A stretch of DNA of 64,000 bases, from IMG/VR virus record IMGVR_UViG_3300026097_000876, positions 124,001-188,000 of that record. One strand, written 5' to 3'. The notes under the pieces were generated by a model. The model searched no databases. It had not been told where the DNA came from and was given only the letters and a program-made list of their open reading frames with translations. Positions within the stretch are counted from its first letter, which is position 1, and every line of letters starts with the position of its first letter. This document shows positions 1 to 64,000 of this stretch, piece by piece. Both the position numbers and the translations under genes were made by a program.

Positions 1-1284
1 GATTTTATCAAAGAGTGTGATGCTACAATCAAATTAGGAATTAAACATATAGGTTGGAATAAAGATCCTAAAAAATATTACATCGGTCCAATTGACGGAA
101 CACCGACTTCTAACGACAGAGCCGATATTATTTTTCAACATGCCTTAGGTTACAGAGACGAAAATTTATTACATATTTCAACAGAGCTTGGTTATAAAAT
201 TCATCATAATAAAAATAGTTTCGTTGAGACTGCTGGTAATCACGCATATCATTTTGATGCTCATAAAGTAGGAAAATACTTTAAAAAAGTTAGTAATACT
301 GTAAAACATATTGACAGCGAAGTAGAACATGTTATACTAGACAGTGAATCAGGTAGAGTAAAAGAATTAAAATTGTCAAATGATGAAATAGTCCAAGGCG
401 ATATGTTTATTGATGCAAGTGGCTTTCATCAAGTTTTAATGAAAGCTGTTGGAGGTAAATGGAAAAGTTATAAAGAAAATTTACCAGTTAATAGTGCATT
501 ACCGTTTTTACTTCCATATGAAGAAGATGAAGTTATTGAACCTGTTACAAATGCATGGGCACAAAAAAACGGTTGGTGTTGGCAAATTCCAACAAAAGAA
601 CGTCGAGGATGTGGATATGTATTTTGCGATGATTTTGTAACTCCTGATCAAGCACATGCTGAACTTGAGCAAACAATTGGTCGTAAAGTTGACCCAATTA
701 GATTATTAAAATTTGATAGCGGAAGACAGGAAAAATTGTGGGTTAAAAATGTATTGTCTATCGGATTGTGTGCTGCGTTTGCAGAGCCGTTAGAAGCAAC
801 AAGTATTCACACAACAATTATTCAGTTAAAACATTTTGTATTTGGTTGTTTAGGAGTTGATGTAGACGATACTTGTAATCCTGCACAAGTTGATAATTAC
901 AATCAACAAAATGGTCATTTATACGACAATATGAAAGACTTTCTTGTTGCGCACTATACGTGTGGCAGAAATGATTCTGAATTTTGGAAACATATCGACA
1001 GCGGTGCAACAATTACTCCGTTTGTACAATCAATACACGAGATCTGCAAGCACAGGATGCCTAACTCAACTTTATTCCCACGCCAAGAGGGAAGTGCCGG
1101 ATGGCCTTTATGGAGTTTTGTTCTTGCAGGTACAGGAAAACTAACAGATACAATTGCTAGACAAGAACTTAAATTTAATCATGATGAAATGTTAAGCGAT
1201 AGTGCATATCAATATCACACAAAAGAACATCACTCAATGAGTGAATCATTACCGGATAATACCAACTACATAAAAGGCATTTAA
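1..1284 (+). CDS. Flavin-dependent (tryptophan halogenase, PrnA-like) family protein, 5'-truncated by window edge
   Basis: Frame is open from base 1 (DFIKECDATIKLGIKHIGW..., with the ATxKxGI Lys motif), so the true start is upstream of the ORF-track start at 373. Also has WCWQIP (WxWxIP) and GLCAAFAEPLEATSI motifs. Confidence 0.85.
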   Translation, partial: DFIKECDATIKLGIKHIGWNKDPKKYYIGPIDGTPTSNDRADIIFQHALGYRDENLLHISTELGYKIHHNKNSFVETAGNHAYHFDAHKVGKYFKKVSNTVKHIDSEVEHVILDSESGRVKELKLSNDEIVQGDMFIDASGFHQVLMKAVGGKWKSYKENLPVNSALPFLLPYEEDEVIEPVTNAWAQKNGWCWQIPTKERRGCGYVFCDDFVTPDQAHAELEQTIGRKVDPIRLLKFDSGRQEKLWVKNVLSIGLCAAFAEPLEATSIHTTIIQLKHFVFGCLGVDVDDTCNPAQVDNYNQQNGHLYDNMKDFLVAHYTCGRNDSEFWKHIDSGATITPFVQSIHEICKHRMPNSTLFPRQEGSAGWPLWSFVLAGTGKLTDTIARQELKFNHDEMLSDSAYQYHTKEHHSMSESLPDNTNYIKGI

Positions 1285-2534
1285 TGATTAGAGTATATGG
1301 CGATATTATGCTGGACAAATGGATCATTGGCAATGCCAATCGAATTAGTCCAGAAGCACCTGTTCCTGTCTTGCACGAAACAGAGCAAAAACATTGTCCT
1401 GGTGGTGCTGGTAATATTGCAATTAATATTGCAAGCCTTAACGAAAATGTAGGAGTATACGGAACTATTGCTCCTGATTATGAAGGCAACTTACTTGCTG
1501 AATGTTTTAGAAATTATGAAAAAATTGCATTCAATGTTACTACAGACTCTAAAATTACTACTACTAAAAATAGACTTGTTGGTCAAGGTGGACAGCATAT
1601 TTTGCGCTGGGACAGAGAAGAAAAATATCAAAATTCAAATGCATTCAAAAAATTATTAGCAGATGTGCAATCACAAGATGTTGTTTGTGTAAGTGATTAT
1701 AATAAAGGAACAATTCAAAAAAATACAATTAGTGATTTGTTAGATAAAGGTTGCACTGTGTTAGTTGATCCTAAACAAGATGCTGAAACATATAGAGGTG
1801 CATTTTTAGTTAAGCCAAATATGAAGGAATATAATTCATGGTTTGGAGAGTTTAAAAAAGAAAACGCAATACTAAAACTTAAAGAGTATAATTGGACATA
1901 TCTTGTAGTTACAGACGGTGCTAATGGAATTCATGTACTAAAAGATGATTTAACTTATCGTCACTATCAAGAACCTGCACAAGAAGTAGCTGATGTTGTA
2001 GGAGCAGGTGACACCGTATTAGCAGTACTTGCATATTATATTGGTCAAGGTATTGACGTTTTCAAAGCATGCGAAATTGCTTGCTATGCTTCGGCAAGAT
2101 CAGTTGAACATCGAGGAATACACGTTATAACACACGACGATTTAAAACGTAAAGTTGTTTTTACAAACGGATGTTTTGATATATTGCATACTGGACATTT
2201 TCGACTTTTAGAGTTTGCTAAATCTAAAGGCATAAAATTAGTTGTTGGTATTAACAGTGATGCAAGTGTAAAAAGACTTAAAGGAAATAATCGTCCTGTT
2301 AATAATCAAGAAGTACGTAAAGAACAATTAGAAGCACTTCCGTGGGTAGACAATGTAGTAATTTTTGAAGAAGATACTCCAGAAAACATACTTAAAATTG
2401 TAAATCCAGACTTGATTATTAAGGGCGGAGACTATATAATAGAACAAGTTGTAGGTCATAAAAATTATCCTGTAGAAATATTTCCTACAATACAAGGAAG
2501 ATCAACAAGCAACATAATTGAGAATATAAAATGA
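1284..2534 (+). CDS. hldE: Bifunctional heptose-7-phosphate kinase / heptose-1-phosphate adenylyltransferase (HldE/RfaE)
   Basis: N-terminal PfkB-type kinase (GDIMLD..RISPEAPVPV, PGGAGN, DVVGAGDT) fused to a C-terminal nucleotidyltransferase (VFTNGCFDILHTGH, GINSDASVKRLKG, KGGDY). Confidence 0.92.
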   Translation: MIRVYGDIMLDKWIIGNANRISPEAPVPVLHETEQKHCPGGAGNIAINIASLNENVGVYGTIAPDYEGNLLAECFRNYEKIAFNVTTDSKITTTKNRLVGQGGQHILRWDREEKYQNSNAFKKLLADVQSQDVVCVSDYNKGTIQKNTISDLLDKGCTVLVDPKQDAETYRGAFLVKPNMKEYNSWFGEFKKENAILKLKEYNWTYLVVTDGANGIHVLKDDLTYRHYQEPAQEVADVVGAGDTVLAVLAYYIGQGIDVFKACEIACYASARSVEHRGIHVITHDDLKRKVVFTNGCFDILHTGHFRLLEFAKSKGIKLVVGINSDASVKRLKGNNRPVNNQEVRKEQLEALPWVDNVVIFEEDTPENILKIVNPDLIIKGGDYIIEQVVGHKNYPVEIFPTIQGRSTSNIIENIK

Positions 2535-3358
2535 AAATATTAGTAACTGGACACAACGGATTTATTGGAAGTCATATTTCTAATTATCTATTACACAATA
2601 ATCACGAAGTAGACGGATTTGATTACGTAGAAAACGTTATTCCTAATGTTGAACCATATGACTGGGTAATACATTGTGGAGCAATTTCTGATACTACAGA
2701 AAGAGATGTTGATAAAGTTTGGAAACACAATTACGAATTTACTATGCGACTATTACAAGTATGCGATCATCTCGGTACTAATATTCAATTAGCAAGTACG
2801 AGTGCTGTATACGGGTCAAACAAAAGTTTTAATGAAAATGATCCTGTATACCCACAAACTCCATATGCTTGGAGTAAATATCTTACTGATAAATTTTTAA
2901 AAGACAGTGGCATAAATGATTTTAATATGTTAGTGCAAAGTTTTAGATATTTTAACGTATACGGTCCAGGTGAAGGACATAAAAATGATCAAATGAGTTT
3001 GGTCAGTAAGTTTCAAAAACAAGCAATAGAAAATGGTGTAATTGAACTATTTGAAAATAGTGATCAATACGAAAGAGACTGTGTATGTGTGTACGATGTT
3101 GTTAGAATTCACGAGCAAATGATGAATCAAGATGTAAGTGGCATTTTTAACTTAGGAACCGGAAAAGCTCGTAATCTAGAATCTGTTGCACAAGTAATTG
3201 CTGATAAGTATGATGCTAAAATTAAATATATTGATATGCCAGAAAAATTAAAAGGTCAATATCAAGAATACACATGTGCAGATAACGCACTACTACATAA
3301 TACAATACCAATTAGACATTGGTTAACAATTGAGGAATATTTAAATGAATCCAACTAG
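2531..3358 (+). CDS. hldD: ADP-L-glycero-D-manno-heptose 6-epimerase-like extended SDR (HldD/RfaD)
   Basis: TGHNGFIGS Rossmann motif, HCGAISDTTE, ASTSAVYG, YAWSK (YxxxK), FRYFNVYGPGE. Start overlaps the hldE stop. Confidence 0.85.
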   Translation: MKILVTGHNGFIGSHISNYLLHNNHEVDGFDYVENVIPNVEPYDWVIHCGAISDTTERDVDKVWKHNYEFTMRLLQVCDHLGTNIQLASTSAVYGSNKSFNENDPVYPQTPYAWSKYLTDKFLKDSGINDFNMLVQSFRYFNVYGPGEGHKNDQMSLVSKFQKQAIENGVIELFENSDQYERDCVCVYDVVRIHEQMMNQDVSGIFNLGTGKARNLESVAQVIADKYDAKIKYIDMPEKLKGQYQEYTCADNALLHNTIPIRHWLTIEEYLNESN

Positions 3359-3740
3359 ATTAGAAGGCAAAGTTGAAAAAGGTTGGGGGTATGAACTTAT
3401 TTGGGCAACCAATGAAAAATACTGTGGTAAAATTATGGTATTTGAAAAACTTGGTTCTAAGTTTAGCATGCATTTTCATCAAGAAAAAGACGAAACATGG
3501 TTTGTTAACAATGGTAGATTTTTGTTAAAATGGATTGATACTAACACAGCCGAGTTGCATCAGCAAGAACTAACACAAGGAATGGTTTGGCGCAATCCTC
3601 CTTTACAGCCACATCAATTAATTTGCATGGAGGCAGGGAGTAGCATTACCGAAGTCAGTACACCGGATAGTGTAGAAGATAATTACCGTATCGGTAGAGG
3701 CGACAGCCAACTCTCTACAGAGGATAACGCACAGGCTTAG
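3345..3740 (+). CDS. Cupin-fold protein (sugar-phosphate isomerase-like)
   Basis: VEKGWGYELIW..N..YCGKI, SMHFHQEKDETW, PLQPHQL, EVSTPDSVEDNYR motifs; adjacent to heptose genes. Confidence 0.75.
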   Translation: MNPTRLEGKVEKGWGYELIWATNEKYCGKIMVFEKLGSKFSMHFHQEKDETWFVNNGRFLLKWIDTNTAELHQQELTQGMVWRNPPLQPHQLICMEAGSSITEVSTPDSVEDNYRIGRGDSQLSTEDNAQA

Positions 3741-6700
3741 GCCTGTGCTTCACCCCATTTAATAATAATATTAGCGTTTACCGGCTCACCTGACGTTTTA
3801 TAAACGTTTAGTGCTAGCACATCTGGGCCATTCGGGAAAGTACCTCTACCACCTAGTGTAGTGTTTGTAAGTTCTTTCAAGTTCTGTAGATCCAACGTAG
3901 ATCTTTCGCCGGGTTGTGCAATAAACGAGAATACCGTTTCTCCTGGCTGTGCATAAGGTGGTTGACTAAACTCGAAGTTAAATTCATCACCTGGCGAAAC
4001 TGTTCCGTTGAAAGAGTTATTAAAGTTAACTTTGTAATACTCGATGCCCCCTGAACTTTGATTACCGAATAGTAAAGGTCCTTCAATAACCGATACAGCC
4101 GAACCTGCTGGGAAACTAACATCGCCCTGATTGGTTGGATCACCATTTTCATCTCCGAGCTCAGTACCTGACCTTGCACCTGAGCTGTCCCATTCTGATT
4201 TTAAGAAAAATGCAAAGTTAGCATTGTTCAAATCTCCACCTTTTTGGAATGATTGAGTAGCTCCGTTGCCAGAATTACGATTAGATCTTTGTGAGAAATA
4301 AACCAAATATCTGCCATAGATTGTTTGGTCAACTACCTGCTGGATAGTAGTACCTGCGGGGAAAAATTCATTCCCGCCACCACTTGAAGATACTTCATCA
4401 CCAACTTTCAAATTAGCTGTTTCCCAACTGTTTTGGTCAAAGTATCCGTAGTTTCTGTTTGTTCTAAAGTTCCACCATGGCATTAACTGTGCTGATGTTG
4501 TAGCCTGAGACATAACTGCCGCTGTAGAATATGTTGCTGTATCACCACTGTTCCAATTAGTAGAACCGCCCGATGCTACCTGTGCAAAACTTGGCTGTCC
4601 ACCTTGTGCTAGTCCTGATAATCCTGTCCAACCAATATCACTTGGGTTGAGTGGATAGTTTTGCGGATTAAGAATGCCTTCAATAACGATACCGCCGTAA
4701 ATATTTGAATCATCTGTTGGATCCTGTCCATCTGATGTAATCTCTAGGCCCTGCATAAGTAACTGAGCTCTGTTTAACAGTTCTCTATCTCCTAGGTCTC
4801 CTACAATTGCATTGGATACACTAGGTGCTAGACGTAGCAAGAATGCTGTTTGTCTAGTTGTACTGATGTTCAAACCAGTTTCTGTGTATGAGAAAATGTA
4901 ACCGCGGTCATCATCAAATCCACCATCTGTAATAAACGCAGAACCCCAGTGACTAATTAACGGAGTAATTGTATTACTAATTAAAATAACACCTGTTCGT
5001 TGCTCATGTTGTACAGGATCGCCTGCACTATATTGTCTAGTTGATCCAGCTTGGAAGTTAGTTAGTGTAGTCCCTCTAGTACAACCGGTTAGTGTATTTG
5101 TTGTCTTATTATTTCCAGTAAACGAAATAATTTCATTATCAATATAAACTGTTCCAGAATCAGGGAAGAATTTAGATTCTACAAGAGGAATGGTTGTTTG
5201 AGTCGAATCCATTACAGATCTTAGTTTATCAACAGCTCCTTCGTTAGTAACTTCGTAACGTACTGGCAAGTTACCTGAACGCATAAACGCTTCTGTGTTT
5301 ACGTTTGAGTTACGCATTCTGTGTGCAAATACAAAGTTACCATCTGCACCACGTAGCATCCAATCAATGAAACCAGCACCGTACCATGAATATTGAATAC
5401 CAATCATTTGCATGTATCTAACGTCCATGTTGTATCCACTTGGACCAGTGCCATCGCATTTATCAAGATTCCATTCTTCTTGAAGGACTTTTTTATCAGA
5501 AACTAAATTAACTTTGGCGGATGCAATACTTGTTACACCCCTATAATCAGGAGTAACAGTTATTTGTGTTTGCGAATCTACATTAGATACTACGTGTGTC
5601 ATACCTTTGATAACAATTCTATCACCAGCAATTAGCTGGTCTCTAAATCTAGTGTTATTACCTATTACTAAGTTTGAATCTCGATCTACAGACACTGTGC
5701 CTGCAATTTGTTTTGTACTTGTACGTTGTGCTACTTGTACGTTAGTTCCGTCAAACTCCCAGTAAATTCCGTTTTGATCATCAAAAATACCTGAACGTAC
5801 AGTTGCTCCGTGCCATCCAACTACAGTCAGCTGAGCTGCAAATCCAAGCACAGCATTAGTAGATCCTAAGCGTCTTGTGCTTGAACATTTTAAAGTTCTT
5901 TCATCAACAATCTGTGTAACAGTGTATTCGCCGTTATAACCTTCTGTTTCTGCTCCAATTATTCGAATCAGTCCGCCAACTTGAGCACCGTGATCGTTAT
6001 CATCAGTAACAATAGTTATTACCGAACCAATTTCAGTTCCTGTAGATGTAATAGTTCTAACATCATAACTTGGAGCAAACAATGCACCAGTTGTATACAT
6101 AATACCTTTACCTGACTGGTAACGAATATACTTTTTACTTTGACGAATTGCTTGTGCACCGTGTTGCGGACCGCCTGTACCTAATTGTACACCGCCGTCG
6201 TATGGCCTGTGTATAAAGAAACTATCAGGTCGCATATAGACATTACCTTGAATTTTATCTTCTGTTGAATCTGATGGTAAAAATTCTACAATTGTGCCCG
6301 GTGCTCTTGCTTGATATCTAATACTTTTAGTAGTAGGTACTTGCGTTGCAATAAATGATCCAGAAGCTAACGCATGATTATTTGTTTCGGTTGATGAGTT
6401 AATATCAACAATAAACGTATCACCTGGTACAATTCCGTGCGCATACGGCCAAATTATTTCGATAGTTGCTAGTGCTTCAAAGTCGACACTAGATCCTGAA
6501 GTAATATCTGTAGTTGCAAAATCAGACAATGTAACAGCATTAACTAAATTTAATGTCCCACCACTAACTGCTGTTCCTGCAATAGTTATCGAATTTAATC
6601 CGCCGCTACCGTCAATATTAGATACAGTAATTGTTGCGTCATTTTCAGGAGATGTACCTCCCAAATCTGTTCCAGCAATTACAATTTCATTACCTGCTTG

Positions 6701-9676
6701 ATAGTCTTCGCCTGAACTGTTGATAACTACAGTATATGTACCTCGGGTTCTAGTAATATCAAATGTACCATTTGTTCCTGCATGTGCCTGATTTGTTCCT
6801 GCAACATCAGTAAAGCTAGTCGGAAGTGCAGGAGCTGAACCTGCAACGGTTACTGTACTAACATCACCGTTTACGGAACCAACAGCCGTAATAGTTACTG
6901 TAGCATCATTAGTTGGTGAAGAACCTCCTAGCTCTGTTCCAGCAATAGTAAATGTTTGCGAATTATGATAATCAGATCCAGCTGTGTCGATCGAAACACT
7001 GTAGCTCGAACCGTCGTTTGTTATATCAAATATAGCACCCGAACCATCAAACAAAGACAATGTTTTAGAAGTAAAAATACCACCATTAAATGCAACAGGT
7101 ACTGAAGAAATATCAGCACCTTCTAGTCTTACATCTGTAATTCCGCCAGTGGCATCTACAGATACCACTCTTAAATATAAGTCATTTGCAGGACTCGCCC
7201 CGCCCATGTCAGATCCGCTACAAACTAGTGTATCTGCTGTATTATATCCTGTTCCATTTTGACTAATCTGGTAACTATATTCTGTTCCAGATACATTAAT
7301 AGTAAACTCGTGTCCAGTACCAGATCCGCCAGTAAAGCTAAGTCCGGCACCGCCAAACTGATAACTGCTAGTTGCACTTGGTGGGGTACCTGCACTCCAG
7401 TCAGTGGCATCAAACGTTAGTGTGGTGATTGATCCGCCGGCTCCTATTGCTGTTACTTTTCCTACAAAGTCGTTACCACCAGATGCTTGATTACCGTCTT
7501 GTCCTGTACCGCCAAGGATTTGGCTGCCAGTAATTCTTAGTCTATCATTTACAGCAAACCCAGTTGTATCGTTAGGAGAGTTAATGTCGACAGTTGTATA
7601 ACTACCGCTTTCATATGAAATATCAAAATTAGTTGTTCCTAGGTCACCGCCTCCGTGATTATATGTAGAAGAAACGTTTTCGTAACTAACACTTCCACTT
7701 AATGCTGTTCCGCTGATTGTAGCACCTGTTACACCGCCTGTACCATTAATACTTGATACAATAATAGTAGCATCATTTGCAGAGGTTGTTCCACCTAAAT
7801 TATCACCTGTAACTAATATTACATCGCCAACTTTATATCCGGAACCTGCCTGAGAAACGCTTTCGATGGTATAATCTGATCCGCTTCTGTCAATATTAAA
7901 CTCAGCATTAATACCGGCTACTGGTGTGATAGAGCCAGATACTGCTGTGTAAGATTGTGTATTTCTTACAATGCTTGTAGTAAAACTTCCACTTAGTGAT
8001 ACAGTATTTCCTACAATAGTGTTAACAAATATTGCGTCGCCATCGCCGTTATCAGCTGCTAGTCCTGGAATAATGCCACTAGTTGAACCTACAGTAATAC
8101 TTGTATTACCCGGACTAACATCTTCTGTTAGTTCTATCGATAACGCATTACCGTCTGAAGTGCCTGATATAGCAGTAACCTGCGTACCTACTGGAAATGC
8201 AGGATCGTCAATAGGAGCACCAATTTCTGGAACATCACCAGTAAATGCTAATCTATTCTCTCCAGTTTGTGCTGACAGGCTTAATGTCATAGTACCTGCC
8301 GTACCATTACTGAATACTTCGTATCTTGGCTGGCCAACTGATGCTCCTGTATAAAATGCACCTTGTCTTAACTGTGTATATGTTGTCGAAAGAACTTGGC
8401 CATCTGTTGTTCCAACTTTTGCTTTTGCAAAAAATGTAAATGTTGTTGTTGTAGGAACCTCAACAATTACAAAAGAACCTTCTGCTCTTGCAGCGCCTAC
8501 TACAGCGTCTTCTAATGCTTTAATTGTAACCGGAGTACCTGGTTCGAAGCCGTGAGCACCTAGTGTAGTAACTGTAATCTTAGAAGCACCAATGCCGTCA
8601 GTTCCTGCCGAAGCATCAGTTACAACACTCAGTACCTGTGTATCTGTACCCGGAAGCTCGTAAATACTTGGATATCCGCGTAACATACCAATAGCCGACC
8701 ACTTAGTAGGCTGTAGACCATATTCAAAGTCAGCGTCGAGCATCGACAGTGGCGGAGCAATACGCATACGCTCAATAGCATCAGTACCAAAATCGTATGG
8801 ACGAATTGTTTGTTCAGGCGAATCAATAAAAATTTGTAACTCGTCTTCTTCAGACATAGATTCAGTATTAAAGTTTAAATCAAGAATTGTTACAGCATCT
8901 GTGTATTGCAAATATTTCGGAAAGTCTTCATCTGCATTAGTATTAGCATTTGTAGAATCGTATTTTGGAACATAACCACTTGAATCTCGAGGCGTAACAT
9001 CATTTTTTCTTCTTACAATTCCGCCTTTTTGTTCATCAGTAAAGTTAAAAATTACTGTAGAATCAGTGGTGTTTGTAATAATTAATAAGTCACTACTGTC
9101 AAAGTTTCCTGGAAATCTAACATGTCCGAGTCCCTTGCGTTGGAATGTCGGCAATGCCGATGTTCCTGTTGTCAATACGTCAACGACTATTCCTACAAGT
9201 GTTTGAATTTCAGTTCCAGCGGCTGGTTCGGCTGTTTTTGTAAGATCAACTACTTGTGCAACATTTCCTTGATAAGGAGAAGACTGAGGCGAGTTTGTAA
9301 AAATATGATTAATAATTAAATCGCGAGTAAATTCTTTTGCTTTAATTTCTGCTTGTCTATCACCATCAACCTGAGCAACTGATCCTTCCCAATAAGTATT
9401 AGCAATTCTATATGTTTCTTCGTTACCTGTGTATCTTAAATCGTGTGCATACGCATCGATATTAAATCCAGTGTCTCTTTCACATTTTTCATCGTTATAT
9501 GTATAACCTACAAATCCTGTTGCTCCAGCGTTAACTTGCGCTTGAATCCATGCAGCTACTTCTTTACTAATAAAATCTTTGTTAAGTGTTAGTAGTGCGT
9601 ATGCATTCGGGTACGTATTGTCATTAATGCCTAATCCTGGATAAAACTTGTAATTATAAATCTTTTTCTTTGCCAT
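3737..9676 (-). CDS. Giant virion structural protein (1979 aa; fibre/baseplate-associated) with five Gly/Thr-rich beta repeats
   Basis: G/T/S/D-rich composition; repeated G..F.I...G..Y...I...G..Y..G....I.G..LGG.SP.NDA.I.V module; KCERD.G..IDA...DL helical module shared with the 25636-30486 product; lies in the structural cluster. Confidence 0.75.
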   Translation of the reverse strand: MAKKKIYNYKFYPGLGINDNTYPNAYALLTLNKDFISKEVAAWIQAQVNAGATGFVGYTYNDEKCERDTGFNIDAYAHDLRYTGNEETYRIANTYWEGSVAQVDGDRQAEIKAKEFTRDLIINHIFTNSPQSSPYQGNVAQVVDLTKTAEPAAGTEIQTLVGIVVDVLTTGTSALPTFQRKGLGHVRFPGNFDSSDLLIITNTTDSTVIFNFTDEQKGGIVRRKNDVTPRDSSGYVPKYDSTNANTNADEDFPKYLQYTDAVTILDLNFNTESMSEEDELQIFIDSPEQTIRPYDFGTDAIERMRIAPPLSMLDADFEYGLQPTKWSAIGMLRGYPSIYELPGTDTQVLSVVTDASAGTDGIGASKITVTTLGAHGFEPGTPVTIKALEDAVVGAARAEGSFVIVEVPTTTTFTFFAKAKVGTTDGQVLSTTYTQLRQGAFYTGASVGQPRYEVFSNGTAGTMTLSLSAQTGENRLAFTGDVPEIGAPIDDPAFPVGTQVTAISGTSDGNALSIELTEDVSPGNTSITVGSTSGIIPGLAADNGDGDAIFVNTIVGNTVSLSGSFTTSIVRNTQSYTAVSGSITPVAGINAEFNIDRSGSDYTIESVSQAGSGYKVGDVILVTGDNLGGTTSANDATIIVSSINGTGGVTGATISGTALSGSVSYENVSSTYNHGGGDLGTTNFDISYESGSYTTVDINSPNDTTGFAVNDRLRITGSQILGGTGQDGNQASGGNDFVGKVTAIGAGGSITTLTFDATDWSAGTPPSATSSYQFGGAGLSFTGGSGTGHEFTINVSGTEYSYQISQNGTGYNTADTLVCSGSDMGGASPANDLYLRVVSVDATGGITDVRLEGADISSVPVAFNGGIFTSKTLSLFDGSGAIFDITNDGSSYSVSIDTAGSDYHNSQTFTIAGTELGGSSPTNDATVTITAVGSVNGDVSTVTVAGSAPALPTSFTDVAGTNQAHAGTNGTFDITRTRGTYTVVINSSGEDYQAGNEIVIAGTDLGGTSPENDATITVSNIDGSGGLNSITIAGTAVSGGTLNLVNAVTLSDFATTDITSGSSVDFEALATIEIIWPYAHGIVPGDTFIVDINSSTETNNHALASGSFIATQVPTTKSIRYQARAPGTIVEFLPSDSTEDKIQGNVYMRPDSFFIHRPYDGGVQLGTGGPQHGAQAIRQSKKYIRYQSGKGIMYTTGALFAPSYDVRTITSTGTEIGSVITIVTDDNDHGAQVGGLIRIIGAETEGYNGEYTVTQIVDERTLKCSSTRRLGSTNAVLGFAAQLTVVGWHGATVRSGIFDDQNGIYWEFDGTNVQVAQRTSTKQIAGTVSVDRDSNLVIGNNTRFRDQLIAGDRIVIKGMTHVVSNVDSQTQITVTPDYRGVTSIASAKVNLVSDKKVLQEEWNLDKCDGTGPSGYNMDVRYMQMIGIQYSWYGAGFIDWMLRGADGNFVFAHRMRNSNVNTEAFMRSGNLPVRYEVTNEGAVDKLRSVMDSTQTTIPLVESKFFPDSGTVYIDNEIISFTGNNKTTNTLTGCTRGTTLTNFQAGSTRQYSAGDPVQHEQRTGVILISNTITPLISHWGSAFITDGGFDDDRGYIFSYTETGLNISTTRQTAFLLRLAPSVSNAIVGDLGDRELLNRAQLLMQGLEITSDGQDPTDDSNIYGGIVIEGILNPQNYPLNPSDIGWTGLSGLAQGGQPSFAQVASGGSTNWNSGDTATYSTAAVMSQATTSAQLMPWWNFRTNRNYGYFDQNSWETANLKVGDEVSSSGGGNEFFPAGTTIQQVVDQTIYGRYLVYFSQRSNRNSGNGATQSFQKGGDLNNANFAFFLKSEWDSSGARSGTELGDENGDPTNQGDVSFPAGSAVSVIEGPLLFGNQSSGGIEYYKVNFNNSFNGTVSPGDEFNFEFSQPPYAQPGETVFSFIAQPGERSTLDLQNLKELTNTTLGGRGTFPNGPDVLALNVYKTSGEPVNANIIIKWGEAQA

Positions 9677-9682
9677 TTTTCT

Positions 9683-10234
9683 TTATGCTCCAAATGCTAC
9701 TGCAAGGGCTGTAGCCGTTGCGTCTACATAACTTTTTCGTGTTGCGTGTTCTGATCTTGTAGGCTCATTAGTTAAATTAATATTATCAATTATTTGTAAA
9801 TCGCCATTAAAATTTGCGTCATTAACATTAATATTACTTGCTGTGCTGTCTGGTGCTGTAGTCATATCAATAGTATACACTTTAATCTGTCCAGGTGTAT
9901 TGTATCCAATATCTACATTATCAAACGCTCCTGGTATTGCTCCATAACTATTAACTACAACTCTGCCATTAATAACTGCTAGTGTTGAATTTCCTAAGTA
10001 ATTAACTTTAAATACACCGCCTGTGACCGCAAGACTTTCAAAGCTGTTTGAGACCTGAGTACCGGTATCGTCCGCATCATCTTCAGGCTCGACAAAAGCA
10101 ACAAATGGTTGTCCATTTAGCAAAATACTTTGTACGTCAAGTACAGGTGCTGTAATTTTACCCGATGTATCTACTGTAAAATTAGGACTTTCAAATCCGT
10201 TTTGTGCTTGAAATTTATCATTAATTACTGTCAT
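9683..10234 (-). CDS. Hypothetical virion protein (183 aa)
   Basis: Intact ORF tightly packed between structural genes; C-terminal ATRKSYVD resembles the AAxKxYVD motif of fibre proteins. Confidence 0.6.
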   Translation of the reverse strand: MTVINDKFQAQNGFESPNFTVDTSGKITAPVLDVQSILLNGQPFVAFVEPEDDADDTGTQVSNSFESLAVTGGVFKVNYLGNSTLAVINGRVVVNSYGAIPGAFDNVDIGYNTPGQIKVYTIDMTTAPDSTASNINVNDANFNGDLQIIDNINLTNEPTRSEHATRKSYVDATATALAVAFGA

Positions 10235-10242
10235 AGTTTACC

Positions 10243-11727
10243 TTAAATTGCACTAATTTCTTTAATTGTAATTGTTCCTCTCATTGCACTGTGTACTGTA
10301 CATTGATATGCATAGTTACCACTAATGTTCGAAGGAATTTTCCAATAAAGTGTTCCGCCAGTCTGTCCTTGCGCATCTGATCCAGTTGACACTGTTCCGT
10401 CTGTAGAAACGTGAACTAGTCCAGTATTATATTGTGTGCCGCCACTTGTTTCAATTTGAAACGGATGACTTCCTAACGAAGAACTGTTTAAATCAAATGC
10501 AATAGTTGTTCCGCTCATTGCAAAAATAATAGGATCTTCTGTGTTACCGTATTGATCAAATTTATAACCGTTACTAGAATCTGCTGTAACTACTAAAGAA
10601 GTGATTGCAGGATACGCCATTCTATCAATTGTAGTTCCAACATCGATCCAATTAGTTCCATTATATGCAAGCACAGCACCTGTAACTGGAGAAGTAATAG
10701 TAACGTCTGATAATGTACTAAATGAAGGACTTACGGCATCAATAGTTACTGTGTCGCCGGATACGCTAGTTGTAACATTTGTACCGCCAGCAATAGTAAG
10801 CGTGTCTGTTGTATTATCAGCTTCTGCTAGTCCAGTATCTGCTTGAACATTTGAGAAAGCATTTTGGTTTGCTTCACCCGAGTTAGGCGAACCAACATAG
10901 TTAATTGTCATAGTATCGCCTACCATTGACGTTGCAATATTTGTGCCGCCTGCAATAGTAAGTGTGTCTGTAGCACTGTTTGCTGTTGCAGATCCTGTGT
11001 CAGCACCAACTGTTTCAAATAAGTTCTGAACACTACCAGAACTTACAGTTTCAAATGTAAATCCGCCGCTACCGTCTGTTTGTAGTACTTGTCCTGCTGA
11101 ACCGTCTGAAATATTTAAATCTGTAAGTGCTGTAGGAATAGTTGGTCGATTGTTAAGATTGTTGTAATTTGTAAAGTATGCACTATCAAATCCGTCAAGG
11201 GTATCAGCATCTGTTCCGCCGCCGCCTACAGCAGTATCAACGCCTGGTGCCCACTTGGCTCCGTCCCATTTTAATACGTTACCTGTTTGCGGTGCTTGTG
11301 ATACTGTATCAACATCTGTAAGACTATTAATATTTCCGGTGTAAGCAACAGTAGCAAGAGGAGATGTATAGTTAGTAATATCTCCTGCACTAGTATCTAA
11401 TAATAATTTATGCCATTCGCCTGCATGGGCAACATGAACTGTACCAGTTTGGTGATTGTGTAATAGTGCACCGTGATAAGTCGCCGGATTAACTTGGTTA
11501 AGTTGATTCGTAGTTGCTACATGAAAAGATACTTTGTTAATTTTATTATCGTCGTTAGGAACATCGAGCTCTAAGCTAGAGTTTACAATATCTTTTAGGT
11601 TTGTACCGTCACCTAATGCATTGTACATTTCATCAGTGTTACTATTCAGTTTAGTACCAGCGGCTCTGAGTGTATCACCCGTTCCGTCGTTTGCTGATGT
11701 ACCTATATTAATTGTTGATTTTGCCAT
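10243..11727 (-). CDS. gp9/gp10-like fibre/baseplate protein with C-terminal cupredoxin-like domain
   Basis: N-terminus INIGTSANDGTGDTLRAAGTKLNSN matches the T4 gp9/gp10-type N-terminal motif; C-terminal SHPFQI...YQCTVHSAMRGTITI. Confidence 0.7.
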   Translation of the reverse strand: MAKSTINIGTSANDGTGDTLRAAGTKLNSNTDEMYNALGDGTNLKDIVNSSLELDVPNDDNKINKVSFHVATTNQLNQVNPATYHGALLHNHQTGTVHVAHAGEWHKLLLDTSAGDITNYTSPLATVAYTGNINSLTDVDTVSQAPQTGNVLKWDGAKWAPGVDTAVGGGGTDADTLDGFDSAYFTNYNNLNNRPTIPTALTDLNISDGSAGQVLQTDGSGGFTFETVSSGSVQNLFETVGADTGSATANSATDTLTIAGGTNIATSMVGDTMTINYVGSPNSGEANQNAFSNVQADTGLAEADNTTDTLTIAGGTNVTTSVSGDTVTIDAVSPSFSTLSDVTITSPVTGAVLAYNGTNWIDVGTTIDRMAYPAITSLVVTADSSNGYKFDQYGNTEDPIIFAMSGTTIAFDLNSSSLGSHPFQIETSGGTQYNTGLVHVSTDGTVSTGSDAQGQTGGTLYWKIPSNISGNYAYQCTVHSAMRGTITIKEISAI

Positions 11728-11730
11728 TCT

Positions 11731-12246
11731 TTACACCTTGTCAAATGTTATACTTGTATTATCCATAGTATTATCGATGCTATCAAATGTATTTATACCA
11801 TCTGACTCAACTGTTGATACATCTGCGATAATAGCAGGAGGAGTAAGCTGATGAATTGTTTTTGCATACGTTGCGTGGAAAATTAATTTTGCACCTGTGT
11901 ATATGGATGATGCAGGACGGACCATCACTTTACAAATACTTTCGTCAACTGTTACTTCTAATGTAATTAATTCTTGGTTAATACTTGAACGACCAAACAC
12001 GCTTGCAACAGCTCTGTCTGGTCTTGCAACTACAGAAAGTTGCATAATTTCTTTTTCGTTGGAGTCATACTCTACAGTAATTTGATAAACTACACTACTG
12101 AAATCGCCCACATGCCAAGAGTCCATTACAGTATTGGGATGGACTCCTAGCCAGTTTCCTTTATAACTGAAACTATTTCTATCTGGAAGATGTATTGTGT
12201 TGTTTAAACCTTTTGAAAAAAGATTTGTTAGTAATTTATTCATCAT
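11731..12246 (-). CDS. Hypothetical virion-associated protein (171 aa)
   Basis: Intact ORF with RBS (GGAG), preceded by a late promoter; first gene of the structural unit ending at 3737. Confidence 0.6.
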   Translation of the reverse strand: MMNKLLTNLFSKGLNNTIHLPDRNSFSYKGNWLGVHPNTVMDSWHVGDFSSVVYQITVEYDSNEKEIMQLSVVARPDRAVASVFGRSSINQELITLEVTVDESICKVMVRPASSIYTGAKLIFHATYAKTIHQLTPPAIIADVSTVESDGINTFDSIDNTMDNTSITFDKV

Positions 12247-12261
12247 TAGTGCTCCGTATAG

Positions 12262-12268
12262 TATTTAT
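12262..12268 (-). promoter_or_regulatory. Late promoter (ATAAATA)
   Basis: ATAAATA on the minus strand 16 nt upstream of the 12246 start; matches the T4 gp55 TATAAATA type. Confidence 0.65.
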
Positions 12269-12299
12269 CGTTTTACAAATATATATAGCACTAGTTATT

Positions 12300-12896
12300 T
12301 TAAGATAGATCTACTAGACTGTGTGCAAATTGGTATAAGTTATCAAACACATCAGTTTGTTTTTTTAGATCTTTGTTTGCAAAAGTTTCTAACTTCTTGG
12401 CTGTTTCTTGACCGTATCCTGTACGTACCAAAACTGGTTTAGCTTTTGCTTTGACTGCAGCTTTTAAATCTGTGATTTTGTCTCCAACATATAAACCATT
12501 AGTCCATTTGACGCCTACTTCTGCCGCAGCTCTTTTGAACATACCAGTATTAGGTTTTGCATATATATCATCTTTTAAATTTGTAGTTGAGTAATACAGT
12601 CCGTTAATACTACGACAGCCGATATCTCCTAATAAACTTAACATATGATTATGCACAACATCAACATCGACCGAGTCCATAATGCCTTTCATTATTCCTG
12701 CTTGGTTAGTAAGAATTACGACATCGTATCCTTTGTCTCGAATTATCTTAATTGCTTCGAGACTCCCTTCGATAGGCTTAAATTGTTCTGGCTTGGTTAC
12801 ATATGTGCCTATGTCTTCATTAATAGTTCCATCTCGATCTAATCCAATTACTGGGGGTTGCATATTAATCTCCATAGTTTTAATTAAGGTCTCCAC
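12300..12896 (-). CDS. gmhB: D-glycero-D-manno-heptose 1,7-bisphosphate phosphatase (HAD family)
   Basis: GLDRDGTIN (DxD), VILTNQAGI, AKPNTGMF, YVGDKITDLKAA, VLVRTGYG. Confidence 0.88.
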   Translation of the reverse strand: METLIKTMEINMQPPVIGLDRDGTINEDIGTYVTKPEQFKPIEGSLEAIKIIRDKGYDVVILTNQAGIMKGIMDSVDVDVVHNHMLSLLGDIGCRSINGLYYSTTNLKDDIYAKPNTGMFKRAAAEVGVKWTNGLYVGDKITDLKAAVKAKAKPVLVRTGYGQETAKKLETFANKDLKKQTDVFDNLYQFAHSLVDLS

Positions 12897-13747
12897 CTAT
12901 CGTCGGACCAACCAATTTTATCAGGGTTAAACCATTGTAATTCTTCTAATACAATCGGATCTTTATCTCGATATTGATCGTGCCAGCTGTCAACAAACTG
13001 TTTAGTTTCATCATTTAATGGTTCTATGTATTGTTCTACAAAACTAGCCGCTTCGTGTGTTAACGGATGCACTTCAGCCAAAAGCATATGTGCATGTTCT
13101 TCTTTAAGTGTTGGAACACTTTTTGGCCGTGTTTTGAAAAATTCGTCAGTTACTCCAAAATTTAATGCATTGAGTATAGGAGGACAAGTTGTTTCTATGT
13201 CATCTTTATAAACTTCTAACACAGCTCTAATATCTTCTAATTCTAATTTTTCATTTTGTTGATTAAAAGTTTTAGACTGTTCTTCCCATCCTTCTACTGG
13301 ATCTCTAAAACATGTTGAATAAACTTTACATCCGATTGATTTCAGTGCCTTATGGGTAGAACTAATTATAGCACAATCGCGCATTGTACAATGCATTAAA
13401 TCTGACCACTGCCACTGACCTTCGTACAGATAGTTATTTAAAATAAATTTTTCTTCATTGTGATGAGTAAAATTATTAAAGTTTCCAGGCGTCCACCATC
13501 CTTTACCCATATGATATCTATCTTCTCGAAACATACTGCTCCATTGAAGCAAAATAATATCATCTTTGTTAAATTTATGTACAGTATTTGCTTCCCACAG
13601 GCGTGTATTGATGTACATGTTGCCTGCACCCGACTTGGCCCAATTAGATCCTTCGTATCCTTGAGATTTGTATTGGTGAATTAGAATATCTGCCCACGTA
13701 GGATAAAAATATTGAGTGAGGCTGCATCCAAATGCAAAAATCCTCAA
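12884..13747 (-). CDS. Hypothetical protein, SGNH-like N-terminus
   Basis: RIFAFGCSLT..W and AKSGAGN resemble SGNH blocks I/II; overlaps both neighbours (operon). Confidence 0.5.
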   Translation of the reverse strand: MRIFAFGCSLTQYFYPTWADILIHQYKSQGYEGSNWAKSGAGNMYINTRLWEANTVHKFNKDDIILLQWSSMFREDRYHMGKGWWTPGNFNNFTHHNEEKFILNNYLYEGQWQWSDLMHCTMRDCAIISSTHKALKSIGCKVYSTCFRDPVEGWEEQSKTFNQQNEKLELEDIRAVLEVYKDDIETTCPPILNALNFGVTDEFFKTRPKSVPTLKEEHAHMLLAEVHPLTHEAASFVEQYIEPLNDETKQFVDSWHDQYRDKDPIVLEELQWFNPDKIGWSDDRWRP

Positions 13748-15210
13748 ACCAACCTCCTTAATAAGTCTAACATCATCTTATGTGGAATGGCTCTAATACT
13801 ATCAAAATTAATTTTTTCTTGGCATTTTTGGTTTACATATTGCTGAACGTCTGATGGTAACGTATTATATTGAGATAATATATCTTTATTATTAAATAAT
13901 CCTAGTCCATGCATAACAATTGCATAATTATACTCATTAAACAATATTTTTTTAGTATGAGACGTTAGATCATCAGCAACTGGCATTCGATTTTCCCACA
14001 TTTTAAGATTTTTTTCTAGAGATTCTGGAATAGGAGTATCTGCTACAGCTCTCCAAAATGGTGTGTCTCTTCTTTTTGTTATATAATGTAGTACAATAAA
14101 GTCTCTAATATTGTTCATAATAGAATCAACTTCTACATTATATCGATCAATAGATTCTTGATTATAATTTACTAATCGCTGTGCAAGCAAAAAACTTTGA
14201 TTAATACTAGTTCCAATCGAACTTGCTTCCAACGGTTCAACAAAGCTAGCACTCAGCCCAATTGCACAAACATTATTAATCCATGGGCGATCTAAAGCAC
14301 CAGGATCGAATTTGATGTGTTTAGCAACAGTTACATCGTAACCAAGGTATTCTTCAACTTCTTTTTGCGCTTCCTCGGCTGTAATATAATCACTATCGAA
14401 AATATATCCGTTCCCTTTTCGGTCGTATACTGGAATTCTGAACATCCAACCCGAATTCATAGCTTTAGCTAGTGTCCACATAGGAGTTTCTTCCTCCTCA
14501 GGAGTAGGAAAAACAATAGCTTCCTTCATTTTGAGGTATTTACTGTAGCTATTCCATGTAGCACCCAATTTATTAATTAGTAGACGTTTAAATCCTGTGC
14601 AATCAATATAAAAATCATAATGATAGTCTTGCTTTTCACCTTTTAAAGTTTTAATTTCGCCTTTTAATACATTAACATCTACAATTTCATCATCATATAC
14701 ATTACACCCTTTAGATATTGCAAAATTTGTTAAAAAATCGTTTAACTTGTTAGTGTTAAAATGATATTGACTTACGCCTGTATCATTTGGGCGTTCTTCC
14801 ATAAATTTATTGAAAGGTGTAAGATTTTTCCAAAGATAATCTCCAGTTAAGTCTCGAGGATCAACGTTTTCACCAATTAGTTTGGCATAACACATTGGCA
14901 TTCCGAGATGTTCTCCTACAAACGGATCGTGTACATTTTGTAGATAAGGTTTTTCGCTCCAGTCTTCAAACATAATACCTGCTTTGTAGGTTGCATCACA
15001 CTCTTTTACAAGAGTTCCTGCTGGAATCCCTACATAATCCATAAATGCAGACCAGTGTTCTGTGGATCCTTCGCCTACACCGATTGTTCCTATTTTCGTA
15101 GACCTAATTACATCTACAGTAAAGTTAGGAAAACTTGTTTTTAATATTAATGCGCTTACAAAGCCTGCGGTTCCACCGCCTACCACTGCTATTTTCATAT
15201 TTTTATTCAT
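13744..15210 (-). CDS. Flavin-dependent (tryptophan halogenase, PrnA-like) family protein
   Basis: VVGGGTAG FAD motif, IGVGEGST, DATYKAGI (Lys motif), FYIDCTGF, WMFRIP, GLSASFVEPLEASSI. Confidence 0.88.
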   Translation of the reverse strand: MNKNMKIAVVGGGTAGFVSALILKTSFPNFTVDVIRSTKIGTIGVGEGSTEHWSAFMDYVGIPAGTLVKECDATYKAGIMFEDWSEKPYLQNVHDPFVGEHLGMPMCYAKLIGENVDPRDLTGDYLWKNLTPFNKFMEERPNDTGVSQYHFNTNKLNDFLTNFAISKGCNVYDDEIVDVNVLKGEIKTLKGEKQDYHYDFYIDCTGFKRLLINKLGATWNSYSKYLKMKEAIVFPTPEEEETPMWTLAKAMNSGWMFRIPVYDRKGNGYIFDSDYITAEEAQKEVEEYLGYDVTVAKHIKFDPGALDRPWINNVCAIGLSASFVEPLEASSIGTSINQSFLLAQRLVNYNQESIDRYNVEVDSIMNNIRDFIVLHYITKRRDTPFWRAVADTPIPESLEKNLKMWENRMPVADDLTSHTKKILFNEYNYAIVMHGLGLFNNKDILSQYNTLPSDVQQYVNQKCQEKINFDSIRAIPHKMMLDLLRRLV

Positions 15211-15778
15211 CTAAGGTATACCATCCAGTTACAATATACTTAACGCCTTTATAAATAGGATTACCTCGATGTGGATGTGTAAATGATGTTGGAAAAATAC
15301 AAAGTTTGCCTGGTTCAGGTTTACATTTGACTCCTTGATATAAAAATTCTGTTTCGCCGCCTTCGTCAACAGCATTTAAGTAAACTGTATAAGCAAGTAT
15401 GCGTGATGCTGAACTCAAATCAGCATTTTCACAATGCCAGGCATGATACCCTTGATGAGGTTTAGTTTTTTGTACACTCATTCCTTTAGGAGAGTGTTGC
15501 ATTACGTTTCCTAAACTTTCATATTTGCTGCGATACTTGTCTGTGTAAATTTTATTAAGAGTAGAATAGAAAAAATGACACAAGTCTTCATCAGCATGAT
15601 ATCTCGAATTGTGATTTGCCCAATCCATCATTACACGTTCGTCTTGATTTTTTGCACTGCTTTCTAAATTTGTAAGTTGGCTAGCAGACATTTCTTCAAA
15701 ACGTTTAATTACTTGCTTACACCAATCAATTGGAAAAGCATTTGAATATTCTTCGATTCCGTTAAAATTGCCTTCCAT
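15203..15778 (-). CDS. 2OG-Fe(II) oxygenase (prolyl-4-hydroxylase-like)
   Basis: GYHAWHCE (HxE), YLN..DEGGETEF, FPTSFTHPHRGNP, KYIVTGW. Confidence 0.85.
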   Translation of the reverse strand: MEGNFNGIEEYSNAFPIDWCKQVIKRFEEMSASQLTNLESSAKNQDERVMMDWANHNSRYHADEDLCHFFYSTLNKIYTDKYRSKYESLGNVMQHSPKGMSVQKTKPHQGYHAWHCENADLSSASRILAYTVYLNAVDEGGETEFLYQGVKCKPEPGKLCIFPTSFTHPHRGNPIYKGVKYIVTGWYTLDE

Positions 15779-15786
15779 AATGACTC

Positions 15787-16488
15787 CTAAATAAAAAATT
15801 GTTGATTAATACGGTAGTTGTCGTTTACAAACATATGAGGTTTAACATACGCTGTATGAAGAACTGCCTGATTATACAAAACCATTCTATTAAAAACCAT
15901 CGGCACCATGCCAATCATTTCCCAATCATATGTTGTATCTGTAATATATTCTCTAACAGGATGTTTGCCTTTTACATCTAGCGTATGTGTTATTGAAGTA
16001 TCGTCATAATACGTCTTTCCGCCAAATTTATAAAAACTAGTCCCACCGTTGCACTCGTTAGCCGTATTAAGATAAATCGTTGAAGCTAAATTTCTTCCAC
16101 TAGTATTGTCCATATGAGGACATATAGGAGGTAGATTCTCGCTCTGCATTACATTTACCATAAATGTTGCATTTGTAAAACTACGTATCATATATCCCGG
16201 ATCATATTCTTTCATAATATCTGGAAAATATGTTCTTGCTAATTGATCATAAATCCAAGACATATTAGAAAGTTCATAAAACGCATTAATTCTTAATGCT
16301 GGATTGTTTCCTCTAATGCGCTTGTTTGTTGATGCAGGAATGTTCAAAGCTAGTTCTCGAACCATGTGAGGATTTTTGTAAAAATTATCAACTGAGATAA
16401 CAGTTACATCCCCAAATTTATGAACATATGGTTGATAGTCTGGATTAATTGCAAATACTTCGTCTTCGTCAATTGTTTTTTTATGCAT
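15787..16488 (-). CDS. 2OG-Fe(II) oxygenase-like protein (DUF6445-like)
   Basis: DNFYKNP..VRELA, PHMD (HxD), IYLN...GGTSFY, FNRMVLY...LH. Confidence 0.65.
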   Translation of the reverse strand: MHKKTIDEDEVFAINPDYQPYVHKFGDVTVISVDNFYKNPHMVRELALNIPASTNKRIRGNNPALRINAFYELSNMSWIYDQLARTYFPDIMKEYDPGYMIRSFTNATFMVNVMQSENLPPICPHMDNTSGRNLASTIYLNTANECNGGTSFYKFGGKTYYDDTSITHTLDVKGKHPVREYITDTTYDWEMIGMVPMVFNRMVLYNQAVLHTAYVKPHMFVNDNYRINQQFFI

Positions 16489-17083
16489 CTGTTTTCTCTG
16501 TTAGTATAAAGTTAGCACTAATCGTTGCTCGTATGTCTTGACTTTTATTGTGTGTTACGTAATGTTCCATTACACTAGGAAAATAAATGATATCTCCTTC
16601 AACTAGCGGGGGAGTTACTCTATTATTATATTTAAAAGGCTGTGTAGTTAAACTAGGAAGGTCTGATTGATGGAAAAAATCATATGCATTTTTATAAAAA
16701 ACAAAATTTCCACTATTAGGAGGTACTTTCATCATATATGCACAGCTAATAATACTAGGACCTGCGTGATTATGAACTTCTTGGTGTTGTCCTTGAGAAT
16801 ACCTATTTAACCAACATTCGATTCGATAATCAATTGGAAGATCAATATTAAAAATTTCAAGATATTCGTTTAAACCGTTAATTGCAGACCTAATAAACTT
16901 TTGATATGGCAAGCTATCAGCATCTCGATTTCCAAAGGTAGTGTCAACGTTGCTATACCAAGTATCGACTTTATTAAAATATTCATCAGACTCTAACACT
17001 TGGTTAAAGTCTGTTTGAACATCTTGATGATTGTTTAGTTGTGTCTTATAGACAGGAATTGAGAATAAATCATAGTGTGTCAT
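16481..17083 (-). CDS. 2OG-Fe(II) oxygenase (TIGR02466-like)
   Basis: LFSIPVY, WLNRY..G.HQEVHNH (HxH), EGDIIYFPS..EHYV, RATISANF. Confidence 0.8.
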   Translation of the reverse strand: MTHYDLFSIPVYKTQLNNHQDVQTDFNQVLESDEYFNKVDTWYSNVDTTFGNRDADSLPYQKFIRSAINGLNEYLEIFNIDLPIDYRIECWLNRYSQGQHQEVHNHAGPSIISCAYMMKVPPNSGNFVFYKNAYDFFHQSDLPSLTTQPFKYNNRVTPPLVEGDIIYFPSVMEHYVTHNKSQDIRATISANFILTEKTDA

Positions 17084-17085
17084 TA

Positions 17086-18909
17086 CTAGTTTTTCATTTC
17101 AATTAGTTTACCATATTCGGGCAAGAAACAGTACTCCATTTCACTATTATACAATGTCCTAACAGCGTCGTCAAGTGTTTCCACTAAAGGTTCGCCGCCT
17201 AGATTAAACGATGTATTAAAGATAATCGGAACACCTGTTTGCTCATAGAACGTTTTAATTAAATTATAATAGTGTTTGTTTTGATTTTCAGTAACAGTTT
17301 GAATTCGACATGTGCCGTCAACATGAATAATACTAGGAATTTTTTCTTCAATACCTGGTTGACAGTTCATTGCATACATCATATGCGGAGATTCTTTTAA
17401 TCCTCGCATGTCAAACCATTCGTGTGCATGTTCTAATAAAATAGACCCAGCAAATGGACGGAAGTATTCTCTACGCTTGACTTTGTTTACATAATCTTTA
17501 CCATCTTCTGCAGTAGGGTCAAACAAAATACTTCTGTTACCTAATGCCCTAGGGCCGTTTTCACTTTGCCCTTGAAACATAGTTACAATATTTTTGTTTT
17601 TAATTAAATCAACTACAGTGTTATAATCAGCATCGACAATACTAGCACCATACTTATTTGCTGTTTCTTCGATCTGTTCAGCTGTGTAAGAATATTCAAA
17701 TCCTTCATATATAGTTTCTGCATACGATCTTACTTTTTTATCTTTAGTAGTTTGATGATAAATTAACATTGCGGCGCCGATTGCTGTTCCTGCATCGCTC
17801 GATACTGGCTCTACATATAAATTAATGCCTTCGTCGTTTAGTTTATCAAGATACCAATAGTTGGCTACACAGTTTAATGCGTATCCGCCACTAAGAACTA
17901 CATTTTTATTGCCACTCATTTCCACTGCTTTAAAAATAAGATTTAAAACTTCTTGTTGAGATTGTTCTTGAACAGCGTATGCAAGATCTCTTCTATTTTC
18001 AAGTGTTGTTAAGTCTATATTACTATTTTGCACATCTTGTGAAGTTTCAAGAAACTCATATTTGCCTTCGTTAACTAATGCAGCATTAGGATAAGTAGGA
18101 ATAATTACGTTTCTGTCACTAGTTCTCCATTTTCCGCCATTACCGTCTGTATAAATTGGAGGAATATTATTGTTTGGTTTTCCATATGGTGCTAATCCCA
18201 TTGTTTTGCCAGCTTCAATTGGTTGAAATCCGCAATACTGAGTTACAGCCTCGTATGCTTTAGTAATTCCTGCACTATCATCAAGCACCAGTTCGTGATA
18301 TCCTTCTTCACCTTCTCGATCTGAAGGTATAAATGGCACATGTGCTCCAGGAAACGGTCCATTCGCTCCTTGATGCTTATACAATGTTTTTAAGTTATCA
18401 GGATAATTACAATTAAAAATACTTTCGCATTCCCATGTCATAAATTCTTCTTGGAATTGTCCTGCATTAATATTCATAGGAATAAAAGTACCAGCGCCAT
18501 CAACTACGACAGCTGTTGCTGTTTCAAATCCTGAACGATAAAATGCACAAGCAGCATGAAGTTTATGATGAATGTGACTAAGGTCTATAACTTGTCTATG
18601 ATCAAAATTAGGACCGTATGCACTTTCTGATCGATCAATTAACCCTAATTTTCTTGCTAATCCAGTGTACATGTCTCCACCGCTGAAGTCGATTCTGCTA
18701 GAGTCTGATAGCGGTTGTGTATGTGCCACAACTAGATAATCAAGTTTATCGGTATAATCTAAAAATTTAATCATTGCGGCAAGTGGGCCGCCGTCGTATT
18801 TTTTACGAGTAAGGCGTTCTTCTTCAATTGCAAATACAATTTCACCGTCTTTCAATAAAACAGCACCGCCGTTGTGTCCTCTTGTAATTGCTCCAATCCA
18901 CTGCGTCAT
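17086..18909 (-). CDS. Carbamoyltransferase (NodU/CmcH/TobZ family)
   Basis: GHNGGAVL..DG....AIEEERLTRKK, HHKLHAACAF, VVDGAG, AGKTMGLAPYG, SGGYALNCVAN, DAGTAIGAA, GPRALGNRSIL, RE.FRPFA, HVDGTCRIQTV, NTSFNL.GEPLV. Confidence 0.93.
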   Translation of the reverse strand: MTQWIGAITRGHNGGAVLLKDGEIVFAIEEERLTRKKYDGGPLAAMIKFLDYTDKLDYLVVAHTQPLSDSSRIDFSGGDMYTGLARKLGLIDRSESAYGPNFDHRQVIDLSHIHHKLHAACAFYRSGFETATAVVVDGAGTFIPMNINAGQFQEEFMTWECESIFNCNYPDNLKTLYKHQGANGPFPGAHVPFIPSDREGEEGYHELVLDDSAGITKAYEAVTQYCGFQPIEAGKTMGLAPYGKPNNNIPPIYTDGNGGKWRTSDRNVIIPTYPNAALVNEGKYEFLETSQDVQNSNIDLTTLENRRDLAYAVQEQSQQEVLNLIFKAVEMSGNKNVVLSGGYALNCVANYWYLDKLNDEGINLYVEPVSSDAGTAIGAAMLIYHQTTKDKKVRSYAETIYEGFEYSYTAEQIEETANKYGASIVDADYNTVVDLIKNKNIVTMFQGQSENGPRALGNRSILFDPTAEDGKDYVNKVKRREYFRPFAGSILLEHAHEWFDMRGLKESPHMMYAMNCQPGIEEKIPSIIHVDGTCRIQTVTENQNKHYYNLIKTFYEQTGVPIIFNTSFNLGGEPLVETLDDAVRTLYNSEMEYCFLPEYGKLIEMKN

Positions 18910-19640
18910 ACTTTATTTTCCTTTATGTATTTTAGAATTTTACTTCTATATTTTGCATTTTCAAATGCCTTATAACATTCTGCTAATGGTGTAGGTAAAA
19001 ATCTTTTGGCTTTTAGATTTTTGTAACCTAAACATTGCATTACTGGTCCTGTTTTAGACTCAAACAACTTTGCACTATCAAATCTAATTAACTTAATTTT
19101 TTCTGTAGTATTAAATTTAAAGTAACATAATGTATCGCCCCTTTTTATGTCTATTTCAGATACGTTATCTTTAAACTTAAATGCAGGACGTACAGGTCTA
19201 ATCCAACTTGATATATTATATGTACCAGCAATGCCCATTGTCGCTGACGAAAACTGAGTTTGTTCGTAGTAAGGTGGTAATTGTGTCATACTTAATGGAG
19301 TTTCACTAAAAAATAAAAAATTAGGGTGCTCTATTTGATGTATATTTTCTTTATTTGGTTCGCCAACATAATTAATTAAAAAATTAGGATCAATATCATA
19401 ATTAGACATTACTTCTTTTTTTACATGGTCAAATTTTATATGAAAATCTATAGGACTTTTTGCACTAAATGTGTTTTTAGTTTCATCAACTATAGCGGGA
19501 CATAAACTTGCACCTAACCCAAAAAATTCTCGTGCATTAAGATCCTTATAGACTGTCTCTGGTTCAAAGTATTTCAATTCTGAAACAAACTCCTGACCCT
19601 CTGGGACGTTTATTACCGGAGACCAGTATACTTTGATCAT
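18906..19640 (-). CDS. Hypothetical protein (244 aa)
   Basis: Intact ORF with 4-nt overlaps to both neighbours; no family recognised. Confidence 0.6.
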   Translation of the reverse strand: MIKVYWSPVINVPEGQEFVSELKYFEPETVYKDLNAREFFGLGASLCPAIVDETKNTFSAKSPIDFHIKFDHVKKEVMSNYDIDPNFLINYVGEPNKENIHQIEHPNFLFFSETPLSMTQLPPYYEQTQFSSATMGIAGTYNISSWIRPVRPAFKFKDNVSEIDIKRGDTLCYFKFNTTEKIKLIRFDSAKLFESKTGPVMQCLGYKNLKAKRFLPTPLAECYKAFENAKYRSKILKYIKENKV

Positions 19641-20266
19641 TGGCTATTCTCTACTTCATATAAAAAATCACACACAAACACTCTACGTTCATCAATTGTA
19701 GGATATGTGCCATGCCAAACTCTTCCGTCCATTATAACTACTTCTCCTGCTTTTGGAGTGTGTGTTTGAAAATTTACTTGGTAATCAGGTAACGGTTGTA
19801 ATGTTATTAGATTCCCTGCCATTGGATATTCGATAGACGTTGAGACAGAATTTAAAAACAAGACTGCTGTTAACTGTCGATCATTAACTGTGTCAGTTGG
19901 ACAATTTGCTGTCATAGTATGACAGTGAAATCCAGAATACGAATTCTGTCCATATTTTACACCCCAGGCTTTTCTAAATTCTTTAATACATATTGGAAGA
20001 TTTTCTTGTACGCTGTCTGTAATAAATTTTTGTAAACTTAATGTTGCGTCAATATCTTTTGGGTAATTCATATTATCTTTATGATAAAGATATGCATTAC
20101 CTAGTTGCTTCGATGTTTCGTCGTAATTTGTAAAAATATTTTCAAACTTTTTGTAGTCAGGATAAAACAGCTCGTCAATTATCCAAGTTTCTAGTGTAGT
20201 TTTTCCTGTTTTTTGAGGCTCTATACGTTTTTCCCACAAATTGTTTAAAAAGTCTTCAGTAATCAA
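19637..20266 (-). CDS. Putative 2OG-Fe(II) oxygenase
   Basis: AWGVKY..NSYSGFHCH (HxH), TAVLFLN, GEVVIMDGRVWHGTYP, RRVFVCDF jelly-roll pattern. Confidence 0.65.
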   Translation of the reverse strand: MITEDFLNNLWEKRIEPQKTGKTTLETWIIDELFYPDYKKFENIFTNYDETSKQLGNAYLYHKDNMNYPKDIDATLSLQKFITDSVQENLPICIKEFRKAWGVKYGQNSYSGFHCHTMTANCPTDTVNDRQLTAVLFLNSVSTSIEYPMAGNLITLQPLPDYQVNFQTHTPKAGEVVIMDGRVWHGTYPTIDERRVFVCDFLYEVENSQ

Positions 20267-21315
20267 CTGCCGGTTCTTCCTAAAATTTGTGTAGGTTGAG
20301 TAGTCGAACTACTTGGAGAATGTACTACTCCGTGTGTTGGACAAACTTCTCCTTCGGTCGATGCTTTAAAATTTCCTGTATAGGATCTAGGCTTTCCTAG
20401 TCTTTTACGCACACTTTGGATAATGTCTTTAAAACTATTATCATCTAGTTCCATTACTTCGTCATTAAACCGTTCAATTTCTTCTTCCATTGTAAGTCTA
20501 ATAGGACTGAACTTACGCTTACCTTCGCCTAAGTCAATAATATCAAAATCAGAAGAACTAGGATAAGAAATATTAATAGGATATGTACTTCCGATAACAC
20601 TAGTACATGTTGTACCTAATGCTTTAGCCATGTGCTGTCCTAAACTATCGCACCCTATAAAATGGTCTGCAATTTGTATAACACTTGACCAAACTCTTAC
20701 ATCTGATATTTGCGGAACAGCAATTGGGATTGTTGTGTTTTCTTCTATTACAACTGGAAATTCGCTCATTACAATTACAGCATAATCATTACGTAAATCT
20801 TTACAAATACGTATCACATCATTAAGGTGAAAACTTCTACTAGTTCCATCAATTACAAAGTCTCCCATATTTTCAGCTGTTCGTCCAAAAGGCTGAAATA
20901 CAACTACTTTATCCTTACCTGTTACTGCTTTTACTTCTTCAACAACTTTATAACCATGAACAAGCTCGTGCTTATTCATATAAATTTTTGGATCTCCTAC
21001 TTCTCGTAATCCTTTATTGTTAATTGCAATATCAAATGCTTGTGCAAGGCTACATTTTTGATTATAATATTCCCAAACTCTATAAGGTTCTGGCGTAATA
21101 CAGTCTCTATCTTTAATATAATCTTTAAATAAATTTTTATGCCAATTATCAAAAGCCATTTCGTGTAAAAATGGATGCCCTTTATAAAAATCCATTCCAC
21201 CTTCACAAATAATAATAAAGTCTTGATCTTCTTCGTATAATTTTTCAAAAGCAGGAATAGAACAAACTACTCTACCGGCTCCACCGTTTATAAAATATGC
21301 TTTTTTTCTAGACAA
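20263..21315 (-). CDS. GT9-like (heptosyltransferase-type) glycosyltransferase
   Basis: GGAGRVVCSIPA (cf. GGxGD), VVVFQPFG, and IQIADHFIGCDSLGQHMAKALG..TSVIGST (cf. GT9 ADLFIGNDSG.MHLA.ALG). TTG start with an AGGAG RBS. Confidence 0.65.
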   Translation of the reverse strand: MSRKKAYFINGGAGRVVCSIPAFEKLYEEDQDFIIICEGGMDFYKGHPFLHEMAFDNWHKNLFKDYIKDRDCITPEPYRVWEYYNQKCSLAQAFDIAINNKGLREVGDPKIYMNKHELVHGYKVVEEVKAVTGKDKVVVFQPFGRTAENMGDFVIDGTSRSFHLNDVIRICKDLRNDYAVIVMSEFPVVIEENTTIPIAVPQISDVRVWSSVIQIADHFIGCDSLGQHMAKALGTTCTSVIGSTYPINISYPSSSDFDIIDLGEGKRKFSPIRLTMEEEIERFNDEVMELDDNSFKDIIQSVRKRLGKPRSYTGNFKASTEGEVCPTHGVVHSPSSSTTQPTQILGRTGS

Positions 21316-21338
21316 TGTAATGCTCCTAATTCTAAAAA

Positions 21339-21346
21339 TATTTATA
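21339..21346 (-). promoter_or_regulatory. Late promoter, perfect TATAAATA
   Basis: Exact T4 late consensus on the minus strand, 24 nt upstream of the GT9 start and downstream of a terminator. Confidence 0.75.
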
Positions 21347-21379
21347 GAAGCAAACTTAAAAATTAACTAATCTTGGTTC

Positions 21380-21414
21380 AAAAAAAATCCCTATACATTA
21401 CTGTACAGGGATTT
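21380..21414 (-). terminator. Rho-independent terminator
   Basis: Minus strand AAUCCCUGUACA-GUAA-UGUAUAGGGAUU followed by a U-tract, just after the chaperone gene. Confidence 0.75.
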
Positions 21415-21437
21415 AAATTTATAGTATTAAAAATATC

Positions 21438-22226
21438 TTATTTTTTACCGGCTGTTTTTTGTGCAGCAACTTTAACATCAACTGAAAAGGCACCATCTCT
21501 ATACGGATCTGATGGATCGGCTGACGAATCTGGCTCTCTCATATCTTTAGGGTAAACAGGAAACATCTGAATTGCTTGCCATGGCTCAAACCCTAAATCT
21601 TGCATTACAGATGGAAATTCTCTTAATCGTTGTCTAAACAAGATCCATTCATCTTGAAGTGATTGAGGAGCATCAGTCTGTCCAACCTTGGCATCTGTTT
21701 CTTGTAACATAGCGTCACGAACATCTCGTAACTCTTGCCATGTAAGATCCATTTTCGAGCCTGTGGCAGCCCAATCTCTTATGCCAATATTAAATTCACC
21801 TGTTTCAAAATCGTATGTAATATTATTATCATCGTAAATATCACGAGGTTCTACATCATCTGTGTACTCAACATCTGGGTGCCCGTCCGGTGCGTCCCAA
21901 AGAATTTCCCACTCGCGTTGACGTCTTTTTAATATCATATCATCGCGACCGCAATCATTTCCAATTTCACAGAGCAATGGCTGTTGTTTACAGTCTACAG
22001 TAACTCTTGTGATATCAGCACCTGATGGACGTTCAAGATCTCTCTTTTCCCATAAGCACCAACCCGATTCAGTACCGTAATCTTCACTGTCCGGATCGCT
22101 GTTAACTTCAAAGGTTAAAAACTCTGGTCCGTTATAAGTAAATGTGTCGGTTTTTCCTTCTGTAAAACTGTTTGTTCTCCATTCGTCCCACACAGGATAT
22201 GTAAACTCTATACTAATTTTTCTCAT
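21438..22226 (-). CDS. Tail fibre assembly chaperone-like protein
   Basis: C-terminal WQELRDVRDAMLQETD....DAP....EWILFRQRLREFP matches the phage tail assembly chaperone R..R..LL.ETD...D.P...W..YRQ.LRD.P pattern; directly follows the Cys-rich trio. Confidence 0.7.
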   Translation of the reverse strand: MRKISIEFTYPVWDEWRTNSFTEGKTDTFTYNGPEFLTFEVNSDPDSEDYGTESGWCLWEKRDLERPSGADITRVTVDCKQQPLLCEIGNDCGRDDMILKRRQREWEILWDAPDGHPDVEYTDDVEPRDIYDDNNITYDFETGEFNIGIRDWAATGSKMDLTWQELRDVRDAMLQETDAKVGQTDAPQSLQDEWILFRQRLREFPSVMQDLGFEPWQAIQMFPVYPKDMREPDSSADPSDPYRDGAFSVDVKVAAQKTAGKK

Positions 22227-22245
22227 TTATTCTAACTCCTAAAAG

Positions 22246-22252
22246 TATTTAT
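22246..22252 (-). promoter_or_regulatory. Late promoter (ATAAATA)
   Basis: Motif between the stop of Cys-rich paralog 1 and the RBS of the chaperone gene. Confidence 0.55.
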
Positions 22253-22258
22253 CCGTTA

Positions 22259-23095
22259 TTACATGAATGTGATTCGTACTATACCAGAACCGCCCTGGCC
22301 CGAACCACCTCCACAACATTTCGCCCAATTACCGCAATATGAACTGTAACCTGCTTGGCCTCCGCCTGCTGGCCAGTCAATGTGACACCCACATGAGCAC
22401 CAAGAAACGTTAGTTACACCTACTTGCATTTTACCAATCATTGGCGGTGAACCTGAAAATGAATACGAATAGTTACAATGACATCCGCCATGTCCTGGTT
22501 CTGTGCCCGATGTGCCCATCATACCAAAATCTGCACCAAAAATACCGCAAATATTACAATTACCACATGTATGTGTGTGTCTTGGACCCCAAGCATCACC
22601 GTTACACATCCAGCCGCCACAGCCGCCTACTGTACAAAAATTTGATAAATTATGTCCGTTTACATATGACTTACATCCCATGCCTGCACCACAAGTATGT
22701 GATTTACCACAAGGCCAACTACCACCTGCGCAAACACTATATTGACAACCTGGACTAGTTTCAACAGTTTTTGATGCATAATTTCCGCCGGATCCGCCGA
22801 TACTAAATGAACAGTTGTTACAACAAGTCATGCCAGGGCCTCCGCCTCCGCCACTCCATATTTCAAATGTTACAGTTGATACTCCGTCTGGTACACACCA
22901 ATAGCAACATTTGCCATTTGCTTGTTCACAACAACCACTTTGTCTGGCACACGAGTGGCAGGCCATGCCACGTGCGTTATAGACCCATTGTACTCCATAG
23001 TTATTACCATTTCCGTGTGCAATATCACTATCTTGAATAGTTCCGTCTACTAAACTGTCATTGTCTACTTTTTTATAACTTGCATATGTTGCCAT
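22259..23095 (-). CDS. Cys/Gly-rich putative fibre-tip protein, paralog 1
   Basis: About 29 Cys in 278 aa; glycine-rich-domain scaffold TFEIWSGGGGG...GGSGG.Y...AGG...GGSGIVRIT. Confidence 0.75.
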   Translation of the reverse strand: MATYASYKKVDNDSLVDGTIQDSDIAHGNGNNYGVQWVYNARGMACHSCARQSGCCEQANGKCCYWCVPDGVSTVTFEIWSGGGGGPGMTCCNNCSFSIGGSGGNYASKTVETSPGCQYSVCAGGSWPCGKSHTCGAGMGCKSYVNGHNLSNFCTVGGCGGWMCNGDAWGPRHTHTCGNCNICGIFGADFGMMGTSGTEPGHGGCHCNYSYSFSGSPPMIGKMQVGVTNVSWCSCGCHIDWPAGGGQAGYSSYCGNWAKCCGGGSGQGGSGIVRITFM

Positions 23096-23105
23096 TTATT
23101 TTTTC

Positions 23106-23942
23106 CTATGCGTATGTAATTCTGACCATGCCTGATCCACCCATATTGCCGCCGGCACAACATTTTGCCCAATTGCCGCAATATGAACTTTGTCCTGTTT
23201 GACCGCCACCTGCTGGCCAATTTGTATAGCAAGCACAGTTACACCATGCTTCTGCGTTTGCTCCTGCTGTATGCTTACCAACAAAAGGTGCAACTCCACT
23301 CATACCCCAGTCACCCGATTTACATTGACAACCACCGTGACCACCGGATACTCCAGTTGAGCCCATAATACCAAAATCTGCACCAAAAATGCCACAAATA
23401 TTACAGTTAGCACATGTTTGTGTGTGTCTTGGTCCCCATGCGTCGCCATTACACATCCAGCCAGGGCAACCGCCTGTTGTGCAGAAGTTACTTAAATTAT
23501 ATCCGTTTACATATGAACGGCAACCCATGCCTGCTGTACATGTGTGTGACTTTGAACAAGGCCAAGTTCCTCCAGCACATACTTGATACTGACAACCTGG
23601 ACATGTACTAATTGTTTTAACAGCATAGTTCCCGCCGCTACCACCTGCGGAGTGCATACAATAGTTACAGCAAGTAGAACCTGCTCCTGCACCGCCTCCA
23701 CTCCAAATTTCAAAAGTTACCTTTGATGCTCCATCTGGTACACACCAATAGCAACATCTACCATTTGCTTGTTCACAGCAGTCGCCGGCGTCAGCACAGT
23801 GTTGACAAGCCATGCCACGAGTATTGTATACCCATAATACATTATACTTGTTACCGGCTTGCGGTCCTAATTTCTCAGCTGTAATAGCATTATCGCTAAA
23901 GTTATCTGCTGTTAAAGTTTTATAACTTGCATATGTTGCCAT
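23106..23942 (-). CDS. Cys/Gly-rich putative fibre-tip protein, paralog 2
   Basis: Same Cys framework and length as paralog 1. Confidence 0.75.
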   Translation of the reverse strand: MATYASYKTLTADNFSDNAITAEKLGPQAGNKYNVLWVYNTRGMACQHCADAGDCCEQANGRCCYWCVPDGASKVTFEIWSGGGAGAGSTCCNYCMHSAGGSGGNYAVKTISTCPGCQYQVCAGGTWPCSKSHTCTAGMGCRSYVNGYNLSNFCTTGGCPGWMCNGDAWGPRHTQTCANCNICGIFGADFGIMGSTGVSGGHGGCQCKSGDWGMSGVAPFVGKHTAGANAEAWCNCACYTNWPAGGGQTGQSSYCGNWAKCCAGGNMGGSGMVRITYA

Positions 23943-23952
23943 TTATCTTTTC

Positions 23953-24792
23953 CTATACATAAGTAATTTTTACAATTCCGGAGCCGCCTTGTCCGGAGCC
24001 ACCTGCACAACATTTTGCCCAATTGTCGCAATAACTAGATGTTCCGGGCGTTCCTCCGCCTGCTGGCCAATTAACGTGACAACCGCAAGCACACCATGCT
24101 TCGTTGGTCATTGTTGCTAAATGCATACCAATACCTGCAGCTGCGCCCGTCCAGCTTGTTTGTCCGTGACATCTACAAGTAGTAGTACCTGCTTTAATAC
24201 CAGCACTACCAGACATTCCAAAATCTGCACCAAAGATGCCACAAATTCTACAGTTAGCACAGTTTGATACAGCGTGTCTTTGACCCCAAGCGTCTCCGTT
24301 ACACATCCATCCGCCGCAGCCTCCGTCAGTGCAAAAATTAGATAAGTTATGTCCATTTACGTATGACTTACATCCCATACCTGCTGTACATGTGTGTGAT
24401 TTACCACAAGGCCAACTACCACCTGCACATACTTGATACTGACAACCAGGAGTGGTATCAACGGTTTTAATGGCATAGTTTCCGCCAAATCCACCAACTG
24501 CAAAACTACAATTGTTACAACATGTGTGTCCGGGGCCACCACCGCCTCCACTCCATATTTCAAAAGTTACTTTATATACATTGTCAGGTACACACCAATA
24601 GCAACATCTACCATTTGCTTGTTCACAACAACCACTTTGTCTGGCGCATTGTTGACAAGCCATGCCACGTGTGTTATAGACCCATTGTACTCTACGACAA
24701 GCACCGGCACCTGCAGCTAATTTATCCGAGGTAATAGTGCCTTCTGGAATACCGTCTGATGTTATTTTTTTATAACTTGCATATGATGCCAT
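23953..24792 (-). CDS. Cys/Gly-rich putative fibre-tip protein, paralog 3
   Basis: Same Cys framework; 279 aa. Confidence 0.75.
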   Translation of the reverse strand: MASYASYKKITSDGIPEGTITSDKLAAGAGACRRVQWVYNTRGMACQQCARQSGCCEQANGRCCYWCVPDNVYKVTFEIWSGGGGGPGHTCCNNCSFAVGGFGGNYAIKTVDTTPGCQYQVCAGGSWPCGKSHTCTAGMGCKSYVNGHNLSNFCTDGGCGGWMCNGDAWGQRHAVSNCANCRICGIFGADFGMSGSAGIKAGTTTCRCHGQTSWTGAAAGIGMHLATMTNEAWCACGCHVNWPAGGGTPGTSSYCDNWAKCCAGGSGQGGSGIVKITYV

Positions 24793-24810
24793 TCTATAGT
24801 TCCTTAAATA

Positions 24811-25260
24811 TTATACAGCAAAGATACGCCAGCCGTATGTGTCACCTGAATAAACTAAATCAAATGATGCGCCTTCTGAATCAACAGTCATATCAGCAGC
24901 ATCGCCTTGAATTAGATTAGAGTTTCTACCTATTGTTAGTGCGTTAGAATCAAACGTTTTACGAATGTCATAAAACCTAACAATATCGCCCATAGACGGT
25001 GAAGCAGGAAGCGTAATTGTAAACGCACCACTGTTTGTATCAACAAACAACTGTTCTCCTGAATTAGCATTATACGCGGTTGTAACCATTTTACCGTTCA
25101 ATACTCCCACAGGTATCCAAGCAGTTCCATTATATAGTTCTAATACGTTAATTTCTGTGTTAAAACGTATAGATCCTGCTCCAGCATCTTCAGTTCGCTG
25201 TGCTGTATTACCAAAAGGAACAGTTAACCCTGGTGAACCGATTGAAATTCTTCTACCCAT
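24811..25260 (-). CDS. Small fibre-type structural protein (149 aa)
   Basis: P.GNTAQR...G.IRFNT....LELYNG..W motif shared with the C-termini of the 36165-39881 and 40018-44073 products; VDTNSGAFTITLPASPS.GD fibre motif. Confidence 0.7.
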   Translation of the reverse strand: MGRRISIGSPGLTVPFGNTAQRTEDAGAGSIRFNTEINVLELYNGTAWIPVGVLNGKMVTTAYNANSGEQLFVDTNSGAFTITLPASPSMGDIVRFYDIRKTFDSNALTIGRNSNLIQGDAADMTVDSEGASFDLVYSGDTYGWRIFAV

Positions 25261-25275
25261 AGTATTTTCCTATCC

Positions 25276-25602
25276 TTATGCCGCTGGTACGGCTGTTTCA
25301 ATTCCCATAACTACTGCTGTTACACTAGTTTGAGACGATCTAACTATGATCTTTTTTGTTGCGTCTACAACAATACCAGTTCTTTCAAGCACGCCGTTTG
25401 GGCCGATTGATGTATCATACTCTAGATAATCTGCCGCTCCCGGAGTGTCTGTTGTTGATACTGCCAGTCTTACGTTTGATGTGTTACTTCCTCTATTACA
25501 GAAAGAAACAGTAACAACGCTATAAGTGTCTGCTGGAACAGTATACGCTGTAGTGTCTGTTGCTGCACTTAGATCGTTTGATCCTAAAATTCCTGATGCC
25601 AT
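25276..25602 (-). CDS. Small virion protein, YTVP family (108 aa)
   Basis: YTVPA...V....CN motif; paralog of 35825-36154 and 44633-44977. Confidence 0.65.
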   Translation of the reverse strand: MASGILGSNDLSAATDTTAYTVPADTYSVVTVSFCNRGSNTSNVRLAVSTTDTPGAADYLEYDTSIGPNGVLERTGIVVDATKKIIVRSSQTSVTAVVMGIETAVPAA

Positions 25603-25635
25603 TTTTCTATTACTCCTATCGTTAGTATTTAGCCA

Positions 25636-28600
25636 TTAAGTCTTGCTTGTCATAAAGTATGCAAACGCGACCGGTGATCCTGATACTCCACCGTTAAAAT
25701 TCATACCAGTTGTAACAGTAATTGGCGAATTATCAGTTGTACTAATTGTATTTCCTGTAATATTTATTTTACCTGCTGTTACAGCGTTAACGTTCAGAGA
25801 ACTACTTCCTCCACCAATTTGTGAATTAATGTAAGTAATAATTGCTCTTTGCGTTGGAACAACGTTATCTGAATTTGCACTCATTGTACCATCAGTACTA
25901 AATTCATTAATAACTGCTCCGCCTTGTCCTAGACCAACTGCGCCTAGTGACAATTCTTGTAGTCCTGCAAGACTGAATGCACTTGTATTCAAACTTGCTG
26001 AACCTGTTGATTGCTCAACGTTAAACAATCTACCAACTCGGAAGTTACCGTCTTGGTCAGTTGATGTGTAGAACACTCGTCCGCCACCAAATTCTTTTAC
26101 TTCGTCATTTGGATCATTCGCATATTGCGGTGTACCCGGATAGTTTGTTTCTGTAAAGTTACCTGTACCGATATCAAGGAAATCGTGTCCCGTTAATCGT
26201 ACTTGGCTATATCTTCTTCTAATAGTAATATTAGTACCATGTTCAGGTGCTGTTTCGATACCAAGATCTGGAGATACCTGTAAATTAGCTGTATAGTTTC
26301 CTGGACTACCTAGCAATTCTCTAACAAATACAACTTTAAAGAATCTATCATCGCCGTCTAGTTGTAGATTTGCACCTTCAGTTGGAATATCGCTCATTCC
26401 GTATACGTTTAAGAAGTTTGCTGATTGATAGCTATCTGCATAGCCGTCGCCGTCTACAGTAGCACTTGCTGTTTCAAAGTCTGTTCCTCTAGCTGACCAT
26501 GTTGGCTGTGTTAGCACACCGTCACCTACTCTAACTTCGTAAGGTACAGTTAGCGTCTCACTTGGATCTGTAATTGTTAGTGTTGGAAGTGTAACATTAC
26601 TATAACCCGAACCTGGATTTACAATATAAAATTGTGTAATTCTTTCATCTGCCACTTCTGCTCTAACAAATGCGCCAGAACCACTTTCACTAACTACTTC
26701 AACTCTAGGTTCAATAGTGTATGCTGTAGTTGCGTCAAGAGTTGTTTCTACTGAATTACTATGGTGGAAATTATCCCAACCAGCTGATAGATCAGATTCT
26801 TTAGCAATGCTAGCAACTTTTGTGCCCGAGTTGTATGCTGTAATAATACCATATTGACCTGCGCCTGTACCTGCTGTAATTACAATTCTCATACCAATAT
26901 ATTTGGTATTGTTAGCAGTTTCAGTATTTGACAATGTGATAGAATCAACTCCGCCGCCCTGTGCTGTGTTCGAAGCGGTAGTATATCCTCTACCACCTTG
27001 TGTATCAGGATCGTTAAGTGTTCCATCACTATCAGTATCGTTTTCACTAAATGTTGACCCGTCATCTGGGTTGCGAAGTCTAACTTCAAAAATACCGCCG
27101 TTAACAACATTTGCAGAATCAACTACTGCACCAAATCCATTACCACTAATGGTGTAAGTTGCTGTAGAATAGTTATTACCAGCATTAGTGTATTCTAGAT
27201 GTATAATTTCACTACCGTCAGTTAATCCTCTACCAACTTGTGCTTCTAACTTTCTGTTGTTTACACCACCAGTAACAGGTATTTCAGTAACATCAATAAA
27301 CTCAGACACAGCACCGTGATCACCGTATGAACAGTTACCGTTAGTACCACGAATCTTGCCGCCGTTTTCTGCAAGATAGCCGATGTGTCCGTAGTACGAG
27401 AATATAGATACAAGTTCTGCTCTACCTAAGTTGGTTATCCATGCACCAATACCGTCACTTAAAATTTGCGTAAAGTCGTTAGCAACAATTGAATCGTTGC
27501 CGCCATTGTGTATTGCACCGTCAACTTTTAATCCTACACATGCTGTACCAAAAGTTGATACGCCTTGCACATAAGGTGATCGTGTTAAAATCCAAACACG
27601 GTCATCGTCTGGACCCCAGCCTGGATCAAGTGAACAATATGCACCCGCTGACGGACGTCTTGTTCCGTATTCGTTAGGCGAACCTAGTGTTCCTGATAAC
27701 CCGCCTAATGTTTGATTTCTAATACCAGTTGCATCTCGTAACAAATACATATTTTCTAGTGTCGATCCATTAACACTATTACCGTATATATGGCCTGCCA
27801 TTAATGTGGCATAGTTACTACCTTCACTTACTCCGTAAATTAAATCATAAATGAATGCGTCTACATAATGTTTAACATCTTTTTCACAAGCTACTGTGTC
27901 AAAGCTATAAGCAGGGAAGTTGTCTTCAATATATTTTGTAACATCTCTTGCCATATAGTCTTTGTTTAGCATCAACAATCTTGCTGCTGCAAATTTGTCT
28001 TCATCATCGACTCTTTCATTACGTCCTCTAAATCTTGGAGCTGTTGAATCACCCGAAGCGCCATTAACTTCATAATCTATTTTGTCATATAGCTCTTGGC
28101 ATAGGTCACTAAGAATTGTACCAACTGCCGTTGTACTAAGAGGATTAGAATCGTCTTGTGTTAGCGTATTACCAGTTTGTTCTGTTACGTCGTTACCTTC
28201 AACAATATCACTAATAATGCTCTTTAGATGTAGAATGCCTGCCAAACTATAAGTTGTATCACCAGAATCTGTTACAGACCCTGCTGGCTCTACTCTAGTT
28301 GAACGAAGTTCATCGCCTACAACAGCTACTCTTTCTGGTACTCTAATTGGAAGTACTTCTCTATATGTACCGGTTTTAACAAAAACAACTTTGTGATTTT
28401 TTACTTCAGTTGGCAATGTATATCCGCCACCTAATGTAATTGCATTTGTAATTACTTCCATATTAGCTGTAAGCTCAGTCAACGCATTTGATTCTTCTGG
28501 TTTTGTTGTGTCTTTAATTTGCAAGTAACGATCATTTGCTGCAACACTATCCAGTGCTTGGTAATCAGCTGGAGGAGTAGCATTATCTAAAACATCTTCA

Positions 28601-30486
28601 ATAAGATCGATTACAAAGTTTAATGCAGCAACGTTCTGTGTTTCTGAGCCTATATCAAAAAAGTCACCATCTTCTTGATCTTTAATTGCTTGTGCAACTC
28701 TACGAGTTTCAACATTACCGCCGCGTTTTAGATCTATAATTAATGCGTCTGTTGCAAATCCAGCTAATCTTTCAAATTTAGCTTCATTGAAACTAAATCC
28801 AATAAAGAACGGATCGGTTTGTGTAATAATTTGTCTCTTAGCCCATTTTGCTGTTTCAAATGCAATAAACGTTCTATTAACTTCTAATAGATATGCAGCA
28901 TTAGGATTTTTAGGACCTTTTTCTATTTCTTCACACGCATAGCGGATCGTCTTCCAAGGTCTGTCTAAATTTGAACCATTTGTTGGATACGGAGTGTCGG
29001 TGCCATTTGTAGCTACATAGTAAACATCTGGTGTAGAAGAAAAGTCCTTCCACTCAGGAATACCGGTGCTTGCAACACTTAGTACTTGGCCTTCTGCGCC
29101 AATTGGCAATCTAGCTGGTCCTGAGCCACTATAGTAAAGTATGTCGCCTTCGGTTGTTAGTGCGCTTTCTTCAGCACCACTTGCTAAGTTGTTCCAAAAC
29201 TCACCCAATGAATCATTATCTGGACGATTGGCGGTTTCTGAAGTATGTGCGTCAACACAAACATAACTAATCAATCCATAACGTACAGCATCACCTGCAT
29301 CATATAATGTAGCTGTTGTCCAAGTATCTTTCCATTCAATACCTTGGTTTAATCTTGACCAGTAATTAGCATTTGGTGGACGCTGATTTTGGTGATCAGC
29401 TGTACACAAATAAGTATATCCGCCCAATCTTACTACATCGCCAATTCTATAGTCTTGATCGGTAGAATCTTCTCCCCAGTCTCCTCTAAGATTAAAGCCT
29501 GATGTAACTAATTCCCATTTTGAACTACCTGGAGGAAGTTCAGAAAAAACGTTGTCATTAGCAACATATTGGTTACCACCGTATGTTACAAAATCACCTG
29601 GTTGATATCTTTCGTATCCTGACCAAGTATTTTCAAACTCTAGTCCTGGAACAAATTTATCCCAATTAGCAATATCAGCTTGTAGCGTACCTAGCTGAGA
29701 ATCTGGATTGGTTGCTACTGAGGTATGTGCTGCTGTTGCAATCCAAAGTGTTGCACCATAAAGAGCAACATCGTTTACTTTATAACGTGTAGAATTTGTC
29801 CATTCGCCCTTATATTCAAAACCTCTGTTTAAATAATCCCATTTTCCTTGATCGTCTTCAAGGCCAAGTGCTTCGGTTGCGGCAGATGTGTGTCCGGTAT
29901 TACAAACATACAGTGTTCCGCCGTATTTTATAATATCATTAACTTTGTATCTTGTAGAAGTAGCCCAATTTTGTTTCCAGTCCTGGCCCTCGGAGAATAG
30001 ATCCCATTTGAGAATATCAGCTTCTAACCCTAATGCATCGGTAGCTGCTGCTGTATGACCAGTATTACAAAGATAAATGTTTCCGCCGTACTTAACCAAG
30101 TCGTTTGCTTTATAAACTGTAGCTGCAGTCCAAACATCTTTCCAGTCAATCGAAGTAGCAAATTGATCCCATTTGGCTTGATCGTCTTCAAGAACTGTTT
30201 GAGCCGAATGACCAGTATTACAAATATAAATAATACCACCATATCGTACGATATCATTTTCTTTATAAAAAGTTTCTGTAGTCCAGTCTGCTTTCCATTC
30301 AGTACCGTCACTAAATTTATTCCAGTGGTCTTCGTCATTGTAGAAATTAGAACTTGATGTGTGTCCTTGAACTGCTACATAGGTTCTGCCACCGTACCTA
30401 ATAACATCATCTTTTAAATATTCGGTAGAAGCAACCCATGCATCTTTCCAAATAAATCTAATTCTACCGAGTTTAAATTCTGCCAT
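25636..30486 (-). CDS. Giant virion structural protein (1616 aa) with N-terminal Trp repeats and beta-helix
   Basis: MAEFKLGRIRFIWK start; ~50-aa W...T.Y..ND.V.YGG..Y.C...HTS repeats; YYVATNGTD; NDFTQILSDGIG; FYTSTDQDGNFRVG. Confidence 0.8.
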   Translation of the reverse strand: MAEFKLGRIRFIWKDAWVASTEYLKDDVIRYGGRTYVAVQGHTSSSNFYNDEDHWNKFSDGTEWKADWTTETFYKENDIVRYGGIIYICNTGHSAQTVLEDDQAKWDQFATSIDWKDVWTAATVYKANDLVKYGGNIYLCNTGHTAAATDALGLEADILKWDLFSEGQDWKQNWATSTRYKVNDIIKYGGTLYVCNTGHTSAATEALGLEDDQGKWDYLNRGFEYKGEWTNSTRYKVNDVALYGATLWIATAAHTSVATNPDSQLGTLQADIANWDKFVPGLEFENTWSGYERYQPGDFVTYGGNQYVANDNVFSELPPGSSKWELVTSGFNLRGDWGEDSTDQDYRIGDVVRLGGYTYLCTADHQNQRPPNANYWSRLNQGIEWKDTWTTATLYDAGDAVRYGLISYVCVDAHTSETANRPDNDSLGEFWNNLASGAEESALTTEGDILYYSGSGPARLPIGAEGQVLSVASTGIPEWKDFSSTPDVYYVATNGTDTPYPTNGSNLDRPWKTIRYACEEIEKGPKNPNAAYLLEVNRTFIAFETAKWAKRQIITQTDPFFIGFSFNEAKFERLAGFATDALIIDLKRGGNVETRRVAQAIKDQEDGDFFDIGSETQNVAALNFVIDLIEDVLDNATPPADYQALDSVAANDRYLQIKDTTKPEESNALTELTANMEVITNAITLGGGYTLPTEVKNHKVVFVKTGTYREVLPIRVPERVAVVGDELRSTRVEPAGSVTDSGDTTYSLAGILHLKSIISDIVEGNDVTEQTGNTLTQDDSNPLSTTAVGTILSDLCQELYDKIDYEVNGASGDSTAPRFRGRNERVDDEDKFAAARLLMLNKDYMARDVTKYIEDNFPAYSFDTVACEKDVKHYVDAFIYDLIYGVSEGSNYATLMAGHIYGNSVNGSTLENMYLLRDATGIRNQTLGGLSGTLGSPNEYGTRRPSAGAYCSLDPGWGPDDDRVWILTRSPYVQGVSTFGTACVGLKVDGAIHNGGNDSIVANDFTQILSDGIGAWITNLGRAELVSIFSYYGHIGYLAENGGKIRGTNGNCSYGDHGAVSEFIDVTEIPVTGGVNNRKLEAQVGRGLTDGSEIIHLEYTNAGNNYSTATYTISGNGFGAVVDSANVVNGGIFEVRLRNPDDGSTFSENDTDSDGTLNDPDTQGGRGYTTASNTAQGGGVDSITLSNTETANNTKYIGMRIVITAGTGAGQYGIITAYNSGTKVASIAKESDLSAGWDNFHHSNSVETTLDATTAYTIEPRVEVVSESGSGAFVRAEVADERITQFYIVNPGSGYSNVTLPTLTITDPSETLTVPYEVRVGDGVLTQPTWSARGTDFETASATVDGDGYADSYQSANFLNVYGMSDIPTEGANLQLDGDDRFFKVVFVRELLGSPGNYTANLQVSPDLGIETAPEHGTNITIRRRYSQVRLTGHDFLDIGTGNFTETNYPGTPQYANDPNDEVKEFGGGRVFYTSTDQDGNFRVGRLFNVEQSTGSASLNTSAFSLAGLQELSLGAVGLGQGGAVINEFSTDGTMSANSDNVVPTQRAIITYINSQIGGGSSSLNVNAVTAGKINITGNTISTTDNSPITVTTGMNFNGGVSGSPVAFAYFMTSKT

Positions 30487-30513
30487 TTTTTGCTCCGTTC
30501 TTGGTATTATACA

Positions 30514-30520
30514 TATTTAT
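30514..30520 (-). promoter_or_regulatory. Late promoter (ATAAATA)
   Basis: 28 nt upstream of the 30486 start. Confidence 0.6.
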
Positions 30521-30522
30521 CA

Positions 30523-33500
30523 TCATCCGTTAAACTCGTCGCGTTCCATTCTACCACCTAAAAACATATTAAGTGCTTGTAAGCCGCCGCCGAGTGGTCC
30601 GTTAACAATAAACAATGGGTCAACTTGTGTCATTGCTTCTGCATTGTTTGATCCAGCTGTGTTTGACATGTTGTTGTCTTCTATTACTACCTGACCTGCT
30701 GTAAGTTGGTTAGTAAATAGATTTGATCCACCACCTGTGAATCTGTTTTCAATATATAATTTTAATGCTTGCATTGTTGGGATAATATTATCGCTGTTAG
30801 CAACAAACGTATTATCAGTACTAAATTCTCTAATAACAGCCTGTGTTCCGCCGACTCTAATGCCGCCTAGTCTAAGTTCGTCTAAGCCGTCTAAGTCAAA
30901 GAAATCAGCACTTAGAGTAACACCGCCCTGTGCTTGAGATACTCTAAACAATTCGCCAACACGATAGTTACCATCTTGGTCACTTGCTGTGTAAAACACT
31001 CGTCCGCCGTTTGATTCAACAACTTCGTTTGCTTGTACAGTATCGTTAGCAGCCGTTTGACCTTCAACATATAGTGCCGGATAGTTTGTATCTCCAAAGT
31101 TACCTGTACCAATGTCAAGGAAATCGTGTCCAGTAATTCTAACTTGTGAATATCTTTCACGTATAGTAGCTGTTGTATTATGTATTGGTGCGTTTGTTCT
31201 ACCTATTACCGGCGATATTTGGAAAGTAATACTAATGTTTGGAGCTGTACCTTGCTCAGTGTTCACTTTAACTAATCTATAAATTGTGCTATCGCCTTCA
31301 AACCTAACGTTAGCGCCTGGTCCTGGAACTAGACTTAATCCATTGAGTTTCATAGTATTACCAATTTGTAATTCTTCTCCAAATCCATCTCCAGAAATTG
31401 TTACAATTGCACTTTGATACCCAGTTCCTCGATTATAATAAATCGGTTGCGGTAAAACTCCGCTGTTAATATCAACTGTAAAGTATGGTTCGCCGAACTC
31501 TTCAGGATCTTCAATTGTTACTGTGGGATCTACTACATATCCTGAACCAGGATCATAAATTTTAAATAACGATAATCTTCCGTTAGTTACTTCGACCCTA
31601 GCAAATGCCTTTGCTCCGCCAGTAATAAGACTACCAGTAGTTGATTGTTCATTTAAACACACAAAGGATGGAACACCTGCATTAACTCCACCTGCAATAC
31701 CAGTAGAGTTATTATTAGTAGGTCTAATTTTCCAATAATATCCGTTGTCCGAACTTAGCGTAGTTCCTGTCGCACTTACAGCTACAAACACACCTTGAGA
31801 ATATCCAACTCTCCAATCTTCTCTACCTGAGTCGCCAACAAGTCCTGAATCACTCCAACTAGTTCCGTTCGAACTGTATATAATTCTATCTGAATTATCC
31901 ATTGCTGCAACCCAGCAATTGTTACCAAAAATTATGTCTGAATATACTTCTGGACTTGATGGTGTAACCGCTGCTCCCGTAGACCAAGTAGAACCATTGT
32001 CTGTAGATATAACTGTGGTTCCGTCTTCGGCTAATGCAATCCATTTTCCTGCACCGTATGCAAGTCCGACCCAGTCAGTGCTGCTAGCACCTGTTGCTAC
32101 TGTTGCCCAATTACTGTTTGGTACTACTGTTGAATCTTCTGCTGTAGTTAGTGTGTTAATATATATATTTGCATCGCCGGTAGCAATAGCCATAATCTTA
32201 TCATTGTTTTCTCCACCAATTGCAACTTTTTTCCAAGTTGTTGATAATGGCAATGTTGAGTGATCAAACGATATACCGTCATTCGAAAATACAAGACGAT
32301 CAGATCCGTCAGCAACCGCTGCCATTACAGGTCCATTTTTAGCAAATGAAACATAACTTAATCCGTAATCTGTATCTCTTTCAGTCCAAACGCTAGTGTC
32401 TGACGAAACATAAAAACTAGATACACCTGTAGGAGCATAATACCATTGGCCCAAACTATCACTGTATCCGATATCGTGTGCGCCTAACTGTACTGGACGA
32501 TCTGCTTTTGCAAATGTTGGTTCTGAAATTGTAACTCTAGGCTCATAATCGTAAACGGTAGTAGGATCAAGATTAGTAGCATTTACTTTACCCGGAACAA
32601 TATTGTCCCATCCAGGTTGATCATCTGAATCTCTATAAACTGTTGCAACCTTAGTTACTTCGTTGTAGCTTTGAATATATCCATACTGGCCGGCACCTAG
32701 TCCTTCCTTAATTAGAATTCTCATTCCTAATAACTGAGCTTCCGTTCTTACTTCTGATGCAGCTAACGTAATACTACTTAAATCTCCGTCTTGAGCTGTG
32801 TTAGAGAACGATTTAAATCCTTCTCCGCCTACGTTTGTACTATCGTCTGGTAAGGCTAAATCAATTTTTGAAAGAGCATTGACTCTAATTTCTTCAAAGC
32901 GCATATCAAGATCAGTACCCGATGCTTGACTAACTGTAGAAGATGCTGTAGTATATTGTTGTCCAGTATTTTTGTATGCAAGAGCTAAAATTTGCGAACC
33001 AGTACTAAACACTTCATCTATATTTGCTTCTCCACTTTGGTTATCTACAGTTGCAGTTTGTGGCGTCTCAGTACTATCAAATCCTTCTGAAACACTACCA
33101 AATTTTCCGTATGAGTTGTTACCATTTGCTGAACGTAGAATACCACCGTTTTCAGCTAAGTATCCAATGTGGCAATAATAAGTGAATACAGAAACAAGTT
33201 CTGAACGCCCTCTATTTGTTGCCCAATATCCAATTCCGTCACTAATTACTTGTGTAAAATCGTTAGCAACAATTGATCTGTTACCACCGTTATGTAATGC
33301 ACCGTCAATTTTCATACCAACGCAATTTTCACCAATTGCTGTTACACCCTGTACATACGTTGATTTACTTGAAACCCAAACACTTTGATCATCAGGGCCT
33401 GTTCCTGGATCTAGAGACACAAACGCATTTCCTGGAATAGGTCTTGCTGTTCCGTAATCATTGTTTCCGCCTAATGTACCTGTTAGATCCTTAAATGTTA

Positions 33501-35439
33501 AATTTCTAATACCGCATCCGTTTCTAACATAAAACATATCTCGTCTATTATTATCATCTGGTATTGAAAGAGGTTCTGGATTAGGATCTGCAACAGTTCT
33601 TTCGCCTAGTACAACATCACGTTGTGCATCAGCAGGTCTAACAGTAGTTGATCTTAACTCCGATCCAACTAATGCTACTTTACTAGGAATACTAATAGGT
33701 AATAATTCTGCAAAGTCTCCAGCCATTACTTTTACTGTAGCTCCGTCACCTACTCGATTGATTTCATCTTCTAGCAAATAATTCATTGCAAATCTAATAG
33801 TTCTAAATGGTGCGTTTAGCGTACCGCCTTGTGACTTGTCGTCGATACCATTTCTAGAAACATAAAAAACATTTTCTATTAGATCTAAACTATCCCATGT
33901 TGGCATCCCATTCGTTGATCTAATTACTTGCCCTGTAGTACCAATAGCTAAACGTTGTGTATCAATAGCGGTAGAATCTTGGTCTTCGAAAGTTTTAAGA
34001 TCTCCTAACTTTGCAAGTTTATTAGTACGTGTGCCTAAGATCATAATTTTCCAATAATTTTGATCTGGTTGTTCAACGTCAAGATCTGGTCTAGATGCAG
34101 ATTCTGTTGATCTATGATAGGTCAAACATACGTATGATGTGCCTTGCCATGTAACAATATCTCCTTCAAAATATTCCTGATCGTCTTCCCACGTATTTTT
34201 AAACTGTCTACCATCGATAACTTTTTCCCAATATGAAGGATATTGATCTGGTTGGAGATTAGTATTGTCTTGAATGGCAATATATAAACTACCACTATGT
34301 CTAACAAGATCACCAGTGCGATAATCTAAAAAGCTACTTGTTCCGTCTTCGCCGTTCCAGTCGTCTCTAAACTTGTAACCTTCAAATGTTAAGTTCCAAT
34401 CTAAAGAATTTTGACTAGGAGGAAGTGCTACGTTAAAACTAAGTGATTTATAAATGTAACCGCCGTATAATACTAGATCATTTGGTTGATAATAAACATT
34501 ATCTGCCCAAGTATTTTCGTATTCTGATCCAGGCAAATATGTAGTCCATTTGCTTGTTCCGTAATCTGTATTAAATCCTTCATCACCTTCTGTTGAAGTG
34601 TGCCCAGCTAGGCACTTCATTAGGTTGCCGCCGCGTTTTACAATATCATTTTTCTTATATCTATATGCTTCTTGCCATTCGCCAGTAACAGTATCATCGT
34701 CTAAAATTCTAGTTACGTACTCGATACCGTCAATTTGTATTTCCCACTTAGATTGATCTTCTTCGAGACCTAATTCAGGGTTATCAGCCGAGGTATGACC
34801 AGTGATACACTTATAAACAATACCGCCATATTTTACAATATCATTTTCACGATAACGTGTACCAATTGACCAAGTAGCTTTCCATGTGTCACTATCTGAC
34901 AATACAGTCCAGTCGTTTTGATTAGCTTCGAGACCAAGTGCTGTTGTTGCGGCTGAAACGTGCTGTGCTGTTGCTTTGTAAACTTTACCGTTATATCTTA
35001 CAAGATCGTTAATTCTATAAAGTGTATTAATGGTCCAGTTATATTTCCAATCTGCTGACGAAACAGCAACTAGTTTCCATTTTCCGATGTCAGCAACTAG
35101 ACCGTCTGTTCCTGAAACAAAGGTTGCAGAAGAGGTATGTGATTCAGTACACTCATATACACTAGCACCATATTTTACAATATTACCAACAGCATATATT
35201 GTGCTAACTGTCCAGTCTCCTAACCAAACTTTACCTTCAGATTGCTTTTTCCATTTTGGACTTGCAGGCGTAACATCGGTGCCTGCTAAATCATTATAAA
35301 ATGTAGCACCTGTGTGAGTTCGTAGGCATACATAGGTAAAACCTTTGTATGAAACCATATCGTCAATGATATAATCGTTTCCTCCGGACCATTCGCCCTT
35401 CCAATTAAATCTGATTCTACTTAGTTTAAATTCTGCCAT
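30523..35439 (-). CDS. Giant virion structural protein (1638 aa), paralog of 25636-30486
   Basis: MAEFKLSRIRFNWK start; same repeats and motifs (FYVSRNGIDD, NDFTQVISDGIG, TGHDFLDIGTGNF, SDQDGNYRVG); has an additional beta-propeller-like insertion (YGAGKWIA, FGNNCWVA, YSQGVFVA repeats). Confidence 0.8.
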   Translation of the reverse strand: MAEFKLSRIRFNWKGEWSGGNDYIIDDMVSYKGFTYVCLRTHTGATFYNDLAGTDVTPASPKWKKQSEGKVWLGDWTVSTIYAVGNIVKYGASVYECTESHTSSATFVSGTDGLVADIGKWKLVAVSSADWKYNWTINTLYRINDLVRYNGKVYKATAQHVSAATTALGLEANQNDWTVLSDSDTWKATWSIGTRYRENDIVKYGGIVYKCITGHTSADNPELGLEEDQSKWEIQIDGIEYVTRILDDDTVTGEWQEAYRYKKNDIVKRGGNLMKCLAGHTSTEGDEGFNTDYGTSKWTTYLPGSEYENTWADNVYYQPNDLVLYGGYIYKSLSFNVALPPSQNSLDWNLTFEGYKFRDDWNGEDGTSSFLDYRTGDLVRHSGSLYIAIQDNTNLQPDQYPSYWEKVIDGRQFKNTWEDDQEYFEGDIVTWQGTSYVCLTYHRSTESASRPDLDVEQPDQNYWKIMILGTRTNKLAKLGDLKTFEDQDSTAIDTQRLAIGTTGQVIRSTNGMPTWDSLDLIENVFYVSRNGIDDKSQGGTLNAPFRTIRFAMNYLLEDEINRVGDGATVKVMAGDFAELLPISIPSKVALVGSELRSTTVRPADAQRDVVLGERTVADPNPEPLSIPDDNNRRDMFYVRNGCGIRNLTFKDLTGTLGGNNDYGTARPIPGNAFVSLDPGTGPDDQSVWVSSKSTYVQGVTAIGENCVGMKIDGALHNGGNRSIVANDFTQVISDGIGYWATNRGRSELVSVFTYYCHIGYLAENGGILRSANGNNSYGKFGSVSEGFDSTETPQTATVDNQSGEANIDEVFSTGSQILALAYKNTGQQYTTASSTVSQASGTDLDMRFEEIRVNALSKIDLALPDDSTNVGGEGFKSFSNTAQDGDLSSITLAASEVRTEAQLLGMRILIKEGLGAGQYGYIQSYNEVTKVATVYRDSDDQPGWDNIVPGKVNATNLDPTTVYDYEPRVTISEPTFAKADRPVQLGAHDIGYSDSLGQWYYAPTGVSSFYVSSDTSVWTERDTDYGLSYVSFAKNGPVMAAVADGSDRLVFSNDGISFDHSTLPLSTTWKKVAIGGENNDKIMAIATGDANIYINTLTTAEDSTVVPNSNWATVATGASSTDWVGLAYGAGKWIALAEDGTTVISTDNGSTWSTGAAVTPSSPEVYSDIIFGNNCWVAAMDNSDRIIYSSNGTSWSDSGLVGDSGREDWRVGYSQGVFVAVSATGTTLSSDNGYYWKIRPTNNNSTGIAGGVNAGVPSFVCLNEQSTTGSLITGGAKAFARVEVTNGRLSLFKIYDPGSGYVVDPTVTIEDPEEFGEPYFTVDINSGVLPQPIYYNRGTGYQSAIVTISGDGFGEELQIGNTMKLNGLSLVPGPGANVRFEGDSTIYRLVKVNTEQGTAPNISITFQISPVIGRTNAPIHNTTATIRERYSQVRITGHDFLDIGTGNFGDTNYPALYVEGQTAANDTVQANEVVESNGGRVFYTASDQDGNYRVGELFRVSQAQGGVTLSADFFDLDGLDELRLGGIRVGGTQAVIREFSTDNTFVANSDNIIPTMQALKLYIENRFTGGGSNLFTNQLTAGQVVIEDNNMSNTAGSNNAEAMTQVDPLFIVNGPLGGGLQALNMFLGGRMERDEFNG

Positions 35440-35462
35440 TTTTTCAACCTTTTACGTATTTA

Positions 35463-35825
35463 TTATACTCCTGCTGGGTAAGTATAACCTTCGTTTATTC
35501 TTGCAACTAAGTTGCCGCTATCATCAATATAATAATTAATGTTTCTATTATCCCATTTAAACTGTTCATAATTTAAATTTGGATATAATCTTTTGTGATT
35601 AACATCTCTACCTTCAAAAAAGTCTTCACCTTGTACAAAGTCTTCATAATTGTCAGTAGGATCACCTTCTAAATTTATTTGCACACTGTCATTACTTTGT
35701 AATTGATCTACTTTTGCAATGAAAAGATCTCCGTCGTCTGTTCTACGTAGCCCATAAAAGTATCTTGCATCGGTTTGGTTAACCAATTCTGCAATACTTT
35801 GCCCCATGAAATTTCCATCTGCCAT
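35463..35825 (-). CDS. Hypothetical protein (120 aa)
   Basis: Intact ORF coupled to its upstream neighbour within the structural operon. Confidence 0.6.
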   Translation of the reverse strand: MADGNFMGQSIAELVNQTDARYFYGLRRTDDGDLFIAKVDQLQSNDSVQINLEGDPTDNYEDFVQGEDFFEGRDVNHKRLYPNLNYEQFKWDNRNINYYIDDSGNLVARINEGYTYPAGV

Positions 35826-36154
35826 TATACAATCTCCACAATACTTAGAATAACATCAACTGCTGATGTGTTGTCTGATGTTACATACAAAACGTTATTT
35901 GCATCTAAAACAATTTTTTCGCCCTTGCCGATAGGTTTTAAACTAGTGTTTGGCGGAATAGGCATATCTTTAACCATTACGCCAATATTACTTCCTTCGT
36001 CGCCAATTTCAATAGTAGTGTTTACCATTCCATCTGTAAGATTAGCAATATTCATCCCTATAACAGTTGTACTAGTAGCCGGAGGAACAGTGTAGACTGC
36101 TACACGTTCTGTACCTATTTCTTTTCCAATAACATTTTTAAAATTAGTTGCCAT
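35825..36154 (-). CDS. Small virion protein, YTVP family (109 aa)
   Basis: VYTVPPATSTTVIGMNIAN...KIVL motif. Confidence 0.65.
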   Translation of the reverse strand: MATNFKNVIGKEIGTERVAVYTVPPATSTTVIGMNIANLTDGMVNTTIEIGDEGSNIGVMVKDMPIPPNTSLKPIGKGEKIVLDANNVLYVTSDNTSAVDVILSIVEIV

Positions 36155-36164
36155 GTTTCTTTTC

Positions 36165-39100
36165 CTATATTGTCAATGCAAGTTTAATAGCAATATCTTC
36201 TGCATCATTAAATGTAACAGCACCTGTTGCACCCGCTACTGACACCCAGTTGTTTGAAATATCATAAATTTCAACTCTATCTTCAACGCTGTTATATCTC
36301 ATCATTCCAGTTTCTGGAGTAGGATGTCTGTTTGCATTTGTTCCTACAGGAATAACAAATCCGCCATTACCTTCGACTTTAAAATAACCTGTTCCACTTT
36401 GTTTGAGTGTTGTAACAGCGCCGTCTACAATATTAGTTATCTGATTTCCGTTAAAACTAAAGTTTTCAACACTAACATAACCGTTGCCGTTTGCTCTTAA
36501 AATTAAATCTTCGTTTGTAGTAATTGTTTCTAAAACATTTCCACTTATTGCAATATCGTCAACTTCTAGCCTTTGAATATCAAATCTTTGCGCTGTTACG
36601 TCAGCAACAAGTGATCCACCTGCATAAAATCTTAGAGTATCATCGTCTGCGCCAGGTGTTAGTTCAGGAGTAATATATGTATCGCGATCTTCGTCAAATA
36701 CTCCACCTAACTGAATCCATTGTCCGTCATATGCTTCAAAAACATTTGCATCAGTATTATAACGAATCATACCTGTGTCTGGGGATCCAGGACGTTCTGC
36801 TGTAGAACCTTTTGGTAATATAACAGCACCGGTACTGTCGACTACTACAGTTTCACTACTAGGATCAAGAACAATATCTCCTGAATTATTAGCAATAATA
36901 TTATTACTAAAATCTAGATCATCAATTATAATGGATCCTGTTCCGTTAGCTGTAAAATTAATGTTTCCATTACTTGCATCAGTTGTAATAGTGTCGTTAT
37001 CAATTATGATATCATCTATTACAGCTCGACCAACATTAAGTTCTGACCAAGCGAGTGTAGTTGTACCAAGATCATAAGTATTATCTGCTGCAGGAATAAT
37101 ATCACTGTCAATTTGTGCATTTATTTGAATAGTATCAGTGTCTTCGTCGCCTAGTGTAATGTTTCCGCCAACAGTAACATTTCCTGCTACATCTAAGTTG
37201 CCAGTAATATTAACATCGTCTAATAAATTAATTGTTCCTGCGGAACTGTTAATATTAATATCGCCACTAGTACTACTAATAGTATTTCCACTAATTCTAA
37301 TATTGCCCGCTTCGACCTTTGTTCCGTCAATTATTGTAGTGTTTACACCGTCAGTAAATGTAATACCTTGGTTGTTATTAAACAAAAATTCAGCATTAGT
37401 AAATGTTACTTCGCCTGTTTGTTGATTAATTCTAAATAAATCTCCTACACGAAAATCACCTTTATGGTCTACTGTGCTAAAATAAATGTTTGCATCATTA
37501 AGTGCAACAACTTCATCCTCTTGATCAACTAATGTATCATCATTTGTAACATCTTTACCTGTTCCAATATATGCAAGATTCATTCCAATTGCATATACTA
37601 CACATCCCGGTCCGTCACCGTATATTCCGTAATTTCCATATACGCTTGCACTTGCAATGCTTCTAATTTCGCCGCCGAAATCACTCTGATCAATAAGAGT
37701 TAATGCTGTTGCTGTGCCGCCGCCGCTAAATTCAATGTCTTGAATAAACGTGTCGTCGTCGATAATAATTTGTGATCCATCATCTCCGTCAAAGGATAAT
37801 TTTAAAACTGTATATTGATCAACTGCGGTGGCGGCAGATGGAGCTGTAAATGCTGTTGAAACTCCTATACCTTTTCTAACACGAAAATCATCAATTCTTC
37901 CAGCCCACGGATCGGTTGTAGTATATGTTCCGCCTATTGATAAAGGTTTTGTTGTTCCTAAGTCTGTGCTGTCTGTAGCTGTTGCTTCGAGTGACCCGTC
38001 AACAAATAGTCTAATATCAGTACCAACTCTAGATACCATAATATGATAAAAAGTTGTATTAACAAGTGTTATTGCTGGTGCAAGAATAATAGTATTACCA
38101 ATTGCTACTTTAGGTGCCGTGTCTACTGTGTATAATCTTAATGCATTATCTGTATCAGATCCTGCTCTAAAATCAAACATTGTTTCAGTACCTAAGTCGT
38201 CACTGATATAAATCCATCCTTCAACACTAAAGTCTCCAGTGCCAAAACCAAAATCTGTTGAAGTAGTTGTTGTAAACTTGTCGCCAATACCATCAAATAA
38301 TGCAATTCCTGTTCCGTACTTAACAGGAGAACTTGTAACAGTTTGTGCATTGCCCACCGCTGTAATTGTTTTTCTTGCTCTACTCAAAGGCTTAATAAAT
38401 CCAGTAGCTTTACCGTCGATAATAACAGTGTCAGTATCAACGCTTTCAATGGTTGATTGAGCAAGTTGTGTTCCATCTGCGTCGCTAAGTGTAATAGTTT
38501 CTCCTGCTACTGGAGCACTTCCGCTTAACCCGCTGTATTTAATTTTTGTTTTACCATCGCTTTTTAAGCCTGTAGATCCATCGACAATATCGATACCTTT
38601 ATCTGCAAAATATGTAAAACAGTTTAACCATTCTACTCTACCGCCGTTAGTAACACGCAGTCCACTAGCATTTGGTGTAATAAATGTTACACTATGGAAA
38701 AGCATTGATGCTTCTCTAGAACTTTCGTCTGCAATTGCACCGTCTACTAATGCACCGCGGCCAGCATCGCCAGCATCGAATCCTCTAGGATCTTGGGTAG
38801 TTAGTGTTGTTCCTTTTGTTATAACGCTAACGTCTCTAATATAAGGACTTCTTTGATATATTCTTACGTTGTTTACAAAACGGAATGCATATCCCGTGTC
38901 TGCTCCGCTATTATAATAAAAATCTTTAACAGTTATGTTCTCAACGGCTGTATCGCCGTTTAATAAAAACGCATCGTTACTTTGTGTTCCGCTAGTAGGA
39001 GAAACTGATACTGATCGTATACCGTGTCCTTTAACTGTAACTCCTAATGGCACTGTTAACGGAAACGCTTCTTGATATTCGCCCGGGTAAACATAGACAG

Positions 39101-39881
39101 TGTCGCCGTTACCTGCTAGTTCTAAAGCTCGTGCAATTGTTCTTACTGGATCTTGAGGATGGTCTCCTGACTGACCATCGTCGCCGTTGGTTGCGACATA
39201 ATATAAATTACCCGGAGTACTAATTAGATCAATACTACCAAAATCAAGATCGTTAGTTGTTAATGTGTTTGTTGTAACGTTGGCAAAATTACCAGTTGCC
39301 CAGCGTTTGCTTTCAGTTCCGATGTTATACGTATTATCTATATCGGGCATAATATCACTAGCAATGTCTGCATTAATAAAGATATTATCAGTATCATCGT
39401 CACCGATTGTAATATTTCCATCGGCGCTAATATTGCCGGTTGCATGTAAGTTTCCATTAACTGTTGTGTTACCAACAATATTAACTTCACCAGTACCATT
39501 GGCTCTAATAAACAAATCGCTATTTGTATTAGTATTTTCTAAGAAGTTGTTATTAATTTCTAAATCGCCAATTAATACTCTATTACCAACAATAGTATTA
39601 TCAGCTGTTGCTATTGAAAATTCTTGAGCGGTTGTTTCGATTGAATTACTATCTCCGTCAATTGTAACATTTCCAATTGTAAAGACGTTGTTTGTAATTT
39701 CTAAGTCTGTTACACGGGCGATTCCGTTAACATCAAGTGCATACTGAGGATTGGTTGTTTTTACTCCGATCCGACGGTTATTAACATCTAGATATAAAAG
39801 GTCTGTCTCAAAGGCTAAATCCGTCCCGTTTCTCAGGAGGTTTTCCTTTAAGAGAGGACCCGATATGCGACCAATTGCCAT
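36165..39881 (-). CDS. Large fibre-like protein (1238 aa) with beta-helix and LamG/ConA-like domain
   Basis: MAIGRISGPLLK.NL.R, RIGVKTTNPQYALDVNG, YYVATNGDD, LFDG.GD....FGFGTGDFSVEGWIY (LamG), two GSTAERP...G.IRYN motifs. Confidence 0.8.
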   Translation of the reverse strand: MAIGRISGPLLKENLLRNGTDLAFETDLLYLDVNNRRIGVKTTNPQYALDVNGIARVTDLEITNNVFTIGNVTIDGDSNSIETTAQEFSIATADNTIVGNRVLIGDLEINNNFLENTNTNSDLFIRANGTGEVNIVGNTTVNGNLHATGNISADGNITIGDDDTDNIFINADIASDIMPDIDNTYNIGTESKRWATGNFANVTTNTLTTNDLDFGSIDLISTPGNLYYVATNGDDGQSGDHPQDPVRTIARALELAGNGDTVYVYPGEYQEAFPLTVPLGVTVKGHGIRSVSVSPTSGTQSNDAFLLNGDTAVENITVKDFYYNSGADTGYAFRFVNNVRIYQRSPYIRDVSVITKGTTLTTQDPRGFDAGDAGRGALVDGAIADESSREASMLFHSVTFITPNASGLRVTNGGRVEWLNCFTYFADKGIDIVDGSTGLKSDGKTKIKYSGLSGSAPVAGETITLSDADGTQLAQSTIESVDTDTVIIDGKATGFIKPLSRARKTITAVGNAQTVTSSPVKYGTGIALFDGIGDKFTTTTSTDFGFGTGDFSVEGWIYISDDLGTETMFDFRAGSDTDNALRLYTVDTAPKVAIGNTIILAPAITLVNTTFYHIMVSRVGTDIRLFVDGSLEATATDSTDLGTTKPLSIGGTYTTTDPWAGRIDDFRVRKGIGVSTAFTAPSAATAVDQYTVLKLSFDGDDGSQIIIDDDTFIQDIEFSGGGTATALTLIDQSDFGGEIRSIASASVYGNYGIYGDGPGCVVYAIGMNLAYIGTGKDVTNDDTLVDQEDEVVALNDANIYFSTVDHKGDFRVGDLFRINQQTGEVTFTNAEFLFNNNQGITFTDGVNTTIIDGTKVEAGNIRISGNTISSTSGDININSSAGTINLLDDVNITGNLDVAGNVTVGGNITLGDEDTDTIQINAQIDSDIIPAADNTYDLGTTTLAWSELNVGRAVIDDIIIDNDTITTDASNGNINFTANGTGSIIIDDLDFSNNIIANNSGDIVLDPSSETVVVDSTGAVILPKGSTAERPGSPDTGMIRYNTDANVFEAYDGQWIQLGGVFDEDRDTYITPELTPGADDDTLRFYAGGSLVADVTAQRFDIQRLEVDDIAISGNVLETITTNEDLILRANGNGYVSVENFSFNGNQITNIVDGAVTTLKQSGTGYFKVEGNGGFVIPVGTNANRHPTPETGMMRYNSVEDRVEIYDISNNWVSVAGATGAVTFNDAEDIAIKLALTI

Positions 39882-39895
39882 CTTCTCTCCTCAAT

Positions 39896-39989
39896 ACGGG
39901 GATCCCGTCCCTCTAGCCTAAGTTTTCAGCTTTCGCTCTTTGCTGGCTAACCACAGTTTGGACCTGCGAACTTTATTGGTCTTGTCCGC
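39896..39989 (-). promoter_or_regulatory. Candidate structured 5' leader RNA
   Basis: GC-rich ~95 nt between the late promoter and the RBS. Stems: GCGGAC/GUUCGC, UAGCC/GGCUA enclosing AGC-GAAA-GCU, and ACGGG-AUC-CCCGU. Confidence 0.5.
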
Positions 39990-39997
39990 ATTAATAT

Positions 39998-40004
39998 TAT
40001 TTAT
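39998..40004 (-). promoter_or_regulatory. Late promoter (ATAAATA)
   Basis: Motif just after the stop of 40018-44073. Confidence 0.6.
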
Positions 40005-40017
40005 CCGTATTAAGAAA

Positions 40018-43000
40018 TTAGTCGAGGATAAGGTTGAATATGTAAGCTAATTCTTCAACATCAGATGCTTCAATACTTTCAACTTCGCCCGCCGCGTTAA
40101 TCCAACTAGTTCCGTTCCAAGCTTCAACATACTCTAGTTGAGTATTGTAACGAGTGTGTCCAATTTCTGGTGTTGATGGACGCTCTGCTGTATTACCTTG
40201 CGGAATTACCATGCCGCTTGGATTATCGATCTTTAAATACGCTTGTCTGTTGCTGTTAGTAAGCGAGAATGAAAATACTTGTGATACTGAATTTAATAAA
40301 TCACTGTCTTGAAAATGAAGATCTTCAATTTTTGTATAACCAGTTCCGTTCGATCTTAAGATACTATTGCCGTCAGTGTCGTCTGCACTTACTACGTTTC
40401 CGTCGATACTAAATTGATGATTACTACTAAATCCTCCAGATTCTAAAAGGATTCCGTTTAGTGTATGATTATTTACTCCGCCAGTTACAAAATTAAATTG
40501 ATTATTGCTAAGGTCTAAATATGTATCTCTATCAGTATCGTAAATCCCAGATAAAGAAACAGATCCGCCAGTTTCTACTCCTTCAAATGTATCAAACTCT
40601 GTGTTATATCTTATACCTGCACTAACTGATGGTCTTTGTACAGCATTTCCTTTAGGCAAGGTTAGCATGCCTGTTGCTGAAAAATCTAAATTTTCAGTAG
40701 GAGCAAATACAACGTCTCTAGGTGTACCACCTAAGTTATTTGTTACTTGTGTCCAATAATCTATAGAAGGACTATTAATAATTGGAAAATTATAAGTTGC
40801 ATTTGTAATAATTGAATATCCTGCAGCATCTTGAGATTGAAGTAATCCAGTATTATATAAATCCCAAACAGACGTAATAGACCCAGCCCGCCATTCATTA
40901 GTACCAGCTTGACTTGAAATTAAGTAATAAAGATATTCATATACAAGATTTTCGTAGCTTAAACCGAGCGGGTCTGTGTACCAAGCAAACGGTGGATAAT
41001 TATACCCTGGTTGTCCACCTGCTTGGAATCCACCTCGAGCAGCATCCATTGCTTCAGTTATAGTAGATCGTCGAGTAGTACTTAATGGAGTATATAATGA
41101 ACACCATTTTGGAATTAATAAATCTTTAAGTATTTTTTCTTGTACTAGATTACGTTGACTACTTCCTCCGTCTTCTTGAAAATTATTCATTTCATTTTCT
41201 AACACACCAAATGATCTGTTTGGCTTAAATGATCCTAAAGTTGATGTAAGATTATTTTCGTCTGTACTGTCAGCGTACACTATAATTCCTGTTAGCCCAT
41301 CTGAAAACTCTGCATATAACGTAGCATTGTCAGCAACACCGTCGTAATTGTTATCCAAGTAGCTACCTAATAAATTTGCAGCATGTTTAACAGCATCTTC
41401 ACTTGCTAGTTCTGTTCCAAGTACAGGAATTCCAAGAACAGTAGTCCATTTAGGCAACACTGATCTCAACTCAGTATAAGAATTAAAAATACTAGGATAT
41501 CCAGGATCTGTAGAATTGTATACTATAAATTCACCTTCAGGATCAAATTTACCTATAATTTTATTTTCTTTTATTTGTAAATTTTCAAAATTAGTAGTAC
41601 CAGTGCCGTTGTTTAAAATATATAAATCTGCATTGGTTTCGTTAGTTCCAATAGATTCTGAACTAATAGTTACTGTGTCTATAGCAGAAGTTATAGAATA
41701 TAAATTAGCCCATGTTTTTGTTTTTGATCCTAGTGTCAGTCCGTCTGAATCACCAGGCATAAAATCTTGACTAATAAATGTATTAAGATCAACAATGTCT
41801 GTAGGAGAATCACCAATTGCATTAATTGCACCGCCAACTGTGATATTTCCAGTTAATGATAAATTAGGAGCTACTACATCGCTTTGAAAGTTGATTGATC
41901 CTGCAGCATCAAAATCTATATTAGATGTAGTTGTTTCGATATTGTTTCCAGCAATTACAATATTACTTAATGTTATCTGTCCTGGCTCTAATGTAACAAC
42001 ATCATTACCTTGTCTAATTTGTACCCGTGTGTTGTCGGCAAAAATGCTTTCAACATCAAAACTTGTTCTTTCATTTTCGAGATCTACTAAAAAGTTATCC
42101 CCAACTCTAAAATTACCTCGTTGATCTTGAGAAGTATAATATACTGTTGCATTGTTTGTTTCAACTACTTCGTTGTCTTGATTTGTTAATGTATTATCGT
42201 TAGTAACATCTTTTCCTGCACCGATATATGCAAAATTATGGTTGATTAAATAAGCAATACAGTTTGCTCCGTCGGCTTCAATACCTTTATTGCCATAAAC
42301 TGCTGCACTTGCTATACATCTTAATTCACAACCGTATTCAGTAGTACTGTCTGGTAGTAGTCGGCCGGTACCTTGTTGTAAATTTATTCCTCTATCTGCA
42401 AAATAACTAAAACTGTTAAGCCATTCTACTCTAACTCCACTACGTGCTGTAAGTGCATCAACACCAGGAGTAATAAATGTTACACTATGAAATAGCATAC
42501 TAGCAGACCTACTGTTTTGTGCAACTACGCTACCGTCAACTAAGGCACCTTTTCCTGCATCGCCGCTTGCAAAACCTCTAGGATCACTCGCACTAATTGT
42601 TGAACCTTTTGTAATTACGCTGACATTTCTAATATACGGAGATCTGCCTGGTTCTTGTTCAAATATAGTTGTTGAAAAATCTTCTGCAAATCTAAATGCA
42701 TATCCTGTATCATTGCTGCTATTATAATAAAACTCTTTAACAGTTAAATTTTCTATAGTAACATCGCTGTTTACTAAAAAACAATCATTACTTTGTGTTG
42801 CTGAAGTAGGTAAAATTTCAACTCCTCTAATACTATCTCCTTGGATAGTAACACCTTTCGGAACTGTTAGAGGAAAGTCTTCTTGATATGTGCCTGGATA
42901 GATATAAATTAAATCGCCGGACGTTGCAACACTAAGTGCTTTCTCAATAGTTGCATAAGGACCTCCTGGATTATTACCTTCGTTTGTGTCTGATCCATTG

Positions 43001-44073
43001 CCGTTTGATACAAAAATTATTCCAACGTCCTTAGTAAGCTCAATTCCTCTAAAGACAATCCCGCTAGCAGCAACTGAATCTGCTTTTAATTCATCAACAG
43101 CAATCCTAAAACCTTTAGCTGGTCCAGTACTGTCGTTATCTTTACCAATATGAAAAACATTATCTTGATCTGGTGTTAGATCGTTGTTAAATTCTGCGAA
43201 GAAACTTGCGGTGTCAGTACTGTCGTCACCGACGGTAATTGTTTCTCCTCCGTAAGTAATATTTCCTGTAGCATGTAAATTGCCATTAACGGTTAATGTA
43301 TCGCCTGTTTGCAATTGTAATCTACGAGGTGCACTTCTTGGATAATATTTTTCAATGTACGCTTTAAATGCTTCTGGATTAGAATGTTCGCTAATAAGAT
43401 TAGATGCAGGAAATGCTGTTCCACCAATAAATTGTGTATTCAGCTGTAATAGCTGTAATGCGTCATCTGCTTGTATATCGCCGTCACCGTCCCAGTCAAG
43501 TGCAGCTAATTCTTCAGCATTCCAAAGTCCTGATTGCGATAAAGACAGTGTATAGTCATACAGTCTATCCATATCATTTGGCGGTGAATCAGCACTAATT
43601 TTAGGACCTGGATCCCAATAATTACCGTAGTTGCCATTTGAATTCCATGCTTCCGTTTGCCCGTCAAATACTTCAGATTTAATTCCAACGTCGCCGTTTG
43701 TGACAATAGCTTTTAGTCCGTCGTCCCTGATAGCAAAATTATAGCTACCAATACCGTTTGTAACAATGTAGCCTTCCGGATGTGTTGATTGTAAAGTTAC
43801 ATCGCCAGTTCCTGTACTAATACCAGTTGTAGCAAGTGTAAAGTCGCCTACTTTTAAACTATTATTAAAAATTACATCAGGTTCTGATGTACCTGATGAA
43901 GCACGAAGTGTGCCATCTACAGTTAAGTTTCTTGGTGTAGTGGTGGTATTGACTCCAAGGGTATTATCTCGTTTAACAACAAGTAGATCATTGTCAAACT
44001 TAAGATCAGCTAACTCTCTTAATAAATTATCTTGTAATAACTGACCGCCGATTCTGGCGACTTGTGTTGGCAT
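40018..44073 (-). CDS. Large fibre-like protein (1351 aa), paralog of 36165-39881 with different inserted domains
   Basis: ARIGGQLLQDNLLR, FVSNGNGSD, PYIRNVSVITKGS...DPRGFASGDAG, SQDQRGNFRVG; DWDGDGDIQADDALQLLQ insert. Confidence 0.8.
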   Translation of the reverse strand: MPTQVARIGGQLLQDNLLRELADLKFDNDLLVVKRDNTLGVNTTTTPRNLTVDGTLRASSGTSEPDVIFNNSLKVGDFTLATTGISTGTGDVTLQSTHPEGYIVTNGIGSYNFAIRDDGLKAIVTNGDVGIKSEVFDGQTEAWNSNGNYGNYWDPGPKISADSPPNDMDRLYDYTLSLSQSGLWNAEELAALDWDGDGDIQADDALQLLQLNTQFIGGTAFPASNLISEHSNPEAFKAYIEKYYPRSAPRRLQLQTGDTLTVNGNLHATGNITYGGETITVGDDSTDTASFFAEFNNDLTPDQDNVFHIGKDNDSTGPAKGFRIAVDELKADSVAASGIVFRGIELTKDVGIIFVSNGNGSDTNEGNNPGGPYATIEKALSVATSGDLIYIYPGTYQEDFPLTVPKGVTIQGDSIRGVEILPTSATQSNDCFLVNSDVTIENLTVKEFYYNSSNDTGYAFRFAEDFSTTIFEQEPGRSPYIRNVSVITKGSTISASDPRGFASGDAGKGALVDGSVVAQNSRSASMLFHSVTFITPGVDALTARSGVRVEWLNSFSYFADRGINLQQGTGRLLPDSTTEYGCELRCIASAAVYGNKGIEADGANCIAYLINHNFAYIGAGKDVTNDNTLTNQDNEVVETNNATVYYTSQDQRGNFRVGDNFLVDLENERTSFDVESIFADNTRVQIRQGNDVVTLEPGQITLSNIVIAGNNIETTTSNIDFDAAGSINFQSDVVAPNLSLTGNITVGGAINAIGDSPTDIVDLNTFISQDFMPGDSDGLTLGSKTKTWANLYSITSAIDTVTISSESIGTNETNADLYILNNGTGTTNFENLQIKENKIIGKFDPEGEFIVYNSTDPGYPSIFNSYTELRSVLPKWTTVLGIPVLGTELASEDAVKHAANLLGSYLDNNYDGVADNATLYAEFSDGLTGIIVYADSTDENNLTSTLGSFKPNRSFGVLENEMNNFQEDGGSSQRNLVQEKILKDLLIPKWCSLYTPLSTTRRSTITEAMDAARGGFQAGGQPGYNYPPFAWYTDPLGLSYENLVYEYLYYLISSQAGTNEWRAGSITSVWDLYNTGLLQSQDAAGYSIITNATYNFPIINSPSIDYWTQVTNNLGGTPRDVVFAPTENLDFSATGMLTLPKGNAVQRPSVSAGIRYNTEFDTFEGVETGGSVSLSGIYDTDRDTYLDLSNNQFNFVTGGVNNHTLNGILLESGGFSSNHQFSIDGNVVSADDTDGNSILRSNGTGYTKIEDLHFQDSDLLNSVSQVFSFSLTNSNRQAYLKIDNPSGMVIPQGNTAERPSTPEIGHTRYNTQLEYVEAWNGTSWINAAGEVESIEASDVEELAYIFNLILD

Positions 44074-44100
44074 AGAGTTCCCCTCAAACTTACTACAGTA

Positions 44101-44107
44101 TTTATTT
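44101..44107 (-). promoter_or_regulatory. Late promoter (ATAAATA)
   Basis: Overlaps the stop of 44106-44633, 28 nt upstream of the 44073 start. Confidence 0.55.
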
Positions 44108-44633
44108 ACTTGTCGAAGTTATGCAGAACTTGAACAGGTTTTCCGGTTGGTACAGGAGTACCAAAAACAAGATAATAACCGTCAGCATAAGGGGAGTTTG
44201 GTCCGCCTAAATTTCCACTAGTACTTTGCTGAATTGTGTAGTTTGTAGTTGCTAACTGAAAAACGTTTTCAATAGTAACTAATATATTGTTTTCTGATAT
44301 CGGTACTGGATAAAAAGAATCTCCTGAATCTAAAGGTCCAAAAGTAGTTTCTACACCGTCGCCATTGCCTAAATTTTGCTGAACAATAGTTGTTGGTTCT
44401 CTAAATCTAACAGGTTTCCATTCGCTATCTTGATAAACTTCAAAGTTAGTTACGTCAGTATTGTAACGTAACATACCTTCTTGAGGAGTAAACGGTCTAT
44501 TTGCTTGAGATCCTTTAGGTATAATCATAGCTGAACTAGTATTCATGTCAATTAATCCAAGACTATCTACATTTACACCTTTAGTATCTGCATTTATACC
44601 TCTGGATGTTGTTTGTGCCTTTAAAAATCTCAT
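44106..44633 (-). CDS. Virion structural protein (175 aa)
   Basis: IPKGSQANRP....GMLRYNT....FEVY motif; GNGDG..TTF..L; ILVTIENVFQ. Confidence 0.65.
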   Translation of the reverse strand: MRFLKAQTTSRGINADTKGVNVDSLGLIDMNTSSAMIIPKGSQANRPFTPQEGMLRYNTDVTNFEVYQDSEWKPVRFREPTTIVQQNLGNGDGVETTFGPLDSGDSFYPVPISENNILVTIENVFQLATTNYTIQQSTSGNLGGPNSPYADGYYLVFGTPVPTGKPVQVLHNFDK

Positions 44634-44977
44634 TATACTTCCAAATAACTAATTGTGCAAACTAAATTTACTGGTGATTGGCTAGAAGCAACAATTGCAT
44701 CTCCTGCTTCTAATACAATTTTTTCTGTATCAAATGTAAATGTGTCTGCTCCTGCAACTTTTAAATTATTTACAACTTGGTTAGCGTTGGGATCATCAGT
44801 ACCTTTTGTTTGACCGCTCGGAACAAAGTGTAAATCAAATGTAGTATCATTTGATCCGCCAGTATCTTCTGATGCTGTATTACACACTAGTAATGTTGTA
44901 ATAGCATATCTTTTTCCAGCAGGAACAGTTAAAAGTGTAGTATCTGCTAGATTAATTTTTCCGTTTGTGATTGCCAT
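44633..44977 (-). CDS. Small virion protein, YTVP family (114 aa)
   Basis: LLTVPAGKRYAITTLLVCN...EKIVLEAGD. Confidence 0.65.
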   Translation of the reverse strand: MAITNGKINLADTTLLTVPAGKRYAITTLLVCNTASEDTGGSNDTTFDLHFVPSGQTKGTDDPNANQVVNNLKVAGADTFTFDTEKIVLEAGDAIVASSQSPVNLVCTISYLEV

Positions 44978-44986
44978 ATTGTTTCC

Positions 44987-45940
44987 TTAAAATAACATAC
45001 TAAAAAGCAATGATCTGTTAGTACTTATCAATTCGTCTTCGTAGTCATACTTGTTTTTGTACCAAACGCCAGTATTTCCTATATCAGGATCTTTTGCATA
45101 GATAGCAATATCTGTAGCACTTGACGCAAGCACGGTACTGTCATCAATAACTGGCATTCTTAATGCACTATCAATTTTAACAAAAGAAGATCCTTGACTG
45201 CTAAGTTCTAAGTCGCTGCCGCTAGTTGTTGTCGAAATTGTGTTATCTTGAAAAATAATACTTTCAATTTCTGTGCTGTTATTTCTAAACAATGCAACTT
45301 CGTTGCTATCAATTACAACTCTAAATGCACTTACTCCCCCGTCTAAACTTCCGTCAAATAAGTTAAGTGCAGAATCACCTCTTTCAATTGATTGAATTGT
45401 AATAGTTTGAATACCTGTTGTAATAGCATCGTCTACATATCGCTTGTTAGGAATATCATCGTCATCAGTGACTTGTTGTTCGTAATCGTTTGTTCCGCTA
45501 ACACTGATAACACCAGTACTACTGTTAATTAAATATAAGTCTCCGCCACCGGTTGTAATTGAGTTTGTTTTAATTCCCAGTGTTGCATTTGCACCGTCCC
45601 TAAAGACAAAAGTGCCTGGTTTATTAGTTTGTGTTATCGGATCGTTATGTGTTATAGTTTCGTCAAAAACAATAAATGCGTCTTGTTCGGTCCCCCGATC
45701 AACTTGTAGTCCAGCAGTGTTTAATGTAACTCCTGCGCCTGTTTCTCCAAAGTTAACTGTGATAATATTATCTTCAATATTAAGAGTTTCGGAGTTAACA
45801 GTAGTTGTAGTACCTTGAACTTCGATATTTCCAGTAAACACAACTTTACCTACTTGGGCACCAGTATCAAGAGTGACTGTGTTACCCGAAGGTACTTTTA
45901 CAGTATAATTTCCACTGTTTACATTTAAAATCTTTGACAT
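44987..45940 (-). CDS. Virion structural protein (317 aa)
   Basis: GNIEVQGTTTTVNSETLNIEDNII..N..E.G.G..AG..VDRG fibre-type motif; IPNKRYVDD. Confidence 0.65.
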   Translation of the reverse strand: MSKILNVNSGNYTVKVPSGNTVTLDTGAQVGKVVFTGNIEVQGTTTTVNSETLNIEDNIITVNFGETGAGVTLNTAGLQVDRGTEQDAFIVFDETITHNDPITQTNKPGTFVFRDGANATLGIKTNSITTGGGDLYLINSSTGVISVSGTNDYEQQVTDDDDIPNKRYVDDAITTGIQTITIQSIERGDSALNLFDGSLDGGVSAFRVVIDSNEVALFRNNSTEIESIIFQDNTISTTTSGSDLELSSQGSSFVKIDSALRMPVIDDSTVLASSATDIAIYAKDPDIGNTGVWYKNKYDYEDELISTNRSLLFSMLF

Positions 45941-45950
45941 AATGTTTCCT

Positions 45951-45973
45951 AAAAACGGGGGATTTCTCCCCCT
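45951..45973 (-). terminator. Rho-independent terminator
   Basis: GGGGGA-GAAA-UCCCCC followed by GUUUUU on the minus strand. Confidence 0.65.
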
Positions 45974-45977
45974 TATA

Positions 45978-46385
45978 TTAGATTGCTGTTAATACAATGT
46001 AATCGTTTGTACTATCGTTTTCTAATACCCAAGTATATCTGTTGCCTGAAAAGTCAGTTGCAACACGCTTTGTGATTTTTGCAATGTTAATTTCAGTGCC
46101 AGATGGTGTAGTTCCTGCTGGATAACCAAACAGTCTCATTTCTCCAGCGGCATTAGGTGTTGAATTCTGAAGTACACATGTAGTTGTACTTGTTGAATCT
46201 TTTAGGTTAGTTGTGTCTAAGTTAGCTTCCTGTGCTACAACAAAAGTTTTTGCTCCGCGTTGCTTTACAATGCCGCCATCTGTTCTTAATTGTGTGTCGT
46301 AAAATTCTACTCTTACACCAGTGTTGCTTGTTGCTTCACCAATTACGTTAACACCATTTATATCTTTTGCTAATGGTCTACCCAT
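45978..46385 (-). CDS. Hypothetical protein (135 aa) downstream of the capsid gene
   Basis: Intact ORF with a strong AAGGAG RBS, its own late promoter and a terminator. Confidence 0.7.
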   Translation of the reverse strand: MGRPLAKDINGVNVIGEATSNTGVRVEFYDTQLRTDGGIVKQRGAKTFVVAQEANLDTTNLKDSTSTTTCVLQNSTPNAAGEMRLFGYPAGTTPSGTEINIAKITKRVATDFSGNRYTWVLENDSTNDYIVLTAI

Positions 46386-46408
46386 GATTATTTCTCCTTT
46401 GTTTAATC

Positions 46409-46480
46409 ATTGCCGTTCTAGGGTCTACGCGGTGGATTTCCGCATAAGTCCTACTCTAAGGTAGGCTCCTATATGACAAT
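46409..46480 (-). promoter_or_regulatory. Candidate structured 5' leader RNA
   Basis: AUUGUC/GGCAAU closing stem, with CCUAC/GUAGG and UAUGCGG/CCGCGUA hairpins. Confidence 0.45.
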
Positions 46481-46482
46481 AG

Positions 46483-46489
46483 TATTTAT
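46483..46489 (-). promoter_or_regulatory. Late promoter (ATAAATA)
   Basis: Directly after the capsid terminator. Confidence 0.6.
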
Positions 46490-46503
46490 CATTATTACCA
46501 ATC

Positions 46504-46532
46504 AAAAAAATAGGCCCCGAAGGGCCTATTTT
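46504..46532 (-). terminator. Rho-independent terminator of the major capsid gene
   Basis: AUAGGCCC-UUCG-GGGCCUAU followed by UUUUUU. Confidence 0.9.
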
Positions 46533-46553
46533 ACATTTAACATCAAACAGTTA

Positions 46554-47717
46554 TTAGCTGAATGATACGTTTCCGTTAGTAATACCAACAAGACCTAAGT
46601 AGTCTGCTGCATTACCTAGTGAAGATGCTACGTTAGATAGCTCAACATAACCATAACGTGTCATAAATGATACGACTGGCTCAAATGTTGATGGATCTAG
46701 TACAACACCACTGCTCATCAATGGAATATAAGGAGCATAGAACGCAGGTGCGTCTGATTCGCTTGAACCCTTATAACCAACTAGAACGCCTGTGCTGTCA
46801 GCTGCATATGCATCAACGTATACTTTCATTGCATTGTTCAAAGTACCAACCATCTTAGTGTTAGTTGGAGCTTCAAAAGTGCCTTCAGTTGTACGTGCAA
46901 ATGCTGAAGTTGTCGCAGACTGTAGGATTGTTAACGCAAATGGTGAAACCACCGCGTAGTTACCTGCACCACGACGTGTTCTAGCTGCAATGTTGTTTGC
47001 AACTTTGTTGATTTGAACAGCTAACGCCGCATGCTCGTCACCAACAAATGTAGCTGTACCAGAAACTGCTGCTTGATCATATGTTTCTTGATTTCCACCA
47101 GCTAGGCTGCGTAGAGATGATAGAATCTCTTGATCAATTTCAGCGGTAATTTCTTGTGCTAATGCTGCCATGATCTCAGCTTCGATGTCAATGCCCTGTT
47201 GAGCTTGTGCATCTTGAGCCGCTTCAAAAGTCCAGCGAGCTGATAGCTTTCTGGTTTTTGCTTCGACTGTTTGCTTTAAGATCTGGATGCTTAGACGCTT
47301 ACCAGCTGTACCTTCAAGTGATGCTGTTGCATCAGCTTTGTCAGTAGAGCCACCGCCTGAATAACCAGCACCAATTTTAAATGGCGATAGTGCTTCTTCA
47401 CCTGCAGTTACATCATCAAATGAATCTGCATAGCGTACTCTTAATGTGTGGATTTGACCCACTGGACCTGTCATTGGCTGAACACCAACCAACTCGTTTG
47501 CAATAACGGTCGGCATAACACGTCTAATTACCGGAAGGATAACACGATTTAATGTAGCAACATTACCTGCACTAGATGCACCTGCTGTTGCAGTCTCTGC
47601 TAAATACTTCTTTGTATTTTCTAGAGTAACACCCATTACTGATTTCTTATTGCCTTCAAGGCCTTCAAGAAGTGCAGTTTTTGTATCCTGCCAGCGACTC
47701 TCTAATAGTTCTGACAT
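46554..47717 (-). CDS. gp23: Major capsid protein (gp23-like)
   Basis: LPVIRRVMP..IANELVGVQPMTGPVGQIHTLR, VEAKTRKLSARWTFEAAQD, AEITAEID, FYAPYIPL, DPSTFEPVVSFMTRYG. Confidence 0.95.
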   Translation of the reverse strand: MSELLESRWQDTKTALLEGLEGNKKSVMGVTLENTKKYLAETATAGASSAGNVATLNRVILPVIRRVMPTVIANELVGVQPMTGPVGQIHTLRVRYADSFDDVTAGEEALSPFKIGAGYSGGGSTDKADATASLEGTAGKRLSIQILKQTVEAKTRKLSARWTFEAAQDAQAQQGIDIEAEIMAALAQEITAEIDQEILSSLRSLAGGNQETYDQAAVSGTATFVGDEHAALAVQINKVANNIAARTRRGAGNYAVVSPFALTILQSATTSAFARTTEGTFEAPTNTKMVGTLNNAMKVYVDAYAADSTGVLVGYKGSSESDAPAFYAPYIPLMSSGVVLDPSTFEPVVSFMTRYGYVELSNVASSLGNAADYLGLVGITNGNVSFS

Positions 47718-47727
47718 TGTTTTCTCC

Positions 47728-48828
47728 TTATTTCAATCCTGCAAGTCTTCTTAAATCTACTACGTTGTCCGATGTAGATTTGCTTGCATCTATGTCAATG
47801 TTTTCTTTGTTGCCTGTAATTGTTGTGCCTTCGGTCAGTGTTGCCTTGGTTTCCTTCACTGGTGTGTTTCCTGCTACTACGCTAGGAATATACTTTTCAA
47901 ACTGTGTTTGTAATTTGTTAGTCTGAACAGATTCCAGTAAGTCTGTCATAATGTCTCTTTGGTTCTTGTTTAGAGGACCAAGTAGTTCATTCATTACTTT
48001 ACTTCTCGTAGCAGAATCTTGAACACGTTTGATTTCAGCATCTTTGCTTTCTACCAATGTTGACTTTTCATCTGCTAGTGTTTTAGCTTCAGCTAATTGC
48101 TTATCTTTTAGCTCAACTACTTTTAGTAATTTTGCAGTTTCAGATTTTTCATTAAGATAGCTGTTTTGATATTCGTTTGCAAATGCTTCAAACATTTTGC
48201 GTCCAAAATCATTACGTCTTGCTGACTCAATATCTTCTTTTAGTTGAGTAATTTCTTTATTAAGACCTTTCTCAACAGTTTCTGAAACTAGTTGTGTTGC
48301 GCCGGAGATAAACTTTTGTCTAACTGTAGCTAGATGTGTTTTAGCTTCGCGTACTAGGCGTACTTTTGTTTCAGCTAAATCTTTCTTATCTTCATAAAAC
48401 TCTGCAATCTCTTTAGACAAAGAGTCAACAACAAATTCTTCTAACTTTCCAAATTTGTCAGCCATAAGTTTCTGATCTTCGTGTAGTTCGCCAATTTCTT
48501 TCGATAACTGATCTACAACAAAGTTTTTCATTAGGTCTGCATTTTCATGCATTGCAATTGTATACTTTGCTCTAGCTTCAGCTAATTGTTGACGATCTTC
48601 TGAAAACTCAGTAATTTCTTCCGCGAGTCTTTCTTCAAGCATTTTATCAATGGCTTCTACCATTGTAGCTTTATCATGCTCATACTTTTGAGCAAATTCT
48701 TCGCGAAGTTGTGCTGTGGCTTGCATTTTGTTCTCATGAACTCTTGCATTCCATGCTTCTTCGATCTCTGTCTTGATGTCTTCTGAAATTGCGTTATTTT
48801 CAAAGAGTGCTTTCAGTGCATCTAACAT
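47728..48828 (-). CDS. gp22: Prohead scaffolding protein (gp22-like)
   Basis: Coiled-coil, E/K-rich; position between protease and capsid genes. Confidence 0.8.
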   Translation of the reverse strand: MLDALKALFENNAISEDIKTEIEEAWNARVHENKMQATAQLREEFAQKYEHDKATMVEAIDKMLEERLAEEITEFSEDRQQLAEARAKYTIAMHENADLMKNFVVDQLSKEIGELHEDQKLMADKFGKLEEFVVDSLSKEIAEFYEDKKDLAETKVRLVREAKTHLATVRQKFISGATQLVSETVEKGLNKEITQLKEDIESARRNDFGRKMFEAFANEYQNSYLNEKSETAKLLKVVELKDKQLAEAKTLADEKSTLVESKDAEIKRVQDSATRSKVMNELLGPLNKNQRDIMTDLLESVQTNKLQTQFEKYIPSVVAGNTPVKETKATLTEGTTITGNKENIDIDASKSTSDNVVDLRRLAGLK

Positions 48829-48841
48829 TTCTTTCTCCTAA

Positions 48842-49477
48842 TTATCGGAGACCGTTGATAATGTTAACCAACGATTCCTTCAAGTATTTCTGAGCCTTTT
48901 CATCGCCATTTAATTCGCGAGCCAATTCATATGCCTTATACCCACCACGAGTATTCATTAAGTGCTCATAGATAGGCGTTGGATACGCCCCCGGAGCACT
49001 TGGTTGGGCAACGGCATCAACAGTAATAATTTCAAACTCGCTGACTTCGCCGCTTCCGTCTTCTTTAACATTTCCTGAACCCCTAGATGAGACTCCTAGT
49101 TTAACACCATTTTGTATCATAGTGCTAACTAGGTTTCCCATTGGAGTTGGAATTATTTTTAGTTTTCCATAACCATTTGGTCCGTCCATCCACATACTTG
49201 TAATCATGTGAGAAACGCGATCAAGGTTAATATTAAGTCCGTCTGGATGATCAACTTCACCTAACACACTATATCCGCCTTGAATTTGATCGTTGAGCGT
49301 GTTGACAGCCCTACTGATCTCACCTACGGGATATACACGTTGGTTAGCGTTTCTTACACCACCTTGAATGCAGATACCTTTTAGATACAGGTCCTTACCA
49401 CCTGCATCATTTTCAGTAGTCTCTACGACCATTTCGGCTTGGTCAAATGATAGTGTTTCGGTTAAGTTTAGCATCAA
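48842..49477 (-). CDS. gp21: Prohead protease (gp21-like)
   Basis: LKGICIQG..RNANQRVYP, GEVDHP, LDRVSH, GKLKIIPTPMG, GVSSRGSG, DAVAQPSAPGAYP. Confidence 0.92.
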   Translation of the reverse strand: MMLNLTETLSFDQAEMVVETTENDAGGKDLYLKGICIQGGVRNANQRVYPVGEISRAVNTLNDQIQGGYSVLGEVDHPDGLNINLDRVSHMITSMWMDGPNGYGKLKIIPTPMGNLVSTMIQNGVKLGVSSRGSGNVKEDGSGEVSEFEIITVDAVAQPSAPGAYPTPIYEHLMNTRGGYKAYELARELNGDEKAQKYLKESLVNIINGLR

Positions 49478-49483
49478 ACTTCC

Positions 49484-50383
49484 TTAAGAACCAATTACTG
49501 AACCAGTATCAGCTCCACTTTCGCCTGGGCCCTTTTTCTCAGCGCCGTGGCCTTTAGCGTTTGACTTAAATGTGCTACCTGCTTTACCGCCTGGTACATT
49601 CTCTTGGTTTAGATTCATGTCCTTTGCAGCTGCAGCTTTACCGCCTTTTTCTTCGCCACCTTGATTTAGGTTGCTAGCAGTTCCGCCCATGTTGTTAGCA
49701 CTTGATACAGGAGATGTTGATTTTTCCGAAGTGTTTTTCGGCTCTTTAACTGTTTCAACATATTCTCTCATTTGCTCTGCTTGTGATTTTTTACCTTCAT
49801 AAGCAAAAGTGTCGTTTTCTACGCTAAGTTCGGAATCGTCAAATGACTCTTCCTTTGCATCTTCATCACCTTCTGGCTCCATGTCTGACATATCGCCATC
49901 GTCGTCGTTGGCATCCATGTTATCCATGTCGCCGTCGTCGCCGTCCATCATTCTTTCGAATTCTTTTTTAAGGTCATCAAGTGCATCTTCTAGGTCAACA
50001 ACGCGATCTTCAATTTCTTCTTCACCGTCATTGTCCATATCTGTCATGTCATCATCTTCTGGATCTTTGATGTCGTTTTCTAGGTCATCGGTTTGATCCA
50101 TAGGTTCTTCAGATGTAAACATATCAAAATCTTCTTCAACTTCTTCTTCAGTTGACTCGTCAAATTCTTCGTCAGTTGTTTCGTCTAAATCTTCGTCAGT
50201 TGTTTCGTCTAAATCTTCTTCAGCTGATTCGTCAACTTCTAACTCTTCTATATCCGACTCGAGCATGTTCTCGTAAATCGAACGTGACTTTTCAATTACA
50301 AATTCATGAAATAACTGATCTGCTCCTTCGCGATCGTTATTGACTAATTTTTCGAGCATTTGCTCTAATTTATTATCTGCCAT
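49484..50383 (-). CDS. Highly acidic prohead core-like protein (299 aa)
   Basis: D/E-rich centre and basic G/K-rich tail; location in the head module. Confidence 0.6.
   Translation of the reverse strand: MADNKLEQMLEKLVNNDREGADQLFHEFVIEKSRSIYENMLESDIEELEVDESAEEDLDETTDEDLDETTDEEFDESTEEEVEEDFDMFTSEEPMDQTDDLENDIKDPEDDDMTDMDNDGEEEIEDRVVDLEDALDDLKKEFERMMDGDDGDMDNMDANDDDGDMSDMEPEGDEDAKEESFDDSELSVENDTFAYEGKKSQAEQMREYVETVKEPKNTSEKSTSPVSSANNMGGTASNLNQGGEEKGGKAAAAKDMNLNQENVPGGKAGSTFKSNAKGHGAEKKGPGESGADTGSVIGS
50166..50218. repeat. 24-bp tandem duplication (encodes EDLDETTD x2)
   Basis: TCTTCGTCAGTTGTTTCGTCTAAA twice plus a partial third copy. Confidence 0.85.
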
Positions 50384-50424
50384 TGTTTTCTCCTATAAAT
50401 GTTATTCGTAAGGCTGTCTAATAT

Positions 50425-50431
50425 TATTTAC
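50425..50431 (-). promoter_or_regulatory. Late promoter variant (GTAAATA)
   Basis: TAAATA core about 40 nt upstream of the 50383 start. Confidence 0.5.
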
Positions 50432-50492
50432 AGTTTGATTAAAAAATAGGTGCTAAACGGTGTCAAAACGACTCGTTTTAAAATTAAACTGT

Positions 50493-51092
50493 TTAAAAAT
50501 CATAATATCTTTTAAATTCGCTTAAAGTTATATGTGACAAATTAGTGCATTTCTTTAAATGTTTAGGAATAAAATCATCATTATCTTCTACAACTCTAAT
50601 ATATTTTATATTTTTATGAGTGTCACATGTTGAAGTAGTTTGTCTTTCCCAGTTACCAAAATAGGTTGCTGGCTCGCCTTTTTTCTTGTAATTGTGTGTC
50701 CCTGCATACAAGTTATTTACTTTTGATTTATTCCCGTGTTCGTCTGCTAACCCATGAAAATCAAAACCAAGAATGTAAATTGTATCATGCTTATGAGTGC
50801 TTGCTAGCCATAATGCTGTTGGTCCACTACTCCAGCCTTTGCTAGGTTGAAAAAAGTTAAAACCTTGCATTCCATTATATTGTTTGTTAGGATTAGTCCA
50901 GACTTCGTGTTCCATCTGCCATTTAGATTGATTGATTTCTAGAATCATTTTTACATCTACGGCTACTAGATAATCAGGATCAAAATGTCTGTAAAGTGCA
51001 TTACATCCATATATTTTTCCGTAATTTTTTAAATGATATAAATCAATACTTTTACGACTTTCGCCGTTTCCGAGTACGAACGCTACTGTCAT
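50493..51092 (-). CDS. DUF115/Maf/GT42-like protein
   Basis: AFVLGNGES, YGCNALY....PDYLVAVD, GWSSG.TA, IYILGFDF. Confidence 0.55.
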   Translation of the reverse strand: MTVAFVLGNGESRKSIDLYHLKNYGKIYGCNALYRHFDPDYLVAVDVKMILEINQSKWQMEHEVWTNPNKQYNGMQGFNFFQPSKGWSSGPTALWLASTHKHDTIYILGFDFHGLADEHGNKSKVNNLYAGTHNYKKKGEPATYFGNWERQTTSTCDTHKNIKYIRVVEDNDDFIPKHLKKCTNLSHITLSEFKRYYDF

Positions 51093-51101
51093 TTACAATC
51101 T

Positions 51102-51347
51102 CTATGCTTCGATTTGTGCTTGTGCTTGTATTCCGTACATTTGACGAACAAAGACTAGTTCTTTTTCTTTTTCTTCGTTGTGTAGTTCTGATGCTTTACG
51201 TGCTTTATTAATTTGACTTAGTGTGAGTCTAGTTTTTCTAGTGTCGTCACGTTGTACAATGCTTTCGTCATCTGTAGCATCGTAAGACTTGTCCTCTATA
51301 GGATCAAGTGTTTCTTTATCAAAATAAAATAATTCTCGTAGTATCAT
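51102..51347 (-). CDS. Hypothetical protein (81 aa)
   Basis: Intact ORF with an upstream TAAATA motif. Confidence 0.65.
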   Translation of the reverse strand: MILRELFYFDKETLDPIEDKSYDATDDESIVQRDDTRKTRLTLSQINKARKASELHNEEKEKELVFVRQMYGIQAQAQIEA

Positions 51348-51352
51348 ATTAT

Positions 51353-51359
51353 TATTTAT
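51353..51359 (-). promoter_or_regulatory. Late promoter (ATAAATA)
   Basis: Immediately after the portal stop. Confidence 0.5.
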
Positions 51360-51361
51360 GC

Positions 51362-53080
51362 CTATTCAGGTGCTTCGTCGGGTACTTCAGTTACTGCATC
51401 ATCTCCGCCAGCGTCGCCCGGTTCTACTGTAGGTGCTTCGTCATCCGGAGCAACATCAACACCGCTATCTAAATCAGCACTGATACCTGCTCCGCTAATA
51501 CCGGCTCCTCGCATTTCTGCGCTTGCATCAGTAGGAGAAGTAACTAAGTTTTCATCGTTTTCTTCTCTCCACATTCTTTCGTTTTCTGCAAGTTCTGCTT
51601 CTGACAATCCTAAGAATCGTTTCATTGCATATCTATTAGACATAAACGGAATTGCTTGTATCTGTGTGAAAGTACCTATTCTTTGATTATCTAGCTCGCT
51701 TTGTCTATAACTGGCAAAATTCTGCGGTGGCTGAAAAAGTAAATCAAACATTGCTACATCAATGTTTACTCCTTTTTCTATTAGATATTTTTTAAATTCT
51801 TGATTAAAAATTTCTGCAACTAAATTTTGAAGCCTTTCGCAATACTTGTTAAAACGTAATTCTTGAATATATGCTGTTCCAACACGACCGTCATTAAATT
51901 GACCTGCTCCTTCGTCTTGTGCAGCACTAGGTAAGTAAGAACTAGGAATACGTAGTCCGCGAATAAGTTTATTAGTAAAATATTTTAAATCGTCAATTTC
52001 GCCTAAGTTTGTGCCGCCTGGTAAAGTTTCAACTTTAGAACCTCTGCCTTCTGCTGTTTGGGGGAAGAAGTAGTCTTCGTTGATTGACAGAGGATTATAT
52101 GAACTGTCTATGACGTTAGTGCCTCCTCCTGTCTTGGATGGGATCCGTCTTTGATGAATTTCCGTTTTTACACGCTCCACAAACTGCATAGCAAGGTGTG
52201 AAGGCATGTTGCCCACATCAACGTAGAATACTCTTCTTTCTGGAGCTCTTTGTGTTCTATATATAATAATAGCATCTTCGAGTAATTCTTTTTGCTTGTA
52301 TACTTTAAAAATACTTTCTAATAAACTGTTACCGAAAGGTGCATTGTTATCTAGACCTTCACTTAAACTTAAATGCACAATATGTTCTGCATTAACAGCA
52401 AGTTCTTTAGTCTTATCGTGTCCGCCAAATCTTGATCCAGATTGTTGAGATGCATTTCCAACCATGCCTCGAACACCGCCTGTTAAGTATCCGTCGCCGC
52501 CTCCAGTTACATTACCATTAGTTGTATAAGGAGTAGTAGCAACCTTGTCTACAAAATTAAAGTTGATATCTTTAACAACATATTGTTCAGGCCTTTTGCC
52601 TTCGCTTTCATTTACAATAATACTTGAAACTTTTGCAGGGTCAATATGATACCATACCTTAGTTTCTGGATCGCGAATAAAAAATGCATCTCCATATTTG
52701 AATACATTTCGAACAATTCTAAACATTCTTGTACCAAAATCATTCATTTTGTGCCATTGCTGTAGGTACTGTTCTAAGATCTTAACTTCTGTATTAGTGG
52801 CACTTTGTTTAAAGTCTAAGCTAAAACTAGTTTTATTTACTGGATTTTGCTGTGTACAAAACTCAGCAAGTATATCTAAGGCAGCATTTACCTCAGAGTC
52901 CATATCCATAACATTATACTGACCGTAACGTTCAACTCTGTTTGGCGCACCTACATAGACATCAGGCAAGAAACTACTGTAGTTTGAACGTGCTGGTCCA
53001 GGTTGAGATCCAGTACTAGACAAAGGACTTTTTATTCCTGCATCTACGTCAACTGGTGTAAAATATCTTTTCCAACTCAT
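51362..53080 (-). CDS. gp20: Portal protein (gp20-like)
   Basis: EDAIIIYRTQRAPERRVFYVDVGNMP, EDYFFPQ..EGRGSKVETLPGG.NLGEIDD..YF..KL..GL.IP.S. Confidence 0.95.
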   Translation of the reverse strand: MSWKRYFTPVDVDAGIKSPLSSTGSQPGPARSNYSSFLPDVYVGAPNRVERYGQYNVMDMDSEVNAALDILAEFCTQQNPVNKTSFSLDFKQSATNTEVKILEQYLQQWHKMNDFGTRMFRIVRNVFKYGDAFFIRDPETKVWYHIDPAKVSSIIVNESEGKRPEQYVVKDINFNFVDKVATTPYTTNGNVTGGGDGYLTGGVRGMVGNASQQSGSRFGGHDKTKELAVNAEHIVHLSLSEGLDNNAPFGNSLLESIFKVYKQKELLEDAIIIYRTQRAPERRVFYVDVGNMPSHLAMQFVERVKTEIHQRRIPSKTGGGTNVIDSSYNPLSINEDYFFPQTAEGRGSKVETLPGGTNLGEIDDLKYFTNKLIRGLRIPSSYLPSAAQDEGAGQFNDGRVGTAYIQELRFNKYCERLQNLVAEIFNQEFKKYLIEKGVNIDVAMFDLLFQPPQNFASYRQSELDNQRIGTFTQIQAIPFMSNRYAMKRFLGLSEAELAENERMWREENDENLVTSPTDASAEMRGAGISGAGISADLDSGVDVAPDDEAPTVEPGDAGGDDAVTEVPDEAPE

Positions 53081-53088
53081 TTATTTTC

Positions 53089-55287
53089 CTAGCTCATTAA
53101 ATTGCCGTCTAAATTTTTAATATATCTATTAGCCGTTCTTTGCAAGTCTCTAACTTCTTGCATCGTAGTATTTAACTGTTGTAGTAAGTATTCAGGAGAA
53201 GTAACGGAATCATTTTTTGCCAGTGATGATGTTGTCGTTACACTAGTATCCATTGGTGTTGTAGGTGATTCAGCTTCAGGAGCAGCAGCAACAGCATCCT
53301 GTGCCCGAGGTGCTGAATTAGATGAAGTGCTATCCATAGACCAATCAAGACCTTTTCCTCCCATCCATTTTGGCAGATAATCTGAAAAATCTGGCATTTG
53401 TATATTGAAATCAAATAGCCCGTTCCAAATACTGCCAAACCAAGATTTAATTGAATCCCAAGCATCGCTTGCTAATTGTGCAGCACCGGGACCATACTCC
53501 TCCAAAGCATCCATGAAGTAAGATTTTATGTTTTCCCAACCAAATGTAGCAACAATTCCTGCAACGATTGTTCCGCCAATTAACCCTATAGGTCCTAAAA
53601 CTATTGCCGCTAGTCCAGCAGTGATTCCAGCAAGTACATCTGCGCTAGATAATCCGTTCCACCACTCTGTGACCCAAAGCATGGCTTTTTCCTTAAATTT
53701 AGCCCAAAGTTCAGCTCTTCCTTCTGCTGTGAATAATTTATCAAACCATTCTGTTATTTGAGGCTTGTACTCTCGCCACATTTCTACTAGGCCATTAAAA
53801 ACTTCTTTAGCCATATCGAGGCCATCAGTCTTTAACCATTCCCATGTGTCTGTTAGTGTAGGAAGAATATTAGATTTAAAATAATCTGAAACTTTTGTAT
53901 ACATTTCTCTAGACGATTCTAAATCTGGAATTAAAGTAGTAAATCCGTTTTTAAGATCCTGGAATATTTGACTGTCAAGCAACTCAGTTTGAAACATACC
54001 TCTAAGATCATTAATTGTTTCTGCTAGTGTTGTCATTGCTGCTGTGGCAGGATCTCGAGCTGCTTGTTCTTCTGCAATTGCTCCTGCGGTAGTTTCTCGT
54101 AACTTTCCTAATTCTCCAGTTAACGATACATATTCTCCTACGCTAGTACCAGCTGCAACACTTGCTTGAACACCTGCTTGTCCAAGAGAGTTTGCAAAAT
54201 CCATACCACTATCACGAACACCTACCATGAAATTATTCATTTCTTCAGCACTCATGTTTCTAATGTTTTGTGCTTGTTCTCTAAACACCTGATTATTAGA
54301 CATCAGTTGTTGGGTTAGAGGATCGTTAGCAACTCCGTCTGCCATATCTAGCAATGCTTCTTCTAATTTAGGAGATACAGCAGCTGCTTGAGATAATCTT
54401 AGACCAAATTCTTCGCCTTGCTCAGCAAGAACCATTTGTCTACGAATGTCTAAGTTCTTTTGTTTTATTTCTTCTTCTAATTGTTTTCTTGACTTTCCTG
54501 TTAACTTTGATATGCTATCAAGCTCTTTTGAGTATGCTTGAGCACCTGTTACAAGATCTTGATCGCTCATATAACGACGGCGTCCGCTGACTACCATCAT
54601 TTCATTATAACTAACTAAATTTTCGTTGAGCTCTTGTGTAGTAAAGCCCATGGCCATTAAATCTTTACCAGCTGTACTCTGTCTAAATTCTTTAGATAGC
54701 GAAGCAAAACGTTTAGCACCGTCGCCGACACTGTTACCAAAAAGACGAATACTATCACTTTGCTGTGATAATAATTCAACAAAATCTTGTTGCGGAATTG
54801 CAGCATTTCCTGCAATCCTTGTAAGTTCAAACATGTTATTAGAAAAACTAGCACCTGTTTGACTTAACTGTCTAAATTGGTCAACTTGTGTATCTAATAA
54901 TCCTGACAGTGTTGTTAATCCCGGTATAGGAAGATATTTTGCAAAGTCAGTTAATGTATTTCCGCCAGCAAGTAGTTCTACACCAAGTCCTGTTACAGCA
55001 CCAACAGTTGCGCCAATTGCAGAGGATAATGTGTTTAACAGTCCACTAGTTACATTTACAAGAGCATTACCAAACCCTTTGACTTCTTTAGTTGTATTTT
55101 TAGAAACTTTTCCAAGTAACCCAACATTTTTTACTGGGCCGCTATTATTATCTCCGCTAGGAGGTGTTGGTCCACTGCCTGTTGTACCTGTCAGAACTTT
55201 GACTAATTCTTTGAGAGTAGCTTCACTTGCTGCATTTTCTGCAAAAACTTCTCCTACTCCAGGGATATCAATTTTGACATTAGCCAT
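53089..55287 (-). CDS. Tape measure-like protein (732 aa)
   Basis: Helical A/G/Q-rich protein with Trp-spaced repeats and a hydrophobic segment near the C-terminus; divergent from the gp26-like gene. Confidence 0.65.
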   Translation of the reverse strand: MANVKIDIPGVGEVFAENAASEATLKELVKVLTGTTGSGPTPPSGDNNSGPVKNVGLLGKVSKNTTKEVKGFGNALVNVTSGLLNTLSSAIGATVGAVTGLGVELLAGGNTLTDFAKYLPIPGLTTLSGLLDTQVDQFRQLSQTGASFSNNMFELTRIAGNAAIPQQDFVELLSQQSDSIRLFGNSVGDGAKRFASLSKEFRQSTAGKDLMAMGFTTQELNENLVSYNEMMVVSGRRRYMSDQDLVTGAQAYSKELDSISKLTGKSRKQLEEEIKQKNLDIRRQMVLAEQGEEFGLRLSQAAAVSPKLEEALLDMADGVANDPLTQQLMSNNQVFREQAQNIRNMSAEEMNNFMVGVRDSGMDFANSLGQAGVQASVAAGTSVGEYVSLTGELGKLRETTAGAIAEEQAARDPATAAMTTLAETINDLRGMFQTELLDSQIFQDLKNGFTTLIPDLESSREMYTKVSDYFKSNILPTLTDTWEWLKTDGLDMAKEVFNGLVEMWREYKPQITEWFDKLFTAEGRAELWAKFKEKAMLWVTEWWNGLSSADVLAGITAGLAAIVLGPIGLIGGTIVAGIVATFGWENIKSYFMDALEEYGPGAAQLASDAWDSIKSWFGSIWNGLFDFNIQMPDFSDYLPKWMGGKGLDWSMDSTSSNSAPRAQDAVAAAPEAESPTTPMDTSVTTTSSLAKNDSVTSPEYLLQQLNTTMQEVRDLQRTANRYIKNLDGNLMS

Positions 55288-55314
55288 TAATTAAACACTC
55301 ACTTAATATGAAGC

Positions 55315-55322
55315 TATAAATA
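55315..55322 (+). promoter_or_regulatory. Late promoter, perfect TATAAATA
   Basis: 40 nt upstream of the 55362 start. Confidence 0.7.
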
Positions 55323-55340
55323 TGCTATAGCTATTAATAC

Positions 55341-55347
55341 TATTTAG
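55341..55347 (-). promoter_or_regulatory. Late promoter variant (CTAAATA) for the tape measure/portal unit
   Basis: TAAATA core on the minus strand in the 74-nt divergent gap. Confidence 0.5.
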
Positions 55348-55361
55348 CAGGAGATATAAAC

Positions 55362-56267
55362 ATGGTAGATAATAACATCCCGCCGTCAATGGGACAAACT
55401 GGAGTTCCGCTAGGACAAGTACAAGCAAATCCATTAGCAAAGCATTTAAGACAACCTAAAATTTATATTAAATTTCCTAGCGAAGGAAAATATTGGGCTA
55501 ATGGATCTTTAGAAACTACAGAAACTGGCGAGTATCCTGTATATGCTATGACAGCTAAAGATGAAATTACATTTAAAACTCCTGATGCACTGCTTAACGG
55601 GCAAGCTACTGTTGATGTGATACAAAGTTGTATTCCAAATATTAAAGACGGATGGTCAATTCCATCTATTGACATGGATGCTATTTTAATTGCAATTAGA
55701 ATGGCTAGCTTTGGTGACACTATTGATATGACTGTCAACGTGCCAAATACATCTATTCAAAAAGAATTTAAATTTAATCTCCAGCAACTATACGATCAGT
55801 ATATTAGCACTGTATTCGATGACGTTTTTAAAATTGACGGGTTTACCGTACAAATACAGCCAGTTACCTACCGTACTATGACACAGCAAAGTATTAAAGC
55901 ATTTGAAGAACAACGAGTTTTTTCAATTATTAATGACGATAATATTGACGATGCAACTAAGGTTGCTAAATTTCAAGAAAGTTTCAGGAAACTAACTGAA
56001 ATTAATATTAATACTATCATTGAAAGTGTAGTAGCTATTCAACCCGATGGTGAAGATCCTGTAACTAATAAAAAACATCTAACAGAATTTTTACAAGGGG
56101 CAGAAGCAAGGGTATACAATCAAATCAAAGATCATATCGAAGCACAAAAAGACAAATTTACACAAAAACCTGTGCAAGTTGCTTCTGAAGATGAAGAAGT
56201 TGAAGCAGGTGCTCCAAAAGTATACGATGTGCCTATTCAGTTTGATCAAAGCAATTTTTTCGGCTAA
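55362..56267 (+). CDS. gp26-like baseplate hub / tail assembly chaperone
   Basis: NPL..HLRQPKIYI.FPS.G, MTAKDEI.FK.PDALLNG, IQSCIP.I..GW.IPSID.DAILIAIR.ASFG. Confidence 0.8.
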   Translation: MVDNNIPPSMGQTGVPLGQVQANPLAKHLRQPKIYIKFPSEGKYWANGSLETTETGEYPVYAMTAKDEITFKTPDALLNGQATVDVIQSCIPNIKDGWSIPSIDMDAILIAIRMASFGDTIDMTVNVPNTSIQKEFKFNLQQLYDQYISTVFDDVFKIDGFTVQIQPVTYRTMTQQSIKAFEEQRVFSIINDDNIDDATKVAKFQESFRKLTEININTIIESVVAIQPDGEDPVTNKKHLTEFLQGAEARVYNQIKDHIEAQKDKFTQKPVQVASEDEEVEAGAPKVYDVPIQFDQSNFFG

Positions 56268-56317
56268 GGATCTTAACGTGGAACCTCGACAAAATCCTAG
56301 ACGAGGTTAAGGTCCTT
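56255..56317 (+). other. Programmed -1 ribosomal frameshift signal
   Basis: Slippery heptamer U UUU UUC (56255-61) in frame, 6-nt spacer, then stem GGAUCUU/AAGGUCC plus inner AACCUCG/CGAGGUU. Confidence 0.7.
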
Positions 56318-56491
56318 GAAGGAGAGGTTAAACAAATCAAATCTGAATTGATGAGAATTTGTTGGTGGATGAGAGGATCTATTACACTCAGCGAAGTCTA
56401 CTATCTAACTATAGAAGACAGACAACTAATTAACGATTTAATTAAAGAAAATTTAGATACAGCTAAGAAAAGCGGACAACCTTTTTGGTAA
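56261..56491 (+). CDS. -1 frame extension (76 aa, gp51-like/gpT-like) of the gp26-like gene; not in ORF track
   Basis: Open -1 frame RLRILTWNLDKILDEVKVLEGEVKQIKSELMRICWWMRGSITLSEVYYLTIEDRQLINDLIKENLDTAKKSGQPFW*. It is bounded upstream by TGA at 56243 and fills an otherwise empty 230-nt gap. Confidence 0.7.
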   Translation, partial: RLRILTWNLDKILDEVKVLEGEVKQIKSELMRICWWMRGSITLSEVYYLTIEDRQLINDLIKENLDTAKKSGQPFW

Positions 56492-56495
56492 ACTC

Positions 56496-57227
56496 TTACT
56501 TAGAAACTTTAAGTCCAGCACGTTGTATAACGTCTTTAGCTTTGTTTATTTCTCGCTCACTCGGCATCTTAACATTTCCCTTAGGTGCAGGCGTTGCAGC
56601 ATCTTTATCAGATGTTGGTGCGTCACCATAAGAACTTTTTCCTATGCGTGATCCTAGTTGCTTTTGGAATCCTTGCTGAACAAAACGTTTTATTACTTTT
56701 TTAACTTGATCATTATCTAATTTTAAATCTACTTCATTTATCATTGCTTCATTATACATGCTTTGTAGATCTAATTCGCCTTGACCTGATTTAGGAGTTA
56801 GCTTAGTTGGCTCTGGCTTTAATTTATCTTTAACAGTCTTTGCTGCACTTGCTACTTTTTTAGCACCTGTTTTAGCAGCATCCCCGGCTTTTTTTGCTGC
56901 TCCAGCTACCTTCTTAGCACCTTTAGCAATCTGTCTACCCATACTAGGATCTTGATTAATGTAAGAAAGTACAGCCTTAGGACTAGAAACAAATCCCTTA
57001 CCAGCTAAAAAATTAGCAAGTCCTTTAGCTGTCATACCTTGATTTTTTGGATCTTGCTTTGCTACTGCATAAAAGTCTTTGAATAAACTTTTTACTTCTT
57101 GATCAATTTCGACATCCAACTGAGCTGCTTTACCCATTGCCGTATTTTTTCCAAGTGTTCTTTTTAGAAATCTAACAGGACCTTCATCAACTTGTTTTGA
57201 TTCAGTTAAAATATCATAAACTTTCAT
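56496..57227 (-). CDS. Lys/Ala-rich late protein, possible internal head protein
   Basis: MKVYDILTESKQVDE N-terminus; basic; own TATAAATA promoter. Confidence 0.6.
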   Translation of the reverse strand: MKVYDILTESKQVDEGPVRFLKRTLGKNTAMGKAAQLDVEIDQEVKSLFKDFYAVAKQDPKNQGMTAKGLANFLAGKGFVSSPKAVLSYINQDPSMGRQIAKGAKKVAGAAKKAGDAAKTGAKKVASAAKTVKDKLKPEPTKLTPKSGQGELDLQSMYNEAMINEVDLKLDNDQVKKVIKRFVQQGFQKQLGSRIGKSSYGDAPTSDKDAATPAPKGNVKMPSEREINKAKDVIQRAGLKVSK

Positions 57228-57252
57228 TATTCTTATAACTCCTAATATAGTG

Positions 57253-57260
57253 TATTTATA
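57253..57260 (-). promoter_or_regulatory. Late promoter, perfect TATAAATA
   Basis: 26 nt upstream of the 57227 start. Confidence 0.7.
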
Positions 57261-57269
57261 TGTTTGTTA

Positions 57270-57800
57270 TGAATATCTACTTCGTAGATATTAGTTTTCG
57301 CTATCGCTCAAACTATTTACTTCGTAATTAGATTATAAGAAGCATTATGACGAATGTCATAATGTTTAAGTTTCATGTAGATCGTTTCAGTCAGACGGAA
57401 CCTGTTACGGTCCCATCTAATCTCAAAATTGTGCTTCATGTGAGTCATGCTTGCAGCCGAGACATTGGAAGTAGGTGTTTGTTATACTGCTACACAATGG
57501 GCTCTGACCTTTCCCAACCTACGTCGACATCGTGTACTATATAGAGTGCATAAAACGCCTTTATGCTTTCTTTATAGTACATTACCTCTCGCTTCGTTCC
57601 TATTGCTAAAGAGTTTTTATGTGTAATGTGCAGTTTTTCGACAGCCAACAGTCTATCTATACCAACTAGTGAGCCCAATTTGTTTGATGGCTTCCTACCT
57701 CTGGGTAGTCAATCAGTATGTTACGTGTGCTTCTATACGAGAGCTTTTTCCACAGCGGTATTGCATTCTGGCCCGCCAACCTTATGTGTTGGGTTATTTT
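57270..57800 (-). ncRNA. Candidate large structured non-coding RNA/DNA element
   Basis: Only long gap in an otherwise densely coding window; at least 8 inverted repeats (see findings). Strand inferred from flanking genes. Confidence 0.45.
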
Positions 57801-57803
57801 GCC

Positions 57804-58067
57804 TTACAGTTTGCCTTTAAGGAATCTTCCTTTGGTCCTGCCTGCTTTTTTATCTGTGTTGCTGCCTTGAGTAGGTGTTATACCAGTTCGCTTAGTTGTC
57901 CAAGAATCAATTTGTTTTTCAGTAAGGCTTAAATTTGTATCTTTGCCTTTGTAGTTTTTAGTTTTTTCTCTAAGAACATCGCCATTAATTTTCCATTGTT
58001 CACGCTGTGCTTGTCTACTGCGTTCAAGCTTTTCAAGTCTTTCCTGATATTTCTTTTTGCTTGACAT
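57804..58067 (-). CDS. Small basic hypothetical protein (87 aa)
   Basis: K/R-rich ORF overlapping the end of the GIY-YIG gene; weak RBS. Confidence 0.45.
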   Translation of the reverse strand: MSSKKKYQERLEKLERSRQAQREQWKINGDVLREKTKNYKGKDTNLSLTEKQIDSWTTKRTGITPTQGSNTDKKAGRTKGRFLKGKL

Positions 58068-58488
58068 GATGTTCCAATAATGCTTGTCTTAGTTTTTCTG
58101 AACCGCCTACTCTAACATTAATAATGCCGTTGTAGTACTCGTCTGTTTCAAGAACACGACGATCAAATTGTTCCTTAGCCTCTATGTAGCTCATTTCTGC
58201 TCTGCTTTTACACAGATATAATATTTCTCTTGTGAAGTTTTCCGGGCCTAGTGCAGTGACGTCAGCGTTGAGTCTATCAGATGATCCCCAATAGTCTTTC
58301 CAGTCTGACTCTTTGAATCCACGTCTTTTATTTTTTTTGCCTTTAAGTGGTGGTTTAGTGGTTTTGAACTTGGCTAGTTTTTTGCCTATGTATTTTTGTC
58401 CGGTTTTTATGTTAGTGATAAGATAAACAAATCCTTCGTATTCGTCTGGAATTGATTCGACCTCTTTACCTTTGTAAGTCCACTGCAT
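58033..58488 (-). CDS. GIY-YIG family endonuclease (standalone catalytic domain)
   Basis: GFVYLITN...GQKYIGKK, WKDYWGSS, F.REILYLC.SR.EMSYIEAKEQF, YYNGII. No long C-terminal DNA-binding arm. Confidence 0.8.
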   Translation of the reverse strand: MQWTYKGKEVESIPDEYEGFVYLITNIKTGQKYIGKKLAKFKTTKPPLKGKKNKRRGFKESDWKDYWGSSDRLNADVTALGPENFTREILYLCKSRAEMSYIEAKEQFDRRVLETDEYYNGIINVRVGGSEKLRQALLEHHVKQKEISGKT

Positions 58489-58514
58489 GAACTTACTTAC
58501 CGGTGCCTAATTTA

Positions 58515-58718
58515 TTATTTGCCTTTTCTGGTTACACGTTCTGTATTGTGTTTGACATGTATTTCGTCCATGCGCTGTTTTGCCAGAATTCGTATTTCTC
58601 GCAACCACCTACGGCTTTCTTTATGTGTTCTCACACTATTTCTTGCTTCAAACTTCTCGTTTGCTTTAAAGTAAGCCATATATGCTTTAGTTAATTTGTC
58701 ATGAGTATCGTCATTCAT
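58515..58718 (-). CDS. Hypothetical protein (67 aa)
   Basis: Start overlaps the gp46 stop; helical and basic. Confidence 0.6.
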   Translation of the reverse strand: MNDDTHDKLTKAYMAYFKANEKFEARNSVRTHKESRRWLREIRILAKQRMDEIHVKHNTERVTRKGK

Positions 58719-60486
58719 TATATATTTCTACATCGTTTTCGTAACTAGTAAAGCCGTTTTCTTTAATAACTTTCATAACGTGATTAACTCTACCTATTAA
58801 CTCGTCCTTGTGACTAATTAAAAATACATTTTTTTCACGCTCACGGCCCATCTTTTTAATTACACTAAGTGCATTCTCAACACCGTTAGTGTCAAGTCCG
58901 TTGTCTACTAATTCATCAATAAACAATAGGTTAATATTTTGATATAAACTTTCCCAAACGTCACGGAATGCAAAGCTCATACCTAAGATAAGTCTGTTGC
59001 GTTCACCTCTTGACAAGTTATCAAAGTCTAGATCTTGACCTAGTTGTGTAATTTCAACATTTAGATCATTTTGGAATACAACTTGATGCGGAAGTCCTAG
59101 TTTGTCAAGATAATATGTAAGCCTGTTGTTTAGGTATGCAAGATTTTGATCAATAATCTTCTTACGAATAAAACTGTCTTTGTTTGTTAGTAGTTTTAGC
59201 AAGAATTCTTGATGTTCTTTTACTTCTGTTAAGTCATTTACAGCAGACCAGTCTATTTCTTGTATTGCTTCTCGATTCAACTCATCAATTTGAGATTGAT
59301 ACGGATCATCTTCTTGTTGTTTACTTAATAATGCTGCCTGCAAATTATCTACATTGTTTCTATGTTCATATGCTTCTTTTAGTGTTTCATAGAATGTGTT
59401 AGGCTTTGAAATATTATCACCTAAGTCAGTTAATCCTTTTAGAACTTCTGAAAGTTTTGTGTTTACTTCTGATTGATATGCAATGGCATCTTCTAATTCT
59501 TTTGCTTTTTCTGCTAAAATTTCTTGCTTTTTGTCTTCATGTAAATTTTGACCACAAGTATAACATGTTGCATCCTCAAGATTTAATACGTCTTTTTCAA
59601 TCTTTTTAACACGCTTATCAGCTTGTAGTAGAGCACTTTCTAGTGTGCTTTTTTCTTTGTTTAAGACCGATATTGCATTGTTTAGTTCACTCCAATTTTG
59701 TAATTTTTCGTGTGACTCTAATTCTACATCAACATCTAAGTGTTCTAGTTCTTCAATTGCATTTTCTAAATTTTTAATATCTTGCGACTTTTTAGCAACC
59801 CAAGTTCGTTTCGTACGATCTAAATTATCAATTGTCGACTGAATTTTTTCATTTGCTGCCTGAATTGCTGTAATTTTAGCTGTTTCTTCTTGAATTGCAT
59901 CTTTAGATGAACGAATCTGTTCTTTGAGAACTTCTGCTTTCTCACTAAGAATGGTAATACCCAATAACTGTTCAATAATAGCACGTTGATCATTTTGACG
60001 CATACTTAAAAACGGTTCTGTATAGGTATTAAGTGCAACAATGTGTTTAAACATATCATGCGTCATGCCTAACAATTCATTGATTTCTTCTTGAGTTTTA
60101 CGACTGTCGCCCTGACTCTCATCGATCATTTCTTGTTCTTGATCGTTAATAAAAAATTTCAATACATTAGGAGAACGACCTCGTTCAATCCTATAGTCTA
60201 ATCCATCTTTTTCAAAATGTAATGTAACTAACATTCCTTTTGAATTAGTTTTGTTAATAAGATTGTTACGTTTAATATTAGTTAATGCTTGCCCGTACAT
60301 AGCGTAACTGAGTGCATTAATAATTGTAGTCTTACCAGTACCGTTGCGTGACCCGCTGTCATCGCCGCCTTGGTCTAAGTTTTCACCTAACACAAGAGTA
60401 AGTTGTTCTTTATTGAAATCTACAGCCTGAGTCTGATTGCCCACGCTCATAAAATTCTTGACTGTTAAATCCTTAATACGTATCAT
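58711..60486 (-). CDS. gp46: Recombination ATPase, Rad50/SbcC-like (gp46)
   Basis: Walker A SRNGTGKTT, zinc hook CYTC, signature LSRGE, Walker B LFIDE, ISHK. Confidence 0.93.
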   Translation of the reverse strand: MIRIKDLTVKNFMSVGNQTQAVDFNKEQLTLVLGENLDQGGDDSGSRNGTGKTTIINALSYAMYGQALTNIKRNNLINKTNSKGMLVTLHFEKDGLDYRIERGRSPNVLKFFINDQEQEMIDESQGDSRKTQEEINELLGMTHDMFKHIVALNTYTEPFLSMRQNDQRAIIEQLLGITILSEKAEVLKEQIRSSKDAIQEETAKITAIQAANEKIQSTIDNLDRTKRTWVAKKSQDIKNLENAIEELEHLDVDVELESHEKLQNWSELNNAISVLNKEKSTLESALLQADKRVKKIEKDVLNLEDATCYTCGQNLHEDKKQEILAEKAKELEDAIAYQSEVNTKLSEVLKGLTDLGDNISKPNTFYETLKEAYEHRNNVDNLQAALLSKQQEDDPYQSQIDELNREAIQEIDWSAVNDLTEVKEHQEFLLKLLTNKDSFIRKKIIDQNLAYLNNRLTYYLDKLGLPHQVVFQNDLNVEITQLGQDLDFDNLSRGERNRLILGMSFAFRDVWESLYQNINLLFIDELVDNGLDTNGVENALSVIKKMGREREKNVFLISHKDELIGRVNHVMKVIKENGFTSYENDVEIYNE

Positions 60487-61493
60487 AGTTCGTTATAAAT
60501 GTCCAATAGCATTTTTTTGTTAAAATTATCCGAGTCAATTGCTGAAATTTCCTTAGACACAATTTGATCTACACTTTCAAATTGTTGAATATCAATGTCA
60601 GTAGAAATTTCTTCAATTTGTTTTTGAGGAATAAGTGTAATTTCTCTACAATTATGTTGATTAATAAACGTTTCTTTAATAAATTGTGCTTCTTCGTAAC
60701 TAATTGGTAAATCTAAAGTAACTCGAAGATACATTTTTGACTTAATAATTGTATCTGCTTGATCAATTAACTCACTTAGCTTAACAGTTCGATACTTAGG
60801 GCAATCTGGCCAATTAATAAATTGGGGTTCCTTGTTGTTTTCACGATCAAGAATCATCATCCCACGCTCGTCATCCCACGCATCAGCATAGTTGTGCGGA
60901 AACGCATTGCCAATATAGTGAATCGCACCTTGTACTTGACGTTTGTGGAAGTGTCCTGAGAACACATACTCTTGATGCTTAAAATGCTCTGGCTTTAGAT
61001 CACCGTGATCGGGCATCTTAACCAATGCGTTCATATAAAAGCTAGGAAGTTCAAAGTGGCCAAACATATATTTGGCTTTGATCTTTTCAATTTTTTTCCA
61101 TTCGTCGCCTACTAGCCAAGGAACCAAACAAACATCTTCTACTTCTGTAATCTCGTTTACAACAGTTACACCTGGAATGTGTTTCCCAAACTCAACTGAA
61201 TGGATATCTCGTTTGTCTTTGTAGTACAAATCGTGGTTGCCAGGAAAGTAAAAAAATTGTTCAAATGATTGTCCTAACTTTTCTAAACTACGTAGAGTTG
61301 CATCCATAGTTGTAATGTTTAGACTGTTACGATTATGATGCCAGTCCCCGCAGAAAATGCCAGTTTCACACCCGGCAGCTTGTGCTTGCTCTATGTACCA
61401 ATCTACAAATTCTTCACAATCTTGATTGTGGATTTTTGAATTACTTTTTAATCCAAAATGTATGTCTGTAAAGACAGCAGCTTTTTTAAACAA
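60483..61493 (-). CDS. gp47: Recombination nuclease, Mre11/SbcD-like (gp47)
   Basis: TDIHFG, GDWHH, PGNHDLY, GHFE, SGHFH metallophosphoesterase motifs. Confidence 0.93.
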   Translation of the reverse strand: MFKKAAVFTDIHFGLKSNSKIHNQDCEEFVDWYIEQAQAAGCETGIFCGDWHHNRNSLNITTMDATLRSLEKLGQSFEQFFYFPGNHDLYYKDKRDIHSVEFGKHIPGVTVVNEITEVEDVCLVPWLVGDEWKKIEKIKAKYMFGHFELPSFYMNALVKMPDHGDLKPEHFKHQEYVFSGHFHKRQVQGAIHYIGNAFPHNYADAWDDERGMMILDRENNKEPQFINWPDCPKYRTVKLSELIDQADTIIKSKMYLRVTLDLPISYEEAQFIKETFINQHNCREITLIPQKQIEEISTDIDIQQFESVDQIVSKEISAIDSDNFNKKMLLDIYNEL

Positions 61494-61516
61494 GTATTAA
61501 TCCTCTTTTCTCATTT

Positions 61517-61545
61517 AGTATAACTAGTTTTTGTGTGTAAGTCAA
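61517..61545 (-). promoter_or_regulatory. Sigma70-type promoter for gp47/gp46
   Basis: TTGACT-17 nt-TATACT. Confidence 0.75.
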
Positions 61546-62381
61546 GAATTTTTTTTGGTCTGTTGATCGTTACGCTCAACTTCTCTTTCCCACTGACCCT
61601 GTTGTTGTCTAGTAAAGCTAGGTGTTAAGTCGTTCATTTCAAGAATATCGTCTCGAATGTTTTGATTACGTTTTTCAATGTTAATGACACGTACAAAACT
61701 ATTTGTAACTGCGGCTGTATAGTATGCAAACGGATTTTGTGACTTAGATTCGTCAAACTGTAAGCCAATTTGTGCTAATTGTAGTATAGCTTGTCCACGC
61801 ATTTCATCATTGTAAGTGTAACCACGTACATTGCCTCTAGTAGCATATCGATCGCATAACTTCATCCACATTGTAGCAAGTTTGTCGGTTGACTTTCCGT
61901 GATTCAAACTAAAGTAACCGTTCGACATACCACCCTTCCAGTGACTTTTTCCTACACACTCTAGCTCGTCACTTTCAGTGTTAAATTTATAGTGTTGAAA
62001 CGGAGGAAAATTTAATTTTACTCTCGTATCAGCAACAGTCTTAGGATTTTTCTTGCGTCCTGGCTCTTCTGGAATGTGATCAAACGTCATAATTCGAAAG
62101 ATAAGTTCGTCTTTCGAAATCTTTTTGTAATCAACTTCGTACTCGGCAAGTTTTACTTTCAGACCTTCGGCTTTTGCAGCTTCAAACCGTTGTTGTTGTA
62201 GCCTTTTAGCTTTGTTACGTTTTGCTTCTGCAATAGTTCTAACGTTAATTTTTTCAACATCTGGTAAAATAATATCGTACTGATGATACTCTTTATCGAT
62301 ATAACTACAAAACGTATTTTTTGATCTGTGTATTTCTTTTAATATATCTTTATTATTAAGATAGTTAACTCTTTTAGTCAT
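61542..62381 (-). CDS. gp55: Late transcription sigma factor (gp55-like)
   Basis: VNYLNNKDIL, RGNVRGYTYNDEM...A, FDESKSQNPFAYYT....NSF.R.I..EKR. Confidence 0.85.
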   Translation of the reverse strand: MTKRVNYLNNKDILKEIHRSKNTFCSYIDKEYHQYDIILPDVEKINVRTIAEAKRNKAKRLQQQRFEAAKAEGLKVKLAEYEVDYKKISKDELIFRIMTFDHIPEEPGRKKNPKTVADTRVKLNFPPFQHYKFNTESDELECVGKSHWKGGMSNGYFSLNHGKSTDKLATMWMKLCDRYATRGNVRGYTYNDEMRGQAILQLAQIGLQFDESKSQNPFAYYTAAVTNSFVRVINIEKRNQNIRDDILEMNDLTPSFTRQQQGQWEREVERNDQQTKKNS

Positions 62382-62403
62382 GATTTCTCCAGGTTATATC
62401 CAT

Positions 62404-62432
62404 ATTATAAACTATGCACATAACTTTGTCAA
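62404..62432 (-). promoter_or_regulatory. Perfect sigma70 promoter for gp55
   Basis: TTGACA-17 nt-TATAAT. Confidence 0.85.
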
Positions 62433-62439
62433 CTAAATA
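62433..62439 (+). promoter_or_regulatory. Late promoter variant (CTAAATA)
   Basis: 23 nt upstream of the 62462 start. Confidence 0.55.
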
Positions 62440-62461
62440 ATGTATAGGAGACAACATAGCT

Positions 62462-63349
62462 ATGGCAAAAAATTGGAACAATGGTCGCATTGTAGCAGAC
62501 AAAGTTGTACGAGCAACAGGTGCAGCTGGACAAAGTATAGCCGCAGGCGGCATTCCTGATATAGCGTCCAACATTCCAAAAAATGTAAAAGACATTGGAC
62601 AGAAAGTGTTCAGTGGAATAGAAGGAGCATCTGGAAATTTTATGAGCGCACTTCGCGGAAAAAATTTACCAGGGCAAATAACTTCCGGTCCAACAGCAAC
62701 AGCTTCTTTTTCTTCAGCAAATGTAGAAGAAAAAGACTGGCGTGTTTCGTTAAGTTTGCCAGCGGGTGTTGTTGCATATAATGAATCTGAACTTTTAGAA
62801 CCTCTTAAGAGTACAGGCAATCGAATGGTTTTCCCCTTCACTCCAACAATCATTATTCAGCATAGTGCAAATTATAATTCTTCTGCACCGATACATAATA
62901 ATTATCCTTTTTTCTCTTATCAAAACTCACAAGTGAACGAATTAGTTATTACAGGACAATTTTTTGTACAAAACTCGTTAGAAGCAAAATATTGGACATC
63001 GTGCTTACATTATTTAAGATCAGTAACTAAAATGGATTTTGGCGAAGGCAGTAATCCAGGTGCTCCGCCGCCTATTGTAAAACTAAATGGTTACGGAGAC
63101 TATGTGTTTAATAATGTTCCTGTAATAATTACAACATTTACTGTAGATATGCCTAACGAAGTAGATTATATTGCAACCGGAATAAATTCAGAAACTGGTA
63201 ATCCTGCAGACAGTAGAAACATAAGCTGGGCTCCTGCAGAATCGCAATTTAGTGTTAGCGTCCAGCCAATTTATAGCAGAAGTAAACAAACAGTATTCAA
63301 CTACGATAACTTTATTAAAGGCAATGATATCGGCCAAGGATATATTTAA
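62462..63349 (+). CDS. Baseplate tail-tube cap/initiator-like protein (gp48/gp54-like)
   Basis: DWRVSL, FPFTPTI, HNNYPFFSYQNS, PPPIVKLNGYG.YVFNNVPV.IT.FT..MP..VDY. Confidence 0.65.
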   Translation: MAKNWNNGRIVADKVVRATGAAGQSIAAGGIPDIASNIPKNVKDIGQKVFSGIEGASGNFMSALRGKNLPGQITSGPTATASFSSANVEEKDWRVSLSLPAGVVAYNESELLEPLKSTGNRMVFPFTPTIIIQHSANYNSSAPIHNNYPFFSYQNSQVNELVITGQFFVQNSLEAKYWTSCLHYLRSVTKMDFGEGSNPGAPPPIVKLNGYGDYVFNNVPVIITTFTVDMPNEVDYIATGINSETGNPADSRNISWAPAESQFSVSVQPIYSRSKQTVFNYDNFIKGNDIGQGYI

Positions 63350-63639
63350 TGGCAAACGGACCCTACGATAAAACTAAACTTGATAGTAATGGATCACTAG
63401 GATATTTTAGAATACGTCCAGTACCAGCATACACTGATGACCCATTATATACTGTAGAACCTCAATACACCCATAGACCAGATCTTTTAGCATATGACCT
63501 ATATGGCGATCAAAGTCTTTGGTGGGTATTTGCACAAAGAAATTTAAATGTAATTGAAGATCCAATATATGATTTAGTTCCAGGAAAACAAATTTATCTT
63601 CCCAATGCCGAACGAATCAAACAAGATTTAGGAGAATAA
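63349..63639 (+). CDS. LysM-like baseplate wedge protein (gp53-like)
   Basis: RPDLLAYDLYGD..LWWVFA..N.....D...G..IY.P. Confidence 0.75.
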   Translation: MANGPYDKTKLDSNGSLGYFRIRPVPAYTDDPLYTVEPQYTHRPDLLAYDLYGDQSLWWVFAQRNLNVIEDPIYDLVPGKQIYLPNAERIKQDLGE

Positions 63640-63641
63640 CT

Positions 63642-64000
63642 GTGCCATATGTTTTTCCGTTAGGCACTGCATTAAAAAAAGATCCAGTAACTGGCAAGTT
63701 GTTAGGAGGAAAATATATACCTCCTAGTGACGAGGATGAAACATCTGAAGTTGAAGGCGATCCTGAAGCTGCAAAAGCTGTATTAAATGGATTAGGACTG
63801 CCTTGGATGTCTACAATGATAGATCAAGCCCAAGCCGGACAAAATCCTTTAAGTTCTAATGTATCTATTCTTGCAGAAAACTCTGTTGTAGATACATTGT
63901 CTACAGCAACTATCGGATCTGCTTCGAACATTATTACCTCTGACGACGCAGGACTTATAACAGAAAGAGAAACAACGGCACTACCACTAACTAACGAATT
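63642..64000 (+). CDS. N-terminal part of a probable baseplate gene, truncated by window edge
   Basis: GTG start after a GGAG RBS; frame open to the end (VPYVFPLGTALKKDPVTG...). Confidence 0.5.
   Translation, partial: MPYVFPLGTALKKDPVTGKLLGGKYIPPSDEDETSEVEGDPEAAKAVLNGLGLPWMSTMIDQAQAGQNPLSSNVSILAENSVVDTLSTATIGSASNIITSDDAGLITERETTALPLTNE

What the first reader, a model, noticed from the sequence alone, without database searches (positions are those of the whole stretch)
56243..56491. Unannotated -1 programmed frameshift fusing gp26-like and gp51-like domains
The gp26-like ORF ends AAU UUU UUC GGC UAA. The X XXY YYZ heptamer U UUU UUC is followed after 6 nt by a two-part hairpin (56268-56315). 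The -1 frame stays open for 76 codons and ends 4 nt before the convergent gene. It has no usable start near its 5' end (stop at 56243; first ATG at 56351 with no nearby RBS). Predicted products are 301 aa and about 376 aa. This mirrors lambda G/GT tail chaperones and sits beside the tape measure gene, whereas T4 encodes gp26 and gp51 separately.
Basis: partly seen in the sequence, partly recalled or inferred. Interest (0 to 1): 0.7.

Follow-up and report, generated by a model that had tools for sequence, protein, structure and literature searches.

The report
Frameshifted tail chaperone in jumbo phage
A giant phage makes a short and a long version of its T4 gp26-like tail-assembly protein from one gene by letting some ribosomes slip back one base; this is a known viral trick, well supported here, that goes unannotated in this phage group.

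Summary
The gp26-like ORF (55362-56267, Pfam T4_baseplate) ends AAT TTT TTC GGC TAA. An in-phase heptamer T TTT TTC sits at 56255-56261, and a hairpin (56265-56318) follows it. The -1 frame then runs 76 codons to 56491 with no usable start.

The heptamer alone is at chance level in this AT-rich window. The comparative evidence decides the case:
- The heptamer is invariant and in phase in all 79 IMG/VR relatives whose contig reaches the site (48-100% identity). Ten isolated jumbo phages carry T TTT TTY.
- Purifying selection switches from the 0 frame to the -1 frame exactly at the heptamer, including in a stretch that has no start codon.
- The first start codon in the -1 ORF wanders from +9 to +150 nt, or is absent.
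- 19 metagenomic proteins encode the same two parts in a single frame, colinear with the predicted junction NFF|RLRIL.
- T4 has two PF12322 genes (gp26 and the longer gp51). Four complete jumbo-phage genomes have one.

It is most likely a programmed -1 ribosomal frameshift giving 301-aa and 376-aa products, analogous to lambda G/GT. It is a new member of a known kind. No expression data were available.

The parts
55315..55322 (+). TATAAATA, a match to the T4-type late promoter consensus, 40 nt upstream of the gp26-like start. Tentative.
   Evidence: The motif is not enriched in the window overall (6 found, 8.95 expected), so it rests on position only.
55362..56267 (+). gp26-like ORF in the zero frame, 301 aa. 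This is the short product, TAC-N-like. An AGGAG ribosome-binding site lies about 8 nt upstream.
   Evidence: Pfam PF12322 T4_baseplate E 1.7e-10, 41.4 bits. PHROG 150 baseplate hub E 1e-13. 5464 homologues at E <= 0.001. AF2 model pLDDT 82.9.
56243..56245 (+). TGA in the -1 frame. Together with the zero-frame TAA at 56265-56267 it confines any productive shift to a 19-nt window that holds the heptamer.
   Evidence: In relatives the -1 frame is open for only 0-63 nt upstream of the heptamer, mostly 9 nt.
56255..56261 (+). Slippery heptamer T TTT TTC (X XXY YYZ, in phase).
   Evidence: Invariant in 54 of 54 distinct relatives, while neighbouring synonymous sites vary. Present as T TTT TTY in 10 of 10 isolated jumbo phages. 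Family codon usage predicts AAT 56% and TTT 78%.
56261..56491 (+). -1 frame extension: 76 codons (RLRILTW...QPFW) plus TAA. It forms the C-terminal part of the predicted 376-aa long product.
   Evidence: pN/pS is 0.42-0.46 in the -1 frame against about 0.9-1.2 in the other frames. The 78-codon length is conserved. The extension profile finds 410 proteins, some as C-termini of 319-351-aa single-frame proteins. The profile of those proteins hits 56204-56488 at E 7.8e-26.
56265..56318 (+). Two-part hairpin 3' of the heptamer, the putative frameshift stimulator. Its strong pairs begin at 56268, 6 nt after the heptamer.
   Evidence: -18.5 kcal/mol. More stable than 83 of 83 same-length windows of the upstream gene; 45 of 58 relatives have z < -1.5. 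Compensatory changes at 16-59 and 18-57. An alternative shorter stem occurs in other clades.
53089..55287 (-). Divergently transcribed 732-aa tape-measure-like gene. The T4-type portal gene lies beyond it at 51362-53080(-).
   Evidence: PHROG 58 tail length tape measure E 1.2e-10. Portal_T4 E 2.4e-109. The same synteny is found in PBECO4, Cassandra, RaK2, CBB and BF.

Best explanation
The single PF12322 (T4 gp26/gp51 family) gene of this uncultivated jumbo myophage is decoded in two ways.

Most ribosomes read 55362-56267 and terminate at the TAA, giving a 301-aa protein. A minority slip back one base on U UUU UUC (56255-56261). The two tRNA-Phe re-pair from UUU-UUC to UUU-UUU, probably while the ribosome is paused by the hairpin that starts 4-7 nt downstream. 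Those ribosomes continue in the -1 frame for 76 codons. The result is a 376-aa protein that shares its first 300 residues with the short form and ends in a helical extension.

By analogy with lambda G/GT, and with T4, where the short form (gp26) and the long form (gp51) are separate paralogous genes, the two products are inferred to act together. They would be a major short chaperone and a minor long chaperone of hub and tape-measure/tail-tube initiation.

Shown here: the sequence signals, their conservation, -1-frame coding selection that begins at the heptamer, and colinearity with natural single-frame fusions.

Inferred: that the shift is ribosomal, its efficiency, and the chaperone function.
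For: 1. The heptamer is in phase and invariant. All 79 IMG/VR loci whose contig reaches the site have TTTTTTC at the same place (L035's contig ends upstream of it). The adjacent Phe, Asp, Gln and Ser codons vary synonymously. Family codon usage would give AAT only 56% and TTT 78% of the time. Ten isolated jumbo phages carry in-phase T TTT TTY; eight have an assigned genus or family (seven genera plus the unclassified Phosso), and Munch, Xoo-sp13 and Vibrio 2.275.O are unclassified at genus level. T4 gp26, which needs no shift, spells its C-terminal FF as TTC TTT.

2. The frame of selection switches at the heptamer. Third-position entropy and pN/pS mark the 0 frame upstream (pN/pS 0.40). Downstream they mark the -1 frame (0.42-0.46, against about 0.9-1.2 for the other frames). 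This includes +12..+90 nt in the 25 distinct sequences, the window among them, that have no ATG, GTG or TTG there. The position after TTC G behaves as the wobble base of a -1-frame Arg codon although it is a second codon position in the 0 frame. So -1 decoding starts before the 0-frame stop.

3. There is no conserved start. The first start codon in the -1 ORF lies anywhere from +9 to +150 nt, and Cassandra has none. The ORF length is fixed at 78 codons in almost all metagenomic relatives and at 72-81 codons in the isolates.

4. Rosetta-stone evidence. A profile of the extension finds about 19 representative proteins of 319-351 aa whose last 77 residues match it and whose N-parts are PF12322-like. 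The conceptual 376-aa product aligns without a gap across the junction, FDQSNFF|RLRIL against LDxxxxF|RxKLI. The profile of those proteins hits the window genome as two colinear pieces in different frames: positions 3-241 at E 2e-52 and positions 241-335 at E 8e-26.

5. Gene count. T4 has two PF12322 genes. Atu_ph07, PBECO4, Cassandra and RaK2 have one each in complete genomes. The window's 261.8-kb record has one.

6. A stable 3' stem-loop recurs with clade-specific sequence and some compensatory changes.

7. Literature. T4 gp26 and gp51 were proposed as tail assembly chaperones by Vladimirov et al. 2022 (Virology 566:9). That paper is not held here and is known only through PMC10274946 and PMC12846349. 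The latter states that poly-T slippery sequences occur in TAC-N genes of T4-like phages.
Against: - No expression data. No RNA run was listed, and there is no proteomics.
- The heptamer by itself is at chance frequency in this window.
- The window hairpin is only z = -1.5 against dinucleotide shuffles. No single consensus structure fits all clades. About 13 of 58 relatives show no notable structure.
- Part of the heptamer's invariance (C7 and G8) is explained by the -1-frame Arg codon rather than by slippage.
- One lineage with a separate long paralogue (L087) still keeps T TTT TTC in its short gene with the -1 frame closed, so the motif can persist without a frameshift.
- U UUU UUC is not among the most efficient E. 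coli heptamers (my own knowledge, not tested here).
- The predicted fold has no solved relative, so a lambda-gpG-like chaperone fold is not shown.
Confidence: 0.85

Rival explanations
1. Transcriptional slippage. RNA polymerase adds one extra U on the T6 run, so a fraction of mRNAs encode the fusion in a single frame. The protein outcome is the same but the mechanism differs.
For: The site is a homopolymeric T6 run, and a T7 run in Xoo-sp13. The comparative data show only that the frame changes at the run, not how it changes.
Against: Known bacterial transcriptional slippage sites usually need runs of 7-9 or more (my own knowledge). The run never lengthens beyond six in the 54 distinct metagenomic relatives. 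It is correctly phased as X XXY YYZ in every case. A stable hairpin follows at the spacing typical of ribosomal frameshift stimulators in most relatives.
Confidence: 0.07
2. Two separate genes. The downstream ORF is an independent small protein of about 47-75 aa, started at its own codon or by termination-reinitiation at the gp26 stop. GenBank records of related isolates annotate it this way.
For: In some relatives an ATG overlaps or follows the stop (ATGA in Phosso and Atu_ph07; ATG at +24 after AAGGA in L067 and L074). Small ORFs are annotated there.
Against: - In the window the first start is 31 codons into the conserved peptide and has no Shine-Dalgarno sequence.
- 25 distinct relatives have no start before +90 nt, yet that stretch is under -1-frame purifying selection.
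- Cassandra has no start at all.
- The annotated starts differ from phage to phage.
- The invariant Arg codon of the -1 frame lies upstream of the 0-frame stop.
- Natural single-frame fusions join the parts at exactly that point.
Confidence: 0.05
3. An artefact or a decaying gene. Either an assembly indel in a homopolymer split a single 376-aa ORF, or the downstream frame is a dead remnant.
For: Homopolymer runs are classic indel-error sites. Single-frame versions of the architecture exist.
Against: The same two-frame arrangement recurs in 79 IMG/VR contigs and in 10 independently sequenced isolates. The single-frame proteins are a distinct Cys-containing paralogous lineage, only about 24% identical in the N-part. 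They are not repaired copies. The downstream frame is under purifying selection.
Confidence: 0.01

Closest known systems
Lambda G/GT, P2 E/E+E' and other tail assembly chaperone -1 frameshifts (Xu, Hendrix & Duda 2004, Mol Cell 16:11; cited in PMC10274946)
   Same: There is a -1 slip on an X XXY YYZ heptamer a few codons before the stop of the short ORF. The long product shares the whole short product and adds a C-terminal extension of about 70-80 aa. The gene lies next to the tape-measure gene. The arrangement is conserved across very divergent phages.
   Different: No sequence or fold similarity to gpG-type chaperones was found. The N-part is 300 aa, against about 130 aa in lambda. The gene is divergent from the tape-measure gene rather than directly upstream of it. 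The heptamer is U UUU UUC rather than G GGA AAG.
T4 gp26 and gp51 (PF12322), proposed as the T4 tail assembly chaperones by Vladimirov, Gautam & Davidson 2022, Virology 566:9 (not held; known through PMC10274946 and PMC12846349)
   Same: Same Pfam family. gp51 equals the gp26-like body plus about 48 extra C-terminal residues, which is the architecture of the predicted 376-aa product. The full-length profile alignment of the long forms to gp51 is colinear to the end.
   Different: T4 uses two divergently transcribed paralogous genes and no slippery site; its FF is TTC TTT. The window protein has lost the four zinc-ribbon cysteines. Homology of the extension to the gp51 tail is weak.
TAC frameshift with an invariant GTTTTT motif in Vandenendeviridae and Andersonviridae (PMC12846349), and the T7 gene 10A/10B site G GUU UUC
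   Same: A poly-U, Phe-codon-based -1 slippery site near the 3' end of a structural or assembly gene. It was inferred from the same kind of comparative argument: the -1 frame is always open and the motif is invariant.
   Different: Different protein families and different phage groups. Here the motif is a full U6C heptamer, and the case is supported in addition by natural in-frame fusions.

Membership tests
PF12322 T4_baseplate (T4 gp26/gp51 family) | Match to the Pfam HMM above the gathering threshold | tested here: met
   41.4 bits against a cut-off of 24.5, E 1.7e-10, residues 71-260. Own-genome scan gives 41.9 bits. PHROG 150 baseplate hub E 1e-13.
PF12322 T4_baseplate (T4 gp26/gp51 family) | Two CxxC pairs (zinc ribbon), as in T4 gp26, T4 gp51 and the long natural fusions | tested here: not met
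   P0001 has a single Cys. Four Cys are invariant in A4 and are present in T4 gp26 and gp51. This is a lineage difference, not a curated family criterion.
PF12322 T4_baseplate (T4 gp26/gp51 family) | Predicted fold shared with viral baseplate hub and hub-assembly proteins | tested here: met
   The model of the long natural fusion (pLDDT 90.8) matches BFVD entries named baseplate hub assembly protein or baseplate hub subunit, with E down to 5.5e-17 and TM 0.66-0.76. The test was done on the homologue, not on the window's transframe product.
Programmed -1 ribosomal frameshift site | X XXY YYZ heptamer in the correct phase, inside the overlap of the two frames | tested here: met
   T TTT TTC at 56255-56261. 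Its phase was checked. It lies between the -1-frame TGA at 56243 and the 0-frame TAA at 56265.
Programmed -1 ribosomal frameshift site | Heptamer conserved beyond what the encoded protein requires | tested here: met
   54 of 54 distinct relatives and 10 of 10 isolates have T at both free wobble positions, against family usage of 56% and 78%.
Programmed -1 ribosomal frameshift site | Downstream stimulatory RNA structure at a spacing of 5-9 nt | tested here: inconclusive
   A hairpin is present in the window and is unusually stable against same-gene windows in 45 of 58 relatives. The partner arm differs between clades, covariation is modest, and RNAalifold gives no common structure.
Programmed -1 ribosomal frameshift site | Transframe protein actually made, and made by the ribosome | not testable with these tools
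   No RNA run was listed. No proteomic data were accessible.
Tail assembly chaperone pair (lambda G/GT type) | Short and long products with a common N-terminus, encoded next to the tape-measure gene | tested here: met
   Predicted products of 301 and 376 aa. The adjacent 732-aa ORF hits PHROG 58 tape measure. The orientation is divergent, unlike lambda.
Tail assembly chaperone pair (lambda G/GT type) | Sequence or fold relationship to characterised chaperones (gpG or HK97 type) | tested here: not met
   No Pfam chaperone family was hit. Foldseek against the PDB gave no match at E <= 0.001. VIA-align gave only generic helical hairpins with Z < 8.
Tail assembly chaperone pair (lambda G/GT type) | Binds the tape measure, recruits the tube protein, and is absent from virions | not tested
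   No binding prediction or experiment was done. The function is inferred from T4 genetics and from the cited literature.

The most novel reading that the evidence does not exclude
The frameshift may be a universal but unannotated feature of a whole supergroup of jumbo myophages: RaK2, 121Q/PBECO4, PA5oct, Atu_ph07, CBB, BF and thousands of aquatic relatives. The gp26/gp51 family would then show three interchangeable evolutionary ways to make a short and a long hub chaperone. These are one gene with a -1 frameshift, tandem short and long paralogues (L087), and divergent paralogues (T4). That would be a natural experiment on how the short:long ratio is set. If the 2022 paper did not cover jumbo phages, this would be a new and general annotation correction.
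Probability: 0.4. Interest if true: 0.5.

Novelty: new member of a known kind. Interest (0 to 1): 0.42.

Why it matters
- **Annotation.** It corrects the annotation of a core morphogenesis gene. In all ten isolated jumbo phages checked, the downstream frame is either unannotated or called a separate hypothetical protein with an arbitrary start.
- **Biology.** It extends the conserved tail-chaperone frameshift to the gp26/gp51 family outside T4. It supports, by independent comparative evidence, the idea that T4 gp26 and gp51 are the short and long members of such a pair.
- **Testability.** It offers cultivable systems (PBECO4, RaK2, PA5oct) in which a U UUU UUC site and its clade-specific hairpins can be tested.
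- **Limit.** It does not reveal a new mechanism.

Tried and rejected
- **blastn of the locus against GenBank phages:** no match.
- **Sequencing runs:** one DNA run holds the window, and no RNA run was listed. Read laying was therefore not used, and slippage in RNA could not be examined.
- **Rfam scan of 56150-56500:** only a chance snoRNA hit at E 0.94.
- **RNAalifold on 43 relatives:** no consensus structure, so I tested two explicit structures instead.
- **BLASTP and hhalign against single T4 gp26 or gp51 sequences:** uninformative. Profiles were needed.
- **Pfam PF28602:** this domain is precomputed on gp51 homologues but is absent from the local libraries. The extension could not be scored against it.
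- **Foldseek PDB and VIA-align wide search of the gp26-like model:** no meaningful match.
- **Promoter and terminator scan of 55200-56700:** nothing that bears on an internal start.
- one fold (L089) used wrong coordinates and is disregarded.
- **The 383-aa homologue P0110:** first taken as a possible natural fusion, it is an internal duplication and probably an assembly artefact.
- **The primary paper (Vladimirov et al. 2022):** it could not be read.

Full report
**1. What is in the sequence**

- The + strand ORF 55362-56267 encodes 301 aa and ends AGC AAT TTT TTC GGC TAA.
- T TTT TTC lies at 56255-56261, and its first T is a third codon position. It is therefore a correctly phased X XXY YYZ heptamer.
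- The -1 frame is closed by TGA at 56243. It is then open to the TAA at 56489-56491.
- After a tandem slip the next codon is CGG at 56261, and 76 codons follow. The products are 301 aa and 376 aa, with the junction ...SNFF|RLRILTW...
- The first canonical start codons in the -1 frame are TTG 56348 and ATG 56351. They lie 31 codons into the frame and have no Shine-Dalgarno sequence.
- The frame ends 4 nt before the convergent ORF 56496-57227(-).
- The 64 nt after the heptamer fold into a two-part hairpin. It pairs 56265-56275 with 56308-56318 and 56283-56288 with 56302-56307, at -18.5 kcal/mol.

**2. Is it more than chance?**

In this sequence alone it is not. TTTTTTC occurs 30 times in the window against 28.7 expected. 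The hairpin is only z = -1.5 against dinucleotide shuffles. The case rests on comparison with relatives.

**3. What the gene is**

- The 301-aa protein matches Pfam PF12322 T4_baseplate (41.4 bits, cut-off 24.5) and PHROG 150 baseplate hub.
- Its divergent neighbour, 53089-55287(-), is tape-measure-like (PHROG 58, E 1.2e-10). A T4-type portal gene follows.
- The window lies in a 261.8-kb viral record estimated to be 73% complete.
- The homologues in isolated phages are all jumbo myophages of 286-490 kb: Atu_ph07, Phosso, PBECO4/121Q, RaK2, PA5oct/Cassandra, CBB, BF and others, at 24-30% identity. They share the same portal, tape-measure-like and gp26-like synteny.

**4. Conservation of the signal**

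- Eighty IMG/VR loci at 48-100% protein identity were fetched. All 79 whose contig reaches the site carry TTTTTTC at the same position and phase. L035's contig ends before residue 276.
- Among 54 distinct sequences, positions 0-7 (TTTTTTCG) have zero entropy. Over the same sequences the Phe, Asp, Gln and Ser codons a few bases upstream vary synonymously: TTT 42 to TTC 12, GAT 47 to GAC 7, and CAA 38 to CAG 16.
- Across these genes Asn is AAT only 56% of the time and Phe is TTT 78% of the time. The two free wobble Ts are therefore held by something other than the protein.
- C7 and G8 are explained differently. They are the first two bases of an invariant -1-frame Arg codon. The next base is variable, behaving as that codon's wobble position although it is a second position in the 0 frame. 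So -1 decoding begins at the heptamer, upstream of the 0-frame stop.
- Ten isolated jumbo phages all have an in-phase T TTT TTY in the conserved [FY]DPSxFF motif. Nine have TTTTTTC, and Xoo-sp13 has TTTTTTT. Each has a -1 ORF of 72-81 codons that is homologous to the window's.
- T4 gp26 has its own separate long paralogue. It spells its C-terminal FF as TTC TTT.

**5. The -1 frame is coding and has no conserved start**

- Codon-position entropy peaks at 0-frame third positions upstream of the heptamer. Downstream it peaks at -1-frame third positions.
- Nei-Gojobori-type counts give pN/pS of 0.40 in the 0 frame upstream.
- Downstream they give 0.42-0.46 in the -1 frame and about 0.9-1.2 in the other two frames.
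- This holds in the +12..+90 nt segment of the 25 distinct sequences, the window included, that have no ATG, GTG or TTG there.
- The first start codon in the -1 ORF sits at +9, 18, 24, 42, 51, 60, 72, 93, 96, 102, 105, 114 or 150 nt, depending on the locus. Cassandra has none. The ORF length is fixed at 78 codons in nearly all metagenomic relatives.
- GenBank records annotate the frame as a separate hypothetical ORF with a different start in each phage, or not at all. None has a joined CDS.

**6. Rosetta-stone evidence**

- A profile of the extension (A3) was searched against 1.84 billion representatives. It found 410 proteins at E <= 0.001.
- Most are small ORF calls with ragged N-termini. 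About 19 are proteins of 319-351 aa whose last 77 residues match the profile.
- These long proteins have a PF12322-like N-part and run straight into the extension in one frame.
- The conceptual 376-aa product aligns to them without a gap across the junction: FDQSNFF|RLRIL against LD....F|R.KLI. Identity is about 24% in the N-part and 21-43% in the C-part.
- Their profile hits the window's genome as two colinear pieces in different frames. Positions 3-241 score E 2.2e-52 and positions 241-335 score E 7.8e-26. It hits nowhere else.
- tblastn of one long form against isolated phages always stops at the junction residue.
- On one contig (L087) a Cys-less short gene is followed immediately by such a long gene. 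This is a two-gene solution. The short gene there still ends TCT TTT TTC but its -1 frame closes after three codons, so the motif can outlive its use.

**7. Relation to T4**

- PF12322 covers T4 gp26 residues 1-206 and gp51 residues 1-201 of 249. gp51 is therefore a gp26 paralogue with about 48 extra C-terminal residues.
- The profile of the long natural forms aligns to a gp51 profile end to end, including that tail (prob 55%, E 1.2e-4).
- The extension alone aligns to the right place but weakly (prob 2.5%).
- T4 has two PF12322 genes. The complete genomes of Atu_ph07, PBECO4, Cassandra and RaK2 have one each.
- One gene with a shift site and two genes without one is the pattern expected if the frameshift supplies the gp51-equivalent.

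**8. RNA structure**

- The 58 nt after the heptamer is more stable than every one of 83 same-length windows of the upstream gene in the window phage. It has z < -1.5 in 45 of 58 distinct relatives, with a mean z of -2.2.
- The 5' arm (A)GGAUCU starts 5-6 nt after the heptamer in most sequences. Its partner differs between clades.
- In the window's clade the partner is a distal arm, with an inner stem. Compensatory A-U to G-C and C-G to U-A changes occur in L048 and L062.
- In other clades the partner is a proximal arm that forms perfect 12-13-bp hairpins with different extensions.
- The more distant isolates have unrelated hairpins at the same place.
- No single consensus fits all sequences, and about a fifth lack a notable structure. 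I rate the stimulator as likely but not proven.

**9. Structure and function**

- The AF2 model of the window protein is confident (pLDDT 82.9). It has no solved relative.
- The long natural form models at pLDDT 90.8 with a helical C-terminal extension. It matches viral entries named baseplate hub or hub-assembly proteins.
- The chaperone role is therefore inferred, not shown. It rests on T4 genetics (gp26 and gp51 as hub assembly factors, PMC3004832 and PMC9024508) and on the proposal of Vladimirov et al. 2022. I could not read that paper. PMC10274946 and PMC12846349 summarise it as identifying T4-like tail chaperone genes. According to them, some use poly-T slippery sites and others use a separate short gene and long fused gene.

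**10. Verdict**

The best explanation is a programmed -1 ribosomal frameshift (confidence 0.85). Transcriptional slippage on the T6 run is the main rival for mechanism. Independent initiation is largely excluded. An artefact is excluded.

It is a new member of a known kind. The recoding strategy and the family link are in the literature. The event is not annotated in this large phage group, and the natural fusions and the gene-count contrast with T4 give unusually clean comparative proof.

Noticed in passing
window 55315-55322 (+) and 57253-57260 (-): TATAAATA, the T4 late-promoter consensus, lies 40 nt upstream of the gp26-like start and 26 nt upstream of the start of the convergent ORF 56496-57227(-). 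The motif is not enriched in the window as a whole: 6 found, 8.95 expected.
   Followed up: partly
window 55362-56267 compared with alignment A4 and T4 gp26/gp51: The frameshifting lineage has lost the four invariant cysteines (two CxxC, a probable zinc ribbon). T4 gp26, T4 gp51 and the long single-frame relatives keep them. 'VPNT' stands where 'CPKC' would be.
   Followed up: partly
L087:820-2744: Tandem short (294 aa, Cys-less) and long (346 aa, with Cys and the C-extension) PF12322 genes, overlapping at TAATG. The short gene keeps T TTT TTC, but its -1 frame closes after three codons. This looks like a two-gene alternative to the frameshift.
   Followed up: partly
protein P0110 (383 aa, metagenomic homologue): It carries an exact internal repeat of its last ~90 residues, up to ...FDQSNFFG. 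This is probably an assembly artefact and not a natural fusion.
   Followed up: no
GenBank records behind L081-L084 and L089-L094: In ten isolated jumbo phages the -1 ORF is either not annotated (RaK2, Cassandra) or called a hypothetical protein with a different, often internal, start. None carries a joined or frameshifted CDS.
   Followed up: yes
window 56496-57227 (-): The convergent 243-aa ORF has no convincing family match. The only hits are PHROG 28557 at E 3.5e-4 and weak Pfam hits below threshold.
   Followed up: no
whole window (run X1): The only sequencing run listed as holding the window is labelled soil metagenome. Many close relatives come from Tara and other aquatic sources.
   Followed up: no

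Follow-up and report, generated by a model that had tools for sequence, protein, structure and literature searches.

The region studied lies in a fragment of a marine jumbo phage, within a stretch of 64,000 nt of IMG/VR record IMGVR_UViG_3300026097_000876 (positions 124,001 to 188,000), called here the window; all coordinates are those of the window. On its minus strand, a small GIY-YIG nuclease gene is followed by an 87-aa basic ORF (orf87) and by 576 nt without any ORF (57228-57803). This is the largest stretch in the window not covered by a plausible ORF, the next largest being 228, 168, 136 and 122 nt. Its GC content is 0.42-0.44, against about 0.35 in the flanks, and the single-sequence MFE z-score is -3.6 on the minus strand and -2.1 on the plus strand. 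The preliminary description, made from sequence alone, had reported a minimal GIY-YIG nuclease without an obvious DNA-binding arm, a small basic ORF and a structured non-coding region of about 530 nt as the only large gap in the window, and this observation was confirmed, with all three components in place and co-oriented. The features are as follows:

58033-58488 (-), GIY-YIG nuclease gene, 151 aa, SegE-type catalytic domain only
57804-58067 (-), orf87, a small basic protein (pI 10.4, 24 K+R) overlapping the nuclease stop by 35 nt
57272-57801 (-), the structured RNA, as delimited by a profile match (57799-57293) and a 3' hairpin extending to 57272
57787-57792 (-), 5' strand of pseudoknot PK-A (CCAACA), pairing with 57645-57650 in the loop of hairpin H5
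57724-57778 (-), H2 (57773-57778 with 57753-57758) and the H3 outer stem (57751-57754 with 57724-57727) with its inner hairpin
57659-57719 (-), H4 domain, with closing stem 57713-57719 with 57659-57665 and variable inner hairpins
57640-57657 (-), hairpin H5, whose loop forms PK-A
57487-57633 (-), long-range helix H6 (57620-57633 with 57487-57496), enclosing H7 (57586-57613, conserved loop AGGAACGAAG) and the variable hairpin H8 (57533-57581)
57456-57528 (-), H14 (57524-57528 with 57456-57460) stacked on H10 (57517-57522 with 57471-57476) and capped by H9 (57513-57516 with 57498-57501); H6 crosses this stem, giving a second pseudoknot
57434-57444 (-), R1, first copy of a co-varying direct word (CUCACAUGAAG), whose first bases form the 3' strand of hairpin H11
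57394-57417 (-), H12, a 9-bp hairpin (GAUGGGACC/GGUUCCGUC) followed by the invariant UGACUGAAAC; 57389-57395 may pair with the H9 loop at 57503-57509 (possible pseudoknot PK-B)
57371-57381 (-), R2, second copy of the direct word (UCUACAUGAAA)
57343-57364 (-), H13, a terminator-like hairpin followed by a U-rich, variable tail
57272-57327 (-), conserved 3' element (UUACGAAGUAA...UUGAGCGAUAGCGAAAAC) and a hairpin with an ACGAAGU loop (57272-57292)
57253-57260 (-), TATAAATA, a T4-type late-promoter motif upstream of a 243-aa gene (56496-57227), marking the downstream limit of the RNA unit

The nuclease matched Pfam PF19835 (SegE_GIY-YIG) with an E-value of 6e-35 over residues 3-123, covering all 123 profile positions, as well as PHROG 447 and homing-endonuclease PHROGs. 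VYL...YIG followed by R, E and N is visible in the sequence, although these residues were assigned by our own reading and not from an alignment to a solved structure, and no PDB sequence hit was obtained. Since only about 28 residues follow the domain, there is no separate DNA-binding domain. Among 152 distinct intact ORFs of 129-152 aa, the median dN/dS was 0.10, the same as for gp46, so the gene is intact and under purifying selection across the clade. In contrast, orf87 was found in only 4 distinct loci (L001, L031, L092 and L210 in our collection), always with 87 aa and with 61-91% identity (dN/dS about 0.17 on 3 pairs), and gave no Pfam, PHROG or NCBIfam family, including any recognisable DNA-binding family. 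It is a sporadic insertion between the nuclease and the RNA.

A total of 103 distinct homologues of the RNA were collected, while nhmmer found a single copy in the window (E 5.5e-129). A hidden or decayed protein gene was ruled out, since the homologues have no conserved stop-free frame, their lengths vary and indels are frequent. Covariation, which had been proposed beforehand as a check, was examined over 57 base pairs in 10 helices. Of all cells, 97.2% pair, and 35 pairs show compensatory double changes (481 cells); none of 500 column shuffles reached this, and slid controls were only 35-46% paired. In the helices G-U outnumbers A-C 633 to 27, which fixes the strand as minus. RNAalifold independently recovered H5, H14, H10, H9 and H12. 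DNA identity to the window is 80-82% for the RNA, against 73-76% for gp46 and the nuclease.

At the level of single helices, PK-A is 98% paired with compensatory changes in 5 of 6 pairs, and CCAACA/UGUUGG becomes ACAGAA/UUCUGU in a second clade of phages described below. H2 and H3 are 96-99% paired with compensatory changes, also in the second clade. In the H4 domain, three pairs switch UA/CG or AU/GC in 28-39 sequences, and H5 shows compensatory changes in 4 of 5 pairs. H6b is 96% paired with compensatory changes in all 6 pairs, and H7 has 3 pairs with 13-36 double changes. H10 is 99.4% paired with UA to CG or GC changes, and H9 has GC/AU changes. H12 is 98.6% paired, with 113 G-U against 1 A-C and CG to UA in 7 sequences. 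Alternative partners for GUAGGU and for UCUGACU (H10alt and P7alt) were rejected because variant sequences break them, while the local H10 stays 100% paired. H13 was flagged by a terminator scan and is present with different sequences in all relatives examined. The 3' element is conserved in both clades and its hairpin stem co-varies, whereas the late-promoter motif is conserved in relatives about 25-35 nt before the ATG of the next gene.

Of the stems proposed in the preliminary description, comparative data support GTAGGT/ACCTAC (57471-57522, H10), UGGG/CCCA (H9), the 9-bp stem (57394-57417, H12), the 49-nt hairpin (57533-57581, H8, a variable peripheral hairpin that some relatives lack) and CTACC/GGTAG (an inner hairpin of the H4 domain). 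The local CCAAC/GTTGG hairpin (57776-57792) is not what is conserved, as CCAACA pairs instead with the loop of a hairpin about 140 nt downstream, forming PK-A. The proposed GGUCAG/CUGACU pairing is possible but nearly invariant, and stays without comparative support.

R1 and R2, two heptamers flanking H12, showed an unexplained behavior. Their 7 core positions are identical to each other in 99 of 103 RNAs, but they vary between genomes in at least 17 variants. No complementary covarying column was found elsewhere in the RNA. The complement of R occurs at the nuclease start codon in 23-26 of 70 genomes with the majority word, but this match does not co-vary in genomes with other R variants. The signal, two words kept identical while they drift between genomes, points to a specific, still unknown partner.

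The genomic context was then compared. In a clade of T4-like marine phages (the main clade), the order gp46, orf67, nuclease, RNA is invariant, holding in 200 of 208 testable loci, and all 8 exceptions belong to the second clade. The adjacency survives insertions upstream of the nuclease, even where other genes lie between orf67 and the nuclease. However, inserts of more than 150 nt separate the nuclease from the RNA in 16 loci, and when orf87 is inserted, the RNA keeps its own 5' segment, GGCAAAAUAACCCAACA. The second clade consists of pelagiphage-like podoviruses with a TerL 45% identical to that of Pelagibacter podophages. Here the RNA lies 0.3-1.2 kb upstream of TerS in at least 16 of 27 loci, the neighbouring small ORFs differ (PF12843-like and others), and no GIY-YIG gene is adjacent. 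Conversely, nuclease homologues occur widely without the RNA: neither phage Melnitz, where a 70%-identical nuclease follows nrdB, nor cyanophage P-HM1, where the gene sits in a variable region, has the RNA by nhmmer.

Three Rfam 15 scans were performed, of the whole window at gathering thresholds and of 1.7 kb and 603 nt on both strands at E up to 10. The only gathering-level hit in the window was freshwater-2 at 46383-46466, and the region itself gave only chance hits, mir-8499 on the 49-nt hairpin and PVT1. Therefore, the RNA is not a member of HEARO, ROOL or GOLLD. No tRNA or tmRNA was found in the window. A blastn search with the window RNA and two second-clade RNAs against 50,697 phage records found nothing even at E 1. 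In addition, an invariant 17-mer of the RNA occurs 75 times in 596 Gb of genomes, about the chance level; only 3 hits are real, and since they carry the phage gene order they are phage contigs inside MAGs. Literature searches found no description of this RNA.

Taken together, the gap is best explained as encoding an autonomous, roughly 450-530-nt, multi-pseudoknotted non-coding RNA of a new class with a still unknown function (probability about 0.55). The analysis itself establishes that the minus-strand RNA folds, that the fold is conserved by selection, more strongly at the nucleotide level than the neighbouring protein genes, and that it is carried by two unrelated groups of uncultured marine phages. 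The rest is inferred, in the absence of expression data: that the RNA is transcribed as the last element of an early/middle unit gp47-gp46-orf67-nuclease, that it ends at the H13 and 3' hairpins just before a late promoter, and that it acts as a folded RNA independently of the nuclease. Most likely it would be a scaffold or decoy (or a ribozyme) whose identical heptamers are read by one common partner, although this role is deduced from anatomy only. In this view, the nuclease is a free-standing SegE-family enzyme that became fixed next to a very conserved RNA gene, and the link is probably conserved gene order, possibly with a homing target, and not an RNA-protein machine. On the other hand, the adjacency is absolute within the main clade and the nuclease is fixed and under purifying selection, unlike a sporadic selfish homing gene, so a clade-specific functional tie is not excluded. 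In most genomes the nuclease stop codon also lies 2 nt after the PK-A strand, and translation and RNA folding could thus be coupled in cis.

Few large, intricately folded bacterial or phage RNAs are known, and each has been informative, as with ribozymes, OLE and the GOLLD and ROOL cages. The present one, with at least two supported pseudoknots, is found in hundreds of contigs from marine, estuarine and lake viromes, including relatives of pelagiphages, which are among the most abundant viruses in the sea, and the comparative data already define a testable fold.

Among the alternatives, a mobile ribozyme element, new or highly divergent, self-splicing or otherwise mobile, and spread with the help of neighbouring homing endonucleases, is unlikely but survives best. 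The core is nearly identical in two unrelated phage lineages (21 invariant nt plus a shared architecture), which implies horizontal transfer, and endonuclease genes lie next to it, GIY-YIG in the main clade and HNH (PF13392) directly downstream in some podoviruses (loci L310, L335 and L336). The H-type pseudoknot with inserted hairpins and the 6-bp pairing of the 5' flank with a distant loop recall the group I P3/P7 pseudoknot and the group II IBS1-EBS1 pairing, and R1 and R2 could be reaction or recognition sites. However, no Rfam group I (RF00028), group II or GIR1 hit was obtained even at E up to 10, although the group I model misses divergent subgroups. No host gene is interrupted, since the flanks are the nuclease stop codon or unrelated small ORFs upstream, and a hairpin, the TATAAATA motif and an independent ATG downstream. 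Read from the sequence, there is no U-G at the putative 5' junction or in PK-A and no GUGYG or domain V-like element. For the canonical group I order the picture is mixed: H6 crossing H14/H10 forms a pseudoknot, but H9 sits between the strands corresponding to 5' P7 and 3' P3, and no hairpin takes the place of P8. Finally, the RNA holds a fixed position in both clades and is not sporadic.

About equally unlikely is a cis-acting 3' untranslated element that stabilises or regulates the early transcript, for example by coupling nuclease translation to RNA folding or by blocking 3'-to-5' decay. The RNA is co-oriented with the upstream ORF and directly abuts or overlaps it in both clades, the stop codon lies close to PK-A, the 3' end has terminator-like hairpins, and the complement of R occurs at some nuclease start codons. 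Nevertheless, around 500 nt with several pseudoknots and many invariant unpaired bases is far more than known 3' stabilisers need, the upstream gene differs between clades and even within the second clade, the match of R to the start codon does not co-vary, and orf87-type inserts are tolerated.

The preliminary description had compared the layout with HEARO/omega RNA and IscB or with RNAs of the ROOL/GOLLD size class, and proposed a ribonucleoprotein, possibly RNA-guided, with the nuclease or the 87-aa protein. This interpretation was only partly supported: the undescribed, highly structured RNA and its co-orientation with a minimal nuclease held, but not the ribonucleoprotein, which is now considered improbable. 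In such a ribonucleoprotein the RNA would supply the target recognition, or a scaffold, that the domain-only nuclease lacks. Its favour rests on a nuclease that lacks a DNA-binding domain, is fixed, intact and selected, and is always immediately upstream of the RNA in the main clade. Against it, the RNA occurs without an adjacent nuclease in the second clade, the nuclease family is widespread without the RNA, and orf87 is a sporadic insert. No guide-like hypervariable end segment was seen, as the 5' end is conserved and the variable parts are peripheral hairpins and an AU-rich linker, and no precedent for an RNA-guided GIY-YIG enzyme turned up in the paper library searched. A nuclease gene next to a structured RNA does not by itself indicate an RNA-guided system. 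A more speculative reading, also doubtful, is a new catalytic or machine-like RNA (a ribozyme, switch or scaffold) that has moved between unrelated marine phage lineages, with the two concertedly evolving heptamers as programmable recognition sites for a nucleic-acid target and the domain-only nuclease as its effector in the myovirus clade. A DNA-level element (replication origin, packaging signal or recombination site) can practically be dismissed, since, despite the position at a module boundary and just upstream of the terminase genes in the second clade, and despite the resemblance of R1 and R2 to iterons or recombination cores, a duplex-DNA or strand-symmetric element would not show the G-U excess, and compensatory changes maintain long-range pseudoknotted pairings.

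Compared with known systems, ROOL and GOLLD, large ornate RNAs of phages and prophages for which cryo-EM shows homo-oligomeric cages (PMC12286853), are of similar size class (about 0.5 kb), are carried by phages, have many helices and pseudoknots with highly conserved unpaired bases, have no known function and are not tied to one protein partner. Their Rfam models do not match, the present RNA is not near tRNA genes, habitat and phage groups differ, and ROOL and GOLLD are not known to have a feature like R1/R2. Group I introns with GIY-YIG homing endonucleases (T4 td with I-TevI), and free-standing endonucleases that home together with a neighbouring intron, share a pseudoknotted RNA next to a GIY-YIG gene in a T4-like phage, and NCBIfam gave the nuclease a weak hit to the group I intron endonuclease family (E 0.0015, below cut-off). 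Here, in contrast, the nuclease lies upstream of the RNA and not inside a loop, and the order of hairpins around the pseudoknot appears to differ from P3-P4/6-P7-P3'-P8-P7'. HEARO/omega RNA with IscB and TnpB reRNA, which belong to RNA-guided nucleases of mobile elements, also combine a structured RNA of a few hundred nt with an adjacent, co-oriented small nuclease gene, with a pseudoknot involving the 5' region, but the nuclease fold is RuvC/HNH and not GIY-YIG, and here RNA and nuclease occur separately.

T4 segB, a GIY-YIG homing endonuclease gene embedded in the tRNA gene cluster (PMC2330249), similarly sits beside conserved RNA genes, whose DNA is a plausible cleavage or homing target. 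The present nuclease differs in having only the catalytic domain, without the C-terminal DNA-binding domain that gives site specificity, and in being fixed in 200 of 200 main-clade loci, although across T4-like phages the family sits in different contexts. Mobility of a nuclease-RNA cassette was examined by comparing identities across features, and no clear homing signature was found: the nuclease tracks gp46 (rho 0.59) and the RNA 3' half (rho 0.62), while orf67 is mosaic. In addition, a gp55 homologue lies at 61542-62381, as read from gene order and sequence.

The locus lies in a run of minus-strand genes on a T4-like jumbo phage fragment (IMGVR_UViG_3300026097_000876, 261.8 kb). Reading along the minus strand, the order of the features is as follows:

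61542-62381, minus strand, a gp55-like gene
60483-61493, minus strand, a gp47/Mre11-like gene
58711-60486, minus strand, a gp46/Rad50-like gene
58515-58718, minus strand, an ORF of 67 aa (orf67)
58033-58488, minus strand, the 151-aa GIY-YIG nuclease
57804-58067, minus strand, an ORF of 87 aa (orf87)
57228-57803, minus strand, 576 nt without a credible ORF
56496-57227, minus strand, a gene of 243 aa

The closest cultured relatives of gp46 are jumbo phages such as PA5oct and Phosso, at only 48-50% amino-acid identity. The nuclease matched Pfam SegE_GIY-YIG end to end (E 6e-35, residues 3-123) as well as homing-endonuclease PHROGs, and has no further domain, whereas orf87 is basic (pI 10.4) and matched no family. 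The gap is the largest in the window, is richer in G+C than its flanks and folds better than shuffled sequences, more so on the minus strand (z of -3.6 against -2.1). The layout given in the preliminary description, a large non-coding gap downstream of and co-oriented with a minimal GIY-YIG nuclease, was confirmed.

Since the region could be a known RNA or a decayed gene, both possibilities were examined. Rfam 15 gave nothing in the region at any threshold applied, and the only gathering-level hit in the window was freshwater-2 RNA at 46383-46466 on the minus strand (59.2 bits, E 1.8e-6), in the 168-nt gap upstream of the ORF at 45978-46385. ARAGORN found no tRNA or tmRNA in the window. Homologues of the gap have no shared open frame and differ by many indels, and blastn found nothing in 50,697 cultured-phage records.

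Relatives were collected from IMG/VR with the 243-aa protein, with the nuclease and with an invariant 17-mer of the gap, which brought in more than 200 loci (numbered here with the prefix L). In all loci of this phage clade the order is gp46, orf67, nuclease, RNA, and it holds down to 53% gp46 identity and 52% nuclease identity, and also where extra genes are inserted between orf67 and the nuclease. With a profile HMM, 200 of 208 loci with enough upstream sequence, not deduplicated by contig, carry the nuclease directly upstream on the same strand. Four nuclease loci that had been scored by blastn as lacking the RNA carry a divergent copy. At least 13 of the 80 nuclease loci come from contigs that stop 60-190 nt into the RNA (L034, L060, L068-L070, L072, L077, L079, L081, L082, L087, L093 and L110), which may be an assembly breakpoint caused by microdiversity or uneven coverage at the conserved 5' part of the RNA.

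In most genomes the RNA homology begins inside the last codons of the nuclease gene. orf87 is present in only four distinct loci and is a real coding insert, with 87 aa in all four and a dN/dS of about 0.17. It pushed the nuclease away from the RNA, while the RNA kept the original junction sequence. The junction between nuclease and RNA is an insertion hot spot, since 16 loci carry inserts of more than 150 nt there (among them L128, L132, L135, L191, L061, L088, L109, L170, L171 and L151), and only some of these are orf87 homologues.

For the RNA fold, 103 distinct RNAs were aligned. Mutual information and helix-by-helix counts support ten helices plus peripheral hairpins, and two of the pairings are pseudoknots. 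In the first (PK-A), the 5' segment CCAACA pairs with the loop of hairpin H5, about 140 nt downstream, and in a second clade both sides change together, to ACAGAA/UUCUGU. In the second, the long-range helix H6 crosses the stacked stem H14/H10, which is capped by H9. Taken together, 57 pairs are 97.2% paired and 35 pairs show changes on both sides (481 cells). None of 500 column shuffles reached any of the four measures, and sliding the 3' partners by 1-3 columns dropped pairing to 35-46%. G-U cells outnumber A-C cells 633 to 27, indicating that the minus-strand transcript is the folded molecule and that a DNA-level element is unlikely. In addition, RNAalifold on 35 diverse 3' cores independently predicted H5, H14, H10, H9 and H12, with 12 pairs showing double changes.

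The stems proposed in the preliminary description are mostly right, with the exception of a local CCAAC/GTTGG hairpin, which relatives replace with PK-A. The GGUCAG/CUGACU contact it also proposed (PK-B) is compatible with the data, but it is nearly invariant and is not obviously kept in the podovirus subclade. Some main-clade lineages (L016-L028, L064, L066, L051 and L080) keep the 3' half of the RNA downstream of the nuclease but have a 5' domain that is too divergent for blastn, or a replaced one, suggesting that the RNA is modular.

At the 3' side there is a terminator-like hairpin, H13, with a U-rich tail, followed by a conserved element with a small GNNA-capped stem and a hairpin with an ACGAAGU loop. 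ACGAAGT occurs at 18 sites in the window against 6.7 expected, a number that 0 of 100 shuffles reached. Two of the copies, at 57279-57285 and 57319-57325, are hairpin loops in the 3' element of the RNA, and a related AACGAAG is the conserved loop of helix H7. A T4-type late-promoter word, TATAAATA, lies 26 nt before the next gene.

Two of the loci retrieved with the 17-mer lacked gp46 and the nuclease. A pattern taken from their 5' ends retrieved more such loci, and a search with their small terminase retrieved 41. These contigs have a large terminase 45% identical to Pelagibacter podophages, and the RNA lies 0.3-1.2 kb upstream of TerS in at least 16 of the 27 loci with room, a lower bound because the profile is dominated by the other clade. 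The ORF just upstream differs between members, being a PF12843-like small protein or unrelated ORFs, and none has a GIY-YIG gene next to the RNA. In some members an HNH endonuclease (PF13392, E 6.9e-9) lies directly downstream of the RNA (L310, positions 2579-3043, and the same gene in L335 and L336), so that a different endonuclease family also neighbours this RNA. These RNAs share the architecture and supply the compensatory changes for H2, H5, PK-A, H6, H7, H9 and H10.

Conversely, the nuclease family occurs in 819 cultured-phage records, mostly cyanophages and enterobacterial T4-like phages. The Melnitz copy (70.6% identical) follows nrdB and the P-HM1 copy lies in a variable region, and neither locus contains the RNA by nhmmer at E up to 10. 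The invariant 17-mer is at chance frequency in 596 Gb of prokaryotic genomes, and its three genuine hits carry the phage gene order. Therefore, the RNA is a phage RNA and not a copy of a host RNA.

All 152 distinct copies of the nuclease are intact (129-152 aa), with a median dN/dS of 0.10, equal to that of gp46, so in this clade it is a maintained gene and not a decaying selfish one. Its identity to the window copy tracks that of gp46 and of the RNA 3' half (rho about 0.6), while orf67 is mosaic. No clean homing signature was seen.

An additional signal remained without explanation. Two direct words flank helix H12 on the minus strand, R1 at 57444-57434 and R2 at 57381-57371, and they were followed at the same positions in L005-L352. 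At their seven core positions they are identical to each other in 99 of 103 RNAs, yet they differ between genomes. With the podovirus sequences, at least 17 variants of 7-11 nt are seen and the two copies change together, a case of concerted evolution. This is identity and not complementarity. Only the first three core bases belong to hairpin H11, and no complementary covarying partner was found within the RNA or at the nuclease start codon. The simplest reading, which is inferred, is that one partner reads both words, and that partner could be a protein dimer or a nucleic acid. Alternatively, the two words could be equivalent reaction or processing sites.

The most likely explanation, with a probability of roughly 0.55, is an autonomous RNA of a new class with the nuclease as a conserved neighbour. 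The fold, the strand, the conservation, the distribution and the absence of any match to a described family rest directly on the analysis, whereas the transcription unit, the independence from the nuclease inside the main clade and any biochemical role are only inferred. A mobile ribozyme is less likely, and a cis-acting 3' UTR element is about equally doubtful. The ribonucleoprotein with the nuclease suggested in the preliminary description is unlikely, because the RNA and the nuclease occur separately in other lineages; the interpretation given there was upheld only in part, for the undescribed structured RNA and its place next to a co-oriented minimal nuclease, and not for the ribonucleoprotein. 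A DNA element is the least likely, because of the G-U asymmetry.

No description of this RNA was found in Rfam or in the searchable literature, although a 2023 survey of IMG/VR reports candidates averaging 67 nt (PMC10690425) and overlap with short pieces of this RNA cannot be excluded. In kind it is closest to the large ornate phage-borne RNAs ROOL and GOLLD (PMC12286853), but it does not match the family models that define them.

Elsewhere in the window, the late-promoter word TATAAATA is not over-represented overall (6 found against about 9 expected). However, four of the six copies lie in short intergenic gaps just upstream of genes, at 11790-11797 (minus), 21339-21346 (minus), 55315-55322 (plus) and 57253-57260 (minus). 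In addition, an ORF-free gap of 228 nt (56268-56495) lies between the convergent baseplate-hub-like gene (55362-56267, plus strand) and the 243-aa gene (56496-57227, minus strand).
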